From assembly GCA_965215885.1 (NCBI GenBank), contig CBDCEW010000103.1:128001-192000 (forward strand): a stretch of DNA of 64,000 nt, written 5' to 3'. This DNA comes from Candidatus Moanibacter sp. (GTDB taxonomy: Bacteria; Verrucomicrobiota; Verrucomicrobiia; Opitutales; UBA2987). Numbering within the stretch: the first letter of the stretch is position 1; the number at the start of each line of letters is the position of its first letter. Of the stretch, positions 1 to 64,000 are shown in pieces. Position numbers and translations under genes: made by a program. The notes under the pieces were generated by a model that was not told the origin of the DNA, ran no database searches, and saw only the letters and a program-made list of their open reading frames with translations.

Positions 1-1
1 C

Positions 2-703
2 AGTGATTCGATCGGTTCCCTTGCCGGCGCCGGCAGTGTTACCCTCGGCACCGCCACGCTTACAGCGGGTGGAGACAATACATCCACAACATTCAGCGGT
101 ATTGTCAGCGAAACCGGAAATCTGGTCAAAGAGGGCACCGGAACCTTAACCCTGAGCAACGCTAACACGTATTCCGGCACAACCACGATCACCGGCGGCA
201 CTCTGGAATTGAACAACGGTTCCGGCGAATCGATCGACAACAGCTCCCAGATCAATCTGACCGGCGGTACTCTCCTCCTCGCCGCCAGTGATCAGATCGA
301 TGACGCCACCAATATGAATCTCAATGGCGGCACTTTCAGTACCGCCGGTTTCGACGAATCTCTCGCCTCCCTTACCCTCAGCGCCGATTCTACAATCGAT
401 GTCGGCGCCGGCGGAAGCATCATCAATTATACCAGCGGGACTTACAGCGCAGGCCAGCTCACAATCGATAGCTGGGCCGGTTCTGGCGGCGGCGGCGGTT
501 CCGATCAGATTATCTTTGGCAACAGTCTCAGCCAGACTTTTCTGGACAGCGTGGTCTGGACCGACCAGGGCATAACCGGCGCCTTTCAACTTCCCTCCGG
601 CGAAATCGTCCCCATTCCCGAACCAGCCACTATCTTCAGCGGAGCCCTTCTTATCGGTCTCATCGGCATCGACTTCTACCGCCGCAGGAAGTCGACGGGA
701 TAA
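2..703 (+). CDS. PEP-CTERM autotransporter-associated beta-strand repeat surface protein (5'-partial)
   Basis: Frame is open from position 2. It has passenger-type repeats (LVKEGTGTLTLSNANTYSGTTTITGGTL) and a C-terminal IPEP-TM-RRRK sorting signal. Confidence 0.9.
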   Translation, partial: SDSIGSLAGAGSVTLGTATLTAGGDNTSTTFSGIVSETGNLVKEGTGTLTLSNANTYSGTTTITGGTLELNNGSGESIDNSSQINLTGGTLLLAASDQIDDATNMNLNGGTFSTAGFDESLASLTLSADSTIDVGAGGSIINYTSGTYSAGQLTIDSWAGSGGGGGSDQIIFGNSLSQTFLDSVVWTDQGITGAFQLPSGEIVPIPEPATIFSGALLIGLIGIDFYRRRKSTG

Positions 704-1155
704 TTTCTATAAATCGCCGTAGTCCCGGCGCGCCGGGAGGAGGATTTCGACGCAATCCCGCTTCCAAGCCTCCTCGCATGTACTCTTTCCCGCGTCCACG
801 CTTCTCAGCACCCTCACTTCCCCCATCCTCCCCCTTGCATTGAGCCTTCATCAGCTTCCAAAAACCTCATCGGGAACCTCCCTCTCGAACCTTGTCGAAT
901 AGGTAGAGACTAAATTCGAGAATTTAAACACGATTTCGAACGGGATTCAGCGAACCTCAATTTTTCGGCTCAATTGTAAAAATCTCACTAATTTCCAGCC
1001 AAAAATTTGTAAAACGATGAGTCTAAGCCTTTGTTATATAGACATTTATGAAAGTATTCTATAATTTGGTCGATAATATTCCGAGAACGCTGCTCGGAAT
1101 TCTCTCACAAAGACATGGATGCCTTTAACTTGTCGAGGGAAGCAAGCATTATTAA

Positions 1156-3051
1156 ATGAACCGTCCAATCTTCAGTCTAAAGTCGATCTCCCTTGTCGCC
1201 ATTCTGTTGTTTTCAGCAAGTGGTCCGCTCTACGGGCAAGCACGAATTTGGGATGGCAGCACCGACAACGACTGGGATGACGGGACCAACTGGACACCGG
1301 CGAATATACCAAATACTACAGGAGAATTCGCCTTTTTTTCCGGTCTAACACCCGGTACTATCGACCTCAGCGACGGAGCCCCGGCCACCAATATCACCAC
1401 TGCTGGGATCCTCTTTAACACTACCAGCAACTACACCATCAACCCCGGAGGAAACGCCGCTAACTCCCTCACCTTCGACTCAACCTTAGGCTTTCTCGGA
1501 GGTCTTCCCTTTATCATTACCATCAATACAGGCGCCCAAACCGTTAACGCAGACATGATTCTCAATGAAACGCTTATCGCCGCCAATCTCGCCTCCGCAA
1601 ATCTGACTTTAGCAGGCGACATTTCTGGCGCTGGTGGCCTCACCGCGATCAACGTAACGCCTGCCATACTCTCAGGTAATAACTCTTATGCAGGAACCAC
1701 TTCCGTACTCGCCGGCACCGTCATCCTTAATTCCTCCGGAACCGCCGTGCCGGGAAGCCTTACCCTCGGTGACGGCGTGGGTGGAGCCGGCGCGGACATC
1801 GTTCAGCTTTCAGCAAGTGATCAGATTGCCAATACATCCGCTGTCACCATCGCCTCCAGCGGGCGCCTCGACCTCAATAATTTCAATGACACGATCGGCT
1901 CACTTGCCAGCGCCTCCGCCACCTCACAGGTCTTTCTCGGCTCCGGAACACTTACAGCAAGTGATGCTACAAGCACCACTTTCGCCGGAGTGATTTCTGA
2001 GACTGGTAATCTCATCAAACAGGGTGCAGGCACGCTCACCCTCTCAAACGCGAATACTTACACTGGAACAACCACCGTGTCCGCGGGCACTCTCGAGATT
2101 CAAAATGCCACCGGCCTCGGCACCGCTGCCTCGGGCACAACCGTCCAGTCCGGAGCCAGTTTGGAACTCGCCCTCCCTGCGGGGTTTAATGGCATTGCCG
2201 AATCGATAACACTTAACGGTACCGGCGCAGGGGCAACAGGCGCCCTCATCAACACGAGCGGCGCGAATATCCTGACCGGCACGACCACCATCGCGTCAGA
2301 TTCTCTCGTGGTCGACGGTGCTGCTGCTGCCCTGATCTTCGTCGGGAATGTGAATCTCGGTGCCAACACATTGACGATCCAGGAGAATAACGTCGGGGGC
2401 ACCTTCGTCGGCAGTGTCATCTCCGGCTCAGGAGGAATAGTCAAGACCGGAGCGGGCACCTGGTTTATGAATGGCACCGCCTCCAACACCTACACCGGAG
2501 ATACTACAGTCAACGCCGGAACCATGAGCCTGGGAAAGACCGCCGGCCTCGACGCGATTTCCGGCGCAAACATCAATCTGAACGCCGGCACCCTCCTCCT
2601 CGCCGCTGACAATCAGATCGCCAATGCGACCAATATGAATCTCAATGGCGGCACTTTCAGCACCGCCGGCTTCGACGAATCCCTCGCCACCCTTACGCTC
2701 AACGCCACTTCTACCATCGATGTCGGCGCCGGAGGGAGCATCATCAATTATACCAGCGGCACATACAGCGCAGGCCAGCTCAATGTCACCAGCTGGGCCG
2801 GTTCTTTCAGTGGCGGCGGTTCCGATCAGATTATCTTTGGCAGCAGTCTCACTCAGACCTTTCTGGACAACGTGGTCTGGACCGACCAGGGCATAACCGG
2901 CGCCTTTCAACTTCCCTCCGGCGAAATCGTCCCCATCCCCGAACCTGCCACCATCTTCAGTGGAGCCCTTCTTATCGGTCTCATCGGCATCGACTTCTAC
3001 CGCCGCCGCAAGAAGTCGAAGGGATCAGAGCTTATCGATCCCGAAAGCTGA
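1156..3051 (+). CDS. PEP-CTERM autotransporter-associated beta-strand repeat surface protein
   Basis: Signal peptide, several LxKxGxGTLTLSxxNTYTGxTTVxAGTL repeats, and a C-terminal IPEPATIFSGALLIGLIGIDFYRRRKK. Confidence 0.92.
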   Translation: MNRPIFSLKSISLVAILLFSASGPLYGQARIWDGSTDNDWDDGTNWTPANIPNTTGEFAFFSGLTPGTIDLSDGAPATNITTAGILFNTTSNYTINPGGNAANSLTFDSTLGFLGGLPFIITINTGAQTVNADMILNETLIAANLASANLTLAGDISGAGGLTAINVTPAILSGNNSYAGTTSVLAGTVILNSSGTAVPGSLTLGDGVGGAGADIVQLSASDQIANTSAVTIASSGRLDLNNFNDTIGSLASASATSQVFLGSGTLTASDATSTTFAGVISETGNLIKQGAGTLTLSNANTYTGTTTVSAGTLEIQNATGLGTAASGTTVQSGASLELALPAGFNGIAESITLNGTGAGATGALINTSGANILTGTTTIASDSLVVDGAAAALIFVGNVNLGANTLTIQENNVGGTFVGSVISGSGGIVKTGAGTWFMNGTASNTYTGDTTVNAGTMSLGKTAGLDAISGANINLNAGTLLLAADNQIANATNMNLNGGTFSTAGFDESLATLTLNATSTIDVGAGGSIINYTSGTYSAGQLNVTSWAGSFSGGGSDQIIFGSSLTQTFLDNVVWTDQGITGAFQLPSGEIVPIPEPATIFSGALLIGLIGIDFYRRRKKSKGSELIDPES

Positions 3052-3162
3052 AAGCCAGGAATATGAAACTGAATTTTGGTGGAAGAGGGTTCCAATAATG
3101 CTCGTCTCGAATCCGTGAGAACGACCGTCCGGCCACTGTCCACTGATTACTTCCCCTCTTCC

Positions 3163-3228
3163 CTTTGCGACTTTGCGGCTTCTCGACAGGGCGTAGTGAC
3201 GCTTGCGGGTCGAAGACCGTTGCGTGAG
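3163..3228. repeat. Dispersed ~66-bp intergenic repeat (second copy ~19551-19616)
   Basis: CTTTGCGACTTTGCGGCTTCTCGACAGGGCGTAGTGACGCTTGCGGGTCGAAGACCGTTGCGTGAG is nearly identical to the copy near 19551. Confidence 0.8.
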
Positions 3229-3479
3229 AATTCTTTCCTCTTTCTCTCCGTTTTCCTCTGTTTCTCCCGGCGCGCCGGGATTCAACGTTCTTGATCCGTT
3301 GCCAATCCTTCTTCATTGATTCCGCAGTTTTCCCTGGCACGGCGCAGCGCAGCGAAGACGGCTCGAATCCGTGGTCATTTCTTCTTCATCCGCGTGCATC
3401 TGCGGTTCTCTTCTTCTTTTTTGGTTGCCCGTTCGAGAGCCTCAGGGGCGTGAGTCTGTCGCAGGACGGCTACGCTGCG

Positions 3480-4324
3480 CTAGCCCGGACATTTCACACA
3501 CTTCGTAGCGAGACGGCGTAGATCGCTGCGTGTCAATGCCTTTCCGAAGCACGGCAGGCGACAGTGTGTTAAGACCCTCTGAGGTCGCCGGGCAAGGGAA
3601 GGCATTGACACGCGGTGAGATCCGTCGTCGTAGAAGCAGATTTGGTCGCGGTAGGAATCCCCGTCGCCGGGGACCCCCCGCACAGATCCCGGCGAGCGGA
3701 ATTACCGCACCGGGCTCCTCCCTCGGGTATTAACGCGCAAGCGTACTGTGCCGCTCGCCGTATCCTCGCCTGCGCTTGTGACAAGCTTTCCCGGTCCTGT
3801 GTCCGGCGGTTGGTTTGCTCTTGAGGATTCCCCTTGGGCAGGTCCCTTTCCTCCAGCGACTCCGCCAACAGTGCCGCAGCACCATCTTTGTTCGCCGCCT
3901 TCTTCGGTACTACGGACCTGTCCGACTGCCGTGGACCGTTCATCACCGCATTACTCCTTGGATTCGCGGTGCCGACAACGCTGCTTTGCGCTGCCAGCCC
4001 TCGGCTCTCCCGATTCCCGCTCAGTAAGCTTCCTTGCATGCCCCGCTCTCCGACCGCGCAGAGGCCGGACGGCTCTTCGTCTTTGCGACCCGTCCGATTT
4101 TGCCTTCCCCATATTTCAAGAAGGTCGGCCCTCCAAACCTTGCCCAACTTTCGCGGCTCAATCACCCAGCCTGCATCTTCCCCTGTCAACGCTTGCAGCA
4201 TACCCTCTCAGATATACCGCCATGACTCGGGGCCAGTACGATTGGCTAGTTCTTTACTGTATGACTCTTTCATTCACTACTTACTGCCGGTTTTAATCGG
4301 CGCTGTCTGAAATGTTCGGGCTAG
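3480..4324. mobile_element. 182-bp MITE (CTAG-ended TIRs) interrupted by a group II intron
   Basis: Ends are CTAGCCCGGACATTTCA and TGAAATGTTCGGGCTAG. Segments 3480-3644 plus 4308-4324 total 182 bp and are colinear with the uninterrupted copy at 28622-28803. Confidence 0.88.
3645..4307 (-). ncRNA. ORF-less (RT-deleted) group II intron, IIB-like
   Basis: Minus strand shows domain V GAGCCCGGTGCGGTAATTCCGCTCGCCGGGATC and domain VI with a bulged A ending CCTACCGCGAC. Domain I motifs include GCGTTGACAGGGG, GAGCCGCGAAA and GCCGAC..GAAGGCAA. An IEP N-terminal remnant (MNGPRQSDRSVVPKK..KGN..RTQ..RIRRAA) is fused directly to the IEP C-terminal tail. Confidence 0.92.
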
Positions 4325-4402
4325 GCTTCTCAGTCATCTCTCCTGCCCTGAGCCCCGTCGAAGGGGTGGCCCCTCTTCTCTTCACTTCTCGTATCGTCTT
4401 TC

Positions 4403-5155
4403 TCACGTAAAATTATACTCCCTGCGCAGCACCAGCGCGTGATCGCTACCGCGCAGCACCGCATAGTCGACTTCTACCACCTCTCCATTGATTCCGCAGT
4501 ACCGCAATTCAGTGAGGAGGCGCTCCAGATTGGCGTAGGTCCTGCCCTCCATGTCGACCAGCGGATAGATCCTGACTTCTCCACAGCACACCCTGCACAG
4601 CTCACGGCAGGCCGAATAGTGAAAGGCGTAATCCAACCGGTCCGCATAGAGGAAAAGGAAATGGGCGCACAGAACCAGTTCAAACGCGTTGTTCTTCAAC
4701 GGCAAACGGGGAAGCGTTCCGTTCAGATATCGACCACTGGCGCGCCCCGCTATGTAGTCGCGTTCAAACTCCTCCAACGCAAGGAGCCGCGCTTTCCGTA
4801 GATTCTCAACGCTGTCACAACCGTTCAGCTCAAAGAGCTCAGGTCTTTCTTTGACACGATCAATCGCTTCCGCAATGTCAAGCCGAGCTATTTCCCTCAG
4901 CGCGCCAGCCTGGCGCCCATAGAGCGGATCGACGCCAACCGCTCTGACGTTGCGGCGCATCGCTTCCGCCGTAAATGACGCCGCTCCGGCCGCGCAATCG
5001 AGCACTCGTTTCCCCCTGAAACCCTCGATCTTGAAATCCAGAAACCGTTCGTACTCGGCAAGCGTCCGGCCGAGAATGGCTACCGCTCGCGGCAGTCCCT
5101 CGGCCGGATCGAATCGCTTCTCAATCTGGGCATTCATTTTCTCTTTAGTCTTCAT
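4403..5155 (-). CDS. Class I SAM-dependent methyltransferase
   Basis: Motif I VLDCAAGAASF, GVDPLY, and LPLKNNAFELVLCAHFLFLY. Confidence 0.85.
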   Translation of the reverse strand: MKTKEKMNAQIEKRFDPAEGLPRAVAILGRTLAEYERFLDFKIEGFRGKRVLDCAAGAASFTAEAMRRNVRAVGVDPLYGRQAGALREIARLDIAEAIDRVKERPELFELNGCDSVENLRKARLLALEEFERDYIAGRASGRYLNGTLPRLPLKNNAFELVLCAHFLFLYADRLDYAFHYSACRELCRVCCGEVRIYPLVDMEGRTYANLERLLTELRYCGINGEVVEVDYAVLRGSDHALVLRREYNFT

Positions 5156-5171
5156 GTTTCCTGTCTAGTTA

Positions 5172-7088
5172 GACCTTATCCGAAAAGCTACTGATTGGCC
5201 GCAAAGAGGCGCAAAAGGCGCAAGAAAAACTTGAGAAAAATCATTTTTTGGCTTGATAAAAAGTGTCGCAACATGCTAGTGTTTAACAACCTAAGATTAA
5301 GAAAGGAGTTAAACATGCCAACATGTGCGACAGAGGAGAACAAAAGCGATAAGACGCCCCTTAGCAACCTCATTCTGCCGGTTCCAGACACGGATTTCCG
5401 TGATTTTCTGGATGAAGTTGAAGAATTGGCCGGGTTCGCGGCGCAAATCATCGAGGCGATCGAGAAGGATCTGGACGCCCATGCGCGTGAGAAGAAGAAA
5501 CTTCGATTGGAAGATCGCAGGTTCTTTGAAGGGCGCACAGCGGAGCTGCCGGAGCTGGACATCGAGGAGGAGAATATTCTGGCTGCTGAATTGAATCTTG
5601 GGGCAGGCCGGCCGCGGATGCCGGCTTATGCGGTATACGTGTTCGTGATGATTCGAGGGTTTCTGGGTTCGTTGACCACGAAACCGGCACGGCGGTTTGT
5701 GCGCGAGTCGATGAGCTTGTACGGATTTTTGCAGAGCGGGGGACTGAGAATGCCGGCGGTGACGACGATTCTGGAGAACGTGAACCTGGTCAGCCATACG
5801 ACCCGCGAGTTGATCTTTGATAAACAGATTGGGTTTATCCTCCAGGAGCAATGGGACGATTTCGGGAAGCTGACGATCGACAGCACCTCGGTGAAAGCAA
5901 ACAGCTGCTGGCCCACCGATGGGAAGATTCTGAGCGGTCTTTTGATGCGGGCCAATCGTTTGGGTCAGAAGTTGCATGTCTTCGGGCTGGAGGATTTTCG
6001 CAAGGGATGGGTTGGGCGTTGGCTGGAGGAAATGGACAAGCTGGAGTTTCAGATTTGTCTGGCCGCGGGCAAACCGAAGTCGAAGGGCAAGCTGAAGAAA
6101 CACTACCGGCGGTTGCTCAAGCGGGGCCGCAAGGCGGCCGACTCACTAACGGGGGAACTGAGCCATCTTGAAGAGGGCCTGTCGATGGATTCACTGCCTC
6201 CCACTCGCCGGGAGCTTCTGGAGCGGGCATTGAGCCAGATCAGGGGCGATATTGCCGACGCCAAGCGGGTTGTTGAGTATGCTCATGATCGGGTGTTTCA
6301 CGAAAAGAAGCTACCGTCCACACAGAAGGTCCTGAGCCTCTCGGACGGATCGGCGGCCTACATCAAGAAGGGCAGCCGCAATCCAGTGATCGGGTACAAG
6401 CCACAACTGGTTCGCAGCGAAAACGGTTTTGTCACCAGCCTGATCGTACCGCAAGGCAACGCGGCAGACTCCATTGAGCTGGCGCCGGCCATCGGCGATT
6501 CGATCAAGCGCACCGGTGTCATTGCTGAACTGGTCAGCACCGATGACGGATATGCTTCGGCGAAGGGACGCAAGGAGGTGCTGAGCATGGGGGTAAAGCA
6601 GATCAGTATCAGTGGGGCGAAGGGCAAGAAGTTGACCACCCCCGAGGACTGGGAGAGCGAGGCGTATCGCGAGGCACGCCGCGATCGCTCCGCAGTGGAG
6701 TCGCTGATGTTCACGATTAAAGATGGATTTGCCTTTGGCGAACTCGGCCGCCGCGGCATCGATGCGGTAGGCGATGAACTGCTCGAGAAGGTTCTGGCCT
6801 ACAACTTCTGCCGCATCATACTGATGAAGAAACGCCGAGGGGAGGAACTGGAACAGGCAGCCTGAATCTGACCGCTTTGAAGCTCAGAGAAAAAAGCACC
6901 ACGGGATGAGTATGCCTCCAGACAGCGGCAAATATACGTATTGTGCAGCAAGCCACGCCGATGGCCGCTCAATACCTGCTCATCGGCAGCGCCGGCAGCC
7001 TAAAACCCGAAACCTGCCAGCCATAGGCTGGTCCGCCCGTGGCGGAGAACCTTAAACCGCCCGCTCGAAAGGCTTTTCGAATGGGGTC
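5172..7088 (+). mobile_element. 1917-bp IS (IS5/ISNCY-like DDE), copy 1
   Basis: TIRs GACCTTATCCGAAAAGC / GCTTTTCGAATGGGGTC. 6-bp TSD TAGTTA at 5166-5171 and 7089-7094. Nearly identical to 29790-31706. Confidence 0.93.
5315..6865 (+). CDS. DDE transposase (IS5/ISNCY-like)
   Basis: AAGGAG RBS before ATG 5315. Motifs IDSTSV, STDDGY and RSAVESLM. Confidence 0.88.
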   Translation: MPTCATEENKSDKTPLSNLILPVPDTDFRDFLDEVEELAGFAAQIIEAIEKDLDAHAREKKKLRLEDRRFFEGRTAELPELDIEEENILAAELNLGAGRPRMPAYAVYVFVMIRGFLGSLTTKPARRFVRESMSLYGFLQSGGLRMPAVTTILENVNLVSHTTRELIFDKQIGFILQEQWDDFGKLTIDSTSVKANSCWPTDGKILSGLLMRANRLGQKLHVFGLEDFRKGWVGRWLEEMDKLEFQICLAAGKPKSKGKLKKHYRRLLKRGRKAADSLTGELSHLEEGLSMDSLPPTRRELLERALSQIRGDIADAKRVVEYAHDRVFHEKKLPSTQKVLSLSDGSAAYIKKGSRNPVIGYKPQLVRSENGFVTSLIVPQGNAADSIELAPAIGDSIKRTGVIAELVSTDDGYASAKGRKEVLSMGVKQISISGAKGKKLTTPEDWESEAYREARRDRSAVESLMFTIKDGFAFGELGRRGIDAVGDELLEKVLAYNFCRIILMKKRRGEELEQAA

Positions 7089-7427
7089 TAGTTAGAGTTC
7101 CTCTTTCCCTACGGCATTCCGTATATTTTGCTGCCATTCCCAGCGCTCCCGATTTTTTCAACAAAAAAGCCGGACTCACTTAGTCCGGCTCACGCGATGG
7201 TTCCTTTGATACGGTTTGCTGGTATGGCTTTTACCTGAAACAACAAACCCGCCATCGGCGAGCCTTTCCAAAATACCAGAACCAGAACGCAAAAATACCA
7301 GAACCGGTCGGTTTACTAACCGCCGGCGTGTACTTACAGGATGTCTGCCTACCTTCATTTCAATCGATCTTATCTATCCTTATTCCGAAATCACGCAAGC
7401 TAATTCTACGACCTGCGAATGCACCTC

Positions 7428-9321
7428 CAGGGTAAAAGGATTCCAGGAAGCAACTAGCTGATAAGCAAGAAGATAAAAAAAGAGCTAAACAAACCCGAGG
7501 GAATCAGTCATGTTAAGATGGGATGAAAGACAAAAAATCTTACCAACTGAATCCTTCGATAGATCGTTTAACTCTGCGTCTGGTCCTGCCCGAAGAGCAG
7601 GAGCGATTCAATGATCTATTGAAACAACATCATTATTTACACAGTGCGGGCAGCGCAGGAGAGACCCTGCGCTATGTGGCGCAGATCGACGGGCAATGGA
7701 TGGGCCTGCTCTTGTGGGGGGCCGCATCCTACCGGCTGAAGGATCGAGACGAATGGATCGGGTGGGACGGGGCGCAACGGCATGCACGATTGAAACTGGT
7801 AGTACAGAACCGGCGTTTTCTGATTTTGCCCGGGGTGGATCTTGCAAATTTGGCCTCCAAGACGTTGGGTATGTGCCTGAGAGTCTTAGCCGATCACTGG
7901 CAGGAGGCTTTTGGCTATCGTCCCTTAGTAGCGGAAACGTTCGTGGACCCACAGATTCACCGGGGCACTTGCTACGAAGCGAGCGGGTGGACGCCCTTGG
8001 GCTTGAGCGCGGGATATGGCCGCCAACGCGAAGATTTCTATCAACGCCATGAGCGTCCCAAGCAGATCTGGGTCAAACCCCTCAAGGCTAATGCCCTTGA
8101 GCTTTTGCGCGCTTCAGGGCCATTGCCCGCGGCACAGAGCCAGGCGCTCAATGAAACCGATAACTCCCATGCGGTCTGCCTCAAAGTGGAACAGATGAGC
8201 AGCCTGTGGGAACGCTTCAATCAGATAGAAGACTTCCGTCGTAAAGCGGGCCTTAGATATCGGCTCGCCACGGTCCTGAGCATGATTGTGCTCGGCACGA
8301 TGTGCGGCAAACAGACCCTCAAGGGCATCGTGCGCCTGGCCCATCATCTCAATCAAGCCCAATTGCGCGCCTTACGCTCCTGGAAAAACCCCAAAACAGG
8401 CCGCTATAAGGCCCCTTGCTATGATGTCTTCTATCGGGTCTTGCAAAACGTAAAGGCCGAGCTCTTCGATAAAACCCTCACCGAATTCATCTGCTTACAA
8501 GACGGCTGTTTGCCCCGCGATATTGCCGTCGACGGCAAGACCCTCAAAGGCACAAACACCGAAGAATCAAAGGCTCTGCACCTGGTGGCCGCAGTCGATC
8601 ACCAAAGCGCTCAAACCTTAGCCCAAGTCGCTACCGCCGATAAATCCAACGAGATCACCGCCGCCCAGACTCTCTTGCGAAAGATGCCCATTTTGGACGG
8701 CTCCACCTTCACCTTCGACGCCATGCATAATCAAAAAGAAACTGCCCACATCGTCGTCGAAGAACTCAGTGCTGACTATGTTATTCAAATTAAAGACAAT
8801 CAGCCCAACATGCATCAATACGCTCAGAATCTCTTCAGCTCCACCCCCTTTTTCTCCACCAAACCGTGGACAATGACCATGGGCGACTCGAAATACGTCA
8901 AATAGCAACCCATTCTCTAAGCGCTCCCTCTGCCGGCCTGCCCCATGCCCGCCAGTTCGCCTGTGTGCAACGCACCTTCCATTATCCAAACAAAGCTGAA
9001 CCTTCCTCTGAACGCTCTTACTACGTAAGCAGTCTCGATCCCGCCGATTTGAGCCCTCAACAGTTCCTCTCGAAAATTCGCAACCATTGGTCGATCGAAA
9101 ATAAAAATCATTACCCCAGGGATCGCTTCTTCGATGAAGATCGATGTATGATCCGTAATCATAACGCAGCCAGAATTCTTGCTGCATGCAGGCAACTGGT
9201 TCTCAGCCTCAAGTCTTCCATGGGCGCTGAATCCACTCCCGCACTCTGTGATGATTTCGTCTTTAACTTACATAAGGCCATCAATATCATCACCTAATGC
9301 TCCGAGAATCAAAATACCGTG
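7428..9321 (+). mobile_element. ISAs1-family element with N-terminal DUF4338-like domain
   Basis: 10-bp TSD AATGCACCTC at 7418-7427 and 9322-9331. Imperfect TIRs CAGGGTAAAAGGATTC / GAATCAAAATACCGTG. Confidence 0.88.
7523..9297 (+). CDS. ISAs1 transposase with DUF4338-like N-terminus, split by a -1 frameshift near 8844-8854
   Basis: ORF1 has HHYL..RDEWIGW..ETFVD..GTCY, then AVDGKTL, SNEIT, DAMH and IKDNQP. The -1 frame continues with HGRLE..RNHWSIEN..RD..FDED. Confidence 0.85.
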
Positions 9322-9488
9322 AATGCACCTCCGACCACTCCTAATCGTAATCGTCATCGATCTCGAAAAAGGGCTAACCGACCATCGACTGCGACCAGGA
9401 CCCGAGAGTGGACCTCCAACCAATCCTAATCGTCGTCTTAAGGCAGCCTTCGCCCGCAACCAAACTGGAAGTCCGATAAGAAAGAAGA

Positions 9489-9713
9489 GGGGTCACAGAG
9501 CGACACAGAGAAGCACAGAGGCACACAGAGATGACATAGCTGGACGATGTCAGTGCGAAATTACGATTGTGCTTTGCTTCGGGAAGGGGTTCAAGCCCCA
9601 GTGACACCGACTCCGCATCAACCATCGCATCGATAGCAATAGATCAATAAATCCCGAAGTCGACTCCTCCCAACTTTCTATACCTCCAATTACCATTCTC
9701 GGTGGTGCTCTGT
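9489..9713. repeat. Composite intergenic repeat with CACAGAG decamer arm (related copy 21672-22023)
   Basis: 10-bp periodic CACAGAG units, a shared GCATCGATA.CAATAG block, and a shared CGAAGTCGACTCC..AACTTTCTATA..CATTCTCGGTGGTGCTCTGT block. Confidence 0.7.
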
Positions 9714-9759
9714 ACTACTAACTCGAAATTGCTTGTTTTCTTAAGAAGAAATTTTCGAA

Positions 9760-11078
9760 CACTACTGTCCGGTTGTTTTTCTAGGAACGCAGGTTAATCG
9801 ATTGATAACCAACATTTTACATATGATTTCTGCTGTTTTCGACTTGAAATTGCAAAAAGCCTTGTGGACTCTCAAAAATTTCGAGGGTCCAAATCATGTA
9901 TACAGGTCGATTCGTTTTTTCTCAAATCATAGATTATCTTCCGCGCCATCAGTTCCATCGTTGCGTCCAACGCTACGGAGGCGACTACAAAGTTCAAAAG
10001 TTCAGTTGCTTCGAACAATTTCTCTGCATGGGTTTTGCCGAGTTGACCTACCGGGAGAGTCTGCGCGACATCGAAACCTGCCTGCGGGCAGTACAACCAA
10101 AACTATACCACGCAGGGATTCGAAGCGGAGTATCCAAAAGCACGCTCGCCGATGCCAACGAGAAACGAGACTGGCGCAGCTACGCCGACTTTGCACAGGT
10201 CCTCATCGCAATGGCTCGTCCTTTGTATTCAAACGAGGATCTGGGCATCGACCTGGACAATACGCTCTACGCTCTGGACTCCACCACGATCGATCTATGT
10301 CTATCACTCTTCCCGTGGGCACGTTTCCGCAAGCACAAGGGGGCGGTGAAGGTCCATACGCTTCTCGATCTCAGAGGCTCTATCCCTTATTTTATCGAGA
10401 TTACCGATGGAAAAGTTCACGACGTAAACATTCTGGATCTCATCATCCCCGAGGCCGGTGCTTACTATGTAATGGACCGAGCCTATCTGCATTACGAGCG
10501 CCTCTATCGGATCGCACAATGCGGTTCTTTCTTCGTCACACGCGCCCGCCGCGGCTTTCAGTTTCGCCGCCTCTACTCTCAAAAGGTCGACAAATCAACC
10601 GGTCTGCGTTCGGACCAGACCGTTGCCCTGGTCAGCTTCTATCCTGCCAAGGCCTACCCCGAAAGACTCCGGCGTATCACTTACCTCGACCCCGACAGTT
10701 CCGAGCGCTTCGTGTTTCTCACCAACCAGTTTGCCCTCCCAGCCATAATCATCACCCAGATTTACCGTTTACGCTGGCAGATCGAATTGTTCTTCAAATG
10801 GATCAAACAGCACTTGCGCATCAAGAGCTTTTTCGGCACCTCCGAGAATGCTGTGAAGACTCAAATCTGGATTGCCGTCAGCGTCTATGTGCTCATCGCC
10901 ATCATCCGCAAACGCCTTCGCCTGGAGATCAGTTTGCACAAAATCCTACAGATTCTCAGCTTCACCCTATTTGAGAAAACTCCTATGACTGAACTACTTA
11001 CAGAAACCGATTACACTTTCAATGAACACCGCATTCCTAAACAGTTGGAGTTGTTTGACTTATAACCGGACAGTACTG
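9760..11078 (+). mobile_element. IS4-family element, copy 1 (1319 bp)
   Basis: TIRs CACTACTGTCCGGTT / AACCGGACAGTACTG. 9-bp TSD ATTTTCGAA. Confidence 0.93.
9896..11065 (+). CDS. IS4-family transposase (DUF4372 N-terminus)
   Basis: LDSTTIDL, MDRAY, and YRLRWQIELFFKWIKQHLRIK (YREK motif). Confidence 0.95.
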   Translation: MYTGRFVFSQIIDYLPRHQFHRCVQRYGGDYKVQKFSCFEQFLCMGFAELTYRESLRDIETCLRAVQPKLYHAGIRSGVSKSTLADANEKRDWRSYADFAQVLIAMARPLYSNEDLGIDLDNTLYALDSTTIDLCLSLFPWARFRKHKGAVKVHTLLDLRGSIPYFIEITDGKVHDVNILDLIIPEAGAYYVMDRAYLHYERLYRIAQCGSFFVTRARRGFQFRRLYSQKVDKSTGLRSDQTVALVSFYPAKAYPERLRRITYLDPDSSERFVFLTNQFALPAIIITQIYRLRWQIELFFKWIKQHLRIKSFFGTSENAVKTQIWIAVSVYVLIAIIRKRLRLEISLHKILQILSFTLFEKTPMTELLTETDYTFNEHRIPKQLELFDL

Positions 11079-11236
11079 ATTTTCGAACCGAAAATATAAC
11101 CCGTTGATGTTCAAGAAATATCGTTCTGCTCCTCAGGAAAGAATGTTTCGCTTAGAAAACTTAGTTTTATGAACACATTTTGGAGTATAAGCGGCTGGAT
11201 TTCACAGTATTGCGGTCGAAACTATGGCTGAGACCG

Positions 11237-11321
11237 AACATCGAACATTCAACATCGAACTTCGAACACCGAAGGTCCCTACTTCGATGTTGGACGTTGG
11301 ACGTTCGATGTTGGACGTTGA
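11237..11321. repeat. Inverted 7-bp-period tandem repeat hairpin
   Basis: AACATCG/AACATTC/AACTTCG units followed by complementary GATGTTG/GACGTTG units. Confidence 0.75.
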
Positions 11322-11497
11322 TCATATCCGCGGCGTTCTCGAATCCGTGGTCAATTCTTCTTTATTCGCGTCCATTCGCGTGCATCCGCGGTTCTCTTCT
11401 TCTTTTTTGGTTGCGGCTACGCTGCGCTAGGTCATCCGTGGTCAATTCAGTCTTCATGCTTCCTCCCGCCCTAAATATTGTTTTATCTGGCAGCCTC

Positions 11498-12766
11498 ATG
11501 AAAAAACGTTCGAGTAAGTCCAAGAGGCTGCTAGGCTGCCTTGCCCTCTCCCTCCTTTCTTTCCTCTTCATATTTTCGGTATTGGAATTTGCTCTCCGTA
11601 TTTTCTACCCGAAATACGAATACGCGGCGGAATCTCAATACGACCGCAATAGCATCCGGATCTGGTCACGTCGCGCCAACACCCGATATTATGGAAGGCA
11701 CCCGGATACGGAGAGAATTCATGCCGTATACCACAACAATCTCGCCCTGCGTCAGCACCGGAATTTCTCTAGCGAAGACCTTCGAGCGGCAACAAATCTG
11801 GGATTCTTCGGTGACTCCTTCGCCGAGAATCAGCGTTTGCCGTCACAGTATTCCTTCTCGGAGCCTCTCGATTACCTTCTCAACCGGACCGGTAGAGCCT
11901 TCAACGTTCTGAATTTCGGCGTCGACGGCTACGGCCCGGGCCAGTCTTTCCTCTATTATCAGCAATCAGCGGATGCCGTACAACTGGATTATGTCTTCTA
12001 TCTCTTCTGCATCAACGATATCCGAAACACCTACGAAAACGACCTCTTTCCCGTCGATCCTGTGGGATCCCTCGTCAGAAATCCAAGTGTAGAGTCACCT
12101 GCGTGGCTGCGGCTGTTCTCGCGGCTGCACCTCTCCTACTTTCTCCTCGATTTCAGCCAACGGTTATTTTCCAAATACGGCGATGTGAACCGGCAGGTAT
12201 TCGATGAGTGGTATTCATTAGAGCATCAACGAAAACGATTTCGCTCTTCCCAAGCCCTGTCCATCGAGCATCGATTCGTTTCAGGCGAAGGAGATGCCGA
12301 ACTGAGAGCGCTCCTGTCCGTATTTGACGCCGTTCTCCGCCAATGGAAAAGCCTTGTTGAACAAAACGGAGCACGGTTCATTGTCGTTCTCCTTCCCCGG
12401 CCTGAAGAGAACGGGAAGGCCAGGATCTTTTCCGAAGATTACGAGGTTCTTAACCTCTATGAGAAAATCGCTCCTTCCGGTGATACGTCCGAGCCGGGCC
12501 ATCTCAGATTTATTCGCGACGGGCACTGGAATGAATCGGCAAATCTCTTATCCGCGCTCGAATTGTACCGATTCGTCGAAGACCAGGAGAAGCTTGCTCC
12601 TCTTTCACAGGAGCGACTTGTGAGCGACCTGACCACCTACTACTCCGCCTTCCCCAACGGCTGGATGCCCGAATCCCAAACGCAATCCACTGCCTCCACC
12701 AAAATCCTCCATGGAATACAGATGAAATATCTCGCCCTCGAGCTCGAGAAATCGGGTTCTTTCTAA
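11498..12766 (+). CDS. Membrane-anchored SGNH/GDSL hydrolase-family protein
   Basis: N-terminal TM (LEFALR), GDSF, NFGVDGYG, and DGHWN catalytic block. Confidence 0.8.
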   Translation: MKKRSSKSKRLLGCLALSLLSFLFIFSVLEFALRIFYPKYEYAAESQYDRNSIRIWSRRANTRYYGRHPDTERIHAVYHNNLALRQHRNFSSEDLRAATNLGFFGDSFAENQRLPSQYSFSEPLDYLLNRTGRAFNVLNFGVDGYGPGQSFLYYQQSADAVQLDYVFYLFCINDIRNTYENDLFPVDPVGSLVRNPSVESPAWLRLFSRLHLSYFLLDFSQRLFSKYGDVNRQVFDEWYSLEHQRKRFRSSQALSIEHRFVSGEGDAELRALLSVFDAVLRQWKSLVEQNGARFIVVLLPRPEENGKARIFSEDYEVLNLYEKIAPSGDTSEPGHLRFIRDGHWNESANLLSALELYRFVEDQEKLAPLSQERLVSDLTTYYSAFPNGWMPESQTQSTASTKILHGIQMKYLALELEKSGSF

Positions 12767-13165
12767 GACAAGGCTCATTACCTCGACTTTCGACTACGAT
12801 TGCGACGACGACAATCGAGTGGCTATTCAACCAATCTTAATCGTAGTCGAAAATCGAACATCACCGACCATCGGCTAAGACAGAAGATCAAAACCGCTTC
12901 CCTCCTTCCCGTCTCCGCGTCCCCGAATCTCCGTTTCTCTTCACCCCTTCTCCCCTACTCCGTGTCCCCGCTTCTCCGTGTCTCTCCAATTGCCCCTCTC
13001 CCATCGTGTCTCTCAATCGTAATCTATCGTCGATCTTTTTCTTCTCGATTTTAGATCACGATTATGATCACAACGGGAAGAGCGAGACGAATCTCTCCTC
13101 TCCCATCGTGCCTCTCAATCGTGATCTCCTGTCGATCTTCCCTTCTTTCGAATTTAGATCACGAG

Positions 13166-13273
13166 GTAGCCGGACGCGCAAGCGTTCGGATTTGCCGTAG
13201 ACCCCTAAATCAGTTGTGATTTCCAGGTTAAGCGTTTCGAGCCTCGTCCCCGCCTTCTTGCGAAGCCGGCTAC
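13166..13273. repeat. Pair of GTAG-type REP palindromes
   Basis: GTAGCCGGACGCGCAAGCGTTCGG on plus and GTAGCCGGCTTCGCAAGAAGGCGG on minus. Confidence 0.7.
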
Positions 13274-13750
13274 ATAGTCCAATTCCTGGCGAAACGGGCT
13301 GAGATAAGACTACATTCTGTAGAGGACCGCGGGAGTATTTCTACGAATTTGCAGGGCAATATCGACCCGTCGTCGCTGCTCCCGCCGATCGGGATGAGGC
13401 AGGCAAGGTTCGGGTCCCGCTCAGCGGCATTACGACGAGGTTTGAACAAAGGTGATTCGAACTCCACCTCGGAGTTTCCTCTTCCCTTTATGCCGGATCA
13501 CCCGAGAGGGAAACCTTGCATGCCTCGGCAAAGCGCAACGACGACGGGTCCCGAACCTTGTCTGCCTCGGCACAGCTGAGCGACGACGGGTCGAATCCAT
13601 TCTGACACGGATTACGATTATCATTACGACCGAAAACAGCATCCGCACTATTTCCTTGCTTACCCCCTCAGAATAAGTCCAATAGTTCCCCACAATGAGC
13701 CTACTGCCTTAAGAGCCTGTCGGACCCTGAGTCCGACAGATTCCTAACCT

Positions 13751-13823
<73 letters not shown>

Positions 13824-13916
13824 CTCTCTAGATTTTGCGCCGGGCCTATCCGTTCTGTTGGCCCGGCGCAAATTCTGCTTGCACCCGTTTCTGATATTCG
13901 CGAAGTTTGAAGTCAC

Positions 13917-14906
13917 ATGAGCACTTTGACCGCAACACACACTGAGCTAAACACGGACACTCTGCGTTGGATGTATGAGACCATGGTCACCATCCGCCGC
14001 TTCGAGGAGCAGGCGCGGAGGGAGGCGGATGCGGGCAAGCTCCGCGGGATGCACTCCTCGATCGGCCAGGAGGCGGTACCGACCGGCATCTGTGCTCACC
14101 TGCGAGACGATGACTATGTTTTGGGAACGCACCGCAGCCACCACCACTGCATCGCCAAGGGTGTGGACCTGAGCGAGATGATGGCGGAGCTGTTGGGCAA
14201 GTCCACCGGCACCAACAACGGGAAGGGAGGCACCATGCACATCGCCGACATCAACAAGGGTATGCTCGGAGCCAATGGGGTTGTAGGCTCGAGCATTCCG
14301 GTTGCCACCGGCGTCGGGTTGAGCGCCAGGATGCGGGGTAGCGACCAGGTCAGCGTGGCCTTTTTCGGCGACGGCGCCGCCAATCAGGGCAGCCTTCACG
14401 AGTCAATGAACCTGGCCGCCATCTGGAAACTTCCCGTACTATATGTCTGTGAAAATAACCGCTACGCCGAGGCCACGCCGTTTGAATACTCGGTGGCCGG
14501 AGCGTCCGTCGCGAAGCGGGCGGCCGGCTACGATATGCCCGGAATCATGGTCGACGGCCAGTCAGCTCTTGACGTATATCAGGTCGCCGAGGAGGCGGTC
14601 GGCCGAGCGAGGGCCGGCGAGGGTCCGACTCTCATAGAGGCCCAGACTTATCGTTACCACGGTCACTTCGGTGCCGACGACCCGCTTTTATATCGCACTC
14701 AGGAGGAGGAGGATTTTTATGAGGCAAAAGATTGTATCGCGAGGCTTCGAGAGCATATCCTCGAGAACGGCGCAAGCGCTGAAGCCGAACTCGATGCCAT
14801 CGATTCTCGGGCTGAGCAGGCCGTCGCGGAGGCCGCCAAATTCGCCGATGAGAGCCCCTTCCCGGAGTCCAGCGAGCTCACTACGGACGTCTATGTCTCT
14901 TACTAA
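13917..14906 (+). CDS. acoA: TPP-dependent acetoin/2-oxoacid dehydrogenase E1 alpha
   Basis: GQEA, THRSHHH, GDGA...ENNRY TPP motif, and TYRYHGH. Confidence 0.85.
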   Translation: MSTLTATHTELNTDTLRWMYETMVTIRRFEEQARREADAGKLRGMHSSIGQEAVPTGICAHLRDDDYVLGTHRSHHHCIAKGVDLSEMMAELLGKSTGTNNGKGGTMHIADINKGMLGANGVVGSSIPVATGVGLSARMRGSDQVSVAFFGDGAANQGSLHESMNLAAIWKLPVLYVCENNRYAEATPFEYSVAGASVAKRAAGYDMPGIMVDGQSALDVYQVAEEAVGRARAGEGPTLIEAQTYRYHGHFGADDPLLYRTQEEEDFYEAKDCIARLREHILENGASAEAELDAIDSRAEQAVAEAAKFADESPFPESSELTTDVYVSY

Positions 14907-14926
14907 TCACCTCTAGGAGGACAGCA

Positions 14927-15958
14927 ATGACCGAGGTTCAGGTAGCAACAAGGCAACTCTCGTTTATCCAGGCCATCAACGAGGCGATCCAACAGGAGAT
15001 GAAACGGGACGACCGGGTCTTCGTCATGGGCGAGGACATCGCCGGCGGCGCCGGACGGCCCGATAAAGAGGACGCATGGGGCGGTCCCATGAGATTGACC
15101 AAGGGCCTCATCGAGCAATTTGGGCCCGAGCGGGTGCGTGATACTCCGATCTCCGAAGCGGGATTCATGGGAGCCGGCGTGGGCGCCGCCGCCACCGGCC
15201 TTCGACCCATTGTCGATCTCATGTACGTCGGTTTCTTCGGCGTCTGTGCCGATCAGATTACGAACAACGCCGCCAAGATTCATTACATGTTCGGCGGTAA
15301 GGTAAACGTGCCACTGACTATCATGACTGCCATCGGAGGGGGCACTGGCTCGGCAGCGCAGCATTCGGAGACCCTCTATTCGATCTTCACACATTTCCCC
15401 GGACTCAAGTGCGTCGTCCCCTCGAACCCGTACAACGTCAAGGGATTGTTTACCTCAGCGATCCGTGACGACGATCCGGTTATCATCTTCAATAATCGGC
15501 AACTCATGGGGCTGCGCTTCGAAGATGACGTCCCCGAAGACCAGTACACCGTGCCTATCGGCGAAGCCAACGTCGCTCGGGAGGGGTCGGATGTCACACT
15601 CATCGGTATCGGCTACACGACGCGTCTATGCCTGGAGGCGGCCGATGAACTCTCCGCTCAGGGCTACTCTCCCGAAGTCATCGACCTCATCTCCCTCTCT
15701 CCCATGGATTCAAACGCCATCCTGGAGTCCGTAAAGAAGACTCGAAAGATCGTGATCGTCGATGAAGACTACCCGCGTTGCAGCATTGCTACGGATATTT
15801 CGGCGCTTGTGGCGGAAGAGGCCTTCGACTATCTCGACGCTCCTCCACGGCGCGTTACGCCTCCGCACACTCCAATACCCTACAGCAAATCCCTGGAGAG
15901 TCACTACCTCCCCGACAAGGAGGGCGTTCTGGCCGCAGCCCTCCAGGTTCTGGAATAG
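14927..15958 (+). CDS. acoB: Acetoin/2-oxoacid dehydrogenase E1 beta
   Basis: MGEDIAGG, RDTPISE and AAQHS. Confidence 0.85.
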   Translation: MTEVQVATRQLSFIQAINEAIQQEMKRDDRVFVMGEDIAGGAGRPDKEDAWGGPMRLTKGLIEQFGPERVRDTPISEAGFMGAGVGAAATGLRPIVDLMYVGFFGVCADQITNNAAKIHYMFGGKVNVPLTIMTAIGGGTGSAAQHSETLYSIFTHFPGLKCVVPSNPYNVKGLFTSAIRDDDPVIIFNNRQLMGLRFEDDVPEDQYTVPIGEANVAREGSDVTLIGIGYTTRLCLEAADELSAQGYSPEVIDLISLSPMDSNAILESVKKTRKIVIVDEDYPRCSIATDISALVAEEAFDYLDAPPRRVTPPHTPIPYSKSLESHYLPDKEGVLAAALQVLE

Positions 15959-15969
15959 GAAGAGCCGCC

Positions 15970-17563
<1,594 letters not shown>

Positions 17564-17571
17564 TCACCCAC

Positions 17572-18942
17572 TCAGTGAGTGTAACCGGCCTCCCCGTGGA
17601 TAGTGAGATCAAGGCCAGTCTCCTCAACATCTTCGCTCACTCTGAGGCCGACGATTTTATCAATTATGAAGAGTGCGATACCAGAGACCACTCCACTCCA
17701 GAGAACCGTCACGATAATGCTCTTAATCTGCACCCAGGTCTGACCACCGATTCGAAAACTCTCTGCTCCGCCATCTCCAATAAAGAGGCATCCAGTAAGG
17801 AAAGCTCCCACAATCCCACCGACACCGTGCACACCAAATACATCCAGGCTATCGTCATAACCGAGTTTTCGTTTCAAACTGGTAGCCGCAAAGAAGCAAC
17901 ACGCTCCGGCGGCAAAACCTATGACAAGCGCGCCTACCGGCCCAACTGAGCCGGATGCCGGTGTGATTGCGACAAGACCTGCCACCGCTCCGGTGGCCAT
18001 TCCGACCGCGGTGGGTGTTCCGCTCTTGATCCATTCGATTGCCATCCAGGTTACCGCGGCTGTGGCTGTGGCAACCTGAGTCACGAGAAGCGCCATACCC
18101 GCCGTCCCATCGGCGGCCAATTCGCTGCCTGCGTTAAAGCCGAACCATCCGACCCACAACATCGAAGCGCCCACCACCGTGAGGGGCACACTGTGAGGCA
18201 TGATTGGCTCGGTACCGAATCCACGCCGCTTCCCCACCATCACACAGGCAACCAACCCCGCTATACCCGCATTTATGTGGACAACAGTACCTCCCGCAAA
18301 ATCGATCACTCCCCACTCAGCAAAGAGCGCGCCATCTCCCGACCACGCCATATGGCAGACAGGGAGGTAGGAGAAAGTAAACCAAACTATACAGAACAAC
18401 AACATCGCGCTGAATTTCATGCGCTCAGCAAATGCGCCCACGATAAGCGCCGGCGTAATGATGGCGAAGGTCATCTGAAAGGTTACAAAGACACTCTCAG
18501 GAATTGTACCTGATACCGTCTCCACCCCTATCCCGGAAAGAAAAGCGCTGCCGAGTCCTCCAAAAAATGAATGCAGGTTGATCACTCCCGCCTCCATACC
18601 CGCGGTGTCAAATGCGACGCTGTATCCGTAGATTATCCACAGTATCGTTATAACGCCGACCATGGCGAAGCATTGCACAAGGACTGAAAGAACGTTCTTG
18701 GTCCGCACCAGGCCCCCGTAAAACAAGGATAATCCGGGAATCGTCATGAAGAGGACGAGCACCGTTGCAACGATCATCCAGGCGGTATCACCCGAATCAA
18801 TGGCAGCGGCAGGCAACACTTCCTCGATCGCCATTGACTCTTCAGCTCTCAGACCGGGTGCAGCCGAAAATAGCCAACCACATAGGATAAAAATCGCGGC
18901 ACGCAAATAGCGTGGCCAAGGCACCAGAACAGATGTATTCAT
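17572..18942 (-). CDS. amtB: Ammonium transporter
   Basis: DTAWM, FQMTFAIITPAL, DFAGGTVVH, WFGFNAGS and DDSLDVFGVHG. Confidence 0.96.
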   Translation of the reverse strand: MNTSVLVPWPRYLRAAIFILCGWLFSAAPGLRAEESMAIEEVLPAAAIDSGDTAWMIVATVLVLFMTIPGLSLFYGGLVRTKNVLSVLVQCFAMVGVITILWIIYGYSVAFDTAGMEAGVINLHSFFGGLGSAFLSGIGVETVSGTIPESVFVTFQMTFAIITPALIVGAFAERMKFSAMLLFCIVWFTFSYLPVCHMAWSGDGALFAEWGVIDFAGGTVVHINAGIAGLVACVMVGKRRGFGTEPIMPHSVPLTVVGASMLWVGWFGFNAGSELAADGTAGMALLVTQVATATAAVTWMAIEWIKSGTPTAVGMATGAVAGLVAITPASGSVGPVGALVIGFAAGACCFFAATSLKRKLGYDDSLDVFGVHGVGGIVGAFLTGCLFIGDGGAESFRIGGQTWVQIKSIIVTVLWSGVVSGIALFIIDKIVGLRVSEDVEETGLDLTIHGEAGYTH

Positions 18943-19000
18943 GTTAAATTCGATCTATCTCAAGAAATTGATACACAAGTATGATAGTCCTATCTCGATA

Positions 19001-19017
19001 AGCATCCATCATGCCAA
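19001..19017 (-). promoter_or_regulatory. Sigma-54 -24/-12 promoter of amtB-glnK
   Basis: Minus strand TTGGCATGATGGATGCT (GG-N10-GC), about 60 bp upstream of the start. Confidence 0.75.
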
Positions 19018-19149
19018 CGCCCCAATTAATCAAACGTCTGTCTAATCTTAGACAGACACCGGTCGATCTTGCTCAGGCTAGAATTTTCCGGAGGCGATAA
19101 CCGTCTCCGCTGCGTTCGCTCCCCGCCCCTTTCGCGTTTTTTCGCGTGC

Positions 19150-19443
19150 TTAGCGGGCATCCCTCTTATTTCGAGAACGAGAACGATTACGACTTTCGAA
19201 CGACAAAGTTTGGGAGGATATCTTGGTGGTAGTAATTCGAGGTTGAAACGACGAGGCTTACGACAAAGACACAGAACACCGAACACCCCACCACCAAAAA
19301 CCTAAAACCTCTCGCAGTTTCTCCGACTCGCCGGTTCCTACTCTCTTCTCCCTCCCCCTTTCGCTCTGCCGTACGGCAGAGTGTTTAGCGGGCATCCATC
19401 ATATTTCGAGAACGAGAACGATTACGAATGTCGAACGACAAAG
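19150..19443 (+). repeat. Two ~59-bp direct repeats
   Basis: TTAGCGGGCATCC.TC.TATTTCGAGAACGAGAACGATTACGA..TCGAACGACAAAG at about 19150 and 19385. Confidence 0.75.
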
Positions 19444-19665
19444 CCTACGACAAGGTTCGGGTCCCGCTCAGCGGGCTTGCGCCGAGGTTTACCTCAAAGG
19501 ACAATTCGGCACCGGCGTCAGCCACCCAGCAACTCTTCAACTCTGCCTCTCTTTGCGGCTTTGCGGCTTCTTGACAGGGCGTAGTACCGCTTGCGGGCCG
19601 AAGACCGTTGCGTGAGCCTACTCACATTTTCCATCTTCCACTTTTCAACCCTGGAACCCTTCTTT

Positions 19666-20037
19666 TCATTTCCTATACCAACTCCCGTCTTTCCCCTGCA
19701 GCCAGATTCCCTTAATCGAGCGCTTTGCAAATTGCTCAGCTCGCTGCATTCCCACCTTCTCTCTCGAGGAGTCGGCTTTCATACCAATTATGATATATAT
19801 CTTCTTGCGGTCCTCATTTTCCCTTTTCAGAAGTTCGGCATGCTTCTCGCTCAGCGGAATTCTGGCTTCGAGGTAGCCTCCGCTGTTTTCTCCGATATCA
19901 CCGGATAGTTTCAGCGTATCGACAACTGGGAGGCGCTCGACCATCCGCCTCATAATAATGACACCTTCATCGCCCATCAGCGATCCGGAACCCATCAGAA
20001 GCGCCACAAACAGTATTTGAGGAAAGTACCTTATCAT
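19666..20037 (-). CDS. DUF1318/YdbL-family protein
   Basis: Signal peptide, IGENSGGYL, ENEDRKKIY, and GIWLQGKDGSWYRK. Confidence 0.8.
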   Translation of the reverse strand: MIRYFPQILFVALLMGSGSLMGDEGVIIMRRMVERLPVVDTLKLSGDIGENSGGYLEARIPLSEKHAELLKRENEDRKKIYIIIGMKADSSREKVGMQRAEQFAKRSIKGIWLQGKDGSWYRK

Positions 20038-20246
20038 TCTACGTCCGTATGCTTGATCACATGAACCATTGTCTTTGCGTCGGCGTCCAAGGGTCCGAAA
20101 TAGATATCCAATTCGCGCTTAATCCGAACTACCGGATCGATAAAAGGCTTATCCTTCTTCTTTTTTAGGATACTCTTGCACCCCGCCAGCATTAACAGGC
20201 AAAGGATCAACACTGCGAAAACACCAATACTCCGAAACGCCTTCAT
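20034..20246 (-). CDS. Small lipoprotein
   Basis: Lipobox LAGC. Translationally coupled to the DUF1318 gene. Confidence 0.65.
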   Translation of the reverse strand: MKAFRSIGVFAVLILCLLMLAGCKSILKKKKDKPFIDPVVRIKRELDIYFGPLDADAKTMVHVIKHTDVE

Positions 20247-20558
20247 CTTAACTCCTCATCGGCTCAATATAATCAATCGTTGTCAAGACCAAGTTTGAAA
20301 CGGCCACACTCTGCCACCTTTTCATTCTTCAGGGACAACGCACTATCACTTAGCACCCAAATCCGAAAACTTACCCTTCTGCTCTAGCAATTTGCAACTC
20401 TTCCACTTCCTCTCTCCTAAACTTTGCGTCTTAGTCCCGGCGTGCCAGCATGAGCCTGCTCACATACATCCTCCGAATCCCGCTCAGCGGGAGTATGAGG
20501 ACCCTCACTTCCTTACTATTGCCTTCCCCACCCTTTCTCTACAAAAATGCGCGACAGC

Positions 20559-21653
20559 ATGGGCAATGTCTTCGGAAAGCTATTCACTATCTCCACCTGG
20601 GGCGAGAGTCATGGCGGCGGTATCGGCGTGGTTGTCGATGGCTGTCCGCCCGGCCTTCCCCTCGACGAAGCCGACATCCAAAAGGAGCTCGATCGCCGCC
20701 GTCCAGGTCAGAGTGATATCACCACGGCCCGCAAAGAATCGGACGCGGTAACCATCATCTCAGGACTCTTCGAGGGAAAGACGATCGGGACACCCATTGG
20801 GATGCTCATTCCCAATACCGACGCCCGGCCTGAAGCCTACGCCGAGATGAAGGATAAATTCCGGCCCTCCCACGCAGATTTCACCTATCTGGAGAAATAC
20901 GGAATTCGCAATCACGAGGGCGGTGGTCGCTCCTCCGCCCGCGAGACCGCTGGAAGGGTTGCCGCCGGCGCCATAGCCAGAAAGATTCTCAAGCGCGTTG
21001 CCGATGTCGATATTATCGCCTACACCGAGAAAATACACACAATCGAGATGCCCCCGATCGATGCCTTTCCCAACGTCGATGAGGTCGACGCGACTCCGGT
21101 GCGATGTCCCCACCCCGAAACAGCGGAAACAATGATCGCGCGGATTAAAGAAGTGAGGAAGAGCGGCAATTCAGTCGGTGGAATCATACGTTGTCGCGCG
21201 CGCAATCTTCCCACCGGACTGGGAGAACCGGTATTCGACCGCCTCGAAGCAGATCTGGCCAAAGCCATGCTCTCTCTCCCCGCCACCAAGGGTTTCGAAA
21301 TCGGGAGCGGATTTGCCGGGACCGATCTCACCGGCGCCGAACACAACGATCCCTTCGAAAACCGAGACGGTGCCATCCGCACACAAACCAACAATTCCGG
21401 CGGCGTCCAGGGCGGCATATCCAACGGCGAGGAACTCTTCTTTCGCGTCGCCTTCAAACCCCCCGCGACCATCCTGCAAAAGCAGAAAACAGTCACCATC
21501 CATGGCGAGGAAACCGAACTCATCGGCCGCGGCCGTCACGATCCATGCGTCGTCCCTCGCGCCGTCCCCATCGTCGAAGCGATGACTGCCCTCGTTCTTG
21601 TCGACCACTGGATGCGCCACCACGCCCAAAATAAAACCTTCCGATTCGACTAG
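20559..21653 (+). CDS. aroC: Chorismate synthase
   Basis: [28 protein letters not shown] and GRHDPC. Confidence 0.97.
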
Positions 21654-21781
21654 TACAAAACCCAGAAGCGGGACACAGAGGTGCACAGAGAAGCACGGAG
21701 CCGCACAGAGATGACGGCGACTTCGCATTAACCGTTGCATCGATACCAATAGCTCATAAAAGTGCGATATTGCCTGACGGG

Positions 21782-21963
21782 TAGAAAGTTGGGGGGAGTC
21801 GACTTCGCCTCGCGCGGAGCGCGGTGCAAACGGTCAAGGAAGCATTTACGAGAGCGTTTTCATGGGGGTAATAGTCAGTGTGCGCTCTTGCAAATGCTTC
21901 CTTGCCCGTTTGCCACTCTGCCGCATTGCAGAGCAGGCGAAGTCGACTCCCCCAAACTTTCTA
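21782..21963. mobile_element. MITE-like element with 29-bp TIRs nested in the CACAGAG repeat
   Basis: TAGAAAGTTGGGGGGAGTCGACTTCGCCT ... AGGCGAAGTCGACTCCCCCAAACTTTCTA (1 mismatch). Confidence 0.7.
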
Positions 21964-22159
21964 TATCTCCAAATTGCATTCTCGGTGGTGCTCTGTGCTT
22001 CTCTGTGGCGCTCTGTGACCCCCGATTTAGCTATGACTTAACCGTCTGTTCCTACCTTACTTACATAACATTTCTACGCAAATCGGTATTGGATAAGACT
22101 CTAATCAACGCCGAGAGTTCATTCACTGAACACTGAACTCTGCTCACTTTCGCTCTCCC

Positions 22160-22652
22160 ATGCCCTCTTCCTACATCATCCTCGGTGCAACCGGCTCCGG
22201 GCGCCGCGAAGTTCTCTGCGACCTCATTCGCTCCACAAGAGCCGATCGGACGGGCGTGAATGCCATCTACATCTCGGAAGACGAGCGGTCCTCGCCACAC
22301 GAGGAAGCCCTCCGCGCCCTCGACAATACGACCCTTCTCTTCTGGCGATTTCAGGGGGATGCAGAAATCGTCTCGGATTCAATTCCCAACGGTACTGACA
22401 TCGCATTCTTTGTCTTCGACGGACTCCGCAGCCCCGTCGACCAGATAGAGGCGCTCAAGCCCCGGTTGGAACGAAACAATCTTTCATTGGCGCGCATCCT
22501 TTCCGTTGTCCACTGCCGACTCGCCTTCGAAAATCCAGCCCTTGCGAAGTGGTACGAGGCCTGCATCCACTTCTCCGACTATGTTCTTCTGAATAGGCGA
22601 ACCGGCGTGCCCAACCGCTGGATGAGGGAATTCCAGGACTATTATAAAAAAC
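22160..22652 (+). pseudogene. P-loop-like hypothetical protein, 3'-truncated by ISL3
   Basis: ILGATGSGRRE at the N-terminus. The frame runs into the IS at 22653 and no continuation is seen beyond 24135. Confidence 0.7.
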
Positions 22653-24135
22653 GGGTCTACAGCAGAATCTGTGGGTGGGTAACGTCGCTTACAAGAGGAA
22701 ATAGAGTCGGTGAGCACAAGGAGAAGTCAGGGCGCTGCCCTGAATCCCGCTCCTCCACAGCCGGAGGGGCTGGTCGGTGTTTTCTTTGCATATGGGATTG
22801 AAAGGTTGAAGCACCGGGCCGTTCCGAGGATGAAAGTAGTACCGAAAATACATCCTGAACACGGAGGACCCAGTGCTCATCAAAACGCTACTGAATCGGT
22901 GCTATTGGCTCAAGAGCTTTGTTTACGCAAAGGCGAGTATGGAAATGGTGAAATCGGAGGAGGCGATTGTGGTGCAGATTGAGCCGCGCAAGAATAGTCG
23001 GGTGTGCTGTTCGGGGTGTGGCCGGACGGCCAGCGGCTACGACCACATGAGCGAGGCGAGGCATTTTGAATTTGTGCCCTTGTGGGGGATGAAGGTGTAT
23101 TTTCGTTACCGCATGCGGCGGGTCAATTGCCGGCGGTGCGGGGTGAAGGTCGAAGAGGTGCCCTGGGCCAAGGGCAAGAGTCATCTGAGTTGGCCAATGC
23201 AATGGTTTCTGGCCCAGTGGGCGAGGCGCTTGAGCTGGGAAGAGACGGCAAGGGTTTTTCGCACGAACTGGCGCAACGTCTTCGAGTCGGTCGAGGCGAT
23301 GGTGCGGTGGGGGCTCAAACGGCGCGATATGAGCGGGATTGAGGCGATCGGAGTCGATGAGGTGCAGTATCATCGAGGCCATCACTATCTCACCGTGGTC
23401 TACCAGCTTGACGAGGGGCGGCGGCGGCTATTGGGCGTATTCAATAAGCGCAACGTAAAATCGCTCTTGCGTTTTTTCTGGGAATTGGGAGCGCAAAAGA
23501 GCAGCCAGATCCTCTACGTCTGCTCGGATCTGTGGAAGCCTTACCTCAAAGTGATCAAGAAAAAGGCACCCCAGGCGCTGCACATCCTCGATCGCTTCCA
23601 CTTGGTAGCCAACCTGAACAAGGCCCTCAATGAGATTCGTGCTGCGGAAGCCAGGCGATTGCAACGGGACGGCTACATCAACGTGCTGGTCAAAAGCAAA
23701 TACTGTTTCTTGAAAAATCCGCAAAATCTCACCCCCACCCAACAGATCCGCCTCAAGGAGGTGCTCCAATACGATCTGAAGAGCGTGCGGGCCTATCTAC
23801 TAAAGGAGAGCTTTCAGCTCTTGTGGCATTATAAAAGCCCCTACTGGGCCCAATGGTATCTGAAAAAATGGTGCACGCGCGCCATGCGTTCGCGCCTCAA
23901 ACCGATCAAAAGGTTCGTGCGCTCGGTGCGCAAACACGAGCCGCTCATCCTCAACTGGTTTCGGGCCAAAAAGGCCTTTTCCTGCGGCATTGTGGAGGGC
24001 TTTAACCGCAATATAAATCTCACTATCAGAAAAGCATACGGCTTTAAGAGCTTCGAAGTGCTTAAGATCGCCCTATTTCATACCATGGGCGACTTGCCTG
24101 AACCCGAAATAACCCACAGATTCTGCTGACGAGGC
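22653..24135 (+). mobile_element. ISL3-family element, copy 1 (1483 bp, no TSD)
   Basis: TIRs GGGTCTACAGCAGAATCTGTGGG / CCCACAGATTCTGCTGACGAGGC. The two flanks differ. Confidence 0.93.
22880..24129 (+). CDS. ISL3 transposase (GTG start at about 22873)
   Basis: Zinc-finger CSGC..CRRC, IGVDE, CSDLW, DRFH and VEGFNRNI. Confidence 0.93.
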
Positions 24136-24449
24136 TTAATTTTCAATAAAATAGAAATAACGAATTCTCTTATCGAGTCGCACAAAAAGAATTCCCGGCT
24201 GCAGGCGAAATTTTTTTCGCGCCTGCAGCATCTCACCTACTATACTGATTCTTTTCAAGAAGTGTCGCCTACGGCGATCCAGACAATTCGATCTAAGCTT
24301 GCGACCTTTCCCACGGCCCGGTGTTTTCAAGAAAAACGACAACGAAGCGGAAAACCAGCCACTTCCCAAAGTCATGCCCTTTTCCTCCCGCTTCGTGCGA
24401 TCACGGCCGAAACTTGAAGATCAAATAGGCGCTCAACGGCTATCCACAG

Positions 24450-27400
24450 GTGCTCAAACACACTAAAGAGATATCACTAGGCGTGCGGCAACGCTCGCTT
24501 CTCATAATCGCAGGTGTGGTAGTGATGGGAGTCTCTTCGTTCTATCTAACCTCCTCCTATGAAAAGCGATCACTCGCACCTCGGCACGCAAGCGACGGGA
24601 AAGAAGTGGCGAGTGCTGATCGTTCGATAGTTTCCGCAAGTCCCTCTCCACAAATATCTCCAGCTGTTTCGAAGGTAGAATCGACTGAGCGGGAAATCGA
24701 ATCCGTCCGAGCTCCGATTCCAATAAGGGATCGCACGGAAGGCGCTGAGGTATTCGAAGTTGTGGAAGAGAGTCCGGGAACCGGTCTCATGAGTCGCATC
24801 CGCATTCTCCGACTGGAAGAGAATAGCCCCCTCATTCGCGTTGAAGAGCAGCTTACCACCGTCGGAAAGGGAGAGTGGATTCTGATCAGCCAGGAGGCGA
24901 TGCGAGCCGATCAGATCCTGGCATTACCTTCCACCGACGAGGCGCATGAGAGACTGGAAATACTCGCAGAGCAGGAGGGCTACACACTGGTCAAAAACTC
25001 TCCGCACTCCTCGATTCTCAGGGTTCTTCTTCCGGATGCCGGACTTGACGCAGTGCCGGAAAGTATCCAACAACTCGGTTCACTGGCGGCGAAAGAGATA
25101 TTGGTCGAGCCGGACTTCGTATATTTTCCGAACGCACAACCGAACGATCCCGATGCCATAAAACAATGGGCCCTGGAGAGAATCGAGGCAGAAGACGCAT
25201 GGGCGATATCAACCGGCTCGAAGGAAATCGTAGTCGCCGTGATCGACTCTGGAATCGACCTCGATCATGCCGATCTGATCGGGAATCTATGGAGAAATCC
25301 CTTAGAAATTGATAACAACCAAGACGACGACGGCAACGATTACGTCGACGACATCAATGGATGGGATTTTGTGGATAACGATAACAGTCCCGACGACGGT
25401 GACGGCCACGGCACTCATGTCTCTGGGATAATCGGAGCCAGAGGGGACAACGGAACCGGTATCGCCGGGGTAAACTGGAAAATCAGTCTGCTGCCGCTCA
25501 AGACGGGTAGCCGTACATTTTCCACTTCTCGGAATGTCGCGGCAATGGACTACGTGCTCTCAATCAAGGAACAGGGCGTTCCAGTCGTCGCCACGAACAA
25601 CTCCTATGGCTCCCTCTCCTTCAGCACTTTCATGAGGAACGCGATAAACCGGCATCGGGATGCCGGGATAATATTCGTAGGGGCAGCCGGAAATGAGAGT
25701 CGGGATAACGACGAGTCTCCCAGCTATCCGGCCAGTTACGAAATTGAAAACGTTATTTCTGTTGCGTCAACAACCGGTGCCGACAATCTCTCCTCCTTTT
25801 CAAATTTTGGATCCACGAGTGTTCATCTTGGGGCTCCGGGATCCAAGATCTACTCGTCTATCAATAGTTCCTCATACGGTTACAAGGACGGTACATCGAT
25901 GGCTACTCCACAAGTGGTCGGAGCAGTAGCTCTGGTCACTGCGGCGGATCCTTCTCTTAGCTGGCGTGAGGTGAAGGATCTTATACTGACAACGATAGAT
26001 CTTGTTCCGGATCTTGAAGGAAAGACCTCCACGGGCGGTCGCCTGAATCTCCGAAGCGCCGTGGAAGGTGCAGTCGGGATCAGGAGGCCGGAACTGCGCA
26101 TTGTTTCACCGAAAGCACCCGCAGTGAGCCTCGTCGCTCCGGGTCTGTCCCTCTATTTGGCAGCGGCTCTGGAAATCGACGGAGAATCGGTCCTCTCTCA
26201 GAGGGGCACCTTTCAGTGGTCATCCATTCCCGAGAGCAACAACGTCGTGTTTGAAAATCCTCGCTCGCGCGAAACGGTTGCGAGGTTTAACGTGGCCGGT
26301 AGCTATCGCGTCCAGGCGAGTTATGCGGATGGCGCCTACCGGAGGACCAGGGAACTCTACGTGACCGTTGAGGAGGAGGAGATTCTCACTTCCGACTTGA
26401 GCGCCTGGTGGAAATTCGATGAATCCAGTGGTCAATCCGCCTCTGATTCCTCCAGCTCTCAACGCCACGGAGAAGTAGAAGGCGCTACCTGGGTAGATGG
26501 TCGCATCGACGGCGCTCTCCGCTTTAACGGCACGGACCAAAGTGTATCCTTTCCCGCTCCAACCCTCAACCGGTTTACTCTCAGTGCCTGGTTCAAAACA
26601 GACAGTGCAGGAAACAGCGTCTTCCCACGCATCTTTAACTTGCCCGATTTCCTCCTCTACCTCGGCCGCAGAGACAATGACTACGAACCCGATCAGAAGA
26701 CTGTCAAATTTTTCGCCAACAGGACCCGAAGCGATGGCGTTTGGAATTCCGCAAAAAATGTTGTGGAAGACACTCGGTGGTTTCACGTAGCGGCCTCCTT
26801 TGGCGCGGGAGACGGCGACGCGACGCCCGCACTTTACATCGATGGTGTCCCCCTAACGGTCGGGCCTCAGAGCGTACCCTCCGGAAGCCGGGCAACGGAC
26901 GGAGAGACCGGCTACATTGGAGACGATGGAGAGGACACCCGAGCTTTTGATGGCATTGTCGACGACATGAGAATCTACAATCGGATACTGGCAGCCTCGG
27001 AAGTCGCCGCCCTGGCGGAAGGACCTGATTTAGGCACGGCACCGTGGATAAAGGCGGGCGGAAGTCGATCCACTGCCGCCGGAGAACTGGTAAACCTCTC
27101 TGTTGAAGTGGAAGATCCGGACACGTCAATTCAACTCTTGACCTTTGAGTGGGAAACCGTGGACGGTCCCGCAACGGTCGAATTCAGCGACCCCACTCTG
27201 CTTAACACTCAGGCAAGATTTCCGGTTACCGGGCAGTACCGATTACGCCTTTTCGCCGATGATGATAACGCCCGTAGCGTAGAAGATCTGCTTGTTTCCG
27301 TGGAGGACACCACGATTCGGGATACAGGCGACGATTCCGGGAACGATCAATCCCCGGAAGATCACGTTGCCAACACTATTTGGCCCTCGGCGGTCGATCT

Positions 27401-27680
27401 CGGCAACGGCTGGAAGTCCGCGGAGTGGTTTGGCAGTTTTAGACTTTCCGACGATCCATGGATATTCCATAACGAACACGGTTGGCTCTACATTGAAAAT
27501 GGCGGAAACAGCGGTATCTGGCTATTCAGCGAGGAACTGGGTTGGCTCTACACGAGCAAATCCTTCTATCCAAACTTGTATTGGTACGCAGAAAATACGT
27601 GGCTCTGGTATCAACGCGGTTCAACTGCGCCGAGGATATTTTTCAATTTCAGAACCGAGCAGTTTGAGAGCTACGACTAA
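24450..27680 (+). CDS. S8 subtilase with LamG and PKD-like domains
   Basis: Catalytic VIDSG, HGTHVSG and GTSMATP. LamG motifs WKFDE..FDGIVDDMRIYNR. Trp-rich C-terminal module. Confidence 0.92.
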   Translation: MLKHTKEISLGVRQRSLLIIAGVVVMGVSSFYLTSSYEKRSLAPRHASDGKEVASADRSIVSASPSPQISPAVSKVESTEREIESVRAPIPIRDRTEGAEVFEVVEESPGTGLMSRIRILRLEENSPLIRVEEQLTTVGKGEWILISQEAMRADQILALPSTDEAHERLEILAEQEGYTLVKNSPHSSILRVLLPDAGLDAVPESIQQLGSLAAKEILVEPDFVYFPNAQPNDPDAIKQWALERIEAEDAWAISTGSKEIVVAVIDSGIDLDHADLIGNLWRNPLEIDNNQDDDGNDYVDDINGWDFVDNDNSPDDGDGHGTHVSGIIGARGDNGTGIAGVNWKISLLPLKTGSRTFSTSRNVAAMDYVLSIKEQGVPVVATNNSYGSLSFSTFMRNAINRHRDAGIIFVGAAGNESRDNDESPSYPASYEIENVISVASTTGADNLSSFSNFGSTSVHLGAPGSKIYSSINSSSYGYKDGTSMATPQVVGAVALVTAADPSLSWREVKDLILTTIDLVPDLEGKTSTGGRLNLRSAVEGAVGIRRPELRIVSPKAPAVSLVAPGLSLYLAAALEIDGESVLSQRGTFQWSSIPESNNVVFENPRSRETVARFNVAGSYRVQASYADGAYRRTRELYVTVEEEEILTSDLSAWWKFDESSGQSASDSSSSQRHGEVEGATWVDGRIDGALRFNGTDQSVSFPAPTLNRFTLSAWFKTDSAGNSVFPRIFNLPDFLLYLGRRDNDYEPDQKTVKFFANRTRSDGVWNSAKNVVEDTRWFHVAASFGAGDGDATPALYIDGVPLTVGPQSVPSGSRATDGETGYIGDDGEDTRAFDGIVDDMRIYNRILAASEVAALAEGPDLGTAPWIKAGGSRSTAAGELVNLSVEVEDPDTSIQLLTFEWETVDGPATVEFSDPTLLNTQARFPVTGQYRLRLFADDDNARSVEDLLVSVEDTTIRDTGDDSGNDQSPEDHVANTIWPSAVDLGNGWKSAEWFGSFRLSDDPWIFHNEHGWLYIENGGNSGIWLFSEELGWLYTSKSFYPNLYWYAENTWLWYQRGSTAPRIFFNFRTEQFESYD

Positions 27681-27830
27681 GATAGCCTTCGGCCGCCATG
27701 ACAGCCCGCAGAAAGCGTTTTTGATCGCTTCTACGAAGCCCGAAATCCTACCGGATTCCGCTACGAGATAATCCGAGTAATTGTGGCTGCAAAAAAGCGA
27801 ACACTAGTCCAACATCCATGAGATAGTTTC

Positions 27831-28484
27831 ATGAAGGAAATCCTCCCAAATCTTTACCACTGGCAAGTGATCTGGCCGAAGCTCTGGTCGCTGGAGAGTT
27901 ACCTCCTGAAGACAGATACGGGGTGCGTTGTCATTGATCCGATCGAGTGCATCGGTCTCGGTCCCATCGAAGAAGCGACGGATGTGAGAGCGATCATCGT
28001 GACCTCCGGTTGGCACGAGCGGTCCAGTCGACTGTTTGGAAAGCGGACGGGAACTCCGATATTCGTGCCAGAACGCGATCTCTGCATGTTCGAGGATCTC
28101 GGCGCACATGAAACATACGACGACGGTGACATTCTCCCATGCGGCATTCGAGCCATCGGAGTCCCCGGACTCACTCGCGGTGAGCAAGCACTCTATTCTG
28201 AGACCAACGGAGGCACCATATTCACGGCCGATTGCCTCGGCTCCACAGACAAATGGGCGCCAAACGGTATTCCCTTGGGCGGACATCCGAATGGTCATCC
28301 ATGCCCGGCGGAGACATTGTCTCATCTCCTCGATTTCGATTTCGTCAATCTGTGCCCTGGTCACGGCGATCCCCTTCTGGGCGATGGGAAAGAGAAATTA
28401 ATCGAGTTGCTTGACTCTGGTGTTTCGACATCCACCGGTCCGGCCCGCGTTAGTTATTTTCCGCTTCGCACTACCGGCACTTAA
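27831..28484 (+). CDS. Metallo-beta-lactamase-fold protein
   Basis: VVIDP, WHER, ADCL and CPGHG. The canonical HxHxDH motif is degenerate. Confidence 0.7.
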   Translation: MKEILPNLYHWQVIWPKLWSLESYLLKTDTGCVVIDPIECIGLGPIEEATDVRAIIVTSGWHERSSRLFGKRTGTPIFVPERDLCMFEDLGAHETYDDGDILPCGIRAIGVPGLTRGEQALYSETNGGTIFTADCLGSTDKWAPNGIPLGGHPNGHPCPAETLSHLLDFDFVNLCPGHGDPLLGDGKEKLIELLDSGVSTSTGPARVSYFPLRTTGT

Positions 28485-28552
28485 CCTCGAAACTCACTGC
28501 TGATGCGGATTTCCGGGCGGAATATGGCAGGGCATTTCGGTCGCAACATCAT

Positions 28553-28617
28553 CGAAAAGCTCCCGCTTTCCGCTACGGCCCCGACCGCAAGCTGTAGCGG
28601 AAAGCGGAAGCTTTTCG
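28553..28617. repeat. GTAG-REP inverted doublet, family B (17-nt spacer)
   Basis: CGAAAAGCTCCCGCTTTCCGCTAC-N17-GTAGCGGAAAGCGGAAGCTTTTCG. Second doublet at 35424-35488. Confidence 0.8.
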
Positions 28618-28621
28618 TCTA

Positions 28622-28803
28622 CTAGCCCGGACATTTCACACACTTCGCAGCGAGACAGCGTAGATCGCTGCGTATCAGAGCCTTTCCGCAAGTCGGCGGG
28701 CGACAGTGTGTTGGAACCCTCTGAGGTCGCCGAGCAAGGGAAGGGGTTGAGACGCAGTGATATCCGCGGTCGTAGCAGAAGGTTTGTGAAATTTTCGGGC
28801 TAG
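28622..28803. mobile_element. 182-bp MITE, intron-free allele
   Basis: CTAGCCCGGACATTTCAC ... GTGAAATTTTCGGGCTAG. Colinear with 3480-3644 plus 4308-4324. Confidence 0.88.
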
Positions 28804-29789
28804 AGCACCGAGTGTTTCACCCTGCCGTAGGGCAGAGGACGAACCAATCCGTGTACTCATTTTGGGGCAATCCCGCGATCTGCCGTACTCCTGAGTCCGA
28901 CAGATTCCTCCTAACGCACCGAAAAACGATACTCCGTAATTTGCCGATAAGTCTCGCCGGGCCGGAGGATGACACTTGGGAATTCGGGTTTGTTGACCGA
29001 ATCGGGAAAGTGCTGCGCTTCCAGACAGAGGGCGTGAAACTGATCGTAGACGGCTCCACCCTTTCCCAACGTCTTGTCGAGGAAGCCGCTCGTGTAGAAC
29101 TGTAGGCCAGGCTCTGTCGTGAACATCCGCATAACCCTTCCGCTCTTGGGATCGTAGACCTCCGCCGAGAGATAGGGTTGATCGACGCCACCGTCATTGA
29201 GGACGAAATTGTGGTCATAGCCGATCGGAAGCTCGCTGAAATCCTCGCCGATCCGCTTCGGTTCGGTGAAGTCCAGCGGGGTTCCTTCGACCGGCAAGAT
29301 GGCTCCCGTCGGGACGCCGTCGGCATCCGGCTCCGTAAACCGGTCGCCATTGAGCGTGAGCACATGATCGTAAACAGGACCCTCTCCCGCTCCGGAAAGG
29401 TTGAAATAGGTGTGATTCGTCAGATTTACTGGCGTCGCCTGATTAGTCGTCGCCTCATATTCGATGCGAAAGCCGTCCTTTTCCGTGAGGACATAGACGA
29501 CCGTGATGGACAGGTCGCCCGGATAGCCCTCCTCACCCTCCGGACTGAAATAGGTGAATTTCACGGCGGGACCAGAATCGTGTTCCACAGGCTCACTCTT
29601 CCAGACTCTTTTATGGAGCCCCACCTCACCCCCGTGAAGGTGGTGTTTACCGAAATTTCGGGCGAGTTGATATTCCACTCCATTCAATTCGAAACGACCG
29701 TTAGAAATGCGGTTGGCAACACGACCGGTGGTACATCCCAAATAGGGGCTATTCTCTTCGTATTCCGCGGAAGTTTCGAAGCCTAGCAC

Positions 29790-31706
29790 GACCTTATCCG
29801 AAAAGCTACTGATTGGCCGCAAAGAGGCGCAAAAGGCGCAAGAAGAACTTGAGAAAAATCATTTTTTGGCTTGATAAAAAGTGTCGCAACATGCTAGTGT
29901 TTAACAACCTAAGATTAAGAAAGGAGTTAAACATGCCAACATGTGCGACAGAGGAGAACAAAAGCGATAAGACGCCCCTTAGCAACCTCATTCTGCCGGT
30001 TCCAGACACGGATTTCCGTGATTTTCTGGATGAAGTTGAAGAATTGGCCGGGTTCGCGGCGCAAATCATCGAGGCGATCGAGAAGGATCTGGACGCCCAT
30101 GCGCGTGAGAAGAAGAAACTTCGATTGGAAGATCGAAGGTTCTTTGAAGGGCGCACAGCGGAGCTGCCGGAGCTGGACATCGAGGAGGAGAATATTCTGG
30201 CTGCTGAATTGAATCTTGGGGCAGGCCGGCCGCGGATGCCGGCTTATGCGGTATACGTGTTCGTGATGCTTCGAGGGTTTCTGGGTTCGTTGACCACGAA
30301 ACCGGCACGGCGGTTTGTGCGCGAGTCGATGAGCTTGTACGGATTTTTGCAGAGCGGGGGACTGAGAATGCCGGCGGTGACGACGATTCTGGAGAACGTG
30401 AACCTGGTCAGCCATACGACCCGCGAGTTGATCTTTGATAAACAGATTGGGTTTATCCTCCAGGAGCAATGGGACGATTTCGGGAAGCTGACGATCGACA
30501 GCACCTCGGTGAAAGCAAACAGCTGCTGGCCCACCGATGGGAAGATTCTGAGCGGTCTTTTGATGCGGGCCAATCGTTTGGGTCAGAAGTTGCATGTCTT
30601 CGGGCTGGAGGATTTTCGCAAGGGATGGGTTGGGCGTTGGCTGGAGGAAATGGACAAGCTGGAGTTTCAGATTTGTCTGGCCGCGGGCAAACCGAAGTCG
30701 AAGGGCAAGCTGAAGAAACACTACCGGCGGTTGCTCAAGCGGGGCCGCAAGGCGGCCGACTCACTAACGGGGGAACTGAGCCATCTTGAAGAGGGCCTGT
30801 CGATGGATTCACTGCCTCCCACTCGCCGGGAGCTTCTGGAGCGGGCATTGAGCCAGATCAGGGGCGATATTGCCGACGCCAAGCGGGTTGTTGAGTATGC
30901 TCATGATCGGGTGTTTCACGAAAAGAAGCTACCGTCCACACAGAAGGTCCTGAGCCTCTCGGACGGATCGGCGGCCTACATCAAGAAGGGCAGCCGCAAT
31001 CCAGTGATCGGGTACAAGCCACAACTGGTTCGCAGCGAAAACGGTTTTGTCACCAGCCTGATCGTACCGCAAGGCAACGCGGCAGACTCCATTGAGCTGG
31101 CGCCGGCCATCGGCGATTCGATCAAGCGCACCGGTGTCATTGCTGAACTGGTCAGCACCGATGACGGATATGCTTCGGCGAAGGGACGCAAGGAGGTGCT
31201 GAGCATGGGGGTAAAGCAGATCAGTATCAGTGGGGCGAAGGGCAAGAAGTTGACCACCCCCGAGGACTGGGAGAGCGAGGCGTATCGCGAGGCACGCCGC
31301 GATCGCTCCGCAGTGGAGTCGCTGATGTTCACGATTAAAGATGGATTTGCCTTTGGCGAACTCGGCCGCCGCGGCATCGATGCGGTAGGCGATGAACTGC
31401 TCGAGAAGGTTCTGGCCTACAACTTCTGCCGCATCATACTGATGAAGAAACGCCGAGGGGAGGAACTGGAACAGGCAGCCTGAATCTGACCGCTTTGAAG
31501 CTCAGAGAAAAAAGCACCACGGGATGAGTATGCCTCCAGACAGCGGCAAATATACGTATTGTGCAGCAAGCCACGCCGATGGCCGCTCAATACCTGCTCA
31601 TCGGCAGCGCCGGCAGCCTAAAACCCGAAACCTGCCAGCCATAGGCTGGTCCGCCCGTGGCGGAGAACCTTAAACCGCCCGCTCGAAAGGCTTTTCGAAT
31701 GGGGTC
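29790..31706 (+). mobile_element. 1917-bp IS (IS5/ISNCY-like), copy 2
   Basis: Same TIRs as 5172-7088. 6-bp TSD TAGCAC. Confidence 0.93.
29933..31483 (+). CDS. DDE transposase (IS5/ISNCY-like)
   Basis: Differs from copy 1 by one I/L substitution in the ORF track. Confidence 0.88.
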   Translation: MPTCATEENKSDKTPLSNLILPVPDTDFRDFLDEVEELAGFAAQIIEAIEKDLDAHAREKKKLRLEDRRFFEGRTAELPELDIEEENILAAELNLGAGRPRMPAYAVYVFVMLRGFLGSLTTKPARRFVRESMSLYGFLQSGGLRMPAVTTILENVNLVSHTTRELIFDKQIGFILQEQWDDFGKLTIDSTSVKANSCWPTDGKILSGLLMRANRLGQKLHVFGLEDFRKGWVGRWLEEMDKLEFQICLAAGKPKSKGKLKKHYRRLLKRGRKAADSLTGELSHLEEGLSMDSLPPTRRELLERALSQIRGDIADAKRVVEYAHDRVFHEKKLPSTQKVLSLSDGSAAYIKKGSRNPVIGYKPQLVRSENGFVTSLIVPQGNAADSIELAPAIGDSIKRTGVIAELVSTDDGYASAKGRKEVLSMGVKQISISGAKGKKLTTPEDWESEAYREARRDRSAVESLMFTIKDGFAFGELGRRGIDAVGDELLEKVLAYNFCRIILMKKRRGEELEQAA

Positions 31707-32011
31707 TAGCACGACATCGGCGAGATTCCCCTCTCGGTCGCGAACATGCAACTCCGTTGCGGTGGCTCCCAGTTCTATCACCTTCAGGATGCTCCCATTG
31801 CTGTTCACAAGGGTATACCGTTTGACTTTGCTACCGTCCTTTGTCGTTCCAAACAGTTCTTCGGTAATTCCATTCATGTCTATTTCTCCAACAGTGAAGG
31901 TCTGCGAAAGAGCTACCTGGCCGGATCCCATGGCCACTAGAATAAATGGCAGTGTCAAAAGGAACAAGGGAATTTGCCAGGCAGTGCTGTCTCTGTTCAT
32001 TCTGGTTATCA

Positions 32012-32230
32012 ATGAGTCGGAGAATTCGCAGGGTACCATACCAGCTTGATGCGAAGAACATCAAGAATTTACCTCAAACAGACCTAGTTGCGATTCTGCG
32101 TGGCGCTGATGAACTCATTATGAAAGGCGGGCGTTCACTGCTTAGAACCTGGGCAGAAGTCGACTACAGGAAAGTTCGCAAACGCATCGCGAAGGTAATT
32201 GTACGGCTTACCGCACGATCCCCTCAATAA
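32012..32230 (+). pseudogene. Internally deleted RQC-domain-like protein remnant
   Basis: MSRRIRRVPYQLD..AILRGADELIMKGGRSLL is fused directly to a W..VDYRKVRKRI tail. Family recognised from memory only. Confidence 0.5.
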
Positions 32231-32536
32231 TCTCACGTCCGCTCCGCGTCTTCCGTTTTCGACAGTGAACGCAGCCAGGGTCGAGACGTTGGCGTTCTCG
32301 TTCCTGACACTATCGATAACCCGGACAGAGGTTTTCCACTCTTCCCTACCGACTTCATGGAGGAAGTAGCCGCGTTCGCAAGAACGTGGGGGTTTTTCGG
32401 TGGAATCATCTCTATTCCCTGTTCAGTGTACGAAAGATTAGCTATTGCCTGCGACAGCCTATTTTTCGCACATCATACAGGGAGCTTGCAAATACGGGCG
32501 CTATCAATTGGTTGGTTCCCGGGTTCCAATATTCCC

Positions 32537-33160
32537 ATGATCGCAATAATAGACTATCGAGCGGGTAACTTACGGAGCGTCGAGCGCGCCTGCCGCGAGG
32601 TCGGGGCGCAGGCTGAGCTGGTGGCGGATCCGGAAAAAATCGCCAGAGCCGGGCGGGTCATATTCCCCGGTGTGGGGACGGCCGAGAGCGGCATGAAGAC
32701 ACTGCGCGAGACCGGTTTGGGCGAGGCGCTAAAGACAGCCTTCGAGCGTGGCGCCCCCATCCTTGGTATCTGCCTGGGCGCGCAAATCATCCTCGATCGT
32801 TCCGAGGAGGGAGAGCAGGATTGCCTTGGGCTTATCCCCGGCGAATGCAATCGCTTCCGCCCGGAGGATCCGGCCCTCAAGATCCCCCACATTGGCTGGA
32901 ACCAGGTGCTCCTCACCCAAGCCCATCCGCTCTTAGACGGATTTCCGGGAGGGGCCGAGTTCTATTTCGTCAATTCTTTCTACGCTGTTCCCGCCGACAC
33001 TGATTACGTCTACGGTGAGTCTGAATATGGCCACTCCTTTTGCGCCATGTTGGGCCGTGAGAACCTCTTTGCCACTCAGTTTCATTTGGAGAAAAGCGGC
33101 CGTTTCGGTCTGGAACTGCTGGAACGTTTCACGCGCTGGGACGGAAGGAATTCACTCTGA
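32537..33160 (+). CDS. hisH: Imidazole glycerol phosphate synthase glutaminase subunit
   Basis: IIDYRAGNL, FPGVG, GICLGAQ, PHIGWN and QFHLEKS. Confidence 0.94.
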   Translation: MIAIIDYRAGNLRSVERACREVGAQAELVADPEKIARAGRVIFPGVGTAESGMKTLRETGLGEALKTAFERGAPILGICLGAQIILDRSEEGEQDCLGLIPGECNRFRPEDPALKIPHIGWNQVLLTQAHPLLDGFPGGAEFYFVNSFYAVPADTDYVYGESEYGHSFCAMLGRENLFATQFHLEKSGRFGLELLERFTRWDGRNSL

Positions 33161-33278
33161 ATAGTACGTGTTTGGCGTGATTTCTGATGGTCTTAAAGTT
33201 CCTGCATGTTTATTCGATCTTCGGGGTCATGAACTTAGGAAGATTTCGGCGAAAAAGTCGCCTTCACGAAAATTTAGG

Positions 33279-33351
33279 CCACTTTCTTGCGAAAGCGGCT
33301 ACTGATATCAACGACCTATGGAACATTGTAGCCGCGTTCGCAAGAACGCGG
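33279..33351. repeat. GTAG-REP inverted doublet, family A (25-nt spacer)
   Basis: CCACTTTCTTGCGAAAGCGGCTAC-N25-GTAGCCGCGTTCGCAAGAACGCGG. A single copy is at 32366-32389. Confidence 0.82.
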
Positions 33352-33388
33352 TCGAATTTCAGCAGAATCTAAAAAGCAGCAAATCCCT

Positions 33389-34168
33389 ATGCTCACCAAA
33401 CGCCTTATCGTCTGCCTCGACGTGCGCGACGGACAATTGGCCAAAAGCGTCAAGTTCATCGACACCAAAGACATCGGCGATCCCGTGGTGAAGGCTCGTG
33501 AGTATTACAAGGGCGGCGTCGACGAATTGGTGTTTTACGACATCACGGCGTCCAGCGACCATCGCGACATCATGATCGAAGTGGTCGAAGAGGTGGCCGC
33601 GCAGGTCTTCATTCCCTTTTCCGTGGGCGGGGGCATTCGTAGTGAAGAAGACGCTACCAAGCTGCGCCTGGCAGGCGCTGAAAAGATCAACGTCAATTCC
33701 GCTGCCGTGCAGCGGCCCAGTCTCATCACCGAGATCGCACGCGCCATCGGGCGGCAAAACACCGTTCTCTCCATGGATATCAAACAGGTCGAACCGACCG
33801 AGGCACTCCCTTCCGGTTACGAGATCGTTATCCACGGCGGTCGTAAACCGATGGGGGTGGATGCTATCGCATGGGCACAGCGCGGCCAGGAACTGGGTGC
33901 CGGCGAGCTCGTTGTCAATTCAATCGACGCGGACGGCACGCAAGATGGATACGAGCTCACTCTTACCCAAACCATTGCCGAGGCGGTTTCCATTCCCGTC
34001 ATCGCCTCGGGTGGGGCGGGCAAGCCGGAGCACCTCTACGACGTCTTGACCAAAGGCAAGGCCGACGCCGCTCTGGTGGCCTCGATGACTCACTACGGCC
34101 ATTATACCTGCCGCGAGATTAAGGAGAACCTGGCCGCCCGCGGCCTGCCCATGCGGTTAAATTACTAG
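33389..34168 (+). CDS. hisF: Imidazole glycerol phosphate synthase cyclase subunit
   Basis: [32 protein letters not shown] and IASGGAG. Confidence 0.96.
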
Positions 34169-34193
34169 GTTCCTTGATTCCGATGAAAAATCA

Positions 34194-34266
34194 CCACGTT
34201 CTTGAGAACGCGGCTACGGTGCTCCGTAAGTCGTTAAATTTTGTAGCCGCGTTCGCAAGAACGTAG
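34194..34266. repeat. GTAG-REP inverted doublet, family A (25-nt spacer)
   Basis: CCACGTTCTTGAGAACGCGGCTAC-N25-GTAGCCGCGTTCGCAAGAACGTAG. Confidence 0.82.
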
Positions 34267-34325
34267 TCGCGAATCTCGAAAGGGCGTGTATTTCAGCAGA
34301 ATCGGATCCCATGGTTAACAGATGC

Positions 34326-35357
34326 CTAGAATATATCCGTCAAGACTACTTTTGCTTCCGATCCCGACTCAGTCGTCTTCAAGAAGGCGATAAGATCCAG
34401 CAATTCCTGGAGTGTGTAACGCTGGCCATAGGTCTCGGGCATGGCGGACCGGTCGGTTGGCCGCATGATCCGAATCTGTTCCCTTCTTATCGACCTCAGT
34501 ACCGGTGGAAAGCTGGAGACATCGTAGACTTTAACCCGAGAAGCACTCTCTTTAACTCTCAAGACTTCGAGACGTTCACCATCGTGGGTAGTCAGCTCGA
34601 CGAGTTTCCCCTCCTCAGGCACGACAGCGTTTGGAAGAATAATATCTTTGAGAATCTCCCTGGGAGATCTCTTCGAAATCCGACTCAGATCTGGCCCTAC
34701 GCCTGAACCCTTACCATTGATCCGGTGACAAGCCGCGCAATTCAATTTGTCGCTGATATTAAAGAATAGCTCCCTCCCTTTAGTTGGATTGCCCACCAGC
34801 CCTGACGAACGACCCTCGCCGCTCCAGGGTTTCTGATCGGAAGCCGAATTTCCGGCTGAATCCAGTTCCAGCTCAGGTTGAGGAGGCATCGCAAGCTCTT
34901 TTACAGGCGAAGATCTACTTTGACCCGGCTCCGGTTCAGACAGGGTTCCGATATAAGCAACCACTGACCAGATTTCTTCCTCGCTGAGTTTCCCCCGCCA
35001 TCCGGGCATGGAGGAATTCGGGACTCCCTCTTGGACAACGCGAAATAGATATTCTCTATCCCAGTCTCTCCCACGTAATCGGGTACCCCTTCCGGCTCGG
35101 CCCTCCTTACCGTGGCAATAACCTACCGAGCAACGTTTCGCAAAAATCGCTTGGCCCGCGCTCACAACTCTGGGGTCCGAGAAATCAACGGGAAGCTCGT
35201 CCGCGCCAACCTGGGCAGAAAACAAACCCACACCAAGAAGCCTCAATAATAGAAGCTGAGAGGACAAGCGACGAGATCCCGTTGAAAATCGTGAGCTTAC
35301 TTGCCTCGGCAAAGCGTAGTGACGACGGGTCAAACGGCATGTTGGTTGAGAGATCAA
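34326..35357 (-). CDS. Di-heme c-type cytochrome with PVC-type heme-binding domain (start uncertain)
   Basis: CSVGYCH and CAACH. GPDLS..ILKDIILPN..SAMP..LLDLIAFL. Confidence 0.8.
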   Translation of the reverse strand: MISQPTCRLTRRHYALPRQVSSRFSTGSRRLSSQLLLLRLLGVGLFSAQVGADELPVDFSDPRVVSAGQAIFAKRCSVGYCHGKEGRAGRGTRLRGRDWDREYLFRVVQEGVPNSSMPGWRGKLSEEEIWSVVAYIGTLSEPEPGQSRSSPVKELAMPPQPELELDSAGNSASDQKPWSGEGRSSGLVGNPTKGRELFFNISDKLNCAACHRINGKGSGVGPDLSRISKRSPREILKDIILPNAVVPEEGKLVELTTHDGERLEVLRVKESASRVKVYDVSSFPPVLRSIRREQIRIMRPTDRSAMPETYGQRYTLQELLDLIAFLKTTESGSEAKVVLTDIF

Positions 35358-35423
35358 TATCGTGTTTCCCCGGCCCGTTCCTGGCGGGATTAATCAGGGG
35401 TGAAACTTCCGGCGGTTTTAGAA

Positions 35424-35488
35424 CGAAATGCTTCCGCATTCCGCTACACTGGCAATTCAATTCTGTAGCGGAAAGCGGGAGCTTTTCG
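35424..35488. repeat. GTAG-REP inverted doublet, family B (17-nt spacer)
   Basis: CGAAATGCTTCCGCATTCCGCTAC-N17-GTAGCGGAAAGCGGGAGCTTTTCG. Confidence 0.78.
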
Positions 35489-35564
35489 ACGATCGTGCGG
35501 CAAATTTCAGCTTATCTATCCACCCGCCAGGCCGCTCCAGCATTGAAGCCCCTGATCAGCGTCC

Positions 35565-37268
35565 TCAATTTCCAGTGGATGGCAACGCAAACACAAAGAG
35601 GGCACTCCCACCAGGGAAGTCTTCCGTTTCCGGCCAAATCTGTGGCATCAGACCTGCCACGGCCGAGCCCCAACCGGCGGGAACAGCGATGTACTGCCTT
35701 CCTTTGACAGCATAAGTCATGGGCGAACCTCGATGCCCTGAGCCGGTGTTGAAGCTCCAAAGTTTTTTGCCCGAAATTGCATTAAAGGCCATAAATTCCC
35801 CCTCAGGATCACCGGTGAATACGAGGTCGCCCCCAGTTGCCACGGCAGAGGCCAGTAAGGGATATTTCGATTTATAGCTCCAGCGCTTTTCGCCCGTCAC
35901 AGGGTCGTAGGCATCGAAGTGGCTCCCGGTATCTCCACTGGGCGTTTCCCTTAGCTCAAAAAGGCCACCAAAATAGGTCTCGCCCGGTCTCGGTTCCTCC
36001 TCCTGAACGATCAACTCCTGACACCACTCAATCCCTGTCGTATAAAAGAGTCCTGTCCTTGGGCTGTAGGCCGCATGATTCCAGCTGCGGCCCCCTCCGA
36101 TTGAAGGACAAATCAGAGTCGGCTCGCCTACCGGTGGCTCAAGCCGATCCTGGAGTTCACCGTTTTCGTTAATCCCGCTGATCCAGTTGATATTTTCGGC
36201 GAGTGGCCAGGTTCCAAGGAATTCTCCGTTAGTGCGATCAAGGACCCAAGTATAACCACCCTTGTTCGGGTTTATGAGCAGTTTGCGTTCTTCGCCGTTC
36301 ACCGGCAAATCAAGAAGAACGCATTCATAGGCGGCATCCCAGTCCCAGACGTCATGGGGAATCTCCTGATAATACCACTTCAGGTCGCCGGTATCGGGAT
36401 CGAGTGCCACGATACAATCCGTATAGAGATTGTCTCCGCGCCGACTTTCTCCGTAGAAATCGGCCGCCGGATTGCCCACGCCCCAGTAGATAAGATCGAG
36501 TTCGGAATCGTAAGAACCCGTCATCCAGGTGGACCCACCTCCATACTTCCAGCTATCTCCAGACCAGGTTTCGTGACCCTTTTCTCCGGGCCCCGGAATA
36601 GCCCAGAATCGCCATGCGTGTTTTCCCGTCTTGGCTTCGAAGGCATTCAGATATCCCCGGTGCGCGGAGTCGCCGCCCGTAACTCCGATGATGACCTTGT
36701 CTTTCACGATCAGAGGAGCCCCAGTAATGTTGCAGCCACACTGTTCATAACTCTCGATTTCCACCTTCCAGACTTCCTCTCCCGTCTCGGCATCGAGAGC
36801 CACCAGATGATTGTCGATCGTTCCCATGAAGACCAATCCATAGCCTACCCCTACTCCCCGGCTCCAGGGTCCGTAGATCAGCCCGAATTCCCTGGGCGTT
36901 TCATAGTAATAATGCCAAATCTCTTTACCTGTCACGGCATCGAGCGCAAATACCCTGTTCCAGGGAGAGGTAATGTACATGACCCCGTCTACAACCAACG
37001 GAGTACAGGAAAAGCCTCCTTCCATCTTACCGGTTTGAAAGACCCAGACAGGAACCAGATCCTCGACGTTTTCCCGATTAATTTGGTCCAAGGGGCTGTA
37101 GCGCCAGGCATTGTAAGTCCCGGCGTAGGTCATCCAGTTTTCCGGCTCCTTCTCGGCTTCAATAAGCCGTTTCGAATCAATTTCGGCCGCGATAAGACTC
37201 GTGCTCAGCCCAAGCAATAGATGGATCGTCCGAAGGGAGGCGCAGGCTATATCAGCTTTCATTTTCAT
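35565..37268 (-). CDS. PQQ-dependent dehydrogenase (methanol/ethanol family, atypical)
   Basis: RYSPLDQINRENV, TPLVVDG, Trp-docking repeats, WGVGNP, PHDVWDWD and GRQYIAV. Confidence 0.9.
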   Translation of the reverse strand: MKMKADIACASLRTIHLLLGLSTSLIAAEIDSKRLIEAEKEPENWMTYAGTYNAWRYSPLDQINRENVEDLVPVWVFQTGKMEGGFSCTPLVVDGVMYITSPWNRVFALDAVTGKEIWHYYYETPREFGLIYGPWSRGVGVGYGLVFMGTIDNHLVALDAETGEEVWKVEIESYEQCGCNITGAPLIVKDKVIIGVTGGDSAHRGYLNAFEAKTGKHAWRFWAIPGPGEKGHETWSGDSWKYGGGSTWMTGSYDSELDLIYWGVGNPAADFYGESRRGDNLYTDCIVALDPDTGDLKWYYQEIPHDVWDWDAAYECVLLDLPVNGEERKLLINPNKGGYTWVLDRTNGEFLGTWPLAENINWISGINENGELQDRLEPPVGEPTLICPSIGGGRSWNHAAYSPRTGLFYTTGIEWCQELIVQEEEPRPGETYFGGLFELRETPSGDTGSHFDAYDPVTGEKRWSYKSKYPLLASAVATGGDLVFTGDPEGEFMAFNAISGKKLWSFNTGSGHRGSPMTYAVKGRQYIAVPAGWGSAVAGLMPQIWPETEDFPGGSALFVFALPSTGN

Positions 37269-37415
37269 TTGAACAGGGAGGTATCGATAGTCCCCTACAG
37301 CGAATCCTGTCAAATCATTATGAAGGCTCCGCCACAGGACCGAATACCAAATGAATTGACCACGGAACTCGTCTCGCTACTGTCATATAACAACGAATAT
37401 GATTCAATAGGCGCT

Positions 37416-37748
37416 ATGGAAACGGAAACAGGAATAATCCTTACGAACATTGAGTCAGTCCCCGGCAGGGCAATGATCGAACATTACGGGCTCGTCCAGG
37501 GAAGTACGATTCGTGCCAAACATGTCGGCCGCGATTTGATGGCTGGTCTTAAAAACATCGTTGGAGGCGAATTGAAGGGATACACCGAACTCCTTAAGGA
37601 ATCACGCTATGAAGCGACCAATCGAATGGTGAAGCAAGCGCGCGAGTTGGGTGCAAACGCAGTCATTAATGTGCGCTACACGACTTCGTCTGTTGCCCAG
37701 GGCGCCTCCGAAATACTCGCCTACGGAACTGCCGTGAGAGTCCAATGA
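37416..37748 (+). CDS. YbjQ/UPF0145 family protein
   Basis: GLKNIVGGELKGYTELL, LGANAVINVR and EILAYGTAV. Confidence 0.9.
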   Translation: METETGIILTNIESVPGRAMIEHYGLVQGSTIRAKHVGRDLMAGLKNIVGGELKGYTELLKESRYEATNRMVKQARELGANAVINVRYTTSSVAQGASEILAYGTAVRVQ

Positions 37749-37749
37749 G

Positions 37750-38217
37750 ATGGTGGAATTAGTCATCACTCTTGTGCTCCTGGCTCTCGGGTTCGGATCG
37801 GGACGTCTTCTCGAGAAGAAACACTATGAAAGCATCGTGCGGCGCGAGCACGAGCACCTCCACAGTCCCGCCGTGACGTTTAAGGCATTACCCAATAAGG
37901 ATTCCATAAAGTCGGTAAGCCTGGCCGCGGGAAGTGTGGTCGTCTCAGTCGACTACTTTAAGCGATTCTTAGCGGCTTTCCGTATGTTCTTTGGTGGAGA
38001 GTTAGGATCTTACGCCTCCCTAATTGACCGTGGAAGACGCGAGGCTCTGCTTCGTATGAAAGAGTCCTGCCCGGATGCGAGTATCTATCTCAACACCCGG
38101 CTCGAAACCTCCTCAATTTCGAAAGGGAACAAGAGTCAAAAGATCGGTAGTGTCGAGATACTCGCCTATTCCACGGCTGTGACATACGTCGATGCGGTTC
38201 GTCCCGAAACCTCTTAA
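37750..38217 (+). CDS. Membrane-anchored YbjQ-like protein
   Basis: GSVVVSVDYFKR, FGGEL and RGRREALLRMK. Confidence 0.82.
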   Translation: MVELVITLVLLALGFGSGRLLEKKHYESIVRREHEHLHSPAVTFKALPNKDSIKSVSLAAGSVVVSVDYFKRFLAAFRMFFGGELGSYASLIDRGRREALLRMKESCPDASIYLNTRLETSSISKGNKSQKIGSVEILAYSTAVTYVDAVRPETS

Positions 38218-38977
38218 CAAAACAGCCGACGTTTCACGGGGAAAGTCCGACAGGAAAACGGTCCTTAAGAACGTTCTTTCGGTCATCATTTTCTTTGCCG
38301 CTGCTTACATTATCCTCGGTCTTGTCGGGGTGGGGCTTTCGGAGTTTATCCCGGATGCGTGGGAACGACAACTCGCCTCGAGCAGCACAGCTCTTTCTAA
38401 CAGAGAGGACGAGGATCGCTCCTCACTCCAGGAGGCTGAGGTCATCCTAACGGAACTAACTGAAGGGGTCCCGCTTCGCGATCTGAACTATCGGCTCTTC
38501 CTTTTCGATCTCGATACACCCAACGCCGTCGCGCTACCGGGAGGAGGGGTCGGGCTGTCCCCTCCCCTCCTCGAAACGTTAGAAACAAAGGAAGGCCTCG
38601 CCTTTGTTATCGCACATGAATTAGGGCATCATCAGTATCGCCACATTCTTCGCAGGTTGGGTCGAGTGCTCATGATCAGCGTTGTGGCCGCTTTAACGCT
38701 TTCAAACTACGATCTTTCCCCGCTAGAGGCCTCTATTGCAATTGCCGAGAATGGTTATTCCCGAAAACAGGAACGCGAAGCTGACGAGTTTGCCCTGGGC
38801 CTGGTGTTCAGTAAGTATGGGAACGCCGTTGATGCGCTGGAATTTTTTGCCGCTATGTTAGAGGAAAGCGACGAACCGCTCTGGCAGAAATATCTCGGCA
38901 CCCATCCCATCACAGAAGATCGCATCCGCAGGATGCAGGAACTGTTAGATCGGCTTGAAAATGGGGAGAGGCGTTAG
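38192..38977 (+). CDS. M48 family metallopeptidase
   Basis: NAVALPGG, AHELGH, YSRKQEREAD and THP..RI. Confidence 0.9.
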   Translation: MRFVPKPLNKTADVSRGKSDRKTVLKNVLSVIIFFAAAYIILGLVGVGLSEFIPDAWERQLASSSTALSNREDEDRSSLQEAEVILTELTEGVPLRDLNYRLFLFDLDTPNAVALPGGGVGLSPPLLETLETKEGLAFVIAHELGHHQYRHILRRLGRVLMISVVAALTLSNYDLSPLEASIAIAENGYSRKQEREADEFALGLVFSKYGNAVDALEFFAAMLEESDEPLWQKYLGTHPITEDRIRRMQELLDRLENGERR

Positions 38978-39079
38978 GCTCTAGCTCGATTTCCTCACGA
39001 ATTCCTTTGAAGCGTTTCAGTTGCATCGCAACTGCCGGCATTCCTTCACACTTGCCCACGGAGGGGAAGTGGATTGGGG

Positions 39080-40378
39080 CTATTTAGGAAGGTTCGGCGG
39101 ACTGCAGGGAACGGACGGGCACTCTGGATCATCGTCTTCAGGTGGATTTTCATCTGGAAGATCTATATCTCCAAGTGGGTCTTCAGATGCTGAAATATCC
39201 TGGTCCGTCACCAAGCTTGTAACGTTGTCGAAGTAGAAAACGCCATTCATGAGACACGCCAGCGGCGAGTTCTGTCCATAGTAGCCCACACCGGTACTGT
39301 TACCCGTTACCCTCCCTCGTGACGCGGCTATCTGGGCATCCTGCACATAAATGCCTACTGCCGTTGCGTCACTCGATGTGAATCGCTGGAGGTCGAGGGT
39401 GGCGCCATCGTTTACGAGGATATTGGTCCCGAAATCGGCTTCCGTGGGCAGGTTGATCGACCGCGTCCGTGCCACGTCCGCGTGTTCGACTCTGGCCTTT
39501 GCGTAATGATGGAGGTGCAAGCCGACGGCCCAACTGTCTCGGATTCGAATTCTCGTCAAACAGGCGTGCGCCCATTGGCCCACTTCAACCGCAGCGTATC
39601 CGCCATTGAAAAAGTCCTTAAGGGTTCCGGTGCTAGGAGAAAAAATGGTGACGCGATTGCTACCAGTATCCATCACGTTCACGTTGTCGGCTTTGACCGA
39701 GCTACCCGCGCCATTGACCACCAATCCGGCCGATTCATTTTCCAGTAGGGTTACTCCGAACAATTCCCCACGGACTCCGCCGGAAAGGTAGATGGCCGTC
39801 CCGTGACGGAAGAAGGACCGAGAGAAAACTGAAATGGTGCGATTGGACCTGGTGCCGAAGACGTTGAGGTTCTTTGCCCGGAGTGATCCACCGTGTTGTT
39901 GGATCCCAAAGCCCTCGGCCTCCCGAATGTCCACGTTATCGAGGCAAGTCTCCGCAAAGGGGTGCCCCACGACGAGCGCGCCGGGACTGCTAGCGTTCTG
40001 CAACACGAGGCGCTCGATGGTGAGACGATGCTCCGAGCGATTAACGATCGTACCTTCCAAGGTGGCAAACGCCGGACCACTGCCGATGAGCGCCGTGGCG
40101 CGGGTGATCGTGAGGTTGTCCCGGTATGAGCCCTGTTCGATTAGGATCTTGACGGCACCGAAGTTTTGGCGCTTCGCCCAGAGGAGAGCCTCTCCAATTT
40201 TCCAAAACGGCTTCTGCTGGCTGCCATCTGGGATGATCACCGGTCCCCGAAATGGGGGAGACGGCGCCTTAGCCGCATCAACGTGGAGTGTCGTTACGTC
40301 TCCTGACAGCGGGAGACAATGACTTGAGGCTATTGCTGACCCGGGAAAAAACAGGAGCCATGCGAGTGCGAATCTCAT
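39080..40378 (-). CDS. Secreted right-handed parallel beta-helix protein
   Basis: Signal peptide, pectin-lyase-like opening (IEQGSYRDNLTITR..LIGSG), periodic G[I/L]xV repeats, and an acidic Pro/Cys tail. Confidence 0.6.
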   Translation of the reverse strand: MRFALAWLLFFPGSAIASSHCLPLSGDVTTLHVDAAKAPSPPFRGPVIIPDGSQQKPFWKIGEALLWAKRQNFGAVKILIEQGSYRDNLTITRATALIGSGPAFATLEGTIVNRSEHRLTIERLVLQNASSPGALVVGHPFAETCLDNVDIREAEGFGIQQHGGSLRAKNLNVFGTRSNRTISVFSRSFFRHGTAIYLSGGVRGELFGVTLLENESAGLVVNGAGSSVKADNVNVMDTGSNRVTIFSPSTGTLKDFFNGGYAAVEVGQWAHACLTRIRIRDSWAVGLHLHHYAKARVEHADVARTRSINLPTEADFGTNILVNDGATLDLQRFTSSDATAVGIYVQDAQIAASRGRVTGNSTGVGYYGQNSPLACLMNGVFYFDNVTSLVTDQDISASEDPLGDIDLPDENPPEDDDPECPSVPCSPPNLPK

Positions 40379-40739
40379 GACCAACCAAACCGCTACTTGA
40401 CGAATTTGATAACAAACTTGCAACGTTTCAGAGAATCCTAGGCAGCACTCTTTCGAGAAAACCGCCGATTGGTGAAAAGAGATCGAGATAACCGGAAAGA
40501 ATCAAAGAAAAATGACGGAGAGTGCTCTCACGCATATTACAACAAAGTTCGGGACAAGGTTTACTCGATTGACGCCTGAGTGCGTTAACTGCCAAGACAT
40601 TCTCGATCGGATTGCAAAGGCAACTCCAACTTCCCTCGGTGACCTTGTCGCGAACCTCACTCGCAAACCTTCTTGACACCAATTCTGTGAATTCCAGCCG
40701 CTTATACTCCAAACCTTGCTCGAAATACAGGAAATTTAA

Positions 40740-42222
40740 GGGTCTACAGCAGAATCTGTGGGTGGGTAATGTCGCTTACAAGAGGAAATAGAGTCGGTGA
40801 GCACAAGGAGAAGTCAGGGCGCTGCCCTGAATCCCGCTCCTCCACAGCCGGAGGGGCTGGTCGGTGTTTTCTTTGCATATGGGATTGAAAGGTTGAAGCA
40901 CCGGGCCGTTCCGAGGATGAAAGTAGTACCGAAAATACATCCTGAACACGGAGGACCCAGTGCTCATCAAAACGCTACTGAATCGGTGCTATTGGCTCAA
41001 GAGCTTTGTTTACGCAAAGGCGAGTATGGAAATGGTGAAATCGGTGGAGGCGATTGTGGTGCAGATTGAGCCGCGCAAGAATAGTCGGGTGTGCTGTTCG
41101 GGGTGTGGCCGGACGGCCAGCGGCTACGACCACATGAGCGAGGCGAGGCATTTTGAATTTGTGCCCTTGTGGGGGATGAAGGTGTATTTTCGTTACCGCA
41201 TGCGGCGGGTCAATTGCCGGCGGTGCGGGGTGAAGGTCGAAGAGGTGCCCTGGGCCAAGGGCAAGAGTCATCTGAGTTGGCCAATGCAATGGTTTCTGGC
41301 CCAGTGGGCGAGGCGCTTGAGCTGGGAAGAGACGGCAAGGGTTTTTCGCACGAACTGGCGCAACGTCTTCGAGTCGGTCGAGGCGATGGTGCGTTGGGGG
41401 CTCAAACGGCGCGATATGAGCGGGATTGAGGCGATCGGAGTCGATGAGGTGCAGTATCATCGAGGCCATCACTATCTCACCGTGGTCTACCAGCTTGACG
41501 AGGGGCGGCGGCGGCTATTGGGCGTATTCAATAAGCGCAACGTAAAATCGCTCTTGCGTTTTTTCTGGGAATTGGGAGCGCAAAAGAGCAGCCAGATCCT
41601 CTACGTCTGCTCGGATCTGTGGAAGCCTTACCTCAAAGTGATCAAGAAAAAGGCACCCCAGGCGCTGCACATCCTCGATCGCTTCCACTTGGTAGCCAAC
41701 CTGAACAAGGCCCTCAATGAGATTCGTGCTGCGGAAGCCAGGCGATTGCAACGGGACGGCTACATCAACGTGCTGGTCAAAAGCAAATACTGTTTCTTGA
41801 AAAATCCGCAAAATCTCACCCCCACCCAACAGATCCGCCTCAAGGAGGTGCTCCAATACGATCTGAAGAGCGTGCGGGCCTATCTACTAAAGGAGAGCTT
41901 TCAGCTCTTGTGGCATTATAAAAGTCCCTACTGGGCCCAATGGTATCTGAAAAAATGGTGCACGCGCGCCATGCGTTCGCGCCTCAAACCGATCAAAAGG
42001 TTCGTGCGCTCGGTGCGCAAACACGAGCCGCTCATCCTCAACTGGTTTCGGGCCAAAAAGGCCTTTTCCTGCGGCATTGTGGAGGGCTTTAACCGCAATA
42101 TAAATCTCACTATCAGAAAAGCATACGGCTTTAAGAGCCTCGAAGTGCTTAAGATCGCCCTATTTCATACCATGGGCGACTTGCCTGAACCCGAAATAAC
42201 CCACAGATTCTGCTGACGAGGC
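40740..42222 (+). mobile_element. ISL3-family element, copy 2 (1483 bp)
   Basis: Same TIRs as copy 1. 8-bp TSD AAATTTAA. Confidence 0.94.
40960..42216 (+). CDS. ISL3 transposase
   Basis: Two amino-acid differences from copy 1 in the ORF track. Confidence 0.93.
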   Translation: MLIKTLLNRCYWLKSFVYAKASMEMVKSVEAIVVQIEPRKNSRVCCSGCGRTASGYDHMSEARHFEFVPLWGMKVYFRYRMRRVNCRRCGVKVEEVPWAKGKSHLSWPMQWFLAQWARRLSWEETARVFRTNWRNVFESVEAMVRWGLKRRDMSGIEAIGVDEVQYHRGHHYLTVVYQLDEGRRRLLGVFNKRNVKSLLRFFWELGAQKSSQILYVCSDLWKPYLKVIKKKAPQALHILDRFHLVANLNKALNEIRAAEARRLQRDGYINVLVKSKYCFLKNPQNLTPTQQIRLKEVLQYDLKSVRAYLLKESFQLLWHYKSPYWAQWYLKKWCTRAMRSRLKPIKRFVRSVRKHEPLILNWFRAKKAFSCGIVEGFNRNINLTIRKAYGFKSLEVLKIALFHTMGDLPEPEITHRFC

Positions 42223-42392
42223 AAATTTAAGGTTTTTAGTACGCAGTGAAACGGTGGCAAGGCCATTGATCGGCAGAAAATATTCTTATTTAGGGTTTGA
42301 TCGACTGCTCAAGCTCGACACACCCGTCAGCACGCTAGGGCATTATCCTGACGAAGAGGAGGTGCCGTTGTGAAAGGGTCAAACATGGAAAA

Positions 42393-42506
42393 TTGAAAAG
42401 AATGGCTCAACCTGAAGAAATCGCTTCGGTTGTCCAGTTCCTCCTCTCAGAGCGATCCAGTTATATCACCGGCCAGACTATCCTCGCTGCCGGTGGGCGG
42501 GGATAA
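42393..42506 (+). pseudogene. C-terminal remnant of an SDR oxidoreductase
   Basis: Manual translation gives LKRMAQPEEIASVVQFLLSERSSYITGQTILAAGGRG*, a typical SDR C-terminus with no upstream body. Confidence 0.7.
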
Positions 42507-42512
42507 GGGCAC

Positions 42513-43538
42513 CTACCCGAATATCTCTCTGCGCAATTCCCGCAACACCATCAGTCCCTCCCAGTCGCTCCCTTTCATCGGTCGAGGTCCCGTTCTTCGC
42601 TTTTGTGCAAACTGCTCGCGAAATTCTGTGCAAATACTCTGCACATACTCGCGCGATCCCAACACTGCTCCGTCCGTAAAATACCTTACCCGGCACCTCA
42701 CAGCCGCTGCTACCGGCAGCTCTCCCCCCTCTTCCATCACCGCTCTCCACTGCTCCTCTTTTATCATAGCTGATCCCGGCCCTTTCCCGGGCGCTGGCGT
42801 TGCCCCCTTGCAGTAGAGGAGCTTACGGTATTCTCTCGCTGCCGTGCTCCACCTCATTTGCCTCTCCTCCGGCCTCCGCAACGCTGCGCAGATCCCTCCC
42901 CGCGCTCTGGTTGCTCCTCCCATCGCTTCTCCATACCCGCTCCAGCGATATTCCTTCGGGTCCTCTACCAGTTTCGCCCGTACAGGGTTTAAGTCTATGT
43001 AGGCCGCTACGATCCGCATGGCCGCTTCGCTTCCCTCCACCAGCGTGCTCTTGAAGCGCTCACTCCACAATGTCCCCTCCCGCCCGTGGTTGCGGTTATA
43101 CCAGATCGAAAAACGCTGCTTCAGGCTCTTCATATACTCCGACACATCGTGCATCCGCCCCAATAGCTGCCGCCGTATCACATCTCTCTCCTCTCCTCCT
43201 TTTGCCAGCTCCAGCTCCATCATCTTTGCCTCCGCCTGCTGATACTTCGTCGGCTTCGGATACAATACCCGATACCTCCGCATCAGCTCTGCATCACTCA
43301 CTTCCACCCGCTCCCTGTCCGGTACCCCCAACAGCACATGAAAATGTGAACTCATAATGCAGTAGGTCAATACCTCCACCCCGCTGAAGTCCGCCACCTG
43401 CCACAGCTGCTTTCTTAACACCTCCCGGGCAAACATTTCGATTAACCGCTCCCTATTCACGATACGGGTCATGCAATGATACACCGCCCGTCTTCCTGAC
43501 ACTTTTATTCTACGCTTTCTCATCCCTTTAATATGCAC
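42513..43538 (-). CDS. Y1/HUH tyrosine transposase (REP-associated RAYT-like)
   Basis: YHCMTR, YCIMSSHFH (HUH), LWSERFKS, YIDLNPVRA and YRWSGY. Confidence 0.87.
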   Translation of the reverse strand: MHIKGMRKRRIKVSGRRAVYHCMTRIVNRERLIEMFAREVLRKQLWQVADFSGVEVLTYCIMSSHFHVLLGVPDRERVEVSDAELMRRYRVLYPKPTKYQQAEAKMMELELAKGGEERDVIRRQLLGRMHDVSEYMKSLKQRFSIWYNRNHGREGTLWSERFKSTLVEGSEAAMRIVAAYIDLNPVRAKLVEDPKEYRWSGYGEAMGGATRARGGICAALRRPEERQMRWSTAAREYRKLLYCKGATPAPGKGPGSAMIKEEQWRAVMEEGGELPVAAAVRCRVRYFTDGAVLGSREYVQSICTEFREQFAQKRRTGPRPMKGSDWEGLMVLRELRREIFG

Positions 43539-43579
43539 ATTTTTCGGGTCTTGTCGAGTGTTTAAATAAATGCCTGTCC

Positions 43580-44128
43580 TTAAATTCTTAAATTCTGCTT
43601 AAATTCTGTCTCAGTTGCGCGAGCAGCGTATTTCCCTTCGAAGTAGCCAATATCCCAATCCCACCAGTATAGGATATCCTCGGTCGTAAAGGGATGCCCG
43701 TCCGACCATTTCATACCCTTGCGGAAGAAAAAGGTCCAATCACCGTAGTCGCTACTGGGCTCCCACTTCCTGGCCACGTGGGGGACAATGGGATAACCGA
43801 TCGGGGACCACCTAGCCAGAAGATCTCCCGACATGTAGCGGACGTTATTAGCGATATCGAGATTGCTAAGATTTACCCGAAACCAGGTGCCCCCATACTG
43901 CCCAACTCCCTCCACACCTCGTTGAACAACAGGCTCAGGCCCGACACGTTCTTCCACCGGTGGAATTATGCCCTCCGCCACCAGTTCGCCAAGCAGGTCG
44001 GAAGGACGAGTCTGAATATGGCTCTTACCACTGTCTATTCGCGATCGAACTGAGGGCATTTCGAGTTGATCCAGGTCGGCGGTGCAAGCCTTGAGCACCT
44101 TCTGAAGCACATTAACGGATAAACTCAC
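43580..44128 (-). pseudogene. Truncated peptide/oligosaccharide ABC transporter substrate-binding protein fragment
   Basis: PPVEERVGPEP..GQYGGT..LRKGMKWSDGHPFTTEDI-type family-5 SBP N-terminus. It ends at the TTAAATTC repeats. Confidence 0.7.
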
Positions 44129-44870
44129 ATCTCCCCGCTGCCCACACGTCGTAGCAAAGGTCTAATCCTGCACGAGGATTGACCTGAGTTACCCCACCGG
44201 CCGACTTCACAAGGGCGAGCCCCGCGGCAATGTCCCACAAACGAATACCCTCCTCGAAATAGGCATCAAACCGGCCGGCCGCGACATAGGCCAGGCCGAG
44301 AGCGGCACTGCCGATCTGGCGGATCTTCTTAAAACGCTGCACGCGAGCTATAAAAACCTCCATCCGGTTAGAGGAAAAGTCTCGATCCGCACGCAAACCT
44401 GTAGCAAGCGCCCCGTGTGATGTATCTTCGGCCCAGACAGATTTGTGAATGATCCGGTTGATCATAAACTCCGCTCCAACAATGGCCGAAAACGTCTCCT
44501 CACGATTAAAATCGTAGATCACTCCCAATACAGGGTTCATACCCCGCATAAGACCGATACTTACACAGGTTTGCGGTATGTTCCTAAGGTAGTTGTATGT
44601 TCCATCGAGTGGGTCGACTACCCAATAGCACTCTTCTTTTTTCGTCAAAGAGGCGTCGCCGCCTTCCTCTTCGCCCACGATCGGATAGTCTGTTTCTTTC
44701 GTGAGCAGATTTCGAATCAGCTTCTCCGACTCAACATCCGCCTGCAATTTGACGTCGCAACGATCTTCAAAGTTAATCGTGCGAAATTCCTCCGATCCCT
44801 CACGCAGCCGCTCGCCGGCGGCACGCGCTACCGTTTCGGCATAATCGAGCAAGGTCCGGTATTCCTCCAT
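44112..44870 (-). CDS. suhB: Inositol monophosphatase family protein
   Basis: GEE, WVVDPLDGTYNY, GSAAL and WDIAAG. Confidence 0.88.
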   Translation of the reverse strand: MEEYRTLLDYAETVARAAGERLREGSEEFRTINFEDRCDVKLQADVESEKLIRNLLTKETDYPIVGEEEGGDASLTKKEECYWVVDPLDGTYNYLRNIPQTCVSIGLMRGMNPVLGVIYDFNREETFSAIVGAEFMINRIIHKSVWAEDTSHGALATGLRADRDFSSNRMEVFIARVQRFKKIRQIGSAALGLAYVAAGRFDAYFEEGIRLWDIAAGLALVKSAGGVTQVNPRAGLDLCYDVWAAGRCEFIR

Positions 44871-44958
44871 AGGGCATACCGATACTTAAGCCTTATGGGC
44901 TGATCGACAAGAAGGAAAATCAGAAAGGCTGCAACGGACTCTCGGCCGCCGCAACGAG

Positions 44959-45765
44959 TCACTGCGTCATCACACTGAGAACATAGGTGCGCAGTTTCTT
45001 CAACGTTTGAACATGAATCTGGCAGATTCGCGCTTCAGAAACACTGAAGACTTCAGCAATCTCAGTCAATCGGAGGCCCTCGAAGTAATACATCGCGAGG
45101 ATTTTCTTCTGCCGGTCCGGCAACTGCTTGATCTTCTTATAGACCAAATCGTAAAGTTCTCTCTTCTGGATGCTGTCGTAGCTTGGGACCTGACTGTCGT
45201 CGGCGATCGCTTCGTGAAGATCAGGCCTGGTGGAATTATCGGAAGAGAATCCGTTGTCGAGGGATACGAAACTCACAGGACGCACCTGTTTCATCATGCG
45301 GCTGAACTCGCGCGGAGTCAGATCCATCGATTTGCGAATCTCTTCATCGGCTGGTGCACGCCCCAGGCGCTGCTCCAACATCTGAACCTCCTTCTGCAGA
45401 CGCCGTGACTTCGCCCTCGCCGTCCGTGGCATCGAATCCAGTCGCCTCAACTCATCGAGTATCGCTCCACGAATTCGAAGCGTGGCATAGGCTTCGAATG
45501 TCTCTCCATGCAAGGGATTGTATTTTCGTATGGCAGCGAGAAGCCCGAATATCCCCACACTGTGTAGATCCTCCTGCTCCATGTGCGAGGGGAGGTGCTT
45601 CATTATTCTGTAAACCACCTGTTTTACCAGAGGCAAATAACGCCTGATAAGCTCAGGATCTATGACTTCCGATGTCTCGCTTCTATCGGCGGACACCTCC
45701 CTTTCGGAAGAATACGAAGTAGGTTCTTCAGTTTTGGTGGAAACGGCGTCAATCTCTTTAATCAC
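44959..45765 (-). CDS. fliA: FliA/WhiG-family sigma-28 factor (start uncertain)
   Basis: YLPLVK, RIRGAILDELRRLD and LTEIAEVFSVSEARICQIH. Confidence 0.88.
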   Translation of the reverse strand: MIKEIDAVSTKTEEPTSYSSEREVSADRSETSEVIDPELIRRYLPLVKQVVYRIMKHLPSHMEQEDLHSVGIFGLLAAIRKYNPLHGETFEAYATLRIRGAILDELRRLDSMPRTARAKSRRLQKEVQMLEQRLGRAPADEEIRKSMDLTPREFSRMMKQVRPVSFVSLDNGFSSDNSTRPDLHEAIADDSQVPSYDSIQKRELYDLVYKKIKQLPDRQKKILAMYYFEGLRLTEIAEVFSVSEARICQIHVQTLKKLRTYVLSVMTQ

Positions 45766-45896
45766 AATACTTGCGGATTTGTCAGTTAATCTCTCGAAGA
45801 GACAGCGATCCCGCCAGCAATAGTGTTGCCTATATGGAATAGGTAAGCTCCCCACCACCCCAGACAGTAGCATTCATCTCGCCTAGGACAAATCAA

Positions 45897-45913
45897 AGCA
45901 ATCGTTGTGCCAA
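45897..45913 (-). promoter_or_regulatory. Sigma-54 -24/-12 promoter of the fliA-like gene
   Basis: Minus strand TTGGCACAACGATTGCT, matching TGGCAC-N5-TTGCW. Confidence 0.82.
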
Positions 45914-46473
45914 TAAGCGCCTCGTGTCTAATATCTCATTGAATACCAACATGTACCGAAATGTAAAATAAATGTAAAACGATTCCGCCCTAAACCATCC
46001 TTCATTCGAGGAAATTTCCCGTGGCCATTGGGACGCACCGGAGACGCTGCATGAGAGGCCTCCAGAAAGGGAATAAAATCCGTATGTCACGATCTCTGAA
46101 CATGATAGGAGAAAGTATGTGCAATGCCGAGGCTCGCCCATCTTCCTAAGTCTTTAGAAAATGTGCAATGCCGAAGCAATACGGAGGGACTCGGCTCGTC
46201 AATCAAGAGGCCGAAAACGACGAAAGGGAGGCGGAAAAAAACTCCGAGTTCTCAATAGAGCTGCGTCTAACGCTGAAAATTTTTCCACATCACGGAAAAT
46301 ACTATGAAGGATTTTCCGCGTAGAGCAGGTATCGCAAATGCAAACCGCTTTGCATTGTCATCCACTCCACGCAATGACCAGGAATCCGTCGAATTCGGCC
46401 TCATAACTATCTCGTAAGTTCGGAATCCAACATGAAAGAATTACAATCCGACCCAGATGGGAGCGACAGATTC

Positions 46474-48084
46474 TTAGAGCTCCTTTTTCTGGAGAGTCGT
46501 ATTGACCGCCTCTGAACGCTTTTCGGGATAATCGAGAGTAAAGTGCAATCCCCGGCTCTCTTTCCGCATGAGAGCGCTTTCGACGATAAGTTCGGCCACC
46601 TGAACGAGATTTCGAAGCTCAAGCAGGCTCGTCTCGACTTTGAAATTCCAATAGTAGTCATGAATCTCATTGGTGAGATTCTTGATTCGCGAACGCGCTC
46701 GTTCGAGGCGCTTATTTGTCCGTACGATCGACACGTAATCCCAAAGAACCCTCCTCAATTCGTCCCAATTGTGAGTGAGCACCACCCTCTCATCGCTGTC
46801 TTCGGTATCGCCATCGATCCAATCCGGCGGTTCGATGGGTTCGGCCTTACAACTGGTCAGGTAATCGAGAACTGAAGGAGCGGCCTGATATGCAACGACG
46901 ATGGCCTCGAGCAGCGAATTGCTGGCAAGTCGGTTTGCGCCGTGGAGACCGGTGCACGCCACTTCCCCGCACGCGTAAAGACCGGGTAGGCTGGTCTCGG
47001 CGCTGATGTTGGTCTTCACTCCGCCGCAGAGATAATGAGCCGCGGGAACAACGGGAATGTAATCCCTGGCCAGATTTATCCCTTGTCGAATACAGGTTCG
47101 AAAGATATTGGGAAAGCGCCTTTCCAACATATCTTCGGGGTGACCCGTTATATCCAGCCAAAGGTGAGGCGCCCCCGACCTCTTCATCTCGCTGTCAATC
47201 GCTCTGGCCACAATATCGCGCGGGGCAAGATCGGCCAATGGATGAAAGTTCTTCATGAATGGCTTCCCCTCGGAATTTCGCAGGATAGCTCCCTCACCCC
47301 GAACAGCCTCACTGATGAGGAACCGTTCACCGGATGCGCTGAAAAGGGAAGTGGGGTGAAACTGAATGAATTCCATATTCACAATTTCGACTCCGGCGCG
47401 ATATGCCATGGCGACGCCATCACCCGTAGCAATATCCGGATTGGTGGTATATTGGTAAACCTGCCCCACTCCACCGGTAGCGAGGAGGATGACGGGCGCC
47501 GTGAAGGTAAGCACTTTCCCTGCGCGAACATCGAGCGCATAGAGGCCAAGAATTTTGTCACCCCGGTTCCGAACTGCGAATCCGGTCTTGGTAAGTTTAT
47601 TCTGTGTGATCAGGTCGATTGCGAAAAAGTGCTCCAAAGTTGTGATCCTGTTACTGCGCGCAGCCGCTCGAAGCAGAGCCGACTCGATCGCCTTCCCGGT
47701 GATGTCCTCCACGTGTAGAATTCGTCTTTCGGAGTGCCCTCCTTCCCGGCCCAGAGAATATTCTCCATCGCTAAGCCTGCTGAAATGCACCCCGGTCTCT
47801 ACGAGTTCCCGCACTCGATCTGGCGCATCACTGACAATCGCGCGCACGACATCAAGGTTACACAAACCGTCACCGGACTTCACGGTATCTTCGATGTGTC
47901 TTTCAAAATCATCCGTTTCGGCCGTTACACAGGCGATTCCTCCCTGGGCGTAGTTCGTATTCGACTCGGCCCGGTTTTTCTTTGTGATGATAGCTACGCT
48001 ACGGCCCGCCGCGGCAATCTTGAGAGCGAAACTCAGCCCGGCGATACCACTACCAACGATGATTACGTCATACTCTCTGGTCAT
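46474..48084 (-). CDS. nadB: L-aspartate oxidase
   Basis: GSGIAG, AQGGIA, EGGHS, QFHPT, SEAVRGEG and HGANRLASNSLLE. Confidence 0.96.
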   Translation of the reverse strand: MTREYDVIIVGSGIAGLSFALKIAAAGRSVAIITKKNRAESNTNYAQGGIACVTAETDDFERHIEDTVKSGDGLCNLDVVRAIVSDAPDRVRELVETGVHFSRLSDGEYSLGREGGHSERRILHVEDITGKAIESALLRAAARSNRITTLEHFFAIDLITQNKLTKTGFAVRNRGDKILGLYALDVRAGKVLTFTAPVILLATGGVGQVYQYTTNPDIATGDGVAMAYRAGVEIVNMEFIQFHPTSLFSASGERFLISEAVRGEGAILRNSEGKPFMKNFHPLADLAPRDIVARAIDSEMKRSGAPHLWLDITGHPEDMLERRFPNIFRTCIRQGINLARDYIPVVPAAHYLCGGVKTNISAETSLPGLYACGEVACTGLHGANRLASNSLLEAIVVAYQAAPSVLDYLTSCKAEPIEPPDWIDGDTEDSDERVVLTHNWDELRRVLWDYVSIVRTNKRLERARSRIKNLTNEIHDYYWNFKVETSLLELRNLVQVAELIVESALMRKESRGLHFTLDYPEKRSEAVNTTLQKKEL

Positions 48085-48154
48085 CGAATGTCCCTATTCC
48101 CTGGGAATCTGTAAGGCTTAGAGTCCAACAGACTCCTTTGAAGAAAATCAAACT

Positions 48155-49459
48155 CAGTACTGTCCGGTTATAAGTCAAACAACTCCAACTGTTTAGGAAT
48201 GCGGTGTTCATTGAAAGTGTAATCGGTTTCTGTAAGTAGTTCAGTCATAGGAGTTTTCTCAAATAGGGTGAAGCTGAGAATCTGTAGGATTTTGTGCAAA
48301 CTGATCTCCAGGCGAAGGCGTTTGCGGATGATGGCGATGAGCACATAGACGCTGACGGCAATCCAGATTTGAGTCTTCACAGCATTCTCGGAGGTGCCGA
48401 AAAAGCTCTTGATGCGCAAGTGCTGTTTGATCCATTTGAAGAACAATTCGATCTGCCAGCGTAAACGGTAAATCTGGGTGATGATTATGGCTGGGAGGGC
48501 AAACTGGTTGGTGAGAAACACGAAGCGCTCGGAACTGTCGGGGTCGAGGTAAGTGATACGCCGGAGTCTTTCGGGGTAGGCCTTGGCAGGATAGAAGCTG
48601 ACCAGGGCAACGGTCTGGTCCGAACGCAGACCGGTTGATTTGTCGACCTTTTGAGAGTAGAGGCGGCGAAACTGAAAGCCGCGGCGGGCGCGTGTGACGA
48701 AGAAAGAACCGCATTGTGCGATCCGATAGAGGCGCTCGTAATGCAGATAGGCTCGGTCCATTACATAGTAAGCACCGGCCTCGGGGATGATGAGATCCAG
48801 AATGTTTACGTCGTGAACTTTTCCATCGGTAATCTCGATAAAATAAGGGATAGAGCCTCTGAGATCGAGAAGCGTATGGACCTTCACCGCCCCCTTGTGC
48901 TTGCGGAAACGTGCCCACGGGAAGAGTGATAGACATAGATCGATCGTGGTGGAGTCCAGAGCGTAGAGCGTATTGTCCAGGTCGATGCCCAGATCCTCGT
49001 TTGAATACAAAGGACGAGCCATTGCGATGAGGACCTGTGCAAAGTCGGCGTAGATGCGCCAGTCTCGTTTCTCGTTGGCATCGGCGAGCGTGCTTTTGGA
49101 TACTCCGCTTCGAATCCCTGCGTGGTATAGTTTTGGTTGTACTGCCCGCAGGCAGGTTTCGATGTCGCGCAGACTCTCCCGGTAGGTCAACTCGGCAAAA
49201 CCCATGCAGAGAAATTGTTCGAAGCAACTGAACTTTTGAACTTTGTAGTCGCCTCCGTAGCGTTGGACGCAACGATGGAACTGATGGCGCGGAAGATAAT
49301 CTATGATTTGAGAAAAAACGAATCGACCTGTATACATGATTTGGACCCTCGAAATTTTTGAGAGTCCACAAGGCTTTTTGCAATTTCAAGTCGAAAACAG
49401 CAGAAATCGGTTATCAATCGATTAACCTGCGTTCCTAGAAAAACAACCGGACAGTAGTG
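48155..49459 (-). mobile_element. IS4-family element, copy 2 (1305 bp)
   Basis: Same TIRs as 9760-11078. 9-bp TSD AATCAAACT. Confidence 0.93.
48168..49337 (-). CDS. IS4-family transposase
   Basis: One amino-acid difference (S/I) from copy 1. Confidence 0.95.
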   Translation of the reverse strand: MYTGRFVFSQIIDYLPRHQFHRCVQRYGGDYKVQKFSCFEQFLCMGFAELTYRESLRDIETCLRAVQPKLYHAGIRSGVSKSTLADANEKRDWRIYADFAQVLIAMARPLYSNEDLGIDLDNTLYALDSTTIDLCLSLFPWARFRKHKGAVKVHTLLDLRGSIPYFIEITDGKVHDVNILDLIIPEAGAYYVMDRAYLHYERLYRIAQCGSFFVTRARRGFQFRRLYSQKVDKSTGLRSDQTVALVSFYPAKAYPERLRRITYLDPDSSERFVFLTNQFALPAIIITQIYRLRWQIELFFKWIKQHLRIKSFFGTSENAVKTQIWIAVSVYVLIAIIRKRLRLEISLHKILQILSFTLFEKTPMTELLTETDYTFNEHRIPKQLELFDL

Positions 49460-49529
49460 AATCAAACTCACAAACAACAGACCGATTCCGTCGACGTTAC
49501 CAGGTTGCTTGCCGGCAACGAAAAGCGGC

Positions 49530-50368
49530 CTAAAGCAAGATGTTATCAACCAATCTAAATTCATCGCAAACGGCTGCGGAAATCAATGTCTCGCCGGGAG
49601 TTATCGTGCGTAGGGTCTCAAGTGATTCATAGTGCACAATGGAAACATAAATCACTCGTAATCCACGGTGTTGGCCGAGGATGTGGGTAATTTCTCCGAT
49701 GACACGGTCGACGCTGCGCATTCCGCTTTCAACCATCTCACGTGCTGTCCTGAGAGCCTGATAGAGTGCCAGCGCATCTCTTCTATGGCTGCTCGTAAAT
49801 CTGTCATTGTATGCGCCTTCCGCCAGACCATCCTCGGCGCGCACAGTAGGTCCCAACAATATATTAACAGGCAAATTCAGATCACGAACGACCCTTTCGA
49901 TAACGACCGCCCCCTGCGCGTTTTTCTGTCCTAAGACGACCGTATGAGGTCTAATAATGTTAATCAGCTTTACGAATATGGTCGCCTTCCCACGATATAG
50001 AGAAGGTCTCGATATTCCGCTCAATTCGAGACTCAATGATTCCTCAACGACATAGGTCGAGTAGTGCGAAGGATACATTTCATCTTCGCTGGGGACGAAA
50101 AGATAATCAACCTCCCGCTCTTCACAAGCCGCCTGATCACTTTCCAAACGGCGGGGATATTTGGCGGCGTCTTCATTGGGACCGAATTGTGCAGGATTAA
50201 CGAAAATTGATACGATAACGACATCGGCATTCTTCTTCGCAATATCGATCAGGCTCAGATTTCCATTATGAAGGGCCCCCATTGTGGGCACGAGCCCAAC
50301 ATTTTCCCGTGCGCACGCATTTCCACGGCTACCTTCTGCATTTCACTGACAGTATCTATTGTTTGCAT
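49530..50368 (-). pseudogene. panC: Pantoate-beta-alanine ligase homologue, frameshifted and motif-degenerate
   Basis: MQTIDTVSEMQ.. from 50368 is out of frame with VPTMGALH.. (total 839 nt). SIFVNPAQF and RLVDN are retained. Confidence 0.8.
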
Positions 50369-50473
50369 TTGCCAAAGGACGAAATTCGCCTAGAAACGGA
50401 CCTCTTTGTATAGAAAGTCCGCACGATCTACAAGACTCGTGTCGTTTATCGCAGCGGACGGCCGAGAAAGACT

Positions 50474-51697
50474 ATGGCGCGGATCAACGACAACTACCTC
50501 AAACTTCAGGCATCCTATCTTTTCAAGGATATCTCGAGGCGCGTGGCCTCCTACCAGGAGCGAAACCCGGAGCGGCAAATCATCAAATTGGGAATCGGCG
50601 ATGTCACCGAACCTCTTCCTGTCGCTTGCCGCGAAGCCTTGCACGCGGCGGTTGATGAGATGGGGCAGAGGGAGACATTTCGCGGATACGATGACACCCC
50701 GGGCTACTCCTTCCTGCGCGATGAAATTGCGGCCAATGATTTTGCGGCTCGCAGTGCACCGATCTCAGCGGACGAGATCTTTCTCAGCGACGGTGCCAAG
50801 AGCGACACTGCCGATATACAGGAGATCTTCTCCACCAACTCGCGTGTTGCTATTCCGGATCCGGTCTACCCCGTTTACCTCGATACCAACGTTATGGCCG
50901 GCCGAACCGGAAAAAACGTCGACGGTCGCTACCAGGGAATCGTCTATCTGGAGTCGACCCCGGAGAACCATTATGTTCCGGATCTCCCCGAAGGCCCAGT
51001 CGATCTCATTTACCTCTGCTTTCCAAACAATCCGACGGGGGCAACGGCCACCAGGGAACAACTGAAGCGCTGGGTTGAATACGCCTCTACTCACCAGGCA
51101 ATTATCCTCTTCGATGCCGCCTACCAAGCGTATATCCGAGACGAATCGATTCCGCATTCAATATATGAAATTGAAGGCGCACGCGAGGTGGCCATTGAAT
51201 TTCACAGTTTCTCAAAAAATGCCGGATTCACCGGCGTCCGTTGCGCATTTACGGTTGTCCCAAAGGACCTCGTGGCACTCGATGCCAACGGCAACGAGCA
51301 ATCCCTCCACGTCCTCTGGAGCCGCCGCTACTCGACCAAGTTCAACGGCGTCTCCTACCCCATCCAACGTGCCGCCGCCGCCGTCCACTCGCATGAAGGT
51401 AAGGCGCAGGTCCAGACACTGACCGATTTCTACCTGGGTAATGCCAAACTCATCCGTGAAGCGATGCAGGGGCTCGGTTACACCTGTGTGGGGGGAGACA
51501 ACTCGCCCTACATCTGGATTCATATCGGAACGGACTCATGGGAGTTTTTCGATCTGCTCCTTGAAAAGGCAGCAGTCGTAACCACTCCCGGCGTCGGGTT
51601 CGGGCGGTGCGGGGAAGGCCATGTCCGCATCAGCGCATTCAACAGCCGCGAAAATGTGGAAGAGGCGCTGGAGCGGATCGCCCGCGTGCTAGGTTGA
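50474..51697 (+). CDS. dapL: LL-diaminopimelate aminotransferase
   Basis: LGIGDVT, DGAKSD, PNNPTG, DAAY and [13 protein letters not shown]. Confidence 0.95.
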
Positions 51698-51704
51698 GAC
51701 TGTG

Positions 51705-51899
51705 CTAATCCCGATCTTCTGATTTCTCCTCCAGCTCGGCTGAGTAGGTGGCGCTTTCAAATTTGAGTTGCCACACCGTATAGGCGACCCAAAGTGCAAA
51801 GCAGAGTAGAAACAGCGGCATCTCCCATCCCACGAAAGGGTAAAGGGGGCCGATGTCCAACGGATTGTCGGTCCATGATGTGATTTTTCCAGTCGTCAT
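51705..51899 (-). CDS. Small single-TM protein coupled to the Amt gene
   Basis: 4-nt overlap with the amt stop. IGPLYPFVGWE followed by a TM segment. Confidence 0.7.
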   Translation of the reverse strand: MTTGKITSWTDNPLDIGPLYPFVGWEMPLFLLCFALWVAYTVWQLKFESATYSAELEEKSEDRD

Positions 51900-53299
51900 A
51901 AATCCTTACGGTCCGGCATCTCTTCAGCTTCCGCAGCGCTCAATTCAGTCCGTTGCCTGCTTTCCAATCGCATTATCCGATGGTCCATGCCCGCAAATTC
52001 GATTTCCCTCGGGATGCGCAGGATGTCGAGTTTCTTTAACAGGAAGCCCAGCAGATAACATGGCACGAAACCAAGAACAAGAAACATCACGATCGCGCCG
52101 ACCAGCTGCCCCCAGGGAGTGATGCTCGCGTATTCAGGGTTTGGCGAGGAAGGATAACCCCACAGAACAAAACCCGCGATAACGACACCGAGGATCCCCG
52201 CATAACCGTGCACGGCGACCGCCCCAACGGCATCGTCAATTTTGAATTTCCTCTCCACCCAATAATGCAACTTGTAGATGCAGCAGGCTCCAAATGCGCC
52301 GATCAGGAGCGCCTGCAACGGGTGGTAGAGATCATTGCCCGAAGAAGCTGTTATGATTCCGGCCAGTCCGCAGGAAAAGGTCCAGTAGGGATCCCCGCGT
52401 GAAACGAAATACCCGGCGATAAGGCCTCCGGCAAGAGAGAGGAGAAAATTGAAGGTGATCGCACTTAACGTTGTCGGCGTGAGATAAATAGTCGTCGCGG
52501 AGAAAAAGAATCTGCCGTCGTCGGGATCGATATCGATGATGGGAATATTGCAAGCCGCATAGAACCCCCAGAAACCTGTGTAGATCAGAAAAAGGCCGAT
52601 AATCACCAGCCAGGTATTCTGCGGCGGAAATCCCCTCGCCGTCCCATCGGCCCGAAAGCGCCCAATTCGCGGACCGAGATGGATGAGAATGGCCAGCGCC
52701 GAACCGCCGCTGATGGCGTGAATAACGCCGGAAGCGTAGGCATCGTGATACCCCAGCAGCTGCACCATCCATCCGTCCGCGGACCATCCCCAGGACGCAT
52801 CGATCACCCAGGTGACGGATCCTACCAGAACGGCGAATAACCAGAAGGCTCCTGAGCGAATTCGCTCGATGACGGCGCCCGATATGATCGAACCCGCCGT
52901 CCAAGAAAATAGAAGAAAAGCGGCCCAGAAAACGCCGTTGATTCGCGCCCAGTATATCGTATCTTCGGCCGAAAGCGCATTTGAGTGCGGCATCCCTCCC
53001 AGGTGAGTGCCCATCAGCTCGTTCCACGGAAGCGCCCAATCCGCCTGGAGGAGCCCCCCGGTTATGCCCGGTCCATTTTGAAAGGCAAAGTAGATCCACC
53101 ACCCGAAGAAATAAAACGTCACTGTTATCAACGGAATGAGCATCGCATTCTTCATCAAGGTGTGGAGCATGTTCTTTCGTCTCGAAGCTCCAACCTCGTA
53201 GAGACAGAAGCCCACGTGAATCAGAAACATCAATACGACACACACCCAGTAGTAGAACTCGGTGAAAATGACGTTCAGAGAACTCAGTTCACTAGCCAT
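51896..53299 (-). CDS. Amt-family transporter, probable methylammonium permease
   Basis: MFLIHVGF, SGAVIER, HDAYASGVIH and DDAVGAVAVHG. Located in the methylamine cluster. Confidence 0.85.
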   Translation of the reverse strand: MASELSSLNVIFTEFYYWVCVVLMFLIHVGFCLYEVGASRRKNMLHTLMKNAMLIPLITVTFYFFGWWIYFAFQNGPGITGGLLQADWALPWNELMGTHLGGMPHSNALSAEDTIYWARINGVFWAAFLLFSWTAGSIISGAVIERIRSGAFWLFAVLVGSVTWVIDASWGWSADGWMVQLLGYHDAYASGVIHAISGGSALAILIHLGPRIGRFRADGTARGFPPQNTWLVIIGLFLIYTGFWGFYAACNIPIIDIDPDDGRFFFSATTIYLTPTTLSAITFNFLLSLAGGLIAGYFVSRGDPYWTFSCGLAGIITASSGNDLYHPLQALLIGAFGACCIYKLHYWVERKFKIDDAVGAVAVHGYAGILGVVIAGFVLWGYPSSPNPEYASITPWGQLVGAIVMFLVLGFVPCYLLGFLLKKLDILRIPREIEFAGMDHRIMRLESRQRTELSAAEAEEMPDRKDL

Positions 53300-53300
53300 A

Positions 53301-53362
53301 TTTTTTTGAGTCGCTTATCCCGAAGATTTGGTGAAATCTTCGGGATAAGCGACTCAAAAAAA
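53301..53362. other. Perfect 29-bp-stem hairpin abutting the amt start codon
   Basis: TTTTTTTGAGTCGCTTATCCCGAAGATTT-GGTG-AAATCTTCGGGATAAGCGACTCAAAAAAA. Confidence 0.85.
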
Positions 53363-53389
53363 AAACAGGAATTTTGCTGCGCAAAATTC

Positions 53390-54727
53390 CTAGCTCCAGG
53401 GAAACGGGCTATGCGATACGGGATGCAACCTGCCCTCTCGATAGCGGGAGAATCGAAACGGTTCGAGCAGCCTGCTCTTCTCCCCTAAGAGCTCGTCGGC
53501 TACGAGTTTTCCCACACCCAACATCTTATAACCGTGATTTGAATCCGCGATAATGTAGCAATTCTCCCGGAATACGTCGAAGACCGGAAAGCTGTCCGGT
53601 GTAAAACAACCCAGACCCCCGGAAGCCTCGTCGGACTTATAGAGCGGGTGCTTTCCCTTGAACCTCGCCTGACAGAAGGCTAGCGCGGAACACCACATCC
53701 TGGCGAATTCGTCTCCTGCCACATATTCCGGCGATTTCGGTCCATAAGGATCGACCTTCACCTCGTCCGGATCTCCCTCAACCTTATATGGCATCGCGCC
53801 TCCCTGCACTCCGCCGAAATTCAAATCGGGCTTATAGTAGACGCCCCACATCCCGTCCGAAATCCTCTCACCATCGATATCCGAATAGAGCGGTTCGTCC
53901 GCATCGAGATGAATCACCGGAGGCATCCCGCCGGCATTTGTCTGTTGGAAGTCGGGTTCGACACCGAGGGTTCCCTCCTGCAAACACCAATAGGTCCACA
54001 TCCGAACCCCCTCGTGCAGCGTTCCGTCGGCTAAAATTCCAATCTCTTTTGGAAGGTCGAGCATTTCCCAGATCGATTTAATCCAGGGGCCTACGCCGAT
54101 CACAACCGACTCCGTTTCAATCCTCCCAAGATTTGTCTCAACCGCCGTAACCGCACCCTCCGAGAAGTCAAGGCCCTCCACTCTTACACCCGTGAGAATT
54201 GCAACGCCCTCTCCTTTCGCCTTCTCGGCCAAACCCAACATCGACTCCCGATTGTTTGCGTACCCGCCCTTCTTTTCGTGAAGCACGGAAGTGATTCCCC
54301 TCGCCTCCCAATCGTGCAGAATCCCGCGCATGTAGCGCAGACACCGTTCCTCTCCCTCAATAAACTCGGAATCATAACCGATCGCCTGTTGCTGCTCATA
54401 GACGGAAGCGATATCGGCATGCATGGACTCAGGGCTGATCTGCATGTAACCGACCGGGTGGTAGCTGAATGCTTCGGGATCTGTCTCCCATACTTCTACA
54501 CTGTGGGCCATGAGTTCCCGCATGGCCGGTTGAAAGTAATTGTTGCGAATCACCCCACAGGCGATCCCCGACGCACCGGCCGCGACCCCCTCCTTGTCCA
54601 GAACGACTATGTCTCCCCCCGAACCGCGCCCCCGTGCCACAAGCTTAAGGGCCAGGTGATAAGCCGTGCTCAGACCGTGGATGCCGGCGCCGACAATAAC
54701 GTACTTGGAAGAGGTGGGGAGACTCAT
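53390..54727 (-). CDS. mgdA: FAD-dependent oxidoreductase, probable N-methylglutamate dehydrogenase subunit A
   Basis: VGAGIHGLS and GASGIACGVIRNNY (sarcosine oxidase beta-like), plus cluster context. Confidence 0.7.
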   Translation of the reverse strand: MSLPTSSKYVIVGAGIHGLSTAYHLALKLVARGRGSGGDIVVLDKEGVAAGASGIACGVIRNNYFQPAMRELMAHSVEVWETDPEAFSYHPVGYMQISPESMHADIASVYEQQQAIGYDSEFIEGEERCLRYMRGILHDWEARGITSVLHEKKGGYANNRESMLGLAEKAKGEGVAILTGVRVEGLDFSEGAVTAVETNLGRIETESVVIGVGPWIKSIWEMLDLPKEIGILADGTLHEGVRMWTYWCLQEGTLGVEPDFQQTNAGGMPPVIHLDADEPLYSDIDGERISDGMWGVYYKPDLNFGGVQGGAMPYKVEGDPDEVKVDPYGPKSPEYVAGDEFARMWCSALAFCQARFKGKHPLYKSDEASGGLGCFTPDSFPVFDVFRENCYIIADSNHGYKMLGVGKLVADELLGEKSRLLEPFRFSRYREGRLHPVSHSPFPWS

Positions 54728-54839
54728 TTACGAAAGAAAGCTCGATGATTTTTGACTATGTGCCCGAGGTCAGAACAATTCAATTTGAGAATATCCAATA
54801 TCGAATACTCAAGTCTCAATCATCAAGGAAGGAAGAACA

Positions 54840-55208
54840 ATGAAAGACACCAAGCACGAATACGATCTGGAAGATCGTCTCATCGAGTTCGCAGTTTCAA
54901 TGATCGATATTGTTGAAGCGCTACCAAACACCCGGACAGGGAACCACATCGCGGGGCAATTACTTCGATCCGGTACATCTCCTGCACCGAATTACGGAGA
55001 AGCGCAGGGCGCGGAATCAAGAAAAGACTTTATCCATAAACTAAAGGTCGTACTGAAAGAACTCAGGGAAACAAAGGTTTGGCTGCGGATAATTCTACGT
55101 AAATCGCTAATTCACCATGAGGCGCAAGTAAAGACAGGGCTTGAAGAATGCGTTGAGTTGATCCGCATCTTTTCCAAGAGCATAAAGACCGCGAAAAGAG
55201 AATTATAG
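54840..55208 (+). CDS. Four helix bundle protein (23S rRNA IVS protein-like)
   Basis: QLLRSGTSPAPNYGEAQGAESRKDFIHKLKVVLKELRET. Confidence 0.92.
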   Translation: MKDTKHEYDLEDRLIEFAVSMIDIVEALPNTRTGNHIAGQLLRSGTSPAPNYGEAQGAESRKDFIHKLKVVLKELRETKVWLRIILRKSLIHHEAQVKTGLEECVELIRIFSKSIKTAKREL

Positions 55209-55569
55209 TACGGGTGCAAAATCTCGATTCTCCTAAACTAGCACGTTGGAGCACCTTCTACAATCCTTCAAAATTCAACATCGAGAATTCAATATTGAGA
55301 ATTTTCCCCACCGCGTTAACCGCTTCGGTATTCACAGCCCCGTTTCACCGTGAGGGTAGGAAGCTCGCTCGCGAGCGATTCGGAAATGTCGGTGTTCCTT
55401 TCGGCCGCGAGCGGCCTTCCTACACCTGCCGATCCTCGAAAATCCAATCCGCGTTCTTTCGCCTATTTAGCGGGCAAACATTCCTCATGTTTTCGTATTT
55501 CCAGCTCACACACTCCGCTTATCGCAATCTCCCACACGGATCTTCAAGTCCCAATGGAAGGCCTTAATC

Positions 55570-55965
55570 TCAAAACTTCCCATACGCCTCTTTCAATTCT
55601 ACCAGCGGATGCCTTCTGGACATCTGAAACTTTACCAGAAATTCCCGTGCCAGCATGTCTCGATCCTGCTGATCATCGGGCAACTCCATATCCTCGGGAA
55701 ACCGCAACCATCCATTGATGTTGCGATCAAACACGGCAGGTTTCCCTTCCTCGTATCCCATATGCACGTCTTCGAGCCAGTTGAGATCCTGCCAACCCAT
55801 CGCGTCCATATACTTTTTCAGGAACGGCGTCAGCTTCTCATAGTTCGGCAGCAGATTTACGTCGTAGCGATAACCGATATGCTGGCCGATCTCTTTCTCC
55901 CGTTCCGTGTCGAGCCCGTCCGATTGAAGGTAATGATCTGCTTCTCTGTCCCCTTTTTGGTTCAT
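55570..55965 (-). CDS. Hypothetical protein of the methylamine cluster
   Basis: 131-aa acidic ORF co-oriented between mgsC and mgdA. Family not recognised. Confidence 0.7.
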   Translation of the reverse strand: MNQKGDREADHYLQSDGLDTEREKEIGQHIGYRYDVNLLPNYEKLTPFLKKYMDAMGWQDLNWLEDVHMGYEEGKPAVFDRNINGWLRFPEDMELPDDQQDRDMLAREFLVKFQMSRRHPLVELKEAYGKF

Positions 55966-56091
55966 TGCTTGATTCTACCGCCTACGGCTCACGCCGTGGG
56001 CTACGATTGTTACGCCGCTGACGCGGTTGATTATTCCAATGGCTTCACTCTTACACTATTTATTTCAGCGACCGACGGGAGCTGAGAAAAT

Positions 56092-57459
56092 CTAGAACCT
56101 CTTCATCTCCGAATGGCCGACAGTGTAGCGGGTGCCGGCCAGGGGCACCTCTGCCATCGCTGAAGCTTCCATTGTGAGCGCTGCTAAATCTTCCGGTTCC
56201 AGCGAATGAATGTTCGTCTTGCCGCAAGCCCTCGCCAACATCTGGCACTCGATCGTAAGGGTGTGCAGGAAGTTGAATACGCGCTCCGCCGCTTCGTCGG
56301 GGTTCAGGCGCTTCCGCAGTTCCGGATCCTGGGTAGCCACTCCCACAGGACACAGTCCCGTGTGACAATGATAACAGTATCCGGCAGGGACACCGACCGT
56401 CCCTTCATAGTCGGCTTCCTGGATGTCCTTGTTGCAATTGAGCGCAACCATCGCAGCTGTCCCGATCGCGATCGCATCCGCTCCAAGTGCCAGCGCTTTT
56501 GCCACGTCGCCGCCATGCCGGATCCCTCCGGCGTAAACGAGAGAAATCTCGCCCGACTTTCCAACGTCCTCAAGAGCATGTCTCGCCTGACGAATTGCCG
56601 CGATACCGGGTATGCCGGTCTCTTCCGTCGCCAGGTGCGGGCCCGCTCCCGTCGAACCCTCCATGCCATCGATGTAAATACTGTCAGGGCCCGTTTTGGC
56701 CGCCATGCGGACGTCGTCGTATACGCGGGCAGCACCCAGCTTGAGTTGTATCGGCACTTCTCCGTTGGTCGCCTCCCTGATCTCGTCGATCTTAAGAGCG
56801 AGATCATCCGGGCCCAGCCAATCCGGATGACGGGCCGGTGATCGCTGATCGATTCCCGCCGGCAATGATCGCATCTCTGCCACCTGATCGGTTACCTTCT
56901 GCCCCATCAGATGGCCGCCCAACCCAACTTTGCACCCCTGCCCGATGAAAAATTCCACCGCATCGGCTACCTGCAGATGATGCGGATTGAATCCGTAACG
57001 TGACTGGATGCACTGATAGAGCCATTTGCTCGAATAGCGGCGCTCGTCCGGGAGCATGCCACCTTCTCCGGAACAGGTTGCCGTCCCCGCCATCGTCGCC
57101 CCACGGGCTAACGCGACCTTCGCCTCGTAGGAAAGAGCGCCAAAGCTCATCCCCGTAATATAGATCGGAATGTCCAGCTCCAGAGGACGTTTAGCTTTGG
57201 GCCCCAATACCGTTTTTGTCTCACACTTCTCGCGATAACCTTCGATTACAAATCGGGTCAGCGTACCGGGCAGAAAAGTAAGGTCATCCCAGGAGGGTAT
57301 CTTCTTGAAGATCGCCATACCGCGCATGCGGTATCGGCCCATCTCCGCTTTAATATGGATATCGTCGATAACCTCGGGGGAAAAGAGATAGTTTCTACCC
57401 AGGACATGCTTATTCCGCTGTCTTCCGCCATCAGCTGCCGTGATATTTTCTACTGCCAT
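56092..57459 (-). CDS. mgsC: N-methylglutamate synthase FMN-binding subunit (GlxD-like)
   Basis: MSFGALS, SGEGG, GQGCKVGLGGHL, RSPARHPD and CYHCHTGLCPVGVATQ. Confidence 0.88.
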   Translation of the reverse strand: MAVENITAADGGRQRNKHVLGRNYLFSPEVIDDIHIKAEMGRYRMRGMAIFKKIPSWDDLTFLPGTLTRFVIEGYREKCETKTVLGPKAKRPLELDIPIYITGMSFGALSYEAKVALARGATMAGTATCSGEGGMLPDERRYSSKWLYQCIQSRYGFNPHHLQVADAVEFFIGQGCKVGLGGHLMGQKVTDQVAEMRSLPAGIDQRSPARHPDWLGPDDLALKIDEIREATNGEVPIQLKLGAARVYDDVRMAAKTGPDSIYIDGMEGSTGAGPHLATEETGIPGIAAIRQARHALEDVGKSGEISLVYAGGIRHGGDVAKALALGADAIAIGTAAMVALNCNKDIQEADYEGTVGVPAGYCYHCHTGLCPVGVATQDPELRKRLNPDEAAERVFNFLHTLTIECQMLARACGKTNIHSLEPEDLAALTMEASAMAEVPLAGTRYTVGHSEMKRF

Positions 57460-57514
57460 GACTCTCTCGTTACTTTATGTTTTCGTCCAAGGTAGAGTTC
57501 CTCTTTGCAATTTC

Positions 57515-57608
57515 TTGTCATTGCGAGGAGGAACGACGAAGCAATCCAGGATCCCGAAACGCTGAGAGGCTGGATTGCCACTCCCGCTCCGCGGGATCGC
57601 AATGACAA
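57515..57608. repeat. Palindromic REP/RPE-like element
   Basis: TTGTCATTGCGA..GCAATCCAG..CTGGATTGC..TCGCAATGACAA. Confidence 0.8.
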
Positions 57609-57657
57609 TGAGTGATGTGAACCCATCCGGTTAGACGCACTGTTAGTACCCCGAAAT

Positions 57658-58518
57658 TCACAATACGATCTTCTTCTCCGCCGGCTCCAGTTTATCGTAA
57701 TTCCACAGCCGTTTTCCGGATACGATTTTCTGTAGATTCATCACGCCGTTCGGCGCTTCGAGATTATACTGCGCCAGCTTTCGCTCCATCCAACTGATCT
57801 CGAGCTCAGTCAATTCTCCGGGCACGGCATCCACCCCCAACGATTTGATTCTTCCGCCGACGTAGATTGTGCCGTCATACATCGAATCGCCCAGATTCTC
57901 GTCCGCATCTCCCAATACGATCATGCGCCCCCGTTGCATCATAAAGCCGGAGAGTGTTCCGGTGCGACCGCCCACGATTATCGTGCCACCCTTCATATTA
58001 ATTCCGGTCCGGCTACCCACATCGCCTCGGCAGACTAGATCTCCCCCGCGAATGGCAGCCCCGAAACAGGAACCGGCGTTCTTCTCCACCAAGACGGTAC
58101 CCGACATCATATTCTCGGCGCAGGACCAGCCTACGCGTCCACTAATCCTAACGTTAGGCCCATCGAGCAATCCGACGCCGAAGTAACCGAGCGACCCTTC
58201 AAATTCGAGCGTCAAACGGTTCAATATGCCGACTCCCAGGGAGTGCCGAGCGTTGGGATTGCGCACCACAATGTGCCCGTATCCCTCCGACATCAAAGCG
58301 CGGATCCTCGCATTCACTTCGCTGAACGACAGATCGCCGGCATCGATTTCGGAGCGCTTTTTCAAATCGCCTTCAAAACTATCGGGATAGAAGAAATTCT
58401 CCTCCGTCTCCGGTGCAAAGAAGTGCTTATGTTCCCTTCCGGAAAGCGACTCATCGTGCATTCCCATTTCATGGGATCTGCCTGTCGTATTACTGTTCAT
58501 CTGTTTCAATTCTGCCAA
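57658..58518 (-). CDS. mgsB: N-methylglutamate synthase GXGXG subunit (GlxC-like)
   Basis: GXGXG beta-helix: AENMMSG, GINMKGGTIIVGG and LGDSMYDG. Confidence 0.85.
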   Translation of the reverse strand: MAELKQMNSNTTGRSHEMGMHDESLSGREHKHFFAPETEENFFYPDSFEGDLKKRSEIDAGDLSFSEVNARIRALMSEGYGHIVVRNPNARHSLGVGILNRLTLEFEGSLGYFGVGLLDGPNVRISGRVGWSCAENMMSGTVLVEKNAGSCFGAAIRGGDLVCRGDVGSRTGINMKGGTIIVGGRTGTLSGFMMQRGRMIVLGDADENLGDSMYDGTIYVGGRIKSLGVDAVPGELTELEISWMERKLAQYNLEAPNGVMNLQKIVSGKRLWNYDKLEPAEKKIVL

Positions 58519-59441
58519 ACTCGCACTTCTCCGGCATAGGGATCGGTTGTATCCACTTCAAACGGTATCACGGCACGAATGGCCACCTCCTCAGACGCTA
58601 TCGCGATGCAGTCGTCGGATTCGTAGAGCACCATCGGCTTGGCGGCCAGTGTATCTTTCGCCATCCCCAACCCATTTGAGGTAGCGACCACGTAGGTAAA
58701 CACCCCGTCAAGATCTTCGATCGAATCATTCAGCGCCGCCTCTAGAGAACCGCCCTTTTCGAGCTTATCCGCAACATACACGGCAATGAGCTCAGAATCG
58801 CAATCCGAGATAAACCGATGCCCCTCTCGCTCCATGTCCCTGCGCTTACTCCAGTAATTGGTCAACTGGCCGTTGTGGACCACCGAGATGTCGTTGAATG
58901 GATAGGCCCAATAGGGATGGGCGGAGCGAATATCGACATCCGATTCTGTCGCCATTCGCACATGCCCGATGGCATGCGAGCCTGAAAATCCACCAAGACC
59001 GTATTCCGCCGAGACGCTACGGGCATCTCCTAGATCTTTAATCAACTCGAGCCGGCTCCCGATCGAGAGAATCTTCACTCCTTCGATGTCCTCGATATAA
59101 TCGGCAAAGCGCCGCAGTTCGCCTCCGTATCTCACCCGGTACATACAGGCGTATTCTCTCGCCTCTTCGGTCGAGACAATTTCTCCGCCAAGCGACGATA
59201 TCCTTTTCTCAATCTCTGCTTTTCTCAACTTTATCTGTTCATGAATTTCGAATCCTTCCGCCAGCTTTTCCTGCTCCACTACGATAAGCCGCAAGACCAA
59301 CTCACCCTCCACCGCCGCTCCGTAAAAAGCAAATCCAGTCGAATCCGGCCCACGATGCTTCATCGCGTGGAGCATCGCCGTGATTTCTTCCCCAATGCAA
59401 CCGGTCTCTCCCCGGTGAATGATTCCTGCTATTCCACACAT
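58506..59441 (-). CDS. mgsA: N-methylglutamate synthase Ntn-amidotransferase subunit (GlxB-like)
   Basis: MCGIAG, HRGPDSTG, GHVRMATES, HNGQLTN and DSE. Confidence 0.87.
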   Translation of the reverse strand: MCGIAGIIHRGETGCIGEEITAMLHAMKHRGPDSTGFAFYGAAVEGELVLRLIVVEQEKLAEGFEIHEQIKLRKAEIEKRISSLGGEIVSTEEAREYACMYRVRYGGELRRFADYIEDIEGVKILSIGSRLELIKDLGDARSVSAEYGLGGFSGSHAIGHVRMATESDVDIRSAHPYWAYPFNDISVVHNGQLTNYWSKRRDMEREGHRFISDCDSELIAVYVADKLEKGGSLEAALNDSIEDLDGVFTYVVATSNGLGMAKDTLAAKPMVLYESDDCIAIASEEVAIRAVIPFEVDTTDPYAGEVRVWQN

Positions 59442-59446
59442 TTTTG

Positions 59447-59799
59447 TTTAGCTCCGAAATTGTTTAGCGTGATTGCTTATGGGTAAAGATCCTCGGGGCA
59501 AGCCCCGAGGCATTTGATATTAGACTTTATGAATTAGAAACGAAGCAAGCTTCGGGGAATTAAACCCGAAGCGATTAAAGTTCCTGCAGATTATTTCGCC
59601 GTTCGGGGTCATGTCCTTAAGAAGTGCCTGTTTTTCCGCTTCGCTGAAACGGTCAGGCCTTGCAAATCGACCTTCTCAAGCTCAGGGCAATTTGCTAAGG
59701 CGGCTGACCCCGAAAAATAGACACTTCTAAGGCTTGACCCCTTGCTTCGAACATCGAACTAAAGAATTTACAATCTCGCTAAACAATTTCGGAGTTAAA
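59447..59799. mobile_element. Nested MITE-like element filling the gmaS-mgsA gap
   Basis: 29-bp outer inverted repeats (2 mismatches). Inner IR GGGGTCA..AAGAAGTG / CACTTCTAAGGCTTGACCCC, plus short palindromes. Confidence 0.7.
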
Positions 59800-59808
59800 A
59801 AATAAAAA

Positions 59809-61302
59809 CTATGGCAGACAATCCCAGTAAGTCTCGAGGTCCCAATCGGTCACTGTCGATAGAAACCGTTCCCATTCATCCCGTTTGTAATGCATAAACA
59901 CCGTGTACATTTCGCCAGGAAGCGCACTCCTGATTACTTCGTTCTTCTCAAATTCGCCCAGCGCTGCTCCGAGATTGAGGGGAAGCTTCTTCACTTCCTT
60001 ACCCTCTTTGATCGCTTCGTAAATGTTGCGCTCTTCAGGTTCACCCGGGTCAAGGGAATCGTTGATCCCGTCTTCAAAGGCCTTAATCAGGCCGGACGTC
60101 AGCAGATAGGGGTTCACCATTGCATCGACGGTTCGATATTCAAAGCGCCCCGGCGCTGATACTCGTAGACTGCAGGTCCGATTCTGGTAGCCCCAATCGG
60201 CGTAAACGGGAGCCCAAAAGCCCTCCTCCCACAACCGTCGGTAGGAATTGACAGTCGAACAGCCGAGTGCCGCCAACGCCGGCAAATGTTTGATGAGTCC
60301 GCCGATGCAATTCAGCCCCACCGGACCCGGCTTCTTCTCGTCGGGTAGCGGCATAAAGAGATTTTCGCCCCCCTGGCGATGAAGAAAACTTCCCGCCATC
60401 CCAGGAAAGGCCTCATTCCCCAATGCCTTCTCCGTGTCTTCGCCACCTTTCCACAACGATATATTGGTATGACAACCCGAGCCCGACACACCCATGAAGG
60501 GCTTACACATGAAGCAGGCAATGATGTCGAATTCGCGAGCCACTTGTGCGCAAATCTGACGGTAGGTCGTCAGACGGTCACAAGTGCGCAGGGCCTCATC
60601 AAAAGTAAAGTTCAGTTCCAATTGCCCGGGCGCATCCTCATGGTCTCCCTGGATCATGTCCAAACCCATCGCTCTAGCGTACTCCATGACTTTCATGAAG
60701 ACCGGTCGAAGCGACTCAAACTGGTCGATGTGGTAGCAATACGGTTTGCTGTAACCTTCCGCCGGCTTTCCATCAGGCCCCTTCTTCAACCACATCATCT
60801 CCGGTTCCATGCCCTGCCTGAGATGCATTCCATCGTGAGCCCTTTGGAATTCCTCATGAATCCGCCGGAGATTACCCCGACAATCCGAAGTCAGGTAGTC
60901 ACCACCACTTTCTTCCTCCTCTCGATTTCGAAAGCAGGTACAAAAGACCCGTGCTACCCGCTTGTCCCAGGGCAATTGCACAAACGTCTCGGGATCCGGT
61001 ATCCCGATCAGTTCCCACGCCTCAGGACCGTACCCAATATAGTTACCGAGCCGGTCGATAAAGAGGTTTGCCGTCGCACCGTAAACGAGTTGAAAGCCAC
61101 GCTCGGCAATCTTTTCCCAGTGATCCGACGGCATGCCCTTACCGACGATCCGTCCCGTCACGGAGATAAACTGATAATAGATGTACTCAATGCCTAACAC
61201 CTCGATCTGTTTTCGAACCTCCCTCACCAGTTCGTCCCGACCATCCGCGTGGACATAGGCTTCCAGATCGGTCGCTCCCTCCTCATTTTTCAGACTAACC
61301 AT
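59809..61302 (-). CDS. gmaS: Glutamine synthetase-like, probable gamma-glutamylmethylamide synthetase
   Basis: GMEPEM, DHEDAPGQLELNF, MCKPF..GSGCH, NSYRRL and QNRT. Sits upstream of mgsABC. Confidence 0.85.
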   Translation of the reverse strand: MVSLKNEEGATDLEAYVHADGRDELVREVRKQIEVLGIEYIYYQFISVTGRIVGKGMPSDHWEKIAERGFQLVYGATANLFIDRLGNYIGYGPEAWELIGIPDPETFVQLPWDKRVARVFCTCFRNREEEESGGDYLTSDCRGNLRRIHEEFQRAHDGMHLRQGMEPEMMWLKKGPDGKPAEGYSKPYCYHIDQFESLRPVFMKVMEYARAMGLDMIQGDHEDAPGQLELNFTFDEALRTCDRLTTYRQICAQVAREFDIIACFMCKPFMGVSGSGCHTNISLWKGGEDTEKALGNEAFPGMAGSFLHRQGGENLFMPLPDEKKPGPVGLNCIGGLIKHLPALAALGCSTVNSYRRLWEEGFWAPVYADWGYQNRTCSLRVSAPGRFEYRTVDAMVNPYLLTSGLIKAFEDGINDSLDPGEPEERNIYEAIKEGKEVKKLPLNLGAALGEFEKNEVIRSALPGEMYTVFMHYKRDEWERFLSTVTDWDLETYWDCLP

Positions 61303-61689
61303 ATCGCGCTCCTTTCGATATTTAGCTTCTCACTCCCCGATTCCAAGATTCTTCGAGATTCCGAAACCTATGCGCAGAGATCGGATCAATGCAAGAGTTA
61401 GTCCGCCAATTTCGCGTCCCTGTTCAGCGCCATACTTCGCGTTGACGGCTCCACCGGTCCCGCTGAGCGCATAGGAGTCAACTTTAGCTCCGATTGCCAG
61501 TACTCGGAATGGCCGCAGAGTACCTTAACGGACCGTTCTGAGAAGTCCTGAAAGCTGCCCTGAAAGGGCATGGTAGTTAAGCCTCGGGTTTCAACCCGGG
61601 GTCGTGGTATTCTGCATACCTATGCGTATGCGCTCAGCGGGATGCAGGGGTGGCGCCGATTTTCGAAACTACAATCGAAGCCGCATATT

Positions 61690-61753
61690 GACCCTCCCCC
61701 TTACCGACGCTGGTAGGCGCGAGCGTCGGCCAGCGTCGGTAAGGGGGGAGGGG
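61690..61753. repeat. GC-rich inverted repeat
   Basis: CCCTCCCCCTTACCGACGCTGG ... CCAGCGTCGGTAAGGGGGAGGG. Confidence 0.7.
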
Positions 61754-62132
61754 AGAACGGCAGGGAGAGCTATTCGTTTAGCTCGAAATCCTAACAATCC
61801 CCGGCACAAGGCCCATAATTACGAAATTGGGTTGGAGAACCCAAAGTAAATGTTATTCAGGCACTTGCAAGATTCTATTGATTACATAGTATGCCAGAAT
61901 GGAGTTTCAACGATTGTTGTGTGTGGGTTCGTTAGAGGTAGAGAGCTTTTCCTGCAGGTTTGTTTTCAGTTAGAAACTTGTTGAGTATTAATCAGTTACA
62001 AAAGCGCTTTGAACGGGGAGTTGATTTCTGGTGGCAATTGAGTAGAAGCGAAGGGAGCTGGAGAAAGTTGGTATTGGCATTGTATGTAAAATAAAGTTTG
62101 CAGTTTTGCCTCCTTTCCATACTGTGCCGGTG

Positions 62133-62835
62133 CATGCAAGAAGAGCTTTCGCGTAAAGAGAGGGAGGTGGTCGAAGCGGTACGGCGGGATCGGGTAAGCA
62201 CGGTGTGGAGGCTGATGAAGGAGCAGAGGGTGTCGCGGCGAACGGTCTATCGGGCTTTGCAAAAATATGGCCATTACTCCAGTTACAATGCCAATTGTGG
62301 CTACCTGAGCTTGAAAGACATTCCGCGCTTTGACGGGGCCGGTTTGTGGCGTTTTCGCAAGGGGCGCTTTTCGCGCCACGGCACCTTGGAGGAGACCGTG
62401 GAGGCGGTGGTGGGAGCTTCGCTTTGCGGCTACACGGTGGCTGAGTTGGAGACCCTCCTTGGGGTACGGGTGCACAACCCCATAAGCGTGCTTTGTAGAA
62501 AGAAGCGGTTGAGTCGATACTATGAAGGGCGTCACTGCGTGTATGTCTCGGCCGGGGAACAGGGCGGGGCCGAACAGAAAAAGCGGCGGCAAGGGCGAAG
62601 AACAGCGGCACAAGTTCAGGCAGGGGACCCCGGGGGCGCTTTGCAGGCAGCTCCCGAAGGGCTCGAAACGATGGTCGTGATCGCTTTGCTGGTCGCCTGT
62701 ATCGGCCATCCCGAGGCCGGGGTCAAGGAGCTTGTCGAGCTTATGCAAGAGCAGGGAGTAGAGCTGAGCGGGGAGCAAATTGAGCGGGTGATGGCGTTTT
62801 ACTCGCTCAAAAAAAAACCGGACCGATCGCGGTAG
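62133..62835 (+). CDS. OrfA of a two-frame IS-like element (HTH DNA-binding)
   Basis: VSRRTVYRAL HTH and YSSYNANCGY. Ends with LKKK on an A9 tract. Confidence 0.7.
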
Positions 62836-64000
62836 CGGAGCTGTTACATGATTTGCGGGCAGAGGCTGAACGGGCCCTGCAAACGGTGGGGGCTGTGCCT
62901 GCGCAAACGAGTTATCGCTTCGATGCCCGGGAGGACGAAGAGGGTCCTTCAGAGGTGCGCAAGACCCTGCGCCGCAAGGTGGTCAGTTTCTCCTATGGAT
63001 GCTTCCAGGCGGTGGAAGTTGTGCGCGAGCAGGGGCAAGGGAGCCACCGCAACAGCTACCGTTCTGCTCGCCTGGAACAGATCGTGCCCTCGCATAGTCG
63101 CTACGCTTACGATCTGATTGCCTATGTGGGCAAGCGATGTTTGTGCGAAAGCGCCACCCTCAAAGAGGTGCACAGGGAACTGCGCGAGGGCCCGGGGCAG
63201 CTGCAGATTGCTCAAAGCAGCCTCTATGAGATGCAGCAGAAGTTTCTTTTTTATCTGGGTCGGCTGCACGCCGCGGCCGCTCCGGTGCTTAAAGATTACC
63301 TGAGCGCTCGCCCTTGCCTGCGCTGGCTGGTGGATGGGACCGTGGAACCGCAGACGCCGGTTTTCTTCGCTGTTCAGGAAGCCGACGAAGGGATCCTTTT
63401 GGGCAGCTGGAAAATGCCTTCCGAACAGAGCGAAACGATCAGTGGCTGTTTTGCCCGGGCGGCCCGGGCTTTTGGCCAACCCCACCATGTCTATCATGAT
63501 TTAAGCGCTCAGATCAGCAAGGCCTGCGAGAGCGAAACCTTCCAGGCCCCCCATGGCGTCTGCCATTATCATTTCGCCCGCAATGTGGGCGAACAGCTTT
63601 ATCGAAAACCCCAGCAGATGCTCAACGGGCGCTTGCGGCAATTGAAGCTCATGGAGCGCATGCGCGAGCAACGCAAACACATCACCGCAAAGCTCCGTGA
63701 CGCCCTCCGTGAAAAACACGCCCTCGTCCTGGCCGATTTGCTCACCGCCAAAGCGCTCGCAGTGCCCTTCGATCCCACCCTTGCACGGGAACTGCTCATG
63801 GCCCTGCAATTGTGGATTTTGGATTATCCCTGCGACGGTCACCGCCAGGGCTTTCCCTTCGATCCTTACCTGCTTTATTGGCATCGGCGGGTCGTGCGCG
63901 CCCATGCCGCCCTGGAGCAGTGGCTTGCCCGCGCTCCTGCCAGTTGCTCTGTTCTGCGAAGCTTCTTTCATCTTTCGACCGGGTTGAAGCAGTATCTGGC
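62809..64000 (+). CDS. OrfB transposase in the -1 frame (3'-partial, absent from the ORF track)
   Basis: Manual translation from the A9 tract gives ..YAYDLIAYVG..WLVDGT..MPSE..VYHDLS..CHYHFARNVG.., with no stop seen. Confidence 0.72.

What the first reader, a model, noticed from the sequence alone, without database searches (positions are those of the whole stretch)
3480..4324. ORF-less group II intron that homes into the terminal inverted repeat of a MITE; both filled and empty alleles are in the window
Seen: removing 3645-4307 restores exactly the 182-bp element found at 28622-28803. The insert has group II domains V and VI but no RT. The loop of stem CCTTC..GAAGG (minus strand, about 4103-4124) contains UGAAAU (4113-4118), the exact complement of the last six 5'-exon bases AUUUCA in the MITE TIR, i.e. 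EBS1/IBS1. UUGGGC (4142-4147) can pair with GCCCGA further upstream in the TIR as a candidate EBS2/IBS2. Established: group II introns choose targets by EBS-IBS pairing, and ORF-less copies can be mobilised in trans. Inference: this is a parasite of a parasite, since each MITE offers two ATTTCA|C sites. The outer 17 bp of the TIR stay intact, so the 845-bp composite may also move as DNA using the cognate transposase.
Basis: partly seen in the sequence, partly recalled or inferred. Interest (0 to 1): 0.85.

Follow-up and report, generated by a model that had tools for sequence, protein, structure and literature searches.

The report
Gene-less intron homing into mini-transposon ends
A 663-base self-splicing-type (group II) intron that has lost its own enzyme gene sits at exactly the same spot near the end of four different copies of a small repeated jumping element, guided there by RNA-DNA base pairing: a clean example of a habit already documented in bacteria.

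Summary
Window 4307..3645 (minus strand) is a 663-nt ORF-less group II intron (Rfam RF02005, 168.7 bits). It lies 17 bp inside one end of a ~182-bp MITE-like repeat that has 141 near-full copies in this genome.

All 4 full-length intron copies in the genome sit at this same site, in four different MITE copies. The introns are 662-663/663 identical, but their host MITEs are only 82-90% alike. So the intron moved by itself, not as a MITE-intron composite.

Both covary with the target in relatives:
- A same-family genome (G006) carries the RT-encoding version in the other end of the same MITE, with UGAGAU pairing AUCUCA.
- A same-order genome (G045) has full and ORF-less versions retargeted to the end of a MITE with an unrelated terminal sequence.

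This assembly has no cognate RT; the best match is 43% identical.

The kind is known. RmInt2 homes into the ISRm17 inverted repeats, and the TeI3 ORF-less introns are mobilised in trans. This scan has also noted similar intron-in-MITE cases on other DNA.

New here are the pairing of two non-autonomous elements, the retargeting between genomes, and a non-canonical 5' end (GAYAGCG).

The parts
3645..4307 (-). ORF-less group II intron, 663 nt (5' GACAGCG ... CCUACCGCGAC 3')
   Evidence: RF02005 at 168.7 bits. Insertion boundaries come from comparison with the empty copy. There are 4 copies in the genome. The comparative fold gives six domains.
4301..4307 (-). Unpaired 5' terminus GACAGCG, non-canonical (not GUGYG)
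   Evidence: G006 and G045 relatives have GAUAGCG. Among 68 aligned 5' ends of relatives, 14 are GANAGCG and 38 are canonical GUGYG aligned to positions 3-7.
4010..4300 (-). Domain I
   Evidence: RNAalifold consensus of 4 sequences. The closing helices show compensatory changes at columns 11/297, 12/296 and 22-25/285-288. RF02005 covers 4044-4268.
4113..4118 (-). EBS1 (UGAAAU) in the loop of hairpin 4107-4124
   Evidence: Loop position in the Rfam alignment and in the fold. It covaries with IBS1 in G006 and in two G045 copies.
4142..4147 (-). EBS2 (UUGGGC) in the internal loop 4136-4151
   Evidence: G006 has UCGGGC pairing GCCCGG, and G045 has AGUUA pairing UAACU at the same loop position.
4308..4313 (-). 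IBS1 (AUUUCA), the last six bases of the 5' exon, inside the MITE terminal repeat
4316..4321 (-). IBS2 (GCCCGA, positions -14 to -9)
   Evidence: It pairs with EBS2 as U-A, U.G and four G-C pairs.
3924..4009 (-). Domain II
3839..3920 (-). Domain III
3720..3838 (-). Domain IV, with the site of the ORF deletion. In G006 about 1.27 kb encoding the RT lies between intron positions 558 and 564.
3746..3943 (-). Remnant of the first 66 codons of the intron-encoded protein; no RT domain
   Evidence: 61/88 identical to residues 36-123 of the G006 ORF. No Pfam family found.
3684..3718 (-). Domain V, with the AGC triad; a G.A pair replaces the usual G.U, as in relatives
   Evidence: RF00029 alignment. 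Compensatory G-C to U-A change at columns 682/703.
3647..3682 (-). Domain VI, with an unpaired A at 3652, 8 nt from the 3' end (predicted branch point)
   Evidence: Four pairs show compensatory changes.
3480..3644 (+). Host MITE copy, positions 1-165 (left terminal repeat CTAGCCCGGACATTTCACACAC plus the palindromic body). This is the 3' exon on the intron strand.
   Evidence: 85.5% identical to 28622-28786. The internal long hairpin at 3524-3617 was picked up as a spurious miRNA-like hit.
4308..4324 (+). Host MITE copy, last 17 bp (right terminal repeat, TGAAATGTTCGGGCTAG). This is the 5' exon on the intron strand.
28622..28803 (+). Uninterrupted 182-bp copy of the same MITE family
   Evidence: It is one of 141 near-full-length copies.

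Best explanation
Window 4307..3645 (minus strand) is a non-autonomous, ORF-deleted group II intron of IIB-like structure. It entered this site by retrohoming. The excised intron RNA, held by a reverse transcriptase/maturase supplied in trans, recognises the top strand of one MITE terminal repeat by base pairing: EBS1 UGAAAU with AUUUCA, and EBS2 UUGGGC with GCCCGA. It reverse-splices between ATTTCA and CAAA and is then copied into DNA.

The related intron-encoded proteins lack an endonuclease domain. Priming is therefore inferred to come from replication-fork DNA, as in other En-minus introns.

Shown: intron identity, six-domain fold, exact and repeated insertion site, EBS/IBS complementarity with covariation, origin by ORF deletion from an RT-encoding relative, and movement independent of the host MITE.

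Inferred: splicing competence, present-day activity, and which protein mobilises it. The helper is either a cognate G006-type protein from a copy missing from this 90%-complete assembly or from a co-resident relative, or, less likely, the 43%-identical protein of the resident intron on contig C37.
For: Intron identity:
- RF02005 scores 168.7 bits against a gathering score of 49.
- RF00029 aligns full-length and ends at the junction.
- The comparative fold of 4 sequences gives 190 pairs, 47 with compensatory changes, in six domains.

Site specificity:
- 4 of 4 full copies (C103, C91, C49, C90) share identical junctions inside MITE ends with different outer flanks.
- 4 of 83 GCCCGAACATTTCA sites are filled, against 0 of 120 GCCCGGACATTTCA sites.

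Independent movement: introns are 663/663, 662/663 and 662/663 identical, while their host MITEs are 169/187, 153/182 and 154/187 identical.

Guide-target covariation:
- G000: UGAAAU pairs AUUUCA.
- G006: UGAGAU pairs AUCUCA.
- G045 full copy: AAUGGU pairs GCCAUU.
- G045 ORF-less copy: AAUGUU pairs GACAUU.
- EBS2: UUGGGC pairs GCCCGA, UCGGGC pairs GCCCGG, and AGUUA pairs UAACU.

Origin:
- The G006 relative is 89-91% identical in its RNA parts and carries about 1.27 kb in domain IV. This encodes a group II RT/maturase (TIGR04416, 348 bits against a cut-off of 300; no endonuclease family reported).
- The window intron keeps only 66 N-terminal codons of that protein.
- The G006 copy sits at position 17|18 of the same MITE family, at the other end.

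Possible helper: in the run holding most of the window's words (X17, share 0.85), a 1351-nt contig identical to the G006 RT-coding segment is present at depth 2, alongside the ORF-less joint at depth 10.4. Run X19 holds an 89%-identical RT-coding contig at depth 17.8 and an ORF-less joint at depth 157.7.

Precedents: RmInt2 in the ISRm17 inverted repeats (PMC4615759, passages) and the TeI3 ORF-less introns mobilised in trans (PMC2882425, passages).
Against: - No cognate RT in the assembly. The best tblastn matches to the G006 protein are 43% (C37) and 33% (C92). The genome is a draft: 105 contigs, 90.3% complete, 5.47% contamination.
- The depth-2 RT contig in X17 could belong to another organism in that sample.
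- The 5' end is GACAGCG, not GUGYG.
- RF00029 is below its gathering score (32.1 against 40).
- Domain V has G.A where most introns have G.U. This is shared with relatives, however, so it is not a private defect.
- No RNA data were examined, so splicing is unproven.
- Only 4 of 83 exact sites are filled.
- One decayed fragment (G000 C94:91074-91275; intron positions 4-130 plus 474-555; 82-84% identical; no domain V) has no recognisable MITE flank.
Confidence: 0.85

Rival explanations
1. The 845-bp MITE-plus-intron composite spreads as DNA, cut and pasted by the MITE's transposase acting on the intact outer ends. This would be an IStron-like chimera.
For: The outer 17 bp of the interrupted end and the whole other end are intact. 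IStrons show that ribozyme-transposon chimeras exist (PMC4227781; search listing and start of abstract only).
Against: The three best copies have 662-663/663 identical introns but host MITEs only 82-90% identical, and differences begin 5-8 bp from the junction. No two filled copies share a backbone. No transposase with matching ends was found in G000.
Confidence: 0.03
2. The intron spread among MITE copies by homologous recombination or gene conversion between filled and empty repeats, not by reverse splicing.
For: The intron is flanked by repeated DNA, 165 bp on one side.
Against: Only 17 bp of homology lies on the 5' side. The flanking MITE sequence is not co-converted, since it differs from +5 to +8 onward. 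Conversion does not explain why EBS1 and EBS2 change together with the target in G006 and G045.
Confidence: 0.04
3. The copies are recent relics and the intron is now stranded. The cognate RT-encoding master has been lost from this organism, and the two resident introns (C37, C92) cannot mobilise it.
For: No protein more than 43% identical to the G006 RT is encoded in the assembly. [quoted passage not shown] Only 4 of 83 perfect sites are filled.
Against: Three copies are identical or differ by 1 nt, so the spread is very recent. The assembly is incomplete. An RT-coding contig identical to G006's is present in the best-holding run.
Confidence: 0.25
4. The helper is the heterologous RT/maturase of the resident intron on C37 (same Rfam D1 type, 46 bits), acting as a relaxed-specificity 'driver' protein.
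For: The C37 protein is a group II RT/maturase (TIGR04416, 322.8 bits). It is the closest relative of the G006 protein in G000, at 43% over 431 residues. Driver proteins are documented in T. elongatus (PMC2882425).
Against: 43% identity is far below the similarity among proteins shown to cross-mobilise. Even closely related RmInt1-type proteins only partly support each other's introns (PMC4615759). I could not define the boundaries or the domain IVa of the C37 intron.
Confidence: 0.1

Closest known systems
RmInt2 of Sinorhizobium meliloti GR4, homing into the inverted repeats of ISRm17 (PMC4615759; passages read)
   Same: An En-minus group II intron whose copies all lie within the inverted repeats of a transposable element. 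There are two potential sites per element on opposite strands, recognised by EBS1/2-IBS1/2. Head-to-tail intron copies occur, as also seen here in G045.
   Different: RmInt2 encodes its own RT and targets an autonomous IS. Here the intron is ORF-less and the target is a 182-bp non-autonomous repeat with no transposase found. Whether this intron belongs to the same class (D/IIB3) was not tested. Its 5' end is GAYAGCG.
TeI3 ORF-less introns of Thermosynechococcus elongatus, mobilised by TeI4 proteins (PMC2882425; passages read)
   Same: The ORF is removed by a deletion in domain IV that leaves N- and C-terminal remnants. [quoted passage not shown] Mobilisation in trans.
   Different: The TeI3 introns coexist with closely related RT-encoding introns in the same genome. 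Here the assembly lacks a close one (best 43%). The passages I read did not describe MITE ends as TeI3 targets.
RmInt1 homing into ISRm2011-2 (as described in PMC4615759)
   Same: An En-minus intron specialised on a multi-copy insertion sequence.
   Different: The RmInt1 target is described there as ISRm2011-2 rather than IS inverted repeats, and the intron is autonomous.
IStrons: group I intron plus IS200/605 chimeras (PMC4227781; listing and abstract start only)
   Same: A ribozyme physically associated with a DNA transposon.
   Different: IStrons move as one unit by the transposase. Here the intron moved without its host MITE. The ribozyme class is also different.
C.te.I1 and fungal rRNA group II introns with altered 5' splice sites (PMC4424553; passages)
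   Same: The 5' boundary does not coincide with GUGYG. By alignment, this lineage's end lies 2 nt upstream of where relatives have GUGCG.
   Different: Those introns splice 1-33 nt upstream and have lost EBS2 or branch-site motifs. Here EBS2 and the bulged A are kept, and the GUGCG itself is changed to YAGCG.

Membership tests
Group II intron ribozyme | Domain I-IV covariance model match | tested here: met
   RF02005 scores 168.7 bits against a gathering score of 49, over model positions 1-225, at 4044-4268 (-).
Group II intron ribozyme | Domain V/VI covariance model (RF00029) at or above the gathering score | tested here: inconclusive
   32.1 bits against 40. It is seen only in the 131-nt search, as a full-length alignment ending at the last intron base, and was not reported. 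DV and DVI helices carry compensatory changes. The G.A in the triad helix is shared by relatives.
Group II intron ribozyme | Six helical domains around a central wheel | tested here: met
   RNAalifold on 4 natural ORF-less sequences from 2 genomes gives 190 pairs, 47 with compensatory changes. Domains were mapped.
Group II intron ribozyme | 5' GUGYG | tested here: not met
   The 5' end is GACAGCG, fixed by the empty-site comparison. G006 and G045 have GAUAGCG. Of 68 aligned ends of relatives, 38 have GUGYG, 14 GANAGCG, 11 GAGUGYG and 5 other.
Group II intron ribozyme | 3' AY and a bulged A in domain VI 7-8 nt upstream | tested here: met
   The intron ends ...CCUACCGCGAC. The A at 3652 is unpaired in the consensus fold. 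Its use as branch point was not tested.
Group II intron ribozyme | EBS1/EBS2 complementary to the 5' exon | tested here: met
   6/6 pairs for EBS1 and 6/6 for EBS2 (one wobble). Four different EBS1 pairings and three EBS2 pairings are found across G000, G006 and G045.
Group II intron ribozyme | Self- or protein-assisted splicing | not testable with these tools
   No RNA run held the stretch (one search lists 0 RNA rows).
Autonomous mobile group II intron (retroelement form) | RT/maturase ORF in domain IV | tested here: not met
   0 Pfam families in 3 of 3 internal ORFs, and only a 66-codon N-terminal remnant. The feature is met in the G006 relative.
ORF-less intron mobilised in trans (TeI3-like) | A closely related RT-encoding intron in the same genome | tested here: inconclusive
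   The best matches in the assembly are 43% (C37) and 33% (C92). An RT-coding contig identical to G006's is present at depth 2 in run X17, but its organism of origin is unknown.
ORF-less intron mobilised in trans (TeI3-like) | [quoted passage not shown] | tested here: met
   4 of 4 full copies.
Transposon-inverted-repeat-homing introns (RmInt2-like) | Copies lie within the terminal inverted repeats of a transposable element, and either end is usable | tested here: met
   In G000, 4 of 4 copies lie in the GCCCGAAC-type end. The G006 full copy is at position 17|18 of the other end. The truncated G006 copy lies in a related end, CTAGCCCGCTTTTCTCA.
Transposon-inverted-repeat-homing introns (RmInt2-like) | Class D (IIB3) RNA and protein | not tested
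   No comparison with RmInt1 or RmInt2 sequences was made. The class of this lineage is unassigned.
MITE (the 182-bp host repeat) | Terminal inverted repeats | tested here: met
   CTAGCCCGGACATTTCACACAC pairs with the reverse complement CTAGCCCGAACATTTCACAAAC, conserved across 141 copies.
MITE (the 182-bp host repeat) | High copy number, small size, no coding capacity | tested here: met
   141 near-full copies. There are 477 end-like hits, and 149 of 185 pairs are 150-199 bp apart. At least 41 matches in G006.
MITE (the 182-bp host repeat) | Target-site duplication | tested here: inconclusive
   TA is present at both ends in 125 of 141 copies, within CTAG in 120 (left) and 117 (right). Adjacent copies share one CTAG. 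This fits a TA duplication at CTAG targets, which I recall as typical of IS630-type elements. No empty genomic site was examined.
MITE (the 182-bp host repeat) | Autonomous element with the same ends | tested here: not met
   None found in G000. The only long pair (C105:184547-186626) is a MITE split by an unrelated, frameshifted IS. Two DDE_3 transposase loci lack these ends. G006 was not searched for one.
IStron-like chimera moving as DNA | The same composite (transposon backbone plus ribozyme) at several loci | tested here: not met
   Backbones are 82-90% identical while introns are 99.8% or more identical.

The most novel reading that the evidence does not exclude
This intron lineage is a specialist hyper-parasite of MITE ends. 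It follows whichever mini-transposon is abundant in its host by rewriting EBS1 and EBS2.

- In G000 and G006 it uses both ends of one MITE family and a related second family.
- In a same-order genome (G045) it uses the end of a MITE with an unrelated terminal sequence, in the opposite polarity.
- It has shed its RT gene at least twice, with different deletion breakpoints in G000 and G045.
- It carries a shifted, non-canonical 5' terminus (GANAGCG).

Together with similar cases noted by this scan in other phyla, this would make MITE ends a general but almost undescribed 'safe-haven' niche for non-autonomous group II introns in environmental bacteria.
Probability: 0.5. Interest if true: 0.6.

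Novelty: new variant of a known kind. Interest (0 to 1): 0.45.

Why it matters
It is a natural experiment in group II intron retargeting. The guide loops EBS1 and EBS2 change in step with the target across three genomes. This is direct comparative evidence for the targeting rule, and a set of natural guide/target pairs for an En-minus IIB-like intron.

It also shows two non-autonomous elements nested in each other, a MITE without its transposase and an intron without its RT. Each depends on a helper encoded elsewhere. That bears on how selfish elements persist in 'safe' multi-copy sites.

Practically, such inserts break MAG assemblies (one copy ends contig C90) and inflate repeat families. The GANAGCG 5' terminus and the G.A pair in domain V explain why standard models (RF00029, GUGYG rules) under-call this lineage.

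Tried and rejected
- Parent transposase of the MITE. End-pair distances show only one long pair, and it is a MITE split by an unrelated frameshifted IS. Two IS630-type (DDE_3) loci have no matching ends. The parent remains unknown, and G006 was not examined for it.
- RF00029 was not reported at 64 kb or at 1 kb. It appeared only in a 131-nt search, below the gathering score.
- (a long degenerate pattern) found nothing because my spacing was wrong. It was replaced.
- One search failed on a coordinate slip and was corrected.
- I could not define the 5' and 3' boundaries or the target of the C37 intron, so its fitness as a helper is untested.
- The intron class (A-F, CL, ML) was not assigned. I found only that relatives' proteins are about 55% identical on many proteobacterial plasmids annotated ltrA.
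- Literature: 'group II intron' + 'ORF-less' + 'MITE' gave 0 papers. With 'miniature inverted-repeat' + 'inserted', 10 papers appeared, none on this judging by title or abstract. With 'MITEs' + 'retrohoming', 3 papers appeared, all irrelevant. So I found no paper describing a group II intron in a MITE end. The library lacks most subscription journals.
- Read laying. In X18 and X1 some bins of the RT-coding region had no cover, and this is not used as evidence.
- Replication-strand bias of insertion, expected for En-minus introns, cannot be tested in a 105-contig draft.
- Mechanical ORFs of 250, 275 and 530 aa end 79-244 nt upstream of 3 of 4 copies on the intron strand. This hints at read-through transcription, but the ORFs were not validated as genes.
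Full report
**Observation**

- On the minus strand the sequence is CTAGCCCGAACATTTCA | GACAGCGCC ... CCTACCGCGAC | CAAATCTGC.
- Removing 3645-4307 (663 bp) from the 845-bp stretch 3480-4324 leaves 182 bp, collinear with the uninterrupted element at 28622-28803.
- That collinear match is 85.5% identical over the first 165 bp.
- The two are therefore paralogous copies of a repeat, not alleles. No base is shared across either junction, so the boundaries are exact.

**It is a group II intron without an RT**

- Rfam RF02005 (group-II-D1D4-6) matches 4044-4268 (-) at 168.7 bits against a gathering score of 49.
- The domain V/VI model RF00029 was not reported in the 64-kb and 1-kb searches.
- In a 131-nt search it aligns over its whole length to 3645-3719 (-) at 32.1 bits, below its gathering score of 40. 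The alignment ends on the last inserted base.
- I folded an alignment of four natural ORF-less sequences, two from G000 and two from G045. It gives 190 pairs, 47 of them with compensatory changes, arranged as six domains.
- Window coordinates of the domains:

| Feature | Window coordinates |
|---|---|
| DI | 4300-4010 |
| DII | 4009-3924 |
| DIII | 3920-3839 |
| DIV | 3838-3720 |
| DV | 3718-3684 |
| DVI | 3682-3647 |
| Unpaired A in DVI | 3652 (8 nt from the 3' end) |

- None of the three ORFs inside the insert hits any Pfam family.
- The minus-strand ORF keeps only 66 codons that match the N-terminus of a relative's intron-encoded protein (61/88 identical over the local alignment).

**The host repeat**

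BLAST against the laid genome (6.36 Mb, 105 contigs, 90.3% complete, 5.47% contamination) gave the following.
- There are 141 near-full-length copies of the 182-bp element.
- A fuzzy search for the end motif gave 477 hits. Of 185 inward-facing pairs, 149 are 150-199 bp apart, 12 are 50-99 bp apart and 3 are about 840 bp apart; the last three are the filled copies.
- The ends are CTAGCCCGGACATTTCACACAC and, as reverse complement, CTAGCCCGAACATTTCACAAAC.
- TA is present at both ends in 125 of 141 copies, inside CTAG in 120 (left) and 117 (right). Neighbouring copies share a single CTAG.
- This fits a TA duplication at CTAG targets, which I recall as typical of IS630-type elements. I examined no empty genomic site.
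- I found no autonomous element with these ends. The one long pair (C105:184547-186626) is a MITE split by an unrelated, frameshifted IS. Two DDE_3 transposase loci lack the ends.
- I therefore call it MITE-like, with its transposase unidentified.

**Site specificity and independent movement**

- The genome holds 4 full-length intron copies: C103 (the window), C91, C49 and C90. The first two are identical (100%), C49 is 99.85% and C90 is 95.3% identical to them. C90 lies 35 bp from a contig end.
- All four have the same junctions inside a MITE end, with different outer flanks.
- Exact empty sites: GCCCGAACATTTCA|C occurs 79 times and GCCCGGACATTTCA|C 120 times. Filled sites are 4 and 0 respectively.
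- If both site types were equally usable, this split would have P = 0.027.
- The three best copies are 663/663, 662/663 and 662/663 identical. Their host MITEs are only 169/187, 153/182 and 154/187 identical.
- So the intron entered already diverged MITEs recently and on its own.
- Three decayed fragments also exist (C94, C5, C100). The C94 fragment (intron 4-130 plus 474-555, 82-84% identical) has no recognisable MITE flank.

**Relatives and covariation**

I searched 60 relatives with the intron DNA.

*G006* (same family, 8.3 Mb) has an RT-encoding version.
- Its RNA parts are 89-91% identical to the window intron, with about 1.27 kb more between intron positions 558 and 564.
- The insert encodes a group II RT/maturase (TIGR04416, 348 bits against a cut-off of 300; RVT_1; no endonuclease family reported).
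- It sits in the same MITE family, of which G006 has at least 41 matches, but in the other end. The junctions are CTAGCCCGGACATCTCA|GATAGCG and CGCGAC|CACACTTCGTAGC, at MITE position 17|18.
- Its EBS1 loop reads UGAGAU, against IBS1 AUCUCA. Its EBS2 reads UCGGGC, against GCCCGG.
- A second, truncated G006 copy lies in a related end, CTAGCCCGCTTTTCTCA|. That end type occurs 8 times in G000.

*G045* (same order) is probably Opitutales, because the record title of locus L044, whose coordinates coincide, says so.
- It has a 68%-identical lineage with both RT-encoding (L020:1477-3410) and ORF-less copies (L012, L029).
- Of 6 copies of this subfamily, 5 follow the 18-mer CTTAACTAAG(C/T)G(C/A)CATT. 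The sixth abuts the 3' end of another copy head-to-tail.
- That 18-mer occurs 141 times in G045, against 2 for the reversed control. It often occurs in inverted pairs about 220-250 bp apart.
- It is part of a roughly 30-bp terminal inverted repeat, GGGGTCAAACCTCAATGGCCCTTAGTTAAG, of a different repeat.
- The G045 EBS1 loops read AAUGGU (target GCCAUU) and AAUGUU (target GACAUU). At the EBS2 position, AGUUA faces UAACU.

Four distinct EBS1/IBS1 pairs and three EBS2/IBS2 pairs are thus all complementary. A perfect 6-mer complement in a 10-nt loop is expected by chance at about 0.001.

The ORF deletions in G000 and G045 have different breakpoints. The ORF was therefore lost at least twice.

**Helper protein**

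- tblastn of the G006 protein against G000 finds only 43% identity (intron on C37; TIGR04416, 322.8 bits) and 33% (intron on C92; RF00029, 55.6 bits; GIIM).
- I laid contigs of four runs on the G006 intron at 80% or more likeness.
- Run X17 holds 0.85 of the window's words. It has a 1351-nt contig identical to the RT-coding segment at depth 2, and the ORF-less joint at depth 10.4. Long contigs in the same run that carry MITE flanks have depths of 2 to 4.8.
- Run X19 has an 89%-identical RT-coding contig at depth 17.8 and an ORF-less joint at depth 157.7.
- So RT-encoding masters co-occur with ORF-less copies in these samples. Whether one is in the window's own genome remains open.

**Unusual features of the lineage**

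- The 5' end is GAYAGCG in G000, G006 and G045, and it is unpaired in the fold.
- In 80 loci found with the protein alignment (proteins 54-65% identical, in many phyla), 68 5' ends could be aligned. Of these, 38 have canonical GUGYG aligned to positions 3-7 of ours, 14 have GANAGCG, 11 have GAGUGYG and 5 are other.
- The lineage therefore has a terminus 2 nt longer, with YAGCG in place of GUGCG.
- Domain V pairs the G of the AGC triad with A instead of U. This holds here and in relatives, which probably explains the low RF00029 score.

**Comparison with what is known**

- Zimmerly and Semper (PMC4424553; passages) state three relevant points. [quoted passage not shown] They nearly always accompany related introns whose proteins may act in trans. 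Nearly all introns have 5' GUGYG.
- Mohr et al. (PMC2882425; passages) describe the TeI3 ORF-less introns. [quoted passage not shown]
- Molina-Sanchez and colleagues (PMC4615759; passages) report that all RmInt2 copies lie within the inverted repeats of ISRm17. This gives two sites per element on opposite strands, and head-to-tail copies can arise.
- The mechanism and the strategy are thus known.
- Three things differ here. Both partners are non-autonomous. The lineage is retargeted between genomes to repeats with unrelated ends. The 5' terminus is non-canonical.
- My three searches for a group II intron in a MITE found no such paper in the held library.
- This scan has itself noted similar ORF-less-intron-in-MITE-end cases in at least five other genomes. 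These are unchecked by me.

**Verdict**

The composite-transposition idea is not supported. Interest is moderate: this is a very clean, well-controlled example of a known kind, with some new twists.

Noticed in passing
G000 C105:184540-186632 and C90:~107700-109500 (outside the window): A roughly 1.9-kb IS with a frameshifted DDE transposase (462 + 167 aa pieces, containing the motif HWSIEN) is nested in the middle of a MITE copy. A second copy lies on C90.
   Followed up: partly
L012:1339-2163, L025:1-220, L044 (G045); L050, L113: Head-to-tail intron copies with no exon between them (...CUACCGCGAC|GAUAGCG...). These appear to be homing events into the 5' junction of an occupied site. The same is described for RmInt2.
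   Followed up: partly
L125, L131, L134-L137 (G045): A second intron subfamily (5' GAAAGCGCCGATTAAAACCGGTGG; mostly about 150-nt 5' fragments) follows GGGTCA(A/G)NC(G/C). This is the outermost part of the same G045 repeat end, on the opposite strand from the main subfamily.
   Followed up: no
68 aligned 5' ends in loci L044-L123: A subclade of this intron class has the 5' terminus GANAGCG (14 of 68), and 11 of 68 have GAGUGYG. This suggests a 5' boundary shifted 2 nt upstream of the usual GUGYG.
   Followed up: partly
G000 C92:~56360-57800 (L007) and C37:~55300-53280 (L006, L009): Two RT-encoding group II introns of other lineages lie in the same genome. C92 has RVT_1 + GIIM and RF00029 at 55.6 bits. 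C37 has RVT_1 and a weak RF02005 hit at 46 bits.
   Followed up: partly
G000 genome-wide; e.g. window 3470-3479 and flanks listed: MITE copies are often flanked by other recurring sequences (cgacagattc, ctacgctgcg, cccgcttttc). A second end type, CTAGCCCGCTTTTCTCA, occurs 8 times, and there are 12 mini-versions of 50-99 bp. The genome is rich in nested small repeats.
   Followed up: no
window 3524-3617: The MITE body is a near-perfect long hairpin, which gives spurious miRNA-family hits on both strands (mir-3927, 30.2 and 24 bits against a gathering score of 90).
   Followed up: no
G000 C87:~89600-91100: A highly repetitive ORF region built of EHPAEPAAE-like units, open in several frames.
   Followed up: no
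window 13751-13823: A tRNA gene (RF00005, 71.7 bits).
   Followed up: no
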